Shown: positions 1 to 28,156 of the stretch, one piece after another
Numbering within the stretch: position 1 is the stretch's first letter
Layout of the letters: each line of letters starts with the position of its first letter
DNA from: Candidatus Thorarchaeota archaeon
GTDB taxonomy: Archaea > Asgardarchaeota > Thorarchaeia > Thorarchaeales > Thorarchaeaceae
Direction of reading: 5' to 3'
NCBI GenBank assembly: GCA_016840855.1
Contig: JAEORO010000153.1
Location: forward strand, 1-28,156
DNA: 28,156 bases
The notes under the pieces: model-generated
What the model was told of the DNA's origin: nothing
Seen by the model: the letters and a program-made list of their open reading frames with translations, nothing else
Databases searched by the model: none
Made by a program: the position numbers and the translations under genes

Positions 1-81
1 CGCCACGGAGCATGAATGACTGTAAGAGTATCAAAGGCCTGTAGAGGGTTGCGTCCTGTGACATAGAGAGGAAGTCGGACG

Positions 82-1035
82 ATGTCATCAAGACCAGACC
101 GAAAACAACCGGATCGCGCAAAATCAGCGGGCTTCACGTGTCCTGAGTGTGGAGGACGTGAAGTAGTACAGGATATTGAGAAAGGTGAACGCATCTGCGC
201 CACTTGTGGGCTTGTTGTGAGCGAACACCGTATTGACACAGGACCCGAATGGAGAGCATTCACTAGTGATGAGAAGGATGCGAGATCAAGAGCTGGTGCA
301 CCGACCAATTACGCAATCCATGACAAAGGACTCTCAACCATGATTGACTGGAGAGACCATGATTCGCAGGGCAAACGATTTACAGCCAAGAAACGTTCGG
401 AAATCTACCGACTAAGGAAATGGCAGATTCGCACACGAGTCCATAGCTCTGTTGACAGGAATCTCGCTCAGGCTATGTCTGAGCTGGATAGACTATCATC
501 ACAATTAGGACTTACCAAAGGCATCAAGGAACTGGCAGCACTCTTGTACAGAAAACTAATCGTTCGAAGGCTTGCACGAAGCAGGTCCATTGATGCGATG
601 GTTGGAGCGGCAATATATGCCGCATGCAGGTTAAGACAAGCACCACGTTCACTTGAGGAAATAGCTCGGCACTCGAGGGTGAGTCGTAAGAAGATTGGCC
701 AGCATTACCGACTCTTGGTGGAGAAGCTGAAACTGAGAATGCCCATCTCAGACCCGGCAAACTATGTTCCTCGATTTATCACGCAACTCAGCTTACCGGG
801 AAAGGTTCAGCAAAAAGTGCTCGAGATACTAGAAATGGCAAAAGAAAATCGTACATTAGTTACGGGTCGAGACCCACGAGGGCTCGCAGCTGCTGCAATC
901 TACATAGCATCAATCCTGATGGATCATAGAGTGACTCAACGAGACATCGCAATGGCAGCTGGTGTGACTGAAGTGACTGTGAGAAATCGATACAAAGAGC
1001 TGGTACAGAAGTTAAACATTACAATGGCACCATAA
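82..1035 (+). CDS. tfb: Transcription initiation factor IIB (TFB), copy 1
   Basis: Zn ribbon CPECGG...CATCG, B-reader GPEWRAF, HDKGLST, RLRKWQ linker, two cyclin folds, C-terminal HTH VTEVTVRNRYKEL; GAGG SD upstream. Confidence 0.97.
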   Translation: MSSRPDRKQPDRAKSAGFTCPECGGREVVQDIEKGERICATCGLVVSEHRIDTGPEWRAFTSDEKDARSRAGAPTNYAIHDKGLSTMIDWRDHDSQGKRFTAKKRSEIYRLRKWQIRTRVHSSVDRNLAQAMSELDRLSSQLGLTKGIKELAALLYRKLIVRRLARSRSIDAMVGAAIYAACRLRQAPRSLEEIARHSRVSRKKIGQHYRLLVEKLKLRMPISDPANYVPRFITQLSLPGKVQQKVLEILEMAKENRTLVTGRDPRGLAAAAIYIASILMDHRVTQRDIAMAAGVTEVTVRNRYKELVQKLNITMAP

Positions 1036-1128
1036 TGAACGCCAGAGGGAAAAAATGAATCTGCATAGCACGCGAGGGATCTGGGCCCTCATGACACCCA
1101 GTTTGCATTGGAGGGAATAAACACACAA

Positions 1129-2097
1129 ATGGCAACATCTAGAGTAGATGAAACAAGTAGAGAAGATGTAATACCAGAAACACCTCAACTAACGTGCTCC
1201 GACTGCGGGGGCACTGATGTTGTTAGGGATAATGAGAAAGGTGAATTAATCTGCGCTACATGTGGACTTGTTTTGAGCGACCACCGCATCGATACAGGTC
1301 CTGAGTGGAGAGCATTCACCTCTGACGAGCGCGACACACGCGCACGAACTGGTGCTCCATCAAGCTACGCACTACATGACAAAGGTCTCTCGACTATGAT
1401 TGACTGGCGAGACCGCGATTCGAAAGGATCGGCTTTCAGTGCCAAGCAACGAGCACAAATCTATCGCCTGAGGAAATGGCAAATCCGGACAAGAGTGCAC
1501 TCATCTCTTGACCGTAACCTGGCACAAGCAATGACTGAGATTGATAGACTTTCCTCTCAACTAGGGCTCTCAGCAGGCTTGAAAGAGCACGCTGCACGTA
1601 TGTACCGCAAATTGATTGCGGGAAGACTATGGAGAAGTAGATCAATCGATGCAACTGCTGCCGCTGCAGTATACGCAGCATGTCGTCATAGAGGATCACC
1701 ACGTTCCATCGAGGAGATAGCTGAACATAGCAGAGAGTCTAAGAAGAAAATCTCTGCACATTATAGAATGCTGGTGACCAAACTCAAGATACGAATGCCA
1801 ATCTCATCACCAGAGAATTATGTTCCAAGGTTTATCTCGGACCTCAATCTACCAATGGAGGTACAACAAATAACCATGGAAATTCTTGAGCAAGCCAAGA
1901 AAGTCAGAGGACTCGTATCAGGCCGAGACCCACGTGGTCTTGCTGCAGCTGCAATCTACATAGCCTCGATAATGTCCGATAATAGGGTCACTCAGCGGGA
2001 TATCTCAAGGATTAGTGGCGTTACAGAAGTAACGATTAGAAACCGCTACAAAGAGCTGGTGAGCAAACTTGAGCTCACAATGGCTTTGTATCCATAA
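1129..2097 (+). CDS. tfb: Transcription initiation factor IIB (TFB), copy 2 (alternative TTG start at 1108)
   Basis: Same motif set: CSDCGG...CATCG, GPEWRAF, HDKGLST, VTEVTIRNRYKEL. ATG 1129 has GGAGG about 14 nt upstream; exact start uncertain. Confidence 0.96.
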   Translation: MATSRVDETSREDVIPETPQLTCSDCGGTDVVRDNEKGELICATCGLVLSDHRIDTGPEWRAFTSDERDTRARTGAPSSYALHDKGLSTMIDWRDRDSKGSAFSAKQRAQIYRLRKWQIRTRVHSSLDRNLAQAMTEIDRLSSQLGLSAGLKEHAARMYRKLIAGRLWRSRSIDATAAAAVYAACRHRGSPRSIEEIAEHSRESKKKISAHYRMLVTKLKIRMPISSPENYVPRFISDLNLPMEVQQITMEILEQAKKVRGLVSGRDPRGLAAAAIYIASIMSDNRVTQRDISRISGVTEVTIRNRYKELVSKLELTMALYP

Positions 2098-2105
2098 GTT
2101 GAAAC

Positions 2106-2140
2106 TGGCTGCAGATTTCTGCAGCCACACACTCTTTTTT
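2106..2140 (+). terminator. Hairpin plus T-tract after tfb copy 2
   Basis: TGGCTGCAGA (2106-2115) and TCTGCAGCCA (2118-2127) form a perfect inverted repeat, followed by TTTTTT at 2135-2140. Confidence 0.65.
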
Positions 2141-2335
2141 CTAATCATAGTTTGAAATGCACTTTATGCAGTGCATATTAATGGAACAGAAATGAAAAAC
2201 TCCATAGATTTGACTCAGACTTTTGGTAAAGGCAGATGCCATAATTGTGGATGGTTCATTCGAGAGTAGATTCTCGGGCTTTAAATTCTACTAGTTGCAC
2301 CAAATATCATCCATCAATAGAAGGAGACCACTTAA

Positions 2336-3298
2336 TTGGTGCAAACATCCATTCAAGAGATTGTTCTATCAAAACAGAAGAAACCCTCCCGTTGGTCTAC
2401 AATGAGCCTCATAACCATAGGTGGAATCATGTTATTCATTGGTATAGTGTGGCGAGTCGTTGATCAATTCGTTCTTGGTCTTGGAAACACATGGATGAAT
2501 ATCATGCCATCAAAGTTGTTCCCATTTTTGATAATAATTAGTTTGTTCTGGAAATTCAGAAGATCTGAGATTGACTCTGTCCTGGGTCTCTCAAAAAATC
2601 AGATCCGACTGCAGTTATATGTTGGACTTTTCATGGGATTATTAATTTCAGGTATGATTGATGTAGGAGGAATAGTAATCTATGCTCTCTTCCTTGACCC
2701 AACATACCCACTTGAACTTCATATTCTGAATCCAGAACTTCTAGCATACATGTTTCTCTTCTTTTTGACAAACGCATTTCTAGAAGAAACTCTGTTCCGG
2801 GGATTGCTACAGAATGCATTCAAGACTAAGTTTTCACCTAACAGAGCCATTTTCCTCTCTGCTCTAATGTTTGGCTTCTGGCATGCGGGCTGGCCGCTTC
2901 TGAACGGAGGCCAAGCGAGAGAAGTGGTGATGGAAGTTTCGATGATGGTATTCTTCACCACCATTCTAGGTCTCCTTTTTGGTGTCTACTACGAGCGATT
3001 CAGTTCTGGTAAGTCACTCACGGGTGTAATCGTAGCGCATACCATCTTCAATTTCGTCAATGAGAACTTCAAGATTGGACCCGAACCTTCAATGCAAGGA
3101 CCAGACATGGCATTTCTTACACCGGGGCTTCTCGGGATTACACTTGTTATGTTCCTTATTGTCTTCTCCACGTTCTTTTTTGTATTTACACGATACAAGA
3201 TAGAACACATTTCATCAATTTGGAGTCGAATCACAGAGAGGACACAGGTCATACATCCAGATCTTTCTAGAACCGAACCTGCTGAGAATGATAGTTGA
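2336..3298 (+). CDS. CPBP (CAAX/Abi, Rce1-like) intramembrane glutamic/metallo-protease
   Basis: Multi-TM protein with motifs AFLEETLFRG, FGFWH and AHTIFN; AGGAGA SD before the TTG start; TTTAAATT TATA-like box near 2280. Confidence 0.9.
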   Translation: MVQTSIQEIVLSKQKKPSRWSTMSLITIGGIMLFIGIVWRVVDQFVLGLGNTWMNIMPSKLFPFLIIISLFWKFRRSEIDSVLGLSKNQIRLQLYVGLFMGLLISGMIDVGGIVIYALFLDPTYPLELHILNPELLAYMFLFFLTNAFLEETLFRGLLQNAFKTKFSPNRAIFLSALMFGFWHAGWPLLNGGQAREVVMEVSMMVFFTTILGLLFGVYYERFSSGKSLTGVIVAHTIFNFVNENFKIGPEPSMQGPDMAFLTPGLLGITLVMFLIVFSTFFFVFTRYKIEHISSIWSRITERTQVIHPDLSRTEPAENDS

Positions 3299-3306
3299 GT
3301 TGAGGA

Positions 3307-4008
3307 ATGATAATATTGCAGATAGGTACTGAATTAGTAATCCTCTCGAGTTTAGCGACCATAGCATTATCAGGGACAATTGGAGTCTACCTGTTTCGAC
3401 TTTGGAGAGCCCAACCAACGCGACTGATGACGGATCTACCGCTAGTTTTCGCAATCTCTACTATAGCGCAAGCAGTCCAAATCTTCATTGGGACACTTCC
3501 GAACGTTGGATTGGTAGCACCTTCAATTGAGCTATTTCGAGTCCGTGCCACCATAATCTGTTTTTCAATAGTCCCGATATTTGGTGCATTGTTACAGATT
3601 TGGGTTCCAAGAATTCAGAAGTATCACAACAGGTTAGTGCTGCTTGTGTCAGCGATTTTGGTAGCTACTTCGTTATTTGGACCTAGCGAGGAATTCATCA
3701 TGGTGATGGTCATCCCTTGGATTCTTGTGTTTGGACTCCTGATGTTAATTACATTCGTAATCACATGGAAAACAGGCAGGCTGAGAGAAGTCAGGAGTGA
3801 AATCATGATTGTATCGATTATGTTTGGTTTAGTTAGTCAAGCACTTCGAGTCCCATTATTGGGATCAACATTCTTCTACATCCCAGATGTCTTTCTGATG
3901 CTATCGATGGTCTTCATAGCTATAGCTTTCGCAAATCCTTGGTACAAAAGAGAGCAAGGTGAAAAGCAACTTATAACTCCAGAGATTGAAATGACAGTTG
4001 ACTATTAG
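3307..4008 (+). CDS. Hypothetical integral membrane protein, about 7 TM helices
   Basis: Seven hydrophobic segments counted by eye; starts 8 nt after the CPBP stop with GAGG SD, so probably co-transcribed. Confidence 0.8.
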   Translation: MIILQIGTELVILSSLATIALSGTIGVYLFRLWRAQPTRLMTDLPLVFAISTIAQAVQIFIGTLPNVGLVAPSIELFRVRATIICFSIVPIFGALLQIWVPRIQKYHNRLVLLVSAILVATSLFGPSEEFIMVMVIPWILVFGLLMLITFVITWKTGRLREVRSEIMIVSIMFGLVSQALRVPLLGSTFFYIPDVFLMLSMVFIAIAFANPWYKREQGEKQLITPEIEMTVDY

Positions 4009-4025
4009 GAGAAAAATAAAGGGTA

Positions 4026-4061
4026 GAGGTCTTCACTCCGTTGCATGAGGGTGAAGATCTC
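4026..4061. terminator. Stem-loop between convergent genes
   Basis: GAGGTCTTCACTC pairs with GGGTGAAGATCTC (13 bp including two G-U on the + strand) between the stops at 4008 and 4117. Confidence 0.55.
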
Positions 4062-4116
4062 CTCTATTTCGAAGATACCTAGTTGAATCTTTACTAGTGA
4101 CTCTGTAGGGTCATGC

Positions 4117-5655
4117 CTATGCACTACCTTCAACTACCTCTGCTGTAAGTGGGTCTAGTTTAGCTTGGATGTGAGTCCGCTCAATAATACTCTCAGTGTA
4201 AGAATTCTCCATTTTCTTTACAATGGTAGGACCAAGTGATCCAAATTCCTGGACATATTTGAACTCGCCATTAGTCCTTCCAACACATTCGTCAAAAGCC
4301 CGAGCAAACTCGATTGAATCTATGTTATTGTTGAACATCGCTGCGATGACGTAATTTGCTTGACCTTCTCCAATAGTACCATAGACATTGTAGTCAATGA
4401 TTTCAGCTCCTGTCACCTTGGTTGCGTAAGCCATACCTTCTGTGACATGTGCATCGGAAAGCTTCTCTCCTGTCAGATTGACAGACTTGCCCTTACGGCC
4501 AATTCTATGAACTGAATAAGGATCAGTGTCCTTGAAGGTCATCACGTCACCTATCCGGTATCTTGTATAACCCATCAGGTTGGTAAGGACCATCTCATAC
4601 CTGTGACCCTTCTTGACTTCGGAGAGTGGTATGACAGTTGGATCGTGCTTTTCAATTTCTGACTCAGGGATAAACTCAAAGTAGTTAATGTGTGGAAGAA
4701 GTTGAATTCCATTGTCGGTGTTGTCTAACAATGTTGTTCCATATAGACCCTCAGACCCCGCATAATTATCCCAAAGAGTCGCTTTTGGCAGCGTGCGTTT
4801 CAACCATGGTTTGAATGGATCCGCATCAACACCTGTTGCGCCCACCATAATCAGATTTGGCCAGAGGACGTTCAAATCTAATTTCCCATCGTCACTGAGA
4901 GCTTCTCTAATTCTTGCTTCATGGTTGGTGCCCTTGAATTCCTCAAGTAGACTAGGTCCGTACTCACTTTGCATTCGACGAATAAATGCAAAAATCAGAG
5001 TGGTGATACCACCTAACGATGTGATGTTCTCTGTTACTGCATACTTGGCATAAGCCCAGAGCTTAGCCCCCATTTCAGTCATATTGAATATTTCTTCACC
5101 GGGTTTAATGAGTTTCTTGAGTAGTGCATTGGCGATCATCTCCCGAGAGATACCAGTCATGTATCCAAGAGGAATCCCATTTATCTCACCCATCTTAGCT
5201 GGTGCTGCGAACGTGAGCATCGTACCATCAAAGACCCTGTTGTTACCCTCCTTTGCATTGATGAACGACATTAGGAACAACATACTTCCACCGGTATAGT
5301 CATTCAAACCAGCCTTGCTCAGAGGTAGAGCCTTGGGTCTTCCTGTAGATCCACTACTTTGGACATACCATATCACGGGATCAGAGGTGATGATTGGTAG
5401 TTCAGGATTCGCATGAATCTGTTCCCAATAGGGCTTCATTGTGTAATAATCATGAAGTGGGACTGTTTCACTAAATTGCTCATAGTTCCGTATATTGGCA
5501 TAGTTGTTATCCTTCCCAAACCGAGTCTGACTATGTCTATCAAGTATCAACATTAACTTGGTCCTAGTCAGTTCAATTGGATTGTTTAGAATTTCAGCAA
5601 TGGTCTTTGCTTTTCTTTTTGCCAGCAATGGAATTAGCTTGCTGATCACTCCCAT
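4117..5655 (-). CDS. GH3 auxin-responsive-family acyl-acid amido synthetase (ANL adenylating superfamily)
   Basis: GH3 motifs QSSGSTGRPK, YAGSEG and RYRIGD; N-terminal T-x-FGK...F...VPLHDY; YFEFIP; C-terminal Q-x-K (HIQAKLDP). Confidence 0.9.
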   Translation of the reverse strand: MGVISKLIPLLAKRKAKTIAEILNNPIELTRTKLMLILDRHSQTRFGKDNNYANIRNYEQFSETVPLHDYYTMKPYWEQIHANPELPIITSDPVIWYVQSSGSTGRPKALPLSKAGLNDYTGGSMLFLMSFINAKEGNNRVFDGTMLTFAAPAKMGEINGIPLGYMTGISREMIANALLKKLIKPGEEIFNMTEMGAKLWAYAKYAVTENITSLGGITTLIFAFIRRMQSEYGPSLLEEFKGTNHEARIREALSDDGKLDLNVLWPNLIMVGATGVDADPFKPWLKRTLPKATLWDNYAGSEGLYGTTLLDNTDNGIQLLPHINYFEFIPESEIEKHDPTVIPLSEVKKGHRYEMVLTNLMGYTRYRIGDVMTFKDTDPYSVHRIGRKGKSVNLTGEKLSDAHVTEGMAYATKVTGAEIIDYNVYGTIGEGQANYVIAAMFNNNIDSIEFARAFDECVGRTNGEFKYVQEFGSLGPTIVKKMENSYTESIIERTHIQAKLDPLTAEVVEGSA

Positions 5656-6285
5656 ATGCGAACCACGCCTCCCTGTGATTCATCGATACGAAATGACCGA
5701 ATTCTTATCTTTCGATTCGACATCTAGTCTTGCCTCCTCCGGTTTCTAGAGATTCCTCCCAAAACCGTATAACTCAGAAATAGTACACTGAATACTAAGG
5801 TGCTTTGTTAGACTCGATTACCTTCTATGAGCCTTTGAAAATGAATAAGAGAATCAATGATACCGAGCGGATGGATAATAAATTATTATATTCTTTTTAT
5901 TGCGTATTAGAGGTTTACTTGTTCTTATTTTCATATAATAAGGTCGAAAAGTGCAATCACACTTGCTGTTACTTCATTGTTCATATGCAAAAAAAATGCT
6001 CGTGGATTTACTGCCAATACTCGTGGTTCCAAAACCATATGGTGAGACCCTATCAGTGGGAACTTGACAAAAAGCACGTTTCAATTGCAGAAAAGGACCT
6101 TGGGAAATATAGAAAACGGAATTGAAGCGACTAGAAGTCATCCTCTCTCTAAAGAGAATTTAATATCTCCACGCTGGCTCTCATAGGTATTTAAAATCGT
6201 AAAAAAGTCTTATGTGAAGCGATTTAGTTCAAACCTAACCTTCGTAAAGGTTTGTGTGCTATTTCTTTCTGTACGGTGCATAAGT

Positions 6286-7038
6286 ATGCTGATGCAACTC
6301 GAAGAACAATTGTTGATTGCTCACAAGGAAGCGACTGCTCAAGGAATGGTAGATGTTACTTTACCACTCCAAGTCATGTTTAACAATGCAGACAGAACCA
6401 TACTCAAAGCAAGATTACGATATCACTCTAACGATAAAGATGCAAGTCTGATCGTGATTGTCGGACTTCGCAGCGATATTCTTTCTCCTTTCCAACGATT
6501 CGAAACAAAACGGAAAGGGAGATATCTGCCCTGTGATATCCCTGGCATTGTACCTGGACTTGCACTCATGGCCTCATCAATTAACAACGGACTTGCACTC
6601 AGTGCCATTGCCAAAGATGATGCAACAAGACTGGTATTGGTATTTGAAGGTCTCTCGGGAAAGAAAGGGGGTAGCTTGAAGGCTCTGTCTGCAGCTGTCA
6701 GGAATTTCATGCTACGTTGGTCAGAATGGACTGATGTCTTGCTCGGGATAATCCGCCGAGATCCTAATGTGGGAAATTGGGATCTTGACTGGAGAGAATT
6801 TCTTGCTGGAGAATCCGGATTCATCACGATGCATTGGTTTCGTCCAATGACATACTCGGAGAGAGAACTAGCTCTACAGAGAGTGTTGGTAGCATCAAAA
6901 GCACTCTTAGCATCAGTACTCAGTGGAAGTAAATTAAGAGACCCCATGATTCTAGGCTTAAAGGAATGGTTAGATGAAATTGAACCATTACCAGAAGTAA
7001 TCGGTGGAGCACCAATTGGTGAGGAGGTTGAAATCTAG
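6286..7038 (+). CDS. Hypothetical protein, about 250 aa (ATG 6286 or 6292 preferred over GTG 6214)
   Basis: Long ORF with globular-protein composition; no family recognised. Confidence 0.75.
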   Translation: MLMQLEEQLLIAHKEATAQGMVDVTLPLQVMFNNADRTILKARLRYHSNDKDASLIVIVGLRSDILSPFQRFETKRKGRYLPCDIPGIVPGLALMASSINNGLALSAIAKDDATRLVLVFEGLSGKKGGSLKALSAAVRNFMLRWSEWTDVLLGIIRRDPNVGNWDLDWREFLAGESGFITMHWFRPMTYSERELALQRVLVASKALLASVLSGSKLRDPMILGLKEWLDEIEPLPEVIGGAPIGEEVEI

Positions 7039-7506
7039 ATGCAAGTGGATGATTTCATTCAGGACACCACTCCCACTCCGTTCATGATTCCTCAAATAGC
7101 ATGGCTTGCAGGTGCCGCAAAAGGATTGAAGATTGTAGGTAATAGAACTCCAAAATGGCTCTGGCAAGAGTTCTATGATGACATCTTCCAGATGATTCGT
7201 TTGGCAGGAGTTATTACACCCACAGATCCAGGTACAGCCCCTAATGAAGGAGATGGACTTGTTGGTTCTGCAATTGAAGCTCTCGGCGGCTATGTGAGCG
7301 TGACAAGTGAATTGACTCCAGAAGGGCTCTATTTTAGAGTACCCTTGGTGTGTCAAGAAAATATCGTTCAACTGCTAAAAGGATTGACAGTTCTAAAATA
7401 TCACGGAGAAATCGTCATACCAACATTTGAGCTACCTGCATTTATTAGATTAGTACCTATAGAAGGACCAGTAGCAGAAATGTTAGAAGAAGAAGAGATT
7501 TCGTGA
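7039..7506 (+). CDS. Hypothetical protein, 155 aa, abutting the upstream gene
   Basis: ATG directly follows the upstream TAG; strong GAGGAGG SD at 7021-7027; no family recognised. Confidence 0.8.
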   Translation: MQVDDFIQDTTPTPFMIPQIAWLAGAAKGLKIVGNRTPKWLWQEFYDDIFQMIRLAGVITPTDPGTAPNEGDGLVGSAIEALGGYVSVTSELTPEGLYFRVPLVCQENIVQLLKGLTVLKYHGEIVIPTFELPAFIRLVPIEGPVAEMLEEEEIS

Positions 7507-7520
7507 GAATGAAAAAAGGT

Positions 7521-9488
7521 TTAATTATCCCATGGATCAATGAACTTACTTTCCTGAAATATTCTCTGAAACGCAGTCATCTTGTATGTCTTATAGTATC
7601 TCAGTCTTGCAGTAAATGATTGAGTAGTAATCCGATCTTTCCTATTACCTCCAGATAATTTCTCTCTGATCACACCACCAACAATGTCCGTCTTATAAGG
7701 AGGAAGTCGCAGATAAGCAACCAAGTCCAATGATTCGTCAGTGAATGCATGGACATATGGAATCTGAGAGGTCATCCAATCGATGAACGACTCCCTTAAT
7801 TCATTCTCCTTGAATCTACCCACCACAAGCATTCCTTCAGGTAACCCGCAGTACTCAAGTGCAGGTGTATATAGCAATCGCAATACCTTTTCTTCAAGCA
7901 GATTTCGAAGATAACGTCTTGCGGTCCTTGGGACAAATCCAAGTTGCTCTAGCATCCACATCCGAGTTTCACGCAACCCTCTGAACACCCACATAGGACC
8001 AAGAAGGTCAATCTGCCTGCCTGTTGGTTTTAGGTGAGGTTTTTTGTCATACTTTGTTTTTCGGAATAACCAAGAAGACGGTTTTTTACTAATCTTTATC
8101 GCGGGTTTCCATGGTTGAAGAACCCAGGCACCATTCTTCTTGTCATAGAGATTTAGTTTCATTGATATTAGCTCAGAATCAGCAACTATCTGAATTGTCT
8201 TCGGATCTAAGGTGACGGAAGGTCCCTTACTATGAGACGGTTCAAGGTGCACTGTGCACGCGTTTTGACTCGATTCGCTCAAGACCATCCTCTCAAAAAG
8301 TCCATCACTTGTTAAACCCGATTTTTTTGTTTCAGTAAATATGAAGCGATACTTGAGACCAAGTTTTGTGACAACAGGGAAATATGTTTCAGTAAGTATC
8401 AATCCAAAACGACGCAGTGTATAATGCGCCATTCTTCTTTTCGTCCCAGTCACTGTGTCAACTTCTGACGCTACAGGTCTGCCAGCTCTCTCACAAGAAG
8501 ATAGGTATTCGCAAATTCTGCGAAGTGGTTCATAATCTAGTATGTTTATGTTGCCCCTAAACATCTTCAGCATTGCTTCATGTTCTGAAGCTGCTGGTCC
8601 ATCTGGACGCAAGGCATGAATGTTCCATTGTGTCAAGGTCATCCGTTGTAAATCCATTTCATCGAGAGATACATTCCTGGCCCCTTTTCTGGCATTTATC
8701 TCGAGAGAAATTTCTGCTGCAATCTTTCGTCGAGATTTATCAACAACGCTTTTTGATGACTTTCTGCACATGCTGAGAGACCTTGCCCATTTATCGATGA
8801 TGTCAGATAGTGGGTCTTGAGGAGCAAGAGCTCTATCTATCAATGGATTTTGAATAAGAACCTCTTTGATGGTTTCTTTGATCCGGTCTATATCTTCAAG
8901 GACATCATCAACCGATCTTTCTGATACTAATGAGTTGTGAATTTCTTGAAGACCTTCCAACCGTAGCTCTTCTACCTTTGTTGACCAGAGAGGTAATAAC
9001 CATGGATTTGATTTACCAATAAAATCCGATACAATATGAATCGTGAAAAGAGCAGCAGACAGAGAATCAAGGCCTTCAGGAACGAGTGGCCAATCATAAT
9101 CCTTCGGAGCGTCTTCCAGAACAAACCTAGAGAAAACATAAGACAGTGTATCAATTTCCTGAGGATTAAGATTTGCTGGAAAGAGTGATTTAACCTGTTC
9201 TAATACATTTAAACCAGATGGTTTTAATGGTCTCATTTTTGTAGTTACTTTCTCAGTGACTTCTTCATAGCCAAGTGCCTTATTGAGAGTAGCTTCAGTA
9301 CTTGGCTCTTCAGGAATAGGTTTTAGATGGAAAGATTCCTCAAAAAGTTTCTTGTCTATTTTGGTAGTTTCGACACCCCATTTCGAGTAATCTATGAGGA
9401 GGTTTCGAAGAATGGTGAGATCTTCAACCTTACGGCCTTTTCTTAGCCAGTCTATTGTAACAAACGCTCTTTTGCCCATTTTCATCAC
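7521..9488 (-). CDS. Large protein with unknown helical N-terminus and two C-terminal Lrp/AsnC-like wHTH+RAM-like modules
   Basis: HTH-like PVASEVDTVTGTKRRMAHYTLRRF...KLGLKYRFIF and LEQLGFVPRTARRYLRNLLEEKVLRLLY...CGL resemble the Lrp HTH plus 'LGL' linker. The ORF is solid; the domain call is by eye. Confidence 0.7.
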   Translation of the reverse strand: MMKMGKRAFVTIDWLRKGRKVEDLTILRNLLIDYSKWGVETTKIDKKLFEESFHLKPIPEEPSTEATLNKALGYEEVTEKVTTKMRPLKPSGLNVLEQVKSLFPANLNPQEIDTLSYVFSRFVLEDAPKDYDWPLVPEGLDSLSAALFTIHIVSDFIGKSNPWLLPLWSTKVEELRLEGLQEIHNSLVSERSVDDVLEDIDRIKETIKEVLIQNPLIDRALAPQDPLSDIIDKWARSLSMCRKSSKSVVDKSRRKIAAEISLEINARKGARNVSLDEMDLQRMTLTQWNIHALRPDGPAASEHEAMLKMFRGNINILDYEPLRRICEYLSSCERAGRPVASEVDTVTGTKRRMAHYTLRRFGLILTETYFPVVTKLGLKYRFIFTETKKSGLTSDGLFERMVLSESSQNACTVHLEPSHSKGPSVTLDPKTIQIVADSELISMKLNLYDKKNGAWVLQPWKPAIKISKKPSSWLFRKTKYDKKPHLKPTGRQIDLLGPMWVFRGLRETRMWMLEQLGFVPRTARRYLRNLLEEKVLRLLYTPALEYCGLPEGMLVVGRFKENELRESFIDWMTSQIPYVHAFTDESLDLVAYLRLPPYKTDIVGGVIREKLSGGNRKDRITTQSFTARLRYYKTYKMTAFQRIFQESKFIDPWDN

Positions 9489-9565
9489 ATAATAGCGAAA
9501 GCTTCACTTATCATTTTAGGATACACATCTTAGGAGCTTATTAGCATAGAGCAATACAATATTTC

Positions 9566-10153
9566 ATGAGGCAAAACCAGATAATTTTAGAGTTCTCATC
9601 CGATTTGCCAGATTATTCGACTTCGGCACTCCAGGAAACACTAGCAGAGAGTCTTTGGGACACTATTAAGGATGAGTCTCTTCATATGATTCTTCGTGAG
9701 TCCGCACTTCTCGAGCTTGCTCGACGAAAGGAGCCAGGAGTTCTTGCGTACTGCGACAAGCTGATTTTATCTGAAGATGAAGAATGTTGGTTCTCAGCCC
9801 TGAAAGCTTTAGAAACTCTAAACACCTATGATGCCACCCAAAGATTGCTTGTTATCTGTGGATACTCTGGAACTAGAAACAGAAACATTGCCATGAATTC
9901 ACTGGCACGAATATTAACGTCATCTCATACTGAAGGATTTCGGAGAATTCTTCGTTCAAGTATTACTCCAGGAGTACTTGATGTCACAGGATGGTCACCA
10001 ACAGCACTTCGTGTACTAATGGCAGTGTGCATAGAACAGAACATTGAGGTGGAAACATCTATCTACTCGCTTGCGCAGTCAATCAAACGTACAGAGATTT
10101 GCAAAAAAGATTCAACCTTAGTAAGAATTCCTGAGAAGAAAAGAAAAATGTAG
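9566..10153 (+). CDS. HEAT/PBS-lyase-like repeat protein
   Basis: Helical repeats LRESALLELARR, CWFSALKALETL and NRNIAMNSLARI spaced about 31 aa apart. Confidence 0.6.
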   Translation: MRQNQIILEFSSDLPDYSTSALQETLAESLWDTIKDESLHMILRESALLELARRKEPGVLAYCDKLILSEDEECWFSALKALETLNTYDATQRLLVICGYSGTRNRNIAMNSLARILTSSHTEGFRRILRSSITPGVLDVTGWSPTALRVLMAVCIEQNIEVETSIYSLAQSIKRTEICKKDSTLVRIPEKKRKM

Positions 10154-10240
10154 TAATTAAGTGAATAATGTCCAGCGATCTGGCTGGTGCTCTCTTAATT
10201 TAATATGTTTAAAGCTAAGAAATATCAAAGTTCCTTCCTT

Positions 10241-12193
10241 CTAATGTAGGCTTACTTGTGTAAGTATTCCTGACACGTCATTATTCCAAGAACCATCATT
10301 CTGAAGAAGCCGCTGATAGAGATTATTCCTGTATCCTATATATGCTGAGATTGGTCTTGCTGTTAAATTAATCTCACATTCTTTTGCTTGGGATTGGAGT
10401 GAATTGAGCAAGTCAAATGCATCATCTTCTGGAACTCGAGATATTATAAAGCACCAAGACCCTTTGCCAGCAATCCTGACATCTGATGTCGGAGCATGCT
10501 TTAGAAACGACCTTGCCAATGAGCAAATATGATTAGATGGCCCATGGGCAGAAACACAAATCGATGTTAGTTTTTGCATGGTTGTGAGGTAGAATAACTT
10601 GAAAATTCCTTGTTTTTGAAGTGATTCGAGTGTATCTTTGATGGTCATATTATCAATCTTATAGTACCTCGAGTATCGATTATCTTCCAAGTTTACTAAA
10701 TATATTCCCCAAGAAATCATATCAAGAACTTTAGCTTGGACCGGTGATAGTTGAATTGTTTTCGTCGTATAACGAGAACCAAACTCAGTCTTAAGCTGCT
10801 GCAAACTGCGGCTATGTTCAAGCGATTTTAGAAGGATTGAAGAATTGATTCTCCACCTACCTTTTCGATTATTATATAGTGATAAATTAGCTGAGTTTGT
10901 TTCCCAATCGATTATATGAACAGATGGCAAGACTCGAGTGACTTGTTCAATAGAGGACTCTGGAAAAGCCATCAATTGTATTTGAGGTGATTTTTCAGTT
11001 CGATATCCCAATCTAGCAGAGAATTCCAGATGAAAATGAGGCCACTTATGAGCAGCCCCAACATATACAAGCGTTCTCAGACCTATGGATTCTCTTCGGA
11101 CATACCCTCTCATTGCCAAGCCTTGAGTAATCAATGCAAATCGATCGCCCCAGCTTTTCTTAGACCTCAATGCCTCTTTCTTTGTCACCGGGAGCTCTCC
11201 AATTATCTTTCCTTTCTCATTCAAGATTTCTGTTAGCTCTAACGCTCGTTTCATCCAATCAGGAAACATTTCATAGAGTTTGAGTTGTGTCAAATACCAG
11301 GGATTTTGTTCAACAGCAGCCAGAGTGGGTCTCTCTGTAACTTTCAATGAACCAGTGTCTGCTTGATTCATTATTTTAACATAAGGCGGTGGCTTTCTAT
11401 CATCTAGAAGACATTTTATATGACCAGTAACAAGAGAATTGAAGATATCAAATTCAGCATATCTTTGAATAAAATCCATAGGGTCCTCAGAGGGTATCTC
11501 TGCAGTTTCTGTCCATGCTAAAAATGCGATTATTTGCTTTCTTGCTCTTTCTGGAAAAGATGATGGAACAAGCTGCTTCAGAGTTTCACCCATCGTTTGT
11601 TTCAATGAAAGATCGGCAATATTGACTCCTTCAACCAATCTATCAATTATCGACCATAATGGTGGACCAGCGTCTAGAATTGAATACAAATCAAATTCTT
11701 TCCTGAAGGATTCCCGAATCGCATTTTGAACTATAAGGTCATGTTTCATCTCAAGAATTGTTGTTTCATATGTGTGAATCTTATAGGAGATGAAATCGCC
11801 GGGGTCATCTAGACTTATGATGGTCAGCAACTTGTGTTGAGAGTTTCTAATATCTTGCACCGCGTATAATGCTAAATTCTGCCCGTCAATCACATGTGTA
11901 ATCCACTTGTCTGAACTCTGAGGATACATACGATCAATAACAGTGCCTTTGGGGGCATAACCCATCACAACCTCTATTCTTGGCTTTAATTGAACGATTT
12001 CGTTTTGGAGAATAGGTAGCCTTGGATCAATAAAATCGTGTAATGCAAAATACACATCATTGCTTTCTTTGATTTCTTCTCCGCTTTCAAATCTTATTAT
12101 TGGACCAGAGCAGGTATACCTCAAAATCCCTATTTCTTCGTCATAATTACTTCGGTATACTTTAACGGGGAATTCGATTGAATTCTTGGTCAT
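10241..12193 (-). CDS. Large protein with C-terminal Lrp/AsnC-like wHTH+RAM-like region; probable paralogue of 7521..9488 (alternative TTG start at 12199)
   Basis: LSPVQAKVLDMI...TIKDTLESLQKQGIFKLFY is wHTH-like; shares NLSLYNNRKGRW and LYQRLLQ-type motifs with the 655-aa protein. Confidence 0.7.
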   Translation of the reverse strand: MTKNSIEFPVKVYRSNYDEEIGILRYTCSGPIIRFESGEEIKESNDVYFALHDFIDPRLPILQNEIVQLKPRIEVVMGYAPKGTVIDRMYPQSSDKWITHVIDGQNLALYAVQDIRNSQHKLLTIISLDDPGDFISYKIHTYETTILEMKHDLIVQNAIRESFRKEFDLYSILDAGPPLWSIIDRLVEGVNIADLSLKQTMGETLKQLVPSSFPERARKQIIAFLAWTETAEIPSEDPMDFIQRYAEFDIFNSLVTGHIKCLLDDRKPPPYVKIMNQADTGSLKVTERPTLAAVEQNPWYLTQLKLYEMFPDWMKRALELTEILNEKGKIIGELPVTKKEALRSKKSWGDRFALITQGLAMRGYVRRESIGLRTLVYVGAAHKWPHFHLEFSARLGYRTEKSPQIQLMAFPESSIEQVTRVLPSVHIIDWETNSANLSLYNNRKGRWRINSSILLKSLEHSRSLQQLKTEFGSRYTTKTIQLSPVQAKVLDMISWGIYLVNLEDNRYSRYYKIDNMTIKDTLESLQKQGIFKLFYLTTMQKLTSICVSAHGPSNHICSLARSFLKHAPTSDVRIAGKGSWCFIISRVPEDDAFDLLNSLQSQAKECEINLTARPISAYIGYRNNLYQRLLQNDGSWNNDVSGILTQVSLH

Positions 12194-12883
12194 GGACAAC
12201 TACACATCAATATATGAATTAATTATGACATATATTTATCATCCTTTCATCTATAATTATGAGAGATTAGTTGCCATAAATAAAAACGAGAATTTTGTCA
12301 AGATTGTCGGAGCAAAGAAAACACTTCGCTCCGACCCTGACTTAAGCTATTCCAAATACAGGTCACCAAGGCTCAATTTCTGGTTGAGTGTGAGGATCAC
12401 ATTTCAAAATAATGTAATCAAATGGTGACTCAGTAATTTTGGATGTTTCATTAATTCGGGTATTTCTGTATTTGTACATTATTTATCCCAAATACTAACA
12501 CAGTGACAATGCGTTAGTGAAACACAGCTTTTTCCTTGCTGATTCTACCAGAGATATCGGTTTCCAATATTTCAAAGACTCAATATTCCAGGAAGAATTT
12601 CTGACGTGCTTAAAAGGAAAGAGATAGTACAGAATAAGCTATATTGATTAGGAAATATGTAAATATATTTGAATGCGATTATTAGAATCGCTCGAAACCG
12701 CCATAAAATCAATTAGAGTTTTCTGAATGGATATGATAATTCCTCATCCAACCGAACCAAGGTAAACAATCAGAATAGAGCAACTACCATCAACAACCCT
12801 CAAGCAGAATAAAATGAGGATGTTAAGAGATAATTCAAATACCGCCCTTTGTACTAGGTTCCTGATAGGGTGGTGAGAAGTGC

Positions 12884-13963
12884 ATGGTCCGGATTGCTCA
12901 TATCTCTGACTCCCATCTGGGAAGCTCACTCTTCCAGTTAACAGAGAGACGAGAGGATGCTCGTCAGTGCTTCAAGAAAGCAGTAGAGATGTCCATGAAG
13001 CACTCGCCAGATATCCTTGTTCACACGGGAGACCTCTTTCATTCACATATGCCGCAGAATGATGATATGAACTTCGTAATTGAACTGTTTAAGGGACTAA
13101 AGGACAAGGTCCACCTAATTGTGCTTCAGGGCAACCATGACCAGCCTTACGGATATAGGTACAGCCTCAGCCCACTACGGGGTCTCGAGACTATGGACCT
13201 CATTACAAGTACTGGAGATGATCCTCACAGAAAATTAGCAGAAGTATATGATGGAAAAACTGTAGAGATACATCTACTATCGTGGATGCCAAGCCCTCAG
13301 TTCAATCATTACCTGAACTCAATAGAACCGAAGGAGAAACTTGCCCTCTTCTTTGCACATCATATCCATACTCCAACTGAAAATCTACCAGTACACTTCA
13401 ACTATTACGGTTGTGGGCACAAGCACAACCATTGGTTGGATGAGGAGTACGACATTGGGAGACCTGGATCAACTTGTTTTGTTGATTGGAGTAGAGAGAT
13501 GAGAGGACGTAAAAAGCTGATTATCGTTGATGTCGATAATTCGGGGAATGAATACACCGTGCAGCAACTCAACGATGTCAGAGAATTCAAGTTTCTCACA
13601 GGAGTGGACATTACAGGGATGAAACCCGAACAAGTGAATGATTCCCTCAGACACAGTCTCGATAGTCTCTCACCAAAAAAGACGAAGCCAATAATCATCA
13701 TGCAGGTGAATGGCTTGATTGACCCAGAAACTGAAAGGAGTATCAAGCGCTCTGAGATTCTTAAATATGGAGAGAAAAAACTTGATCCACTCTTCCTTCA
13801 CATCGAACCCAACTGGTCATCAGTCGCCGCAAGACCTGTGAGCCTCTCAGAACCATTGGATGTGGAGACCTCAATTCTCGAATATCTGCGCCAGACAAAG
13901 GACAAACAGGCAACACAGATTCAGAGGATTTTGCCGAAGTATTTCGGAGGTGAGATTAGATGA
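12884..13963 (+). CDS. mre11: Mre11/SbcD-family metallophosphoesterase DNA nuclease
   Basis: Phosphoesterase motifs DSHLG, GDLFH, GNHD, FAHH and GHKH, plus RPGS, a capping domain and a short C-terminal helical tail; GGTGA SD; coupled to a Rad50-like gene. Probably a paralogue rather than the housekeeping copy. Confidence 0.88.
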   Translation: MVRIAHISDSHLGSSLFQLTERREDARQCFKKAVEMSMKHSPDILVHTGDLFHSHMPQNDDMNFVIELFKGLKDKVHLIVLQGNHDQPYGYRYSLSPLRGLETMDLITSTGDDPHRKLAEVYDGKTVEIHLLSWMPSPQFNHYLNSIEPKEKLALFFAHHIHTPTENLPVHFNYYGCGHKHNHWLDEEYDIGRPGSTCFVDWSREMRGRKKLIIVDVDNSGNEYTVQQLNDVREFKFLTGVDITGMKPEQVNDSLRHSLDSLSPKKTKPIIIMQVNGLIDPETERSIKRSEILKYGEKKLDPLFLHIEPNWSSVAARPVSLSEPLDVETSILEYLRQTKDKQATQIQRILPKYFGGEIR

Positions 13964-15237
13964 TTCAACGTCTCGCACTACAGAACTATAAAGTATTCAA
14001 AGACCAGGAGTTCTTATTCGATAGAGGAACGACTGCGATAGTTGGACCGAATGGTTCTGGAAAAACATCAATATTGGAGGCATTGGAATTTGCCCTGTTT
14101 CGCGTTGTTACACGGAAAGAAAAGAAGGTCCCAAAGCTTGAGGAGCTAATAAATCATCAGAGCAAAAAAGCAAAGGTCGAGTTGGAATTTGTTGCTCCTA
14201 TTAATAGGAGAACGTACAAAGTTGTTCGTACAATTCACCCAGGTGAAACAACCGCAGAGCTGTTTCTTGTTGGTAATAAGAATCCTGAAACCAGTGGAGC
14301 TACACGTGTGGATGAACAGATTGTGGAACTTATCGGTATGGACAGACACGCTTTCTCAACCCTCACCTATGTTCGTCAGGGTGAGATAGATAGACTATCC
14401 AGAATGGCTCCAAAGGGACGTCGAATAGACCTCTACAGCATGATGGGACTTTCAGTCTATGATAAGGAGAGCACCAAAATTCAGAAAGAGATCAAAAAGA
14501 TAGATGGAGAAATCAAGAAGATTGAAGATGCCAATGAGCAACTTCAAGTCGTGAAACAATACCTTCCTGACACAGGAGAGGTTGAAACTGCTCTAAGAGA
14601 CCTTGATGAGCTGGAGCAGAGCGGGGCAGAAATTCAAAGTGTGAGAAAGGTGATTCAGAAGATTAACCAAACACTTCTGGCTATCAAATCCCAGCTTGAA
14701 TCCCCAGAACTGTCCTCGAAACATGAAGAATTAAAAGAAGTATCGGAAATCACGAAATATCTCAAATCACTCTTAGAGACAATTCCAGATGTTGCTGAAA
14801 ATCAGTTACGGCCACACATCAGGAGTGAAGCAAGGGATCTGTTCCGTGAAATCTTTGGGGACCGGTATTCGGACTTGATCATTGACGACGATTATGAGAT
14901 TGCATTATATGATTTGCAGGGGAACAGGGTCTCTTTAATGGCTGCTTCAGGAGGAGAGGATGTCTGTGTCAACTTTGCATTACGTGTCGCAGTCAATACA
15001 GCTTTACAAAAGCATTCAATCACGAGTCCTCCACCAGGCCTCATAGTCCTTGACGAACCAGGTGCAGGTTTAGATGCTCAAAGAAGGCGTTGGTTGCCGG
15101 AAGCCATATCCCGGCTTGATGTTGTAGACCAGGTGATAGTTGTCACGCACATGGAAGAAATGAGAGGTGCAACAGACCACGTCATCTCACTAACACCACA
15201 AGGAAAGGGAAGACAGCCATTGGTTGAGGTGGAGTAG
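13960..15237 (+). CDS. rad50: Miniature Rad50/SbcC-like SMC-family ABC ATPase (425 aa)
   Basis: Walker A GPNGSGKTS, Q-loop YVRQGEI, signature ASGGE, Walker B/D-loop LIVLDEPGAGLD, H-loop VTH; only about 135 aa of coiled coil; ATGA overlap with the nuclease and GGAGGTGA SD at 13946-13953. Confidence 0.88.
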   Translation: MIQRLALQNYKVFKDQEFLFDRGTTAIVGPNGSGKTSILEALEFALFRVVTRKEKKVPKLEELINHQSKKAKVELEFVAPINRRTYKVVRTIHPGETTAELFLVGNKNPETSGATRVDEQIVELIGMDRHAFSTLTYVRQGEIDRLSRMAPKGRRIDLYSMMGLSVYDKESTKIQKEIKKIDGEIKKIEDANEQLQVVKQYLPDTGEVETALRDLDELEQSGAEIQSVRKVIQKINQTLLAIKSQLESPELSSKHEELKEVSEITKYLKSLLETIPDVAENQLRPHIRSEARDLFREIFGDRYSDLIIDDDYEIALYDLQGNRVSLMAASGGEDVCVNFALRVAVNTALQKHSITSPPPGLIVLDEPGAGLDAQRRRWLPEAISRLDVVDQVIVVTHMEEMRGATDHVISLTPQGKGRQPLVEVE

Positions 15238-15240
15238 GAA

Positions 15241-16443
15241 TCAACTATCGTCAAACATAGATTGCTTTTGATCTTTGACATTCTCACTCTTCGCAATTAG
15301 ACTTCTGAGTTTGAGAGCGACCTTTCTACTCCCGATACAGATGGCACCAACAACAACATCATCCTTGAGAACAGCCTTGAAGTACTGACCAGCATCAACA
15401 TCAACCGAAACAATGCTTTCATATTCAGGAGACCCAGGATTTACGATTCCGATACTTGTCAAATCGATTCCTACGACCTGCAGTTGGTTGGATGGTGTGA
15501 TTCCACTGAATTTGGCGCTACCAAATTCCATCATATTCTGAGCTGCGATTCGAGAAGATGCTGTAGCCCATGGAATGATGCCAAACCACTGATTATTCCA
15601 TTCCATACAATCTCCTGCAGCGAAAACATTCCTTACGGAAGTTTGCATATGATCATCAACAGTTATTCCATGGTGATATTGGATGCCTGAGTTCTTAGCG
15701 ATTATAGTGTTGGATCGCACCCCAGTGGCAATCACAACCAGGTCTCCAGCAATCACGTCATTTTGCGCCGAAACAATGCCTGTTGCATTCTCATCTCCTG
15801 AAATTTCCCTACACTCAAATCCAAAAAGAACCTGAATCCCTTTCTTCTCGATTTGCTTTGTCAGGACCTTACTACCTTGATCATCCAACTGGATTGGTAG
15901 TAGTCGGTCTTCATTACTGACAACAATAGGGTCGCCACCGATTTCTTTCATCGCTGCAGCAAGTTCAATTCCAAGGATACCCCCACCGATGATGATTTCT
16001 CTTCCAGTCCCTTTCACCGCTTCACGAATATCGAGTGCGTCATCTAAAGTTCTGATAACATGGACGTTATTCCTATGAAGACCCTCAAACGGGGGAATGA
16101 ATGGACGACAACCTACAGCAATCATTATGGAATCATATGGCTCATAGTCTATAGAGGTGGATATCACAGCCATTCTTTTAGTATCGATCTGGAATACAGG
16201 TGTTGAGAGGAAAAGGTCAACATCATTCTTCTCATACCAATCAAGGTCATATCGAATGGTTTCTTTGATCGTGCGACGATTTGCGACAAGATCGATGAGG
16301 TTAGGTCGAGGATAATATGGATGACGCTCGTCCGTGAAAACATCAATCTCTATGCTCTGGTCCTTGTTTCGTACCTCTCTAATTGCAGTTGTAGCTGCAA
16401 CACCATTACCAATAATCCCAAGTCTTGTCACTGAATCACGCAC
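15241..16443 (-). CDS. NAD(P)/FAD-dependent oxidoreductase (rubredoxin reductase / NirB N-terminal-like)
   Basis: FAD-binding IIGNGVAA, NAD-binding IIGGGILGIE, ATGVR, TSVRNVFAAGDC; no NADH-oxidase-type redox Cys visible. Confidence 0.9.
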   Translation of the reverse strand: MRDSVTRLGIIGNGVAATTAIREVRNKDQSIEIDVFTDERHPYYPRPNLIDLVANRRTIKETIRYDLDWYEKNDVDLFLSTPVFQIDTKRMAVISTSIDYEPYDSIMIAVGCRPFIPPFEGLHRNNVHVIRTLDDALDIREAVKGTGREIIIGGGILGIELAAAMKEIGGDPIVVSNEDRLLPIQLDDQGSKVLTKQIEKKGIQVLFGFECREISGDENATGIVSAQNDVIAGDLVVIATGVRSNTIIAKNSGIQYHHGITVDDHMQTSVRNVFAAGDCMEWNNQWFGIIPWATASSRIAAQNMMEFGSAKFSGITPSNQLQVVGIDLTSIGIVNPGSPEYESIVSVDVDAGQYFKAVLKDDVVVGAICIGSRKVALKLRSLIAKSENVKDQKQSMFDDS

Positions 16444-16553
16444 CCATAAACATCGAGATGCTGCAATCCCTTATTGAGTATGTCGAAATGTAAAGTAGTA
16501 GTAAAAATATTATATCATACAATTTTTTTAGTGCCAAATTATTCCAAGTAACT

Positions 16554-17312
16554 ATGGGAGAGATGAGTTCTAGACTCCGGTTAACAAAAGCTATTCTATT
16601 TGATATGCATAAGACAATAACGGATGTTAGTGAAGGTTTCATCACTCTCTCTAGAAAAGTAGCTGATAGTGTCGGAGTCGATTTGACAAAGTACACTGAT
16701 TACGAGATTCTAGATGCATTTGAGAAACTTAATGCATGGTTCAGTAAATATCAAGTTGAGCACGATGTGGATATCCACTTTGGAAATGAAGTGGAGCATT
16801 GGATAGATGCAAATAGAATAATGTTTGAATCATTGGGGATTGAAGGTATCTCTGAAGATGTACTTATACTGGTAGAGCAAAGATGGAAAGAACTTCTAAA
16901 AACATGGGAAACTCCAAGACAAGACGCAAAAGAAGTACTGTTTACGCTGTTTGATAGAGGGTATCGACTCGGAATTTGCACACGTCGGCCAGACAACCCG
17001 CATGATTTTTTGAGAGAATGGGGGATTCTTGAAATTCTATCAACAGTGAAATGGACTTTTGTTGCAGGGTATGCAAAACCTCACCCATTTACTTTGATTC
17101 TTGCAGCTAATGAGATAGAAGTTAATCCATTACGATGTGCATTTGTAGGGAACTCTGTTGATGCAGACATATTTGCGGCAAAGAGAGCAGGAATGATTCC
17201 AATTCTAACAACTTGGGCAAATCCTGATGAAGCAAGAAAAGCACCAGATGGAACGTATGTAATCAATGATATAACAAAACTTCTTGAAATCTTTCAAGGG
17301 CCAACAACGTGA
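16554..17312 (+). CDS. HAD-superfamily hydrolase (C1 cap) with atypical motifs
   Basis: Motif I ILFDMHKT, motif II ICT, motif III KPHP, motif IV VGNSVDADI...A..AGM; TTATATC TATA-like box near 16510. Confidence 0.85.
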   Translation: MGEMSSRLRLTKAILFDMHKTITDVSEGFITLSRKVADSVGVDLTKYTDYEILDAFEKLNAWFSKYQVEHDVDIHFGNEVEHWIDANRIMFESLGIEGISEDVLILVEQRWKELLKTWETPRQDAKEVLFTLFDRGYRLGICTRRPDNPHDFLREWGILEILSTVKWTFVAGYAKPHPFTLILAANEIEVNPLRCAFVGNSVDADIFAAKRAGMIPILTTWANPDEARKAPDGTYVINDITKLLEIFQGPTT

Positions 17313-17317
17313 GATTG

Positions 17318-18643
17318 CTATTTTTCCATTTTGGGTGAATCAGTTTCATCACTAACTGCTTCAATCTCTTCTCTAACTTCATTGCTAGAGAGCGATAAGA
17401 TACGTCTGGCTTGATGGATGAGCCAAGTCTTGAATGAGGAGCTTATCCGAATTGGTAGAATGAGGCTACTTAGAAGAACTCGTAGTACCTTATTTTTCAT
17501 TGTAGCTCGTTCAGGGTAACCAATGTATGCAAGCCCATGTTCCTTAAGAATATCCTCAAGTGCAACAATGAATGCTTCTTTTGCCATAGCAGTGAGATTG
17601 AGTCCCTTGAATATATCGCTCTCACGGAACTCCTTCCCATCAAGCACGCTTTTCCATTTCAGGTACTTAGCTTTCTCGGTAATATCAGTCAATGAATAGG
17701 CAATCTCACCAAGGTAAGGGACTAGTATTTTCTGAATCTCTGTCGGTGTTGGTTCGGATGATAGTTCATAATGTAGTTTAGCAATTGCAGATAGTTGCTG
17801 AGCTGGAGGACTAAACCATAACGTGTGCATGAGGCCCTCTATCTTTCTTAAAGTCATCTTATCTCTTTCTTCAATGTGATCCGGAATTTTATCAAGAACT
17901 TTCTCCATCGCTTTTTCAACTGTACCTCCGCTGAGCTTTCTCCAAATTTTGTCGAGCTCAATAACAGAGGCGGCATATCGATGAAATTTGAAGTCCAAGA
18001 ATTCCTCAAGATCTTTTGCAGTGAGAACATCAATCTCTTTCACACTGAATTCTTTATTCCCACCAGCGATTTCCCAGAGTCGTTTCGTGAAGAAATCAAC
18101 AACACCTGTTGAGTATGGGGTCTCAAATCTTAATGCATGGTCTCCAGGTTGCGCAATGATATGAGACGATTTGAGAGCATTCTCAAATGTTTTGAAAGTA
18201 GTAAGGTCAGTTGGAAAGAGATCCATTGCTCCGTGACCTGTTGTTGACCATACTGAAAGCTTTCCAGAGCCCTTATCATGTTCAACAATAATACGTTCCT
18301 TATCTCCGAGATGATCAAACTTTTGTGTGAATCCTTTCGAATACGCCATTACAGCGTAGAGCACAAATCGCTCCTTATTAGGTTCCAATCCTGGCATTCT
18401 AAGAATTAATCCAACTGCATCAAGAGGTTCACCATCAGACAGCCAAGCGCCTGTTGCTTGATCAAACTCCCATCTGTCCCCAAGTTGATAAAAGACCTCG
18501 CGAAGGCTTCTGAGGTCTTGCGCTTCTTTTGCTTTTTGTAGAGTTTCGCGTTCCCATGCTTCATAATCTCGTTTCATCTTGGACATACTTTTGCGTTCTA
18601 GTTCAAGCCATTGCGTTTCAATCTTGAGCTTTACCTTCAACAA
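17318..18643 (-). CDS. Hypothetical protein; N-terminal half possibly Vps62/NPP1-like, C-terminal half helical
   Basis: 441-aa ORF with GAGAGGA SD before the TTG (alternative ATG at 18586); motifs HLGDKE, STTGHG and AQPGDHA. Confidence 0.75.
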   Translation of the reverse strand: MLKVKLKIETQWLELERKSMSKMKRDYEAWERETLQKAKEAQDLRSLREVFYQLGDRWEFDQATGAWLSDGEPLDAVGLILRMPGLEPNKERFVLYAVMAYSKGFTQKFDHLGDKERIIVEHDKGSGKLSVWSTTGHGAMDLFPTDLTTFKTFENALKSSHIIAQPGDHALRFETPYSTGVVDFFTKRLWEIAGGNKEFSVKEIDVLTAKDLEEFLDFKFHRYAASVIELDKIWRKLSGGTVEKAMEKVLDKIPDHIEERDKMTLRKIEGLMHTLWFSPPAQQLSAIAKLHYELSSEPTPTEIQKILVPYLGEIAYSLTDITEKAKYLKWKSVLDGKEFRESDIFKGLNLTAMAKEAFIVALEDILKEHGLAYIGYPERATMKNKVLRVLLSSLILPIRISSSFKTWLIHQARRILSLSSNEVREEIEAVSDETDSPKMEK

Positions 18644-18740
18644 GATGTCCTCTCTTTATTATTCAGCTAATGCATAAGTAATTCCGATTTCAAATTCGTT
18701 GTGCCGTGAGACCACTTATGGATATCGAATTGACCCAAGA

Positions 18741-19772
18741 TTAACGCGCTTTAGTTGCTAGTGATAGAGCAGTAGACAATACCTCTGAAGTCATCAAAGA
18801 GGATTCATCTATCAGCGAGGGACTTATCACAAATGAAGACCGCATGTTCACTGAGAAATCGGAGGATTCATTTATAATAGCTAGAATAGGACCTGAAGGG
18901 AGTTCAACACGTTTCACATGCCATTTATTTTCAAGAAATGCAGGTGTATTATAAGAGAGTTCAAGTATCCGCGTAATATTTTCAATTCCAGTCTTTACAA
19001 TGATACGCTCTTTTTCATTTGATGGAAAACCCAGGTGATATTCAAAAATAAAATCACTACCCAGTTTGACCATAGCGCTGAAATCCACTATGACCATTGT
19101 TCGTCTTCTCTCGAATACATTTACAAATACTCGTAGACCACCTTTTGGATGCAAATTGTCTATGCACTTCAATCTCTTCTCAACAAGATATTGAAGGTGG
19201 TTCAAGTCCTCTTCAAAGCTGTAATCGCGCCTTATTCGAAAACCGCTAAGATAACTCATTAGAGCTGCAATAAGAAATACAGCAGTGCCCACTAGACAAA
19301 TGGGGTATGTGATGATCCCGAAGTAAAAGGAAGTTGACGAAAATGCGGACCAGACGAAGATTCCAAACCATGCAAGGTCACTCAAGTCATCAAGACTTCC
19401 TTTATCATACTTGAGGGTTTGAAGATCCAGCTTCTCAAAAATCGATGGAATCTCTCCAGGATGAATTTCCACAGTGTGAAGTTTACCGTTACTATCTAAG
19501 TGTACAGGATCGATGAACCGAAGAGTTTCTTTGTTAGAAACTCCAAGATCATAATAGGCTCGAGTGGCTGGAATCCCTATAGCAATCTGGGATCCAAACA
19601 AGAGAAGACTGGATATTATACCGGGTTGTGTAGAACAAACAAACCAGAAATAGGAGCTGTAGACAACACCTATGAGGAAACTGAATGCAAGTAAGAAGAG
19701 GTGGTTCTTTCTTGCGACTTGATTAGCAACTATGACAAGTCGCTTTGATGAAACCTCCTCAAGTTTACTCAT
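18741..19772 (-). CDS. Hypothetical membrane protein (two pairs of TM helices plus a soluble C-terminal domain)
   Basis: Hydrophobic segments at about aa 25-70 and 134-176; no family recognised. Confidence 0.8.
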   Translation of the reverse strand: MSKLEEVSSKRLVIVANQVARKNHLFLLAFSFLIGVVYSSYFWFVCSTQPGIISSLLLFGSQIAIGIPATRAYYDLGVSNKETLRFIDPVHLDSNGKLHTVEIHPGEIPSIFEKLDLQTLKYDKGSLDDLSDLAWFGIFVWSAFSSTSFYFGIITYPICLVGTAVFLIAALMSYLSGFRIRRDYSFEEDLNHLQYLVEKRLKCIDNLHPKGGLRVFVNVFERRRTMVIVDFSAMVKLGSDFIFEYHLGFPSNEKERIIVKTGIENITRILELSYNTPAFLENKWHVKRVELPSGPILAIINESSDFSVNMRSSFVISPSLIDESSLMTSEVLSTALSLATKAR

Positions 19773-19804
19773 AGCTCTACTCCAGAACCCCTTGTTTGCC
19801 TACT

Positions 19805-19818
19805 GGTATAAAGTCTTG
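19805..19818 (-). promoter_or_regulatory. Putative TATA box and BRE for the 18741..19772 gene
   Basis: Minus strand reads CAAGAC-TTTATACC, ending 33 nt upstream of the ATG, which is typical archaeal spacing. Confidence 0.45.
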
Positions 19819-19854
19819 ATGTTTAAAGCGAACCCTCAATATCCATGGCTAAAT

Positions 19855-20241
19855 TTAATCTATGAAAAATACGTCACCCTGATTCTCAACAGCCTTAACG
19901 CGAATGTGCATATCGTTTTCTAGCACATGAGTTGCATCAGTGACCTTAACTATAGCAATATTCCCATGTTGAGTAGCATAGGTAGCAAATTGACTAATAG
20001 CTTCGCCAAATTCTGCGAGAATTGCAGTGACTTTTTCGAATAAGCGTTTCAAGGACATGGGATTCTCATTGAAGTAGGACTCAAGGTCATAATGTAGAAC
20101 TGGAATTGAATCCGGAGTCCATTCTCGCTCAAGCTCTTTAGGTTCGCACACAATAACAGCTCTGCCAGAGAACTCTCCAGCTTCACTAACAGATTCACCT
20201 CGCAAAATCGGAAATGCTGGTGCATCTTTGTTCTTGCTCAC
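19855..20241 (-). CDS. Stand-alone PEP-utilising-enzyme mobile (swivelling phospho-His) domain-like protein lacking the His
   Basis: LRGESVS..GEFSGRAVIV...AILAEFGEAISQFATYA...IAIV.V.DAT..L.N....V follows the PEP-utiliser mobile-domain pattern (G-G-x-T-S-H-A-A) with Q at the His position. Confidence 0.7.
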   Translation of the reverse strand: MSKNKDAPAFPILRGESVSEAGEFSGRAVIVCEPKELEREWTPDSIPVLHYDLESYFNENPMSLKRLFEKVTAILAEFGEAISQFATYATQHGNIAIVKVTDATHVLENDMHIRVKAVENQGDVFFID

Positions 20242-20383
20242 AGTTTAGCACGCTCTTCTGAGTGATGACACACGTCACTACGTTCGGATAGCTGAAACTT
20301 TAACGTTTCGGAGATGGGCTTGATAGGATTTCACCTACCTTCATCCTAATAACAGCAAACACAATAGCCAAAACGGTGCTTAA

Positions 20384-20911
20384 ATGGCTGTTTATGAATT
20401 TGAAAAGAGAAAACCAGTCATAGGTGACACCTCTTATGTAAGTCATTCAGCTTCAGTGATAGGAAAAGTCACAATAGGTGAAGAGTGCTACATCGCGCCT
20501 GGTGCTGTAGTAAAAGGCGACTACGGAGAGGTTAGAGTCGGGGATGGAACCAGTATACAAGATAATGTCATCATACACGCGCGACCCAACGAATTGACTG
20601 TGATTGGGAGTAACGTGACACTAGGTCATGGATGCATTATTCATAATGCTACTGTGCAAGATGATGCAGTAATAGGCATGGGAGCTATAATTTCAGATTA
20701 TTCAACTGTTGGGACCTGGGCTATCGTTGGTGAAGGAGCTGTAGTTCGCGCAAGATTCGAGGTCCCTGCAGGAATGATTGCAGTGGGTGTACCAGCCAAA
20801 GTAATTGGAGAGGTCCAAGTCCATCATAAGGAGGAGTTGACTCGATTCAAAACAATCTACAGAGATCTCGCTTGTAGATATCCAATTGGTTTGAAAAAGC
20901 TTAGGGATTAA
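20384..20911 (+). CDS. Gamma-carbonic-anhydrase family hexapeptide-repeat protein (YrdA/CaiE/PaaY-like)
   Basis: Left-handed beta-helix repeats, IQDNVIIH and LGHGCIIH (three Zn-ligand His), GVPAKV. Confidence 0.92.
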   Translation: MAVYEFEKRKPVIGDTSYVSHSASVIGKVTIGEECYIAPGAVVKGDYGEVRVGDGTSIQDNVIIHARPNELTVIGSNVTLGHGCIIHNATVQDDAVIGMGAIISDYSTVGTWAIVGEGAVVRARFEVPAGMIAVGVPAKVIGEVQVHHKEELTRFKTIYRDLACRYPIGLKKLRD

Positions 20912-20924
20912 TCTTCAATGAAAA

Positions 20925-20955
20925 GGAATAGAGGGCTTATTGCCCTCTTTGTTTC
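20925..20955. terminator. Hairpin between convergent genes
   Basis: AGAGGGC (20930-20936) pairs with GCCCTCT (20942-20948), with an A-rich left flank and a T-rich right flank. Confidence 0.55.
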
Positions 20956-21717
20956 CTATACTAGTGATACCATGCGGTCTCTGTTGAATCTACTAAATGC
21001 TAATACCCATGTCACTATGAACAATGTCGCGGCAATCAAAACTGTAAGGATATTTGAAAACCAGACTGCAGCTGAATCGATACCTCCTCCACTTAGGGTC
21101 ATCATTGGCAGAATCATCGGGAGGATGAAAACCATTACAAGAGCGCCGGATGACTGATAAGCCTCGTACACACGAGAAACTCTTCCACTAATCAGAATCA
21201 TTATTGAATTCATGGCGAGAATCATAAGCGGGCCAGCAGTGAGAAGTAGGAATAGTCCAGCAAAATCAGGTAATAGCATGGGAGGATAACCAGCAAGCAT
21301 CAGCAGAATAATAGTCCCAATTTCTGACACCAAAATTGACCCTAATAGAAGAGCCATGCTTGGTATGAACGAACTCAAAACCTTCCCAACAAGTAGCTCT
21401 CGATCTGTTAGTGGAGTACAAAGAAGTGGTTCAAGCGTATTCTGTTCACGTTCTCCTACGAGAGCATTAGCAGCTATAAGCGACGCAGGTATTATGGCAA
21501 CTAGACCAATCATCGGAGAAATCGTCGGGCTCATCATTAGCATAACTACTATGAATTCTGCTTCACTTGGAATCGTAAATACGAGAAGACCCACAGTCGC
21601 AAGAACCATTATAGGACCGATAGCAGCCACAAAAATAAGGCCATATTTCACATAACCTACTTGTAGCGCCATCTTCAGGTCAGTCTTTGCTACAATGAGT
21701 GATTTGTCTAATCCCAT
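20956..21717 (-). CDS. ABC-2 type exporter permease
   Basis: Six TM segments and the signature GEREQNTLEPLLCTPLTDRELLVGK; TAATG overlap with the ATPase gene. Confidence 0.92.
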   Translation of the reverse strand: MGLDKSLIVAKTDLKMALQVGYVKYGLIFVAAIGPIMVLATVGLLVFTIPSEAEFIVVMLMMSPTISPMIGLVAIIPASLIAANALVGEREQNTLEPLLCTPLTDRELLVGKVLSSFIPSMALLLGSILVSEIGTIILLMLAGYPPMLLPDFAGLFLLLTAGPLMILAMNSIMILISGRVSRVYEAYQSSGALVMVFILPMILPMMTLSGGGIDSAAVWFSNILTVLIAATLFIVTWVLAFSRFNRDRMVSLV

Positions 21718-22667
21718 TATGCACTACCTCCCTTTATTACTTCAAGATAGAGATCTTCGAGTGTAGCTCCTTCTTCTGCAAATTCAACTATTTTGACTCC
21801 ATCGGACAACAATGCTTGCATCAATTCAGAGTTATTTTCTGTTGGATTATCGACGGTTACAAGTATAGAATCAAATTCATCTTCCACATTCTCGACAAAA
21901 TTCATCGATTTAGCAATTGAACTCGCTTTCGATACATCACCGACAATTCTAATCCTGAATTCTTGTTTCGCATGTAATTTTGAACGCAATTCTTGGGTTG
22001 GTCCTTGAAGGAGTATCTTCCCTTCATCAATGATCGCAATTCGGTCACATACTCTCTGAACCTCGGGTAGATTGTGTGAATTTATGAAGAAAGTCTGTTT
22101 ATACTTTTGAGACAAACCTAGTATTAACTCTCGCACGCGTTTCGCGGCAACTGGGTCAAGAGCTGAGCTAGGCTCATCGAGAAGCAATACTCTTGGTCTA
22201 TGAAGCATTGCTCTGCATAAAGCAAGACGCTGACGGTTTCCTGTACTTAGCTCTCCAGCTTTGTCGTCTTTTCTATCCCAAAGCTCCATGAAAGTCAAGA
22301 GTTCTTCTATCCGCTCATGAATTTCATCTTCTGGTACATCGTAGAGCCTAGCAAAATACAGCAGATTATCATATGCTGTTAATGTTGGGTAAATGGTATG
22401 GTTCCCTTCTTCTGGTAGCACACCGGTAATTTCACGAACATTGACTGGATCATCAATAATGTCAAAGCCACCTACAGAAGCAGTACCATCAGTAGGTCGA
22501 AGTAGAGTACTAAGTAACCTAGTTGTGGTTGACTTTCCAGCCCCATTTGGACCAAGTAGTCCAAATATCGTCCCTTCAGGAATGTTCAGTTCCATATGGT
22601 CAACTGCGACCAAATCTCCGAAATTCTTCGTAAGACCTGAGATTATCACTTCATCCAACATAACCAC
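21717..22667 (-). CDS. ABC exporter ATP-binding protein (DrrA/CcmA-like)
   Basis: Walker A GPNGAGKST, signature LSTGNRQR, Walker B LLLDEPSSALD, NSH, C-terminal TLEDLYL. Confidence 0.95.
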   Translation of the reverse strand: MVMLDEVIISGLTKNFGDLVAVDHMELNIPEGTIFGLLGPNGAGKSTTTRLLSTLLRPTDGTASVGGFDIIDDPVNVREITGVLPEEGNHTIYPTLTAYDNLLYFARLYDVPEDEIHERIEELLTFMELWDRKDDKAGELSTGNRQRLALCRAMLHRPRVLLLDEPSSALDPVAAKRVRELILGLSQKYKQTFFINSHNLPEVQRVCDRIAIIDEGKILLQGPTQELRSKLHAKQEFRIRIVGDVSKASSIAKSMNFVENVEDEFDSILVTVDNPTENNSELMQALLSDGVKIVEFAEEGATLEDLYLEVIKGGSA

Positions 22668-22740
22668 ATCTCAAAAGATGTGTAACACTATCTCGATAAA
22701 AATCTGATTAACGAGGAAGCAGAATTCTACGCCTCTTGTT

Positions 22741-22995
22741 TTACACCCTCGTTATTTTTTCAACGACTGCTGTTGAAGTTTCCTTAATCCCGGGGATCCT
22801 GTGTATTTTCTGGACAGTGATTTCATAGAGCTCTTCTAGACTATTAGTTTCCAATAGAACTACTATATCATAACTCCCTGTAGTCACTGCTACAGTGGTC
22901 GCTTCATCAATCTTACGAAGTGCCTCAAGGACTTCATCAGTATGACCAAGTTCAAGATCCATCAAAACGTATGCTAGTACTTTTCCAGCCATCAT
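22741..22995 (-). CDS. Stand-alone Lrp/AsnC ligand-binding (RAM) domain protein
   Basis: 84 aa; AYVLM...VTTGSYDIVV...IHRIPGIKETST; no HTH. Confidence 0.9.
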   Translation of the reverse strand: MMAGKVLAYVLMDLELGHTDEVLEALRKIDEATTVAVTTGSYDIVVLLETNSLEELYEITVQKIHRIPGIKETSTAVVEKITRV

Positions 22996-23014
22996 TTTTA
23001 ACTCCTATTTTCAA

Positions 23015-24274
23015 TTATGTATATTCTTTCATCACCACGAGAGTTTCAACATCTTTTATCCCTTCAATCTTCTGTATCTTTTTAAGAATCAGTGAACGTG
23101 TCTTTGTTAGGTTTCTGCTTTTAACACTGAGTAGATAATCGTGAGATCCTGCAAGCGCTGCGGCTGATTCAACTCCTTTTATATCAAACAACTCAGGCAG
23201 TAGATCTCCAGTCAAAGGTTTCACTTGTATAAGCACTATTGAACGAACATCTGAAGCTTCTAACGCAAGAACTCCTATCATCACAAGAATGACACCAAAC
23301 ATCTTCAAGGACCAGAGGAAAGCATCCGCATCAAGAACTCCAAATGCTCCAGGAATTAGAAGATTGCCAAGTACAGTTACAGGGATTCCGAGTACGACAG
23401 AAACTGAAGATAATGAGTTGACAACTGCCATCTTACCTCGACCCAGAGCTCGAATATACATCACAATCGAAAAGAAAGCGGTTACTGAACCTCCAACCAA
23501 ATACCAGAACAACGGAATGAATTGGATCGACATTGATAGCCAATCGGATTCATTCAGGAAAGGAAACGCAAGAAGACTCATTACTGAATTTAGGACAAGC
23601 AGAGTCCAAATTCTCATGTTCAATGAATCAACTCGGAGACCTGGAGAAATCTCATATCGTTTTGTCTTTCGCTGATAGTAGGTCACAAGCGCTGATGATA
23701 TGTTTAACGGGCCAAGCACCATTAATAGTGTAGTAACCTCAAAACCTCCAGGAGTTGCTCCAACAAGAAGAACCCCGAAGAGAATTGAAATAATCGATTG
23801 AATTTCAATTATCGTTGGTGTGTCTTTCTCAGCAAGTAGATCTCCTATCAAAAGGTAGATGATTACAAGCTGACCGTATGGTAGAACAGTAGATGCATCA
23901 TGGGAACCAGCCAGAATGTAATAGAACAGTGTAGAAATGCCTGCAAAGACTCCAGCCAATGCTATGTAAATCATTGGCGTCTTAGGGAGCAGACGGATTC
24001 GACCAAAGTCTGGATCCAAACTATACCCTATAGCTCTTTTTCTTCCATCCATAGTTCGTTTAATACTTAAAAAAATAACAGTGAGAAAGGTAACAGCAAA
24101 GCTTGTCCACTGTGCTAGAAAACCATAAGCTAGTGGAGGGATACTAATAGTATTGAGAGCAACAATGTCGAATGTAACTGAGAATGTCCGCATTACACCT
24201 GATCCAAGAGCAAGAGAGTAGAATATGGTCGATGCTGAACTTCGACTGACAGGTCTCTGACTTCTACTACTCAT
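23015..24274 (-). CDS. DMT/EamA-like transporter fused to a C-terminal Lrp/AsnC RAM domain
   Basis: About 10 TM helices in two repeats, then soluble RSIVLIQV...LAGSHDYLL...IQKIEGIKDVETLVV (23015-23245). Confidence 0.8.
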   Translation of the reverse strand: MSSRSQRPVSRSSASTIFYSLALGSGVMRTFSVTFDIVALNTISIPPLAYGFLAQWTSFAVTFLTVIFLSIKRTMDGRKRAIGYSLDPDFGRIRLLPKTPMIYIALAGVFAGISTLFYYILAGSHDASTVLPYGQLVIIYLLIGDLLAEKDTPTIIEIQSIISILFGVLLVGATPGGFEVTTLLMVLGPLNISSALVTYYQRKTKRYEISPGLRVDSLNMRIWTLLVLNSVMSLLAFPFLNESDWLSMSIQFIPLFWYLVGGSVTAFFSIVMYIRALGRGKMAVVNSLSSVSVVLGIPVTVLGNLLIPGAFGVLDADAFLWSLKMFGVILVMIGVLALEASDVRSIVLIQVKPLTGDLLPELFDIKGVESAAALAGSHDYLLSVKSRNLTKTRSLILKKIQKIEGIKDVETLVVMKEYT

Positions 24275-24339
24275 TCGTATTCTCCCCCGTATTCTCCTAA
24301 TCTATAATGAGATTAAAGGCTGAAGTATTATTGCTCTTT

Positions 24340-25413
24340 CTAATTGCCTTGTGATTCGTTAGGTGTATGTTCTAACTCCTCGGTTTCAGTTGCTTCAAGA
24401 GCATCTTCACTAGCAAGCTCAGGTTCTATTTCAGGTTCAAATTCAGCACGATCCTCAAGTAGATCGTCTTCTTCTTGTTTCCTTGATCGTTTCTTCGGTT
24501 TCTTCTTCTTGTCATCAGTGACTTGACGCTGCGCAAGAATGAACTCGTCAAAAGTGAGTCGTTTACCTGATTGCAGTTTCTCAACCGCCTCCTCAGCTCG
24601 TTCTCGTTCCTGAGCTCTCTGTTGGTCTCGTATTTCCTGGCGTTCAATATCACGTTTTTCAACAGTGTATTTACGAAGCTTTCCTTGTATGTCTTCAATC
24701 TGAGTTCGGAGGTCCTTTAGCTTCGCCTCACCATCTTTTACTTTCTTCAACCATTCAACGAAATTCTTGTGTGCTGTATCGGCTGACTTTTTGTATTCTT
24801 CAAGCTGTGGACGAATTCTCACAACTTCCTGATGATGAACTTGTGATTTTTCAGATAGCTCGATAACCTTCTCATGTGCGTCTGAAGCTTCTTCCTTTAG
24901 CTTTCTTGCAAGTCTACGAAGTTCACTTATTCGATCCTGTTTCTCTTTCTCTTGACCGATTTTGACAAGCTTGGCTTCTATCTTTGCAATCTCTTCAACA
25001 ATAGACAACTCCTCGTCTCTGGTTAGTTGGTCCGTCTGTTGACGCCACTCTAGCTCTTCAACACGACGCATCATCCGGCGTTGATCTGTCGATGGACTTC
25101 CAACAAGATTACTTCGAAGCTCCCTTATTTCATCGTAAACGCTTTTCAGTTGAGCATGAATCGCGGTTCTTCGGTCTTTAGCTTCGGAAATTTCTTTGTT
25201 AATTCTATCTCGCTCTTCGCGTTCAGCTTTAACTGATTCAATCAGACCCCTAACTTCCTTATTATGGTCGTCTCGAATTGTCTTGTATTCTCTCATCTGA
25301 TCTCGGTCGCGTCTGAGTATCTCAAGTTCGTCCCGAGCTTGTACTTTGAGTTCACGGAGCTTTGCTCGTAGAAACTCAACATCTTCTGGTTTGGCTTCTG
25401 CGGCTTCAGTCAA
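24340..25413 (-). CDS. Archaeal long coiled-coil protein (COG1340-like) with an acidic tail
   Basis: Heptad-rich E/K/R protein with LEWRQQT..LTRDEE..IVEEI and EKLQSGKRLTFDE. The start is re-placed at TTG 25413 (AAGGA SD and own promoter); the ORF-track extension to 25554 looks non-coding. Confidence 0.8.
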   Translation of the reverse strand: MTEAAEAKPEDVEFLRAKLRELKVQARDELEILRRDRDQMREYKTIRDDHNKEVRGLIESVKAEREERDRINKEISEAKDRRTAIHAQLKSVYDEIRELRSNLVGSPSTDQRRMMRRVEELEWRQQTDQLTRDEELSIVEEIAKIEAKLVKIGQEKEKQDRISELRRLARKLKEEASDAHEKVIELSEKSQVHHQEVVRIRPQLEEYKKSADTAHKNFVEWLKKVKDGEAKLKDLRTQIEDIQGKLRKYTVEKRDIERQEIRDQQRAQERERAEEAVEKLQSGKRLTFDEFILAQRQVTDDKKKKPKKRSRKQEEDDLLEDRAEFEPEIEPELASEDALEATETEELEHTPNESQGN

Positions 25414-25515
25414 AGGAATTCTGTCCTTAGAATTTCGTTTTGCAGGTTCTGCATAGCAGAACGGATTTCGTCCACCACATTGGGTGTTTCGATTACCGTC
25501 TTTCGCATGATGCCT

Positions 25516-25530
25516 TCTTAAAAGGTTTCG
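25516..25530 (-). promoter_or_regulatory. BRE plus TATA box for the coiled-coil gene
   Basis: Minus strand reads CGAAACC-TTTTAAG, a good match to the archaeal BRE/TATA arrangement, just downstream of the RimK-family stop. Confidence 0.6.
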
Positions 25531-25540
25531 CATGGAGCGA

Positions 25541-26449
25541 CTACATTCTAGCAAAGCGATGAGCTATTTTATCGGATATATCAAAATCGGTGACTTGTTG
25601 CAATCCAGTCCAACCGGGCGTAGCATTTGCTTCTAGAATCCAGAGGTTTCCATCAATATCTGGTATGATATCCACACCGACTAATCTACCCCTTACAGAT
25701 CTTGCAGCTCTAATTGAGAGTTTAGTAACATCCATTGTGTTAGTTCGTGGGACTCCACCACTATGAATGTTTGTGGTAATTCCTTCACCACCTACGCGTT
25801 GCATCGTAGCAATCACTTCATCGTCTATCACAAGAGCACGAATATCAAATCCAGGACTCTCTACAAATTCTTGGAGCAAATAGGCGCCTTTACCAAACAT
25901 TTGACTATGGAATTTGAGGTAGTCATAGATATTATCCAGATCGAATTCTCGTTCTATTAGCTGGACACCAAGACCTCCAAATCCAGTGATTGGTTTTAAA
26001 ACGCAAGGGAAATGTTCTTTGACGAAATCTGCTGCGTCCTCAATTGACTCTGTTATGAGAGTATTCGGAACTGGAAGTCCTGCAGAAATTAATCTTCGCA
26101 TAGTTTCAGCTTTATTTCTCATTAAGAGTATAGAAGAAACAGAGTTAATGACGGTGACGCCCATTTCTGTGAGAGCGGAGAGTAGACCCACACGATTGAA
26201 AAAAGTACCAATATCATTCGCCCCGAGATCAAGTACAATTAGAAGATCAAGTGATGATAGATCTATGCCATTCATCGTTATGACATGATGATTCGTGGAA
26301 CCTCTCCTTGATACTTTCCATGGAAGGACTTGAATGGTTTCAACACCCAATCGATTAAAGGAGTCTTGAAGACTTTGTTCTCGTCGAGACCATGGATCGG
26401 AAGAAAAGAAACCAACTTTCGAAATATACTCGGGGCTCAATACAATCAC
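25541..26449 (-). CDS. RimK/LysX-family ATP-grasp alpha-L-glutamate ligase (MptN/CofF-like role possible)
   Basis: RNKAET, PVPNT, VLKPITGFGGLGV, LLQEFV, DIRALV, TNIHSGG, GVDII and EANATPGW. Confidence 0.9.
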   Translation of the reverse strand: MIVLSPEYISKVGFFSSDPWSRREQSLQDSFNRLGVETIQVLPWKVSRRGSTNHHVITMNGIDLSSLDLLIVLDLGANDIGTFFNRVGLLSALTEMGVTVINSVSSILLMRNKAETMRRLISAGLPVPNTLITESIEDAADFVKEHFPCVLKPITGFGGLGVQLIEREFDLDNIYDYLKFHSQMFGKGAYLLQEFVESPGFDIRALVIDDEVIATMQRVGGEGITTNIHSGGVPRTNTMDVTKLSIRAARSVRGRLVGVDIIPDIDGNLWILEANATPGWTGLQQVTDFDISDKIAHRFARM

Positions 26450-26520
26450 TCCAATTGAGGATGAACTATTTCATAACCATAACGACTAGCTTTTATGTTC
26501 TATCAATTTGTACTTTGTAG

Positions 26521-26919
26521 ATGAATTCCATGAAACTTTTCTCTACTGAAGAGATTGATATAATCAATAAGGAACTTCTTGGAAAGTCAGGATTTTTTCT
26601 GATTGCATTTCGAAATAAGCATGGACCAACCTTACTGAAGAAACTATGGATGGAAATGATGGAAGAGCTAGGAATTCCAGTAAAATGTCTAAGTTGGTGG
26701 TCTAGTGCTGGTAGCATTGGCCTTTTAGAATGTGAAGCTGAAAACGGACTCTCAGTTTTTGGTCAATGGATGCTTGATGATAAACAAGAACTCCTCAATG
26801 TTATGGAGCTGGATGAACAAGATGTTACAAATATTCGTGATGGATTTGATGCTGGGACCATCACTTCTTCAGCCATGAGGGCATATCGAATTGGAGAGTC
26901 AGGTGGAGAGAAGGAATAG
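26521..26919 (+). CDS. Hypothetical protein, 132 aa
   Basis: Fills the gap between RimK and glmS; TTTTATG about 24 nt upstream suggests a leaderless or short-leader transcript. Confidence 0.7.
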   Translation: MNSMKLFSTEEIDIINKELLGKSGFFLIAFRNKHGPTLLKKLWMEMMEELGIPVKCLSWWSSAGSIGLLECEAENGLSVFGQWMLDDKQELLNVMELDEQDVTNIRDGFDAGTITSSAMRAYRIGESGGEKE

Positions 26920-26925
26920 ACTGAA

Positions 26926-28156
26926 CTAGTCAACCGTTAGAGTCTTAGAGAGGTTCCTAGGTAAGTCTGGATTAATGCCAAGGTCAACTGAAAGATAGTA
27001 GCTCAATAGTTGAAGGGGAATTACGTCGAGTATTGGATTAAGGAGTACATCCGACTTTGGTACAATTAGATAGTCGTGATTGTTAGCTACATATGGCTCA
27101 AGAGTTTCTTCATACTCACCAACAATAATGGTTCGACCATGTCTTGCTTTTACCTCATTTATGTGATTAATCACCATCCAACTGTCCTCAGTGGTGGTTA
27201 CAAAAATCACAGGATAGTTGTTTGTCACAATACTTAGAGGCCCATGCTTAAACTCTGACGAGTACATACCTTCACAGTGGTTATAGCAGATCTCCTTTAT
27301 CTTGAGAGCACCTTCTCGAGCAACACCATCAGTAAAACCATAACCAAGGCAATAGAGGTCTCTTATGTCCATCAGTGATTTTGCAAGGTTCTTTGCGAGA
27401 ATCCCTGTTCTATCAATCGTAGTTTGAGTAAGAGAAGGCAGAGAGTCTCTTAGTTTCTTTATGAAAGATTTTGCTTCAGAGGAGTCAATATGCCCATTTC
27501 TTTCGCCCATTCTCGCAGCTAAGTACGCAAAGATAATGCTTTGAGAGTAGTATGTTTTTGTTGCAGGAACTGACACTTCATATCCACATGCCATTGGTAT
27601 GAATGAATCAGCTTGAAACATAAGAGTACTACCTATAACATTCAGGACTCCAAGTGTTTTCCCATAATTCTCAGTCTTGACCATGTTTAGTACATTCAGG
27701 ATATCTTTTGTTTCTCCACTTTGAGAAACGAGAATGCTAAGACTATTCTCATCCATCGTCTTTCCATACATGGGTTGAAACTGTCCACCGATTGCATGAA
27801 TCATTGGAATTCCTGCGAGTCTGTTGAAATAATAAGTCCCAACTATGCTTGCATTGTGCGATGAGCCACATGCAACTAAATAGTGTCTTGAAGCCTCTTC
27901 GATGAGTTTTAACCAATCTTCACTTTTAGGACCTTCAAGTATACCTATGACATCCGTAGCAATTTTTGGTTGTTCATTGATTTCTTTAAGCATGAAGTGG
28001 GGATAACCACCTTTCTCTGCTGCTCGTGCATCAACATTTGAAATTTGAGGAGGTCTGTCAAGCTGTTTTCCGTCTTCAATCCTATACACTTTAACATCAT
28101 TTGGAGAAAGAACTAACATCTCACCATCTGCGAGGTAAATTACATTATTTGTTAGA
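26926..28156 (-). CDS. glmS: Glutamine--fructose-6-phosphate aminotransferase (isomerising), 5' end outside the window
   Basis: HFMLKEINEQP, ACGSS, SQSGETKD, VPATKTY, EGALKIKE, EFKHGP and C-terminal PRNLSKTLTVD; the frame stays open from 28119 to the window edge (LTNNVIYLADGEM). Confidence 0.96.
   Translation of the reverse strand, partial: LTNNVIYLADGEMLVLSPNDVKVYRIEDGKQLDRPPQISNVDARAAEKGGYPHFMLKEINEQPKIATDVIGILEGPKSEDWLKLIEEASRHYLVACGSSHNASIVGTYYFNRLAGIPMIHAIGGQFQPMYGKTMDENSLSILVSQSGETKDILNVLNMVKTENYGKTLGVLNVIGSTLMFQADSFIPMACGYEVSVPATKTYYSQSIIFAYLAARMGERNGHIDSSEAKSFIKKLRDSLPSLTQTTIDRTGILAKNLAKSLMDIRDLYCLGYGFTDGVAREGALKIKEICYNHCEGMYSSEFKHGPLSIVTNNYPVIFVTTTEDSWMVINHINEVKARHGRTIIVGEYEETLEPYVANNHDYLIVPKSDVLLNPILDVIPLQLLSYYLSVDLGINPDLPRNLSKTLTVD

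Follow-up and report, generated by a model that had tools for sequence, protein, structure and literature searches.

Can a Rad50-type ATPase do without the zinc hook and the long arms that are treated as Rad50 hallmarks in all domains of life, and if so, what is it for? The question is raised by a gene pair at 12884-15237 of a 28,156-nt stretch of DNA (contig JAEORO010000153.1, Candidatus Thorarchaeota archaeon), here called the window, that encodes an Mre11-type nuclease and a Rad50-type ATPase. Both genes are intact, lie in the same orientation and overlap. The first ORF (12884..13963, + strand) specifies a 359-aa Mre11-type nuclease paralogue with a phosphoesterase domain and, by prediction, a cap domain and a C-terminal helix-loop-helix, and the second (13960..15237, + strand) a 425-aa, hook-less, short Rad50-type ABC ATPase. 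Direct reading of the sequence shows that the Rad50 start codon and the Mre11 stop codon share an ATGA (13960..13963, + strand). The first-pass annotation had reported the intact frames, the ATGA coupling, all ABC motifs, a 135-aa arm, a single Cys and the lack of a CxxC, all of which we found, and likewise its absence of an adjacent herA or nurA, neither of which appeared when all larger ORFs of the window were searched with Pfam. Our literature search turned up no paper describing the pair, nor any account of a short Rad50 without a hook or of this family, allowing that supplements or subscription journals may hold a mention; as had been supposed, the pair appears to be undescribed.

The Mre11-type nuclease

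The first protein matches Pfam Metallophos above the Pfam cut-off (E 1.7e-10), and its best PDB profile match is Methanocaldococcus jannaschii Mre11 (3auz/3av0, E 5e-32). Curated models recognize it less readily: NCBIfam Mre11_Sulfo gives 95 bits over residues 4-338 of 359 aa, under its 500-bit cut-off, and TIGR00619 gives 54 bits, below its cut-off of 77.65. Five motifs, in what we take to be the usual I-V numbering, can be read along the + strand and compared across 12 aligned orthologues. These are motif I (aa 7-11, 12902..12916; D9 and H11 invariant in 12/12), motif II (HTGDLF, aa 47-52, 13022..13039; H47, T48, G49, D50 and F52 invariant), motif III (GNHD, aa 83-86, 13130..13141; G83, N84, H85 and D86 invariant), the motif IV histidine H159 (13358..13360; invariant) and motif V (GHKH, aa 178-181, 13415..13426; G178, H179 and H181 invariant). 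Since the metal-binding and catalytic residues D9, H11, D50, N84, H85, H159, H179 and H181 are invariant in all 12 orthologues, at identities down to 28%, selected nuclease activity is indicated.

The AF2 model of this protein (pLDDT 90.0) has a beta-rich region at 211-313, a candidate cap domain that falls within the Mre11_Sulfo alignment, and a predicted C-terminal helix-loop-helix at aa 327-353 (13862..13942, + strand; helices 327-338 and 343-353). By analogy with the archaeal Mre11-Rad50 structures 3av0 and 3qku, as their titles describe them, the helix-loop-helix is likely to be the Rad50-binding domain.

The ATPase head

Domain matches of the short Rad50 are to SMC_N, AAA_23 and SbcC_Walker_B, and both PDB and NCBIfam searches put Rad50 first. 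The best PDB profile match is Rad50 (5f3w/3aux, E 7e-56), and the best Foldseek match of the AF2 model (pLDDT 90.3) is 3auy_A (E 3.7e-24, TM 0.69/0.79). The bipartite ABC-ATPase head is complete, with all motifs invariant in 20/20 aligned sequences; the motif names are our own assignment. On the + strand these are Walker A (GPNGSGKTS, aa 29-37, 14044..14070; G29, N31, G32, G34 and K35 invariant), the Q-loop Q140 in YVRQGEI (14377..14379; Y137-G141 invariant), the signature SGGED (aa 330-334, 14947..14961; S330-D334 invariant), Walker B with the D-loop (LIVLDEPGAGLD, aa 361-372, 15040..15075; D365, E366, P367, G368, G370, L371 and D372 invariant) and the H-loop H397 (15148..15150; invariant). 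Judging from the alignments, the catalytic motifs of both proteins are all under purifying selection. The NCBIfam Rad50 equivalogs match the protein in two stretches, covering the heads only, at 138-158 bits against cut-offs of 700-1087. Because the scores fall so far under the equivalog cut-offs (at best 158 against 1000 bits for the ATPase, and 95 against 500 bits for the nuclease), the two proteins are at most putative orthologues of Rad50 and Mre11.

A short arm without a hook

The predicted short helical arm spans aa 165-299 (14452..14856, + strand). In the AF2 model it consists of helices 165-201, 205-220, 226-246 and 253-299, with a variable tip loop at 221-225 and paired breaks at LP202-203 and SPEL248-251; P203 and P276 are invariant in the 20-sequence alignment. 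In shape the arm may be a coiled coil that is extended and kinked, or else a stub into which the four helices fold. There is no room for a long antiparallel coiled coil of hundreds of residues, nor is there a hook: the arm has zero Cys, and the only Cys of the protein, C336, is in the head. The best conserved part is the base of the descending helix (aa 276-299, 14785..14856, + strand), where mean column identity is 0.75 vs 0.43-0.54 in the rest of the arm. We infer that this base is likely to be the docking site for the Mre11 helix-loop-helix.

Is the short arm a peculiarity of this copy? All 120 listed relatives of the short Rad50 are 388-446 aa long, and none of the 120 has a CxxC in aa 151-310; among long representative matches, in contrast, 140/142 have a central CxxC. 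In a search of 1.84 billion representatives, every match above 35% identity was the short form or a fragment, and no close long or hooked homologue was among them. Public contigs from the runs of two other studies bridge the arm with 0 differences over 13318-14808 and no indel, and a further contig spans 14784-15180, so assembly collapse does not account for its length. The short hook-less arm is a conserved trait of the family, a point that the first-pass annotation had suggested checking.

Its suggestion that the arms dimerize tip to tip fared less well: the tip is the least conserved part of the arm (column identity 0.29) and carries the sole arm indel. A predicted complex of two copies of aa 158-306 scored 0.18 against a mark of 0.42, a value that bears neither way on dimerization. 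An unrecognized protein-protein contact between the arms, or a third partner, is possible.

A second, accessory pair

The same genome also encodes a hooked complex. Contig C243 carries a HerA-like gene with Mre11 (436 aa) and Rad50 (692 aa, with a central CPTC hook), and contig C236 carries NurA and HerA; a genome search placed HerA-type genes on C243 and on other contigs. The short pair therefore belongs to a second Mre11-Rad50-type complex, as first proposed, and the possibility that it is the organism's only one is ruled out by the divergent canonical pair on C243, found by a Rad50 family search and ORF reading. A genome search with the window's Mre11 had retrieved itself alone.

The hooked Rad50 is present in 84/86 genomes of the family. 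The short Rad50 was matched in 43/77, and in 38 of these the copy is nearly complete, its open frame measuring 401-497 aa. The short pair is restricted to one Thorarchaeota family plus one genome of its sister family, and is conserved at the same length and 37-92% identity in many genomes. The Mre11 paralogue lies directly upstream of the short Rad50 in 27/29 loci and the other two end at a contig edge, which makes adjacency 27/27 where DNA is available. At the syntenic site the pair is cleanly absent from genomes G103, G046 and G027, and has decayed in two others, leaving a frameshifted 3' remnant in G143 and just 58 codons in G254. The pair is an accessory one, repeatedly deleted in relatives that keep the hooked complex.

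Where present in the family, the pair occupies one fixed site among genes for TFB, a CAAX protease, a GH3-like protein, a HAD protein, an oxidoreductase and an ABC transporter. The genes on either side do not change from genus to genus, and pair identities are similar to those of the neighbors, which argues for vertical descent rather than island hopping. The window's lineage has an insertion of its own beside the pair (7521-12199), with two ORFs of about 650 aa on the - strand (7521-9488 and 10241-12199). These have no Pfam or PADLOC match and are unlike each other by BLASTP; their Atlas matches are sub-threshold leads only, the best at 0.81, and point to clusters of archaeal hypothetical proteins, of which some carry HTH_24. 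We ruled them out as part of the system because in most other genera the pair does not have them as neighbors. Scans of the window for Rfam families and tRNAs were negative. Promoter and terminator sites at 12200-15500 were no more numerous than in shuffled sequence, in a scan whose models do not cover archaeal promoters, and no RNA data are listed over 12600-15400, which bears neither way on expression.

Nearest relatives

In a phylogeny, as the first-pass annotation had thought worth asking, the short Rad50 groups with a hook-less clade, apart from 26 hooked Rad50s, with moderate support (83/90). By sequence, its nearest kin lie outside the hooked Rad50s, in a rare clade with a transmembrane (TM) hairpin at the tip of the arm (P0127, P0128, L123, L124). 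Members of this clade are the nearest relatives of both subunits: identity is 37% and 32% for the Rad50 heads and 28% for Mre11 (E 2e-26), while comparison of the short pair with the genome's own canonical pair gives E 1e-10 and 2e-6. Like the short Rad50, the TM-hairpin proteins lack a CxxC, have an Mre11-like gene directly upstream and bear the SGGED signature; among the best 45 representative matches listed, D at position 5 of this motif is found only in these two forms. Unlike the short Rad50, they are 596-679 aa long with a hydrophobic hairpin of about 37 residues at the center of the arm, and motif III of their partner reads GTHD, in place of the GNHD of the window's Mre11.

The clade is known from few metagenome contigs only. 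A contig scan for P0128 relatives in species genomes brought up no close one, all matches being hooked Rad50s with some 25-36% identity, and a metagenome scan for relatives of the TM-hairpin form found two loci. One of the two is directly downstream of an Eco57I/MmeI-like methylase. A membrane hairpin in the nearest clade, together with a restriction-modification-like neighbor, is a hint that this lineage may not serve classical repair.

Comparison with known systems

The best sequence and fold matches of both subunits are archaeal Mre11-Rad50 proteins (M. jannaschii 3av0/5dny/5f3w; Pyrococcus furiosus 3qku), with T. maritima Rad50 and Mre11 also among the best. The window pair shares with them the gene order with overlap, the ATPase and nuclease motifs and, by prediction, the Mre11 helix-loop-helix. 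It differs in the arm, which in archaeal Rad50 is several hundred aa long with a zinc hook, and here is about 135 aa with a variable tip. It likewise differs from the archaeal HerA-NurA-Mre11-Rad50 operon in having neither herA nor nurA adjacent and in coexisting with a hooked Rad50. There is also a likeness to laboratory constructs: the top Foldseek matches of the short Rad50 are coiled-coil-truncated versions, and the P. furiosus MR-NBD similarly has a head and a short coiled coil that retains the Mre11 site. There the arm is closed by an artificial linker, whereas the short Rad50 is natural and family-wide, and a loop with two additional short helices closes its arm.

In bacterial SbcCD, too, ATPase and nuclease make up a two-gene operon that includes neither HerA nor NurA, and the SbcCD head complex (7yzp) is matched by the short Rad50 model with E 2.5e-19. 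SbcC, however, has a zinc hook and is 1048 aa long, and on the curated score the short Rad50 is not an SbcC (TIGR00618, 110 bits against a cut-off of 478); SbcD models give 22-54 bits on the Mre11 paralogue.

Several defense ATPases (MAD3-MAD4, Gabija GajA, PARIS AriA, Septu PtuA, Lamassu LmuB) likewise have a head of the ABC/SMC type into which a short helical segment is inserted. These OLD/ABC modules pair the ATPase with Toprim/OLD, HNH or LmuA partners, whereas the window pair uses an Mre11 phosphoesterase. Lamassu consists of the SMC-like LmuB with the effector LmuA and LmuC; the PADLOC LmuB profile scores 79 bits on the short Rad50, in two stretches, no neighbor is effector-like, and membership is ruled out. 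The same holds for RecN (43 bits against 408) and RecF (58 against 172); the likeness to LmuB and RecN drawn in the first-pass annotation stands at superfamily level, by NCBIfam and PADLOC scores, and goes no further. Two other groups of archaeal SMC-superfamily paralogues, ASRP/ClsN/Sph and arcadin-4, are rejected on score (NCBIfam ASRP, 55 bits against 300; Rkd4, 92 against 860). In the passages of PMC9389158 that bear on this, most ASRPs carry a zinc hook, unlike the short Rad50, and as to an Mre11 partner the word 'Mre11' has 0 occurrences in the main text of that paper.

What does the pair do?

We think it reasonably probable that the pair is a second, accessory Mre11-Rad50-type ATP-dependent nuclease of one Thorarchaeota family and its sister family. 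Complex formation, stoichiometry, and ATPase and nuclease activity are predicted by homology. Like archaeal MR, the proteins would form an M2R2 complex, the Mre11 dimer docking through its C-terminal helix-loop-helix on the arm of Rad50, at the strongly conserved base; the heads of Rad50 would engage on ATP and hold DNA between them, and ATP hydrolysis would position Mre11 for cutting. With about 55 residues per strand and a non-conserved, cysteine-free tip, the two arms would be linked neither covalently nor by metal at the apex, and the complex would thus resemble the laboratory truncated head modules. According to passages of PMC8824468, the authors of such a P. furiosus construct tested its activity 'to ensure an active complex'. 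The complex of the window pair would then have no hook-closed ring, by which canonical MR is restricted to free DNA ends, and would not tether DNA over long distances. The apically joined arms of SbcCD/MRN are described in passages of PMC12446458 as a gate for single DNA ends; with no hook and no usual apical joining of the arms, it is plausible that this topological gate is missing here. The role of the pair is one that can be dispensed with and that probably overlaps that of canonical MR or adds to it; candidate tasks are to process ends, hairpins or blocked termini locally. A function of use only under certain conditions, for example a defensive one, would explain its frequent loss equally well.

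A bolder version, which we hold to be rather doubtful, is that this lineage dispensed with the zinc hook and hence with the end gate. The pair would represent one of the branches of a so far undescribed MR lineage without hooks, the other having a membrane hairpin in place of the hook, and could load on internal, circular or membrane-proximal DNA, perhaps as a specialized nuclease on foreign or aberrant DNA rather than in break repair.

The first-pass annotation raised the possibility of a defense role. A hook-less MR would in that case load on non-end or circular foreign DNA, viral termini or hairpins, and destroy the invader. The patchy distribution with repeated loss, the methylase beside one of the two TM-hairpin loci and the lineage-specific insertion at the same site are all in keeping with this, as is the sister-family locus, which has a lone Cas6 gene at a distance of two genes and a divergent PIN-domain gene; that locus, however, has no CRISPR array. 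The best PADLOC match of the ATPase, over its whole length, is mad3 (E 3.7e-39), and MAD3 is, as described in PMC13662399, the ATPase of the MAD3-MAD4 nuclease module of MADS. Yet this is a likeness of ABC heads, and membership in MADS is ruled out by an Mre11 phosphoesterase as partner and by the absence of MAD4 (OLD-type) and the methylase. The fixed family site lies amid housekeeping genes, with no other defense or mobile genes among the neighbor ORFs by Pfam, and its synteny favors vertical descent. Moreover, the nuclease has just two weak PADLOC rows (16-19 bits), and viral contigs, searched with two peptide patterns only, yielded no close relative, nor did phage and plasmid collections searched by tblastn. 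We consider an anti-virus or anti-plasmid nuclease unlikely.

Much less likely still is a non-nucleolytic, RecF- or RecN-like DNA-binding or loader ATPase for which the Mre11 paralogue is mainly a scaffold. Its size, its head with a short helical insert and the dispensability of the pair do recall such proteins, but the RecF and RecN scores are far under their cut-offs and the best matches are Rad50, and the invariant metal-binding and catalytic residues of the Mre11 paralogue indicate a selected nuclease activity. Finally, two relatives hold decayed remnants, but the window copy is intact, and a collapsed full-length rad50 or a strain-specific internal deletion is ruled out, beyond any reasonable doubt, by the lengths of the relatives (near full length in 38 family genomes and in the 120 listed clusters), by the representatives and by the independent contigs.

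Implications

In current models, as set out in parts of PMC12446458, apically closed arms distinguish a free DNA end from intact DNA. A half-length, hook-less Rad50 that keeps all catalytic motifs and has a dedicated Mre11 is a natural test of this gate model, and the pair, with its 359 + 425 aa, offers a small and tractable structural target. It also leads to a sister clade with a membrane-anchored arm. If the accessory nuclease that we propose cuts ends only, recognizing an end would not require the gate; cutting of internal or circular DNA, on the other hand, would strongly support the gate model and add a class of substrate that is new for MR enzymes.

The short pair and its products

The Mre11 paralogue (359 aa; 12884..13963, + strand) and the short Rad50 (425 aa; 13960..15237, + strand) are intact ORFs with four bases in common, an ATGA overlap at 13960-13963 (+ strand), and are coupled as the first-pass annotation had described. 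The Mre11 paralogue is a calcineurin-like phosphoesterase (Pfam Metallophos, E 1.7e-10) that aligns across its full length (4-338) with NCBIfam Mre11_Sulfo, at 95 bits versus a cut-off of 500. The short Rad50 gives Pfam-type matches to SMC_N, AAA_23 and SbcC_Walker_B and scores 138-158 bits against five NCBIfam Rad50 equivalogs, far under their cut-offs of 700-1087; the equivalog matches fall into two stretches, the two halves of the head. Its motifs ASGGE (within SGGED) and DEPGAGLD, its single Cys (residue 336) and its arm (aa 165-299, nt 14452-14856) are as first reported, and both of the defining Rad50 features tested, the hook and the long arm, are absent. As also noted earlier, neither herA nor nurA occurs within the window. 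The region upstream of the Mre11 paralogue (12200-12883) is AT-rich, non-coding and, at ~680 bp, unusually long; neither an Rfam family nor a tRNA was found in it, and promoter-like sites were not in excess, the scan's models being ones that do not cover archaeal promoters.

In an alignment of 20 short Rad50 sequences (37-81% identity to the window protein) the ABC motifs are all invariant, and the two head lobes have mean column identities of 0.72 and 0.80. The AF2 model made with this alignment (pLDDT 90.3, pTM 0.78) places arm helices at aa 165-201, 205-220, 226-246 and 253-299. The arm breaks LP202-203 and SPEL248-251 are conserved and opposed when counted from the tip, as would be expected of an antiparallel coiled coil that has a single joint. 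In the descending helix, the base (276-299) is conserved to the same degree as the heads (column identity 0.75) and would suit a putative Mre11 docking site. Column identity is 0.43 in the tip helices and 0.29 in the tip loop, where the sole arm indel is found. So variable and Cys-free a tip speaks against any specific contact between tips, and the dimerization through the tips that had been suggested is accordingly disfavored.

A Foldseek search with the short Rad50 model put head constructs of M. jannaschii Rad50 on top (3auy_A, E 3.7e-24; also 5dny and 3av0), with P. furiosus, E. coli SbcC and eukaryotic Rad50 at lower ranks; a sequence profile search of the PDB (5f3w and 3aux, E 7e-56) agrees with this. 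The nearest solved relative of the Mre11 paralogue is likewise from M. jannaschii (Mre11, E 5e-32). Residues D9, H11, D50, N84, H85, H159, H179 and H181 of the paralogue are invariant in 12/12 orthologues (to 28% identity), and at the C-terminal end of its model (pLDDT 90.0) two helices, 327-338 and 343-353, occupy the place of the helix-loop-helix with which archaeal Mre11 binds Rad50 and may have the same role.

Conservation of the short arm

Among 5.8 billion clustered proteins searched, the 120 relatives listed (59-100% identity) have the short hook-less arm in common: all are 388-446 aa long, 117 of them at least 415 aa, and none has a CxxC in residues 151-310. Most of those with a named source are from Candidatus Thorarchaeota; three (P0005, P0045 and P0113, 61-79% identity) carry source labels of Promethearchaeota, Odinarchaeota or Hermodarchaeota. 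When 1.84 billion representatives were scanned with HMMER without filters, the short family came out as three full-length proteins (432, 433 and 443 aa) plus fragments; all other matches are at or below 37% identity and cover heads only.

Two artefactual origins of the short arm can be excluded. Assembly collapse is contradicted by independent Logan contigs from other studies' runs, which bridge the region (13318-14808 as a single 1491-base piece with 0 differences in two runs, and a further piece spanning 14784-15180) and show no indels or joints, as well as by the equal shortness of the relatives. A strain-specific deletion is contradicted by the 120 listed relatives, all of them short and lacking the CxxC.

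A canonical system in the same genome

The proposal that the short pair is a second MR complex was borne out by the rest of the genome (92% complete; 3.36 Mb in 259 contigs). Contig C243 has a row of genes for a HerA-like ATPase (591-aa frame), Mre11 (436 aa) and Rad50 (692 aa, with a central CPTC), of which the last two overlap (C243:46422-49807, L005:194-3579); on contig C236 a nurA gene precedes herA (36102-38138). The resection genes are thus divided between two contigs, with a second HerA-like gene (C243:45092-45814) adjoining the canonical Mre11-Rad50; DUF87/HerA-type matches number eight in the whole genome. For an archaeal Rad50 the canonical protein is also short, and it is very divergent: no other Rad50 row in the head tree has so long an end branch (3.56). 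A search with the window's Mre11 did not recover the 436-aa canonical Mre11. Within the family, hooked Rad50 belongs to the core: it was matched (E <= 1e-30) in 84/86 genomes, including 23/23 high-quality ones, and the two without a match are 62% and 80% complete.

A separate hook-less lineage

Did the short pair arise recently by duplication of the resident MR? Among the best 150 representative matches to the short Rad50, 142 are at least 550 aa long, and 140 of these 142 have a central CxxC. The two without it, P0127 and P0128, are the best-scoring long ones (E 6e-45 and 7e-43). Like the short family, both have the SGGED signature, and at the center of the arm they have an unbroken hydrophobic stretch of ~37 residues that we read as a putative transmembrane hairpin (TM form). 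This Rad50-like clade (P0127, P0128, P0271) is rare, and its proteins have 596-679 aa and no CxxC. At both of its metagenome loci (L123:6855-9824 and L124:2-2805) an Mre11-like gene lies directly upstream, so that the TM form would be a membrane-anchored MR-like pair. Motif III of this Mre11-like partner is GTHD. At L123 the pair is preceded by a gene for a 924-aa Eco57I/MmeI-type methylase.

Trees were built from Rad50 heads only. A quick tree (75 rows, SMC outgroup) gave SH-aLRT values of 97 for the short family, 99 for the TM forms and 96 for the two together apart from hooked Rad50s; in a careful tree of 40 rows, with long branches left out, the corresponding values were 100/98, 100/99 and 83/90, the last grouping occurring in 82% of bootstrap trees. 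A sister relation of the short family and the TM forms is therefore moderately supported. The pairwise comparisons concern both subunits: the short Rad50 matches the TM-form Rad50 at E 5e-35 versus 1e-10 for its own canonical Rad50, and the Mre11 paralogue matches the TM-form Mre11 at 2e-26 versus 2e-6 for the canonical one. Each subunit resembles its TM-form counterpart far more than its canonical one, so the short pair did not arise from the resident MR by recent duplication and is a member of a separate, co-diverged hook-less MR lineage.

Distribution, synteny and loss

When 301 genomes sampled across the phylum were searched (E <= 1e-20), the short Rad50 was found in 43/77 genomes of the family (42/76 excluding the window's own); 38 of the matches are near full length, three are cut at contig ends and two are remnants. 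A sister family, represented by a single genome, has it too, at 38% identity. From six genomes of further families only N-lobe matches were obtained (27-37% identity), five of them within long Rad50s of the ordinary kind (open frames of 727-965 aa) and the sixth within a frame of 231 aa; the other families searched yielded no short form. Within the family the short Rad50 is missing from whole genera (0/3, 0/5 and 0/4) and patchy in others (15/24 and 6/14).

The Mre11 paralogue is immediately upstream of the short Rad50 in 27/29 fetched loci, and the remaining two reach a contig edge there. Comparison of twelve neighborhoods of 12-20 kb showed the same flanking genes over several genera and identities of the pair (~44-77%) that resemble those of neighbor genes, a pattern that points to vertical inheritance at one fixed location. 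Genes with housekeeping roles surround the pair, namely those for two TFBs, a CAAX protease, a GH3-like enzyme, a HAD hydrolase, a rubredoxin-reductase-like oxidoreductase, an ABC transporter, an ATP-grasp enzyme and a SIS protein. The TFIIB/TFB paralogues (317 and 329 aa) stand in tandem at the window start (82-2097). In the window, a lineage-specific insertion (7521-12199) separates the pair from its conserved neighbors. It comprises two ORFs of ~650 aa each on the minus strand (7521-9488 and 10241-12199) and one of 195 aa on the plus strand (9566-10153), which have no Pfam or PADLOC family and no mutual similarity; homologs occur in a few close relatives only (L056, L059, L060, L174).

Five complete-looking genomes without the pair were inspected. 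In three (G103, G046 and G027) the syntenic site is closed up, with deletion boundaries that differ; in G103 (same genus, 97% complete) only ~145 bp lie between the flanking genes. The other two have a contig end or a rearrangement at the site. Remnants at the syntenic site survive in G143 (L173, G143:C26, 4372-5140), where Mre11 is gone and a 3' part of Rad50 is frameshifted and has stops, and in G254 (L174, G254:C87, 4458-4631), where only the last 58 codons persist, at 100% identity, among neighbor genes 88-94% identical to the window's. These clean absences and remnants show that the short pair is dispensable and has been repeatedly lost while the hooked MR was kept.

Possible functions

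The main alternative, a role in defense, is in our judgment unlikely. The distribution of the pair is accessory, and the short Rad50 matches the mad3 profile, MAD3 being reported as the ATPase of an OLD-related nuclease module (PMC13662399), but this likeness comes without the defining partner, and PADLOC gives the Mre11 paralogue just two rows, both weak (16-19 bits). The TM-form sister clade has a single restriction-modification neighbor, and in the sister-family genome the pair lies in a different neighborhood (L051, G112:C50, 6222-13477), close to a lone Cas6 gene and a PIN gene; within the family, however, there is no defense island or mobile context, the syntenic surroundings being housekeeping, and no close relative turned up on viral contigs, screened with two peptide patterns, or by tblastn on phage and plasmid records. 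At L051 the Cas6 gene is two genes from the pair, the PIN-domain gene is divergent and 598 aa long, a KaiC-like ATPase is nearby, and the 18 kb of the locus contain no CRISPR array. A non-nucleolytic role like that of RecF or RecN is unlikely given the invariant nuclease site of the Mre11 paralogue. Of the earlier interpretation, the second MR system stands, and defense and tip dimerization are not supported.

By homology, the short pair would form an M2R2 ATP-dependent nuclease in which the Rad50 heads engage on ATP and bind DNA, and the Mre11 paralogue, held on the base of the Rad50 arm through its C-terminal helices, would be placed to cut after hydrolysis. In SbcCD/MRN, as described in PMC12446458, the apically joined arms make a ring, which allows a stable clamp to form where DNA has a free end but not on circular DNA or at internal sites. 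The short Rad50, in contrast, has no hook and an unconserved tip, so that the end gate and long-range tethering are probably missing; a ring-less complex, as first suggested, is plausible. Arm-truncated laboratory MR constructs are reported to serve as active enzymes (PMC8824468), so a head-only MR is a workable nuclease.

Our literature search, with supplements and subscription journals outside its scope, found no description of the short family or of a natural hook-less Rad50 with an Mre11 partner, in keeping with the earlier view of the pair as a candidate for an undescribed system. The ASRPs described in the relevant sections of a survey of archaeal SMC-related proteins (PMC9389158) are hook-bearing only, and two Asgard-related reviews, where they touch on the subject, speak of nothing beyond conserved Mre11 and Rad50. 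The components, Mre11 and a Rad50-type head, are already known; the short pair is a lineage of its own. Since its context is housekeeping, syntenic and vertical, its divergence is like that of its neighbors, and it has been lost repeatedly with the hooked MR kept, we favor a supplementary role in DNA processing (of ends, hairpins or blocked termini) that would overlap with that of the canonical MR.
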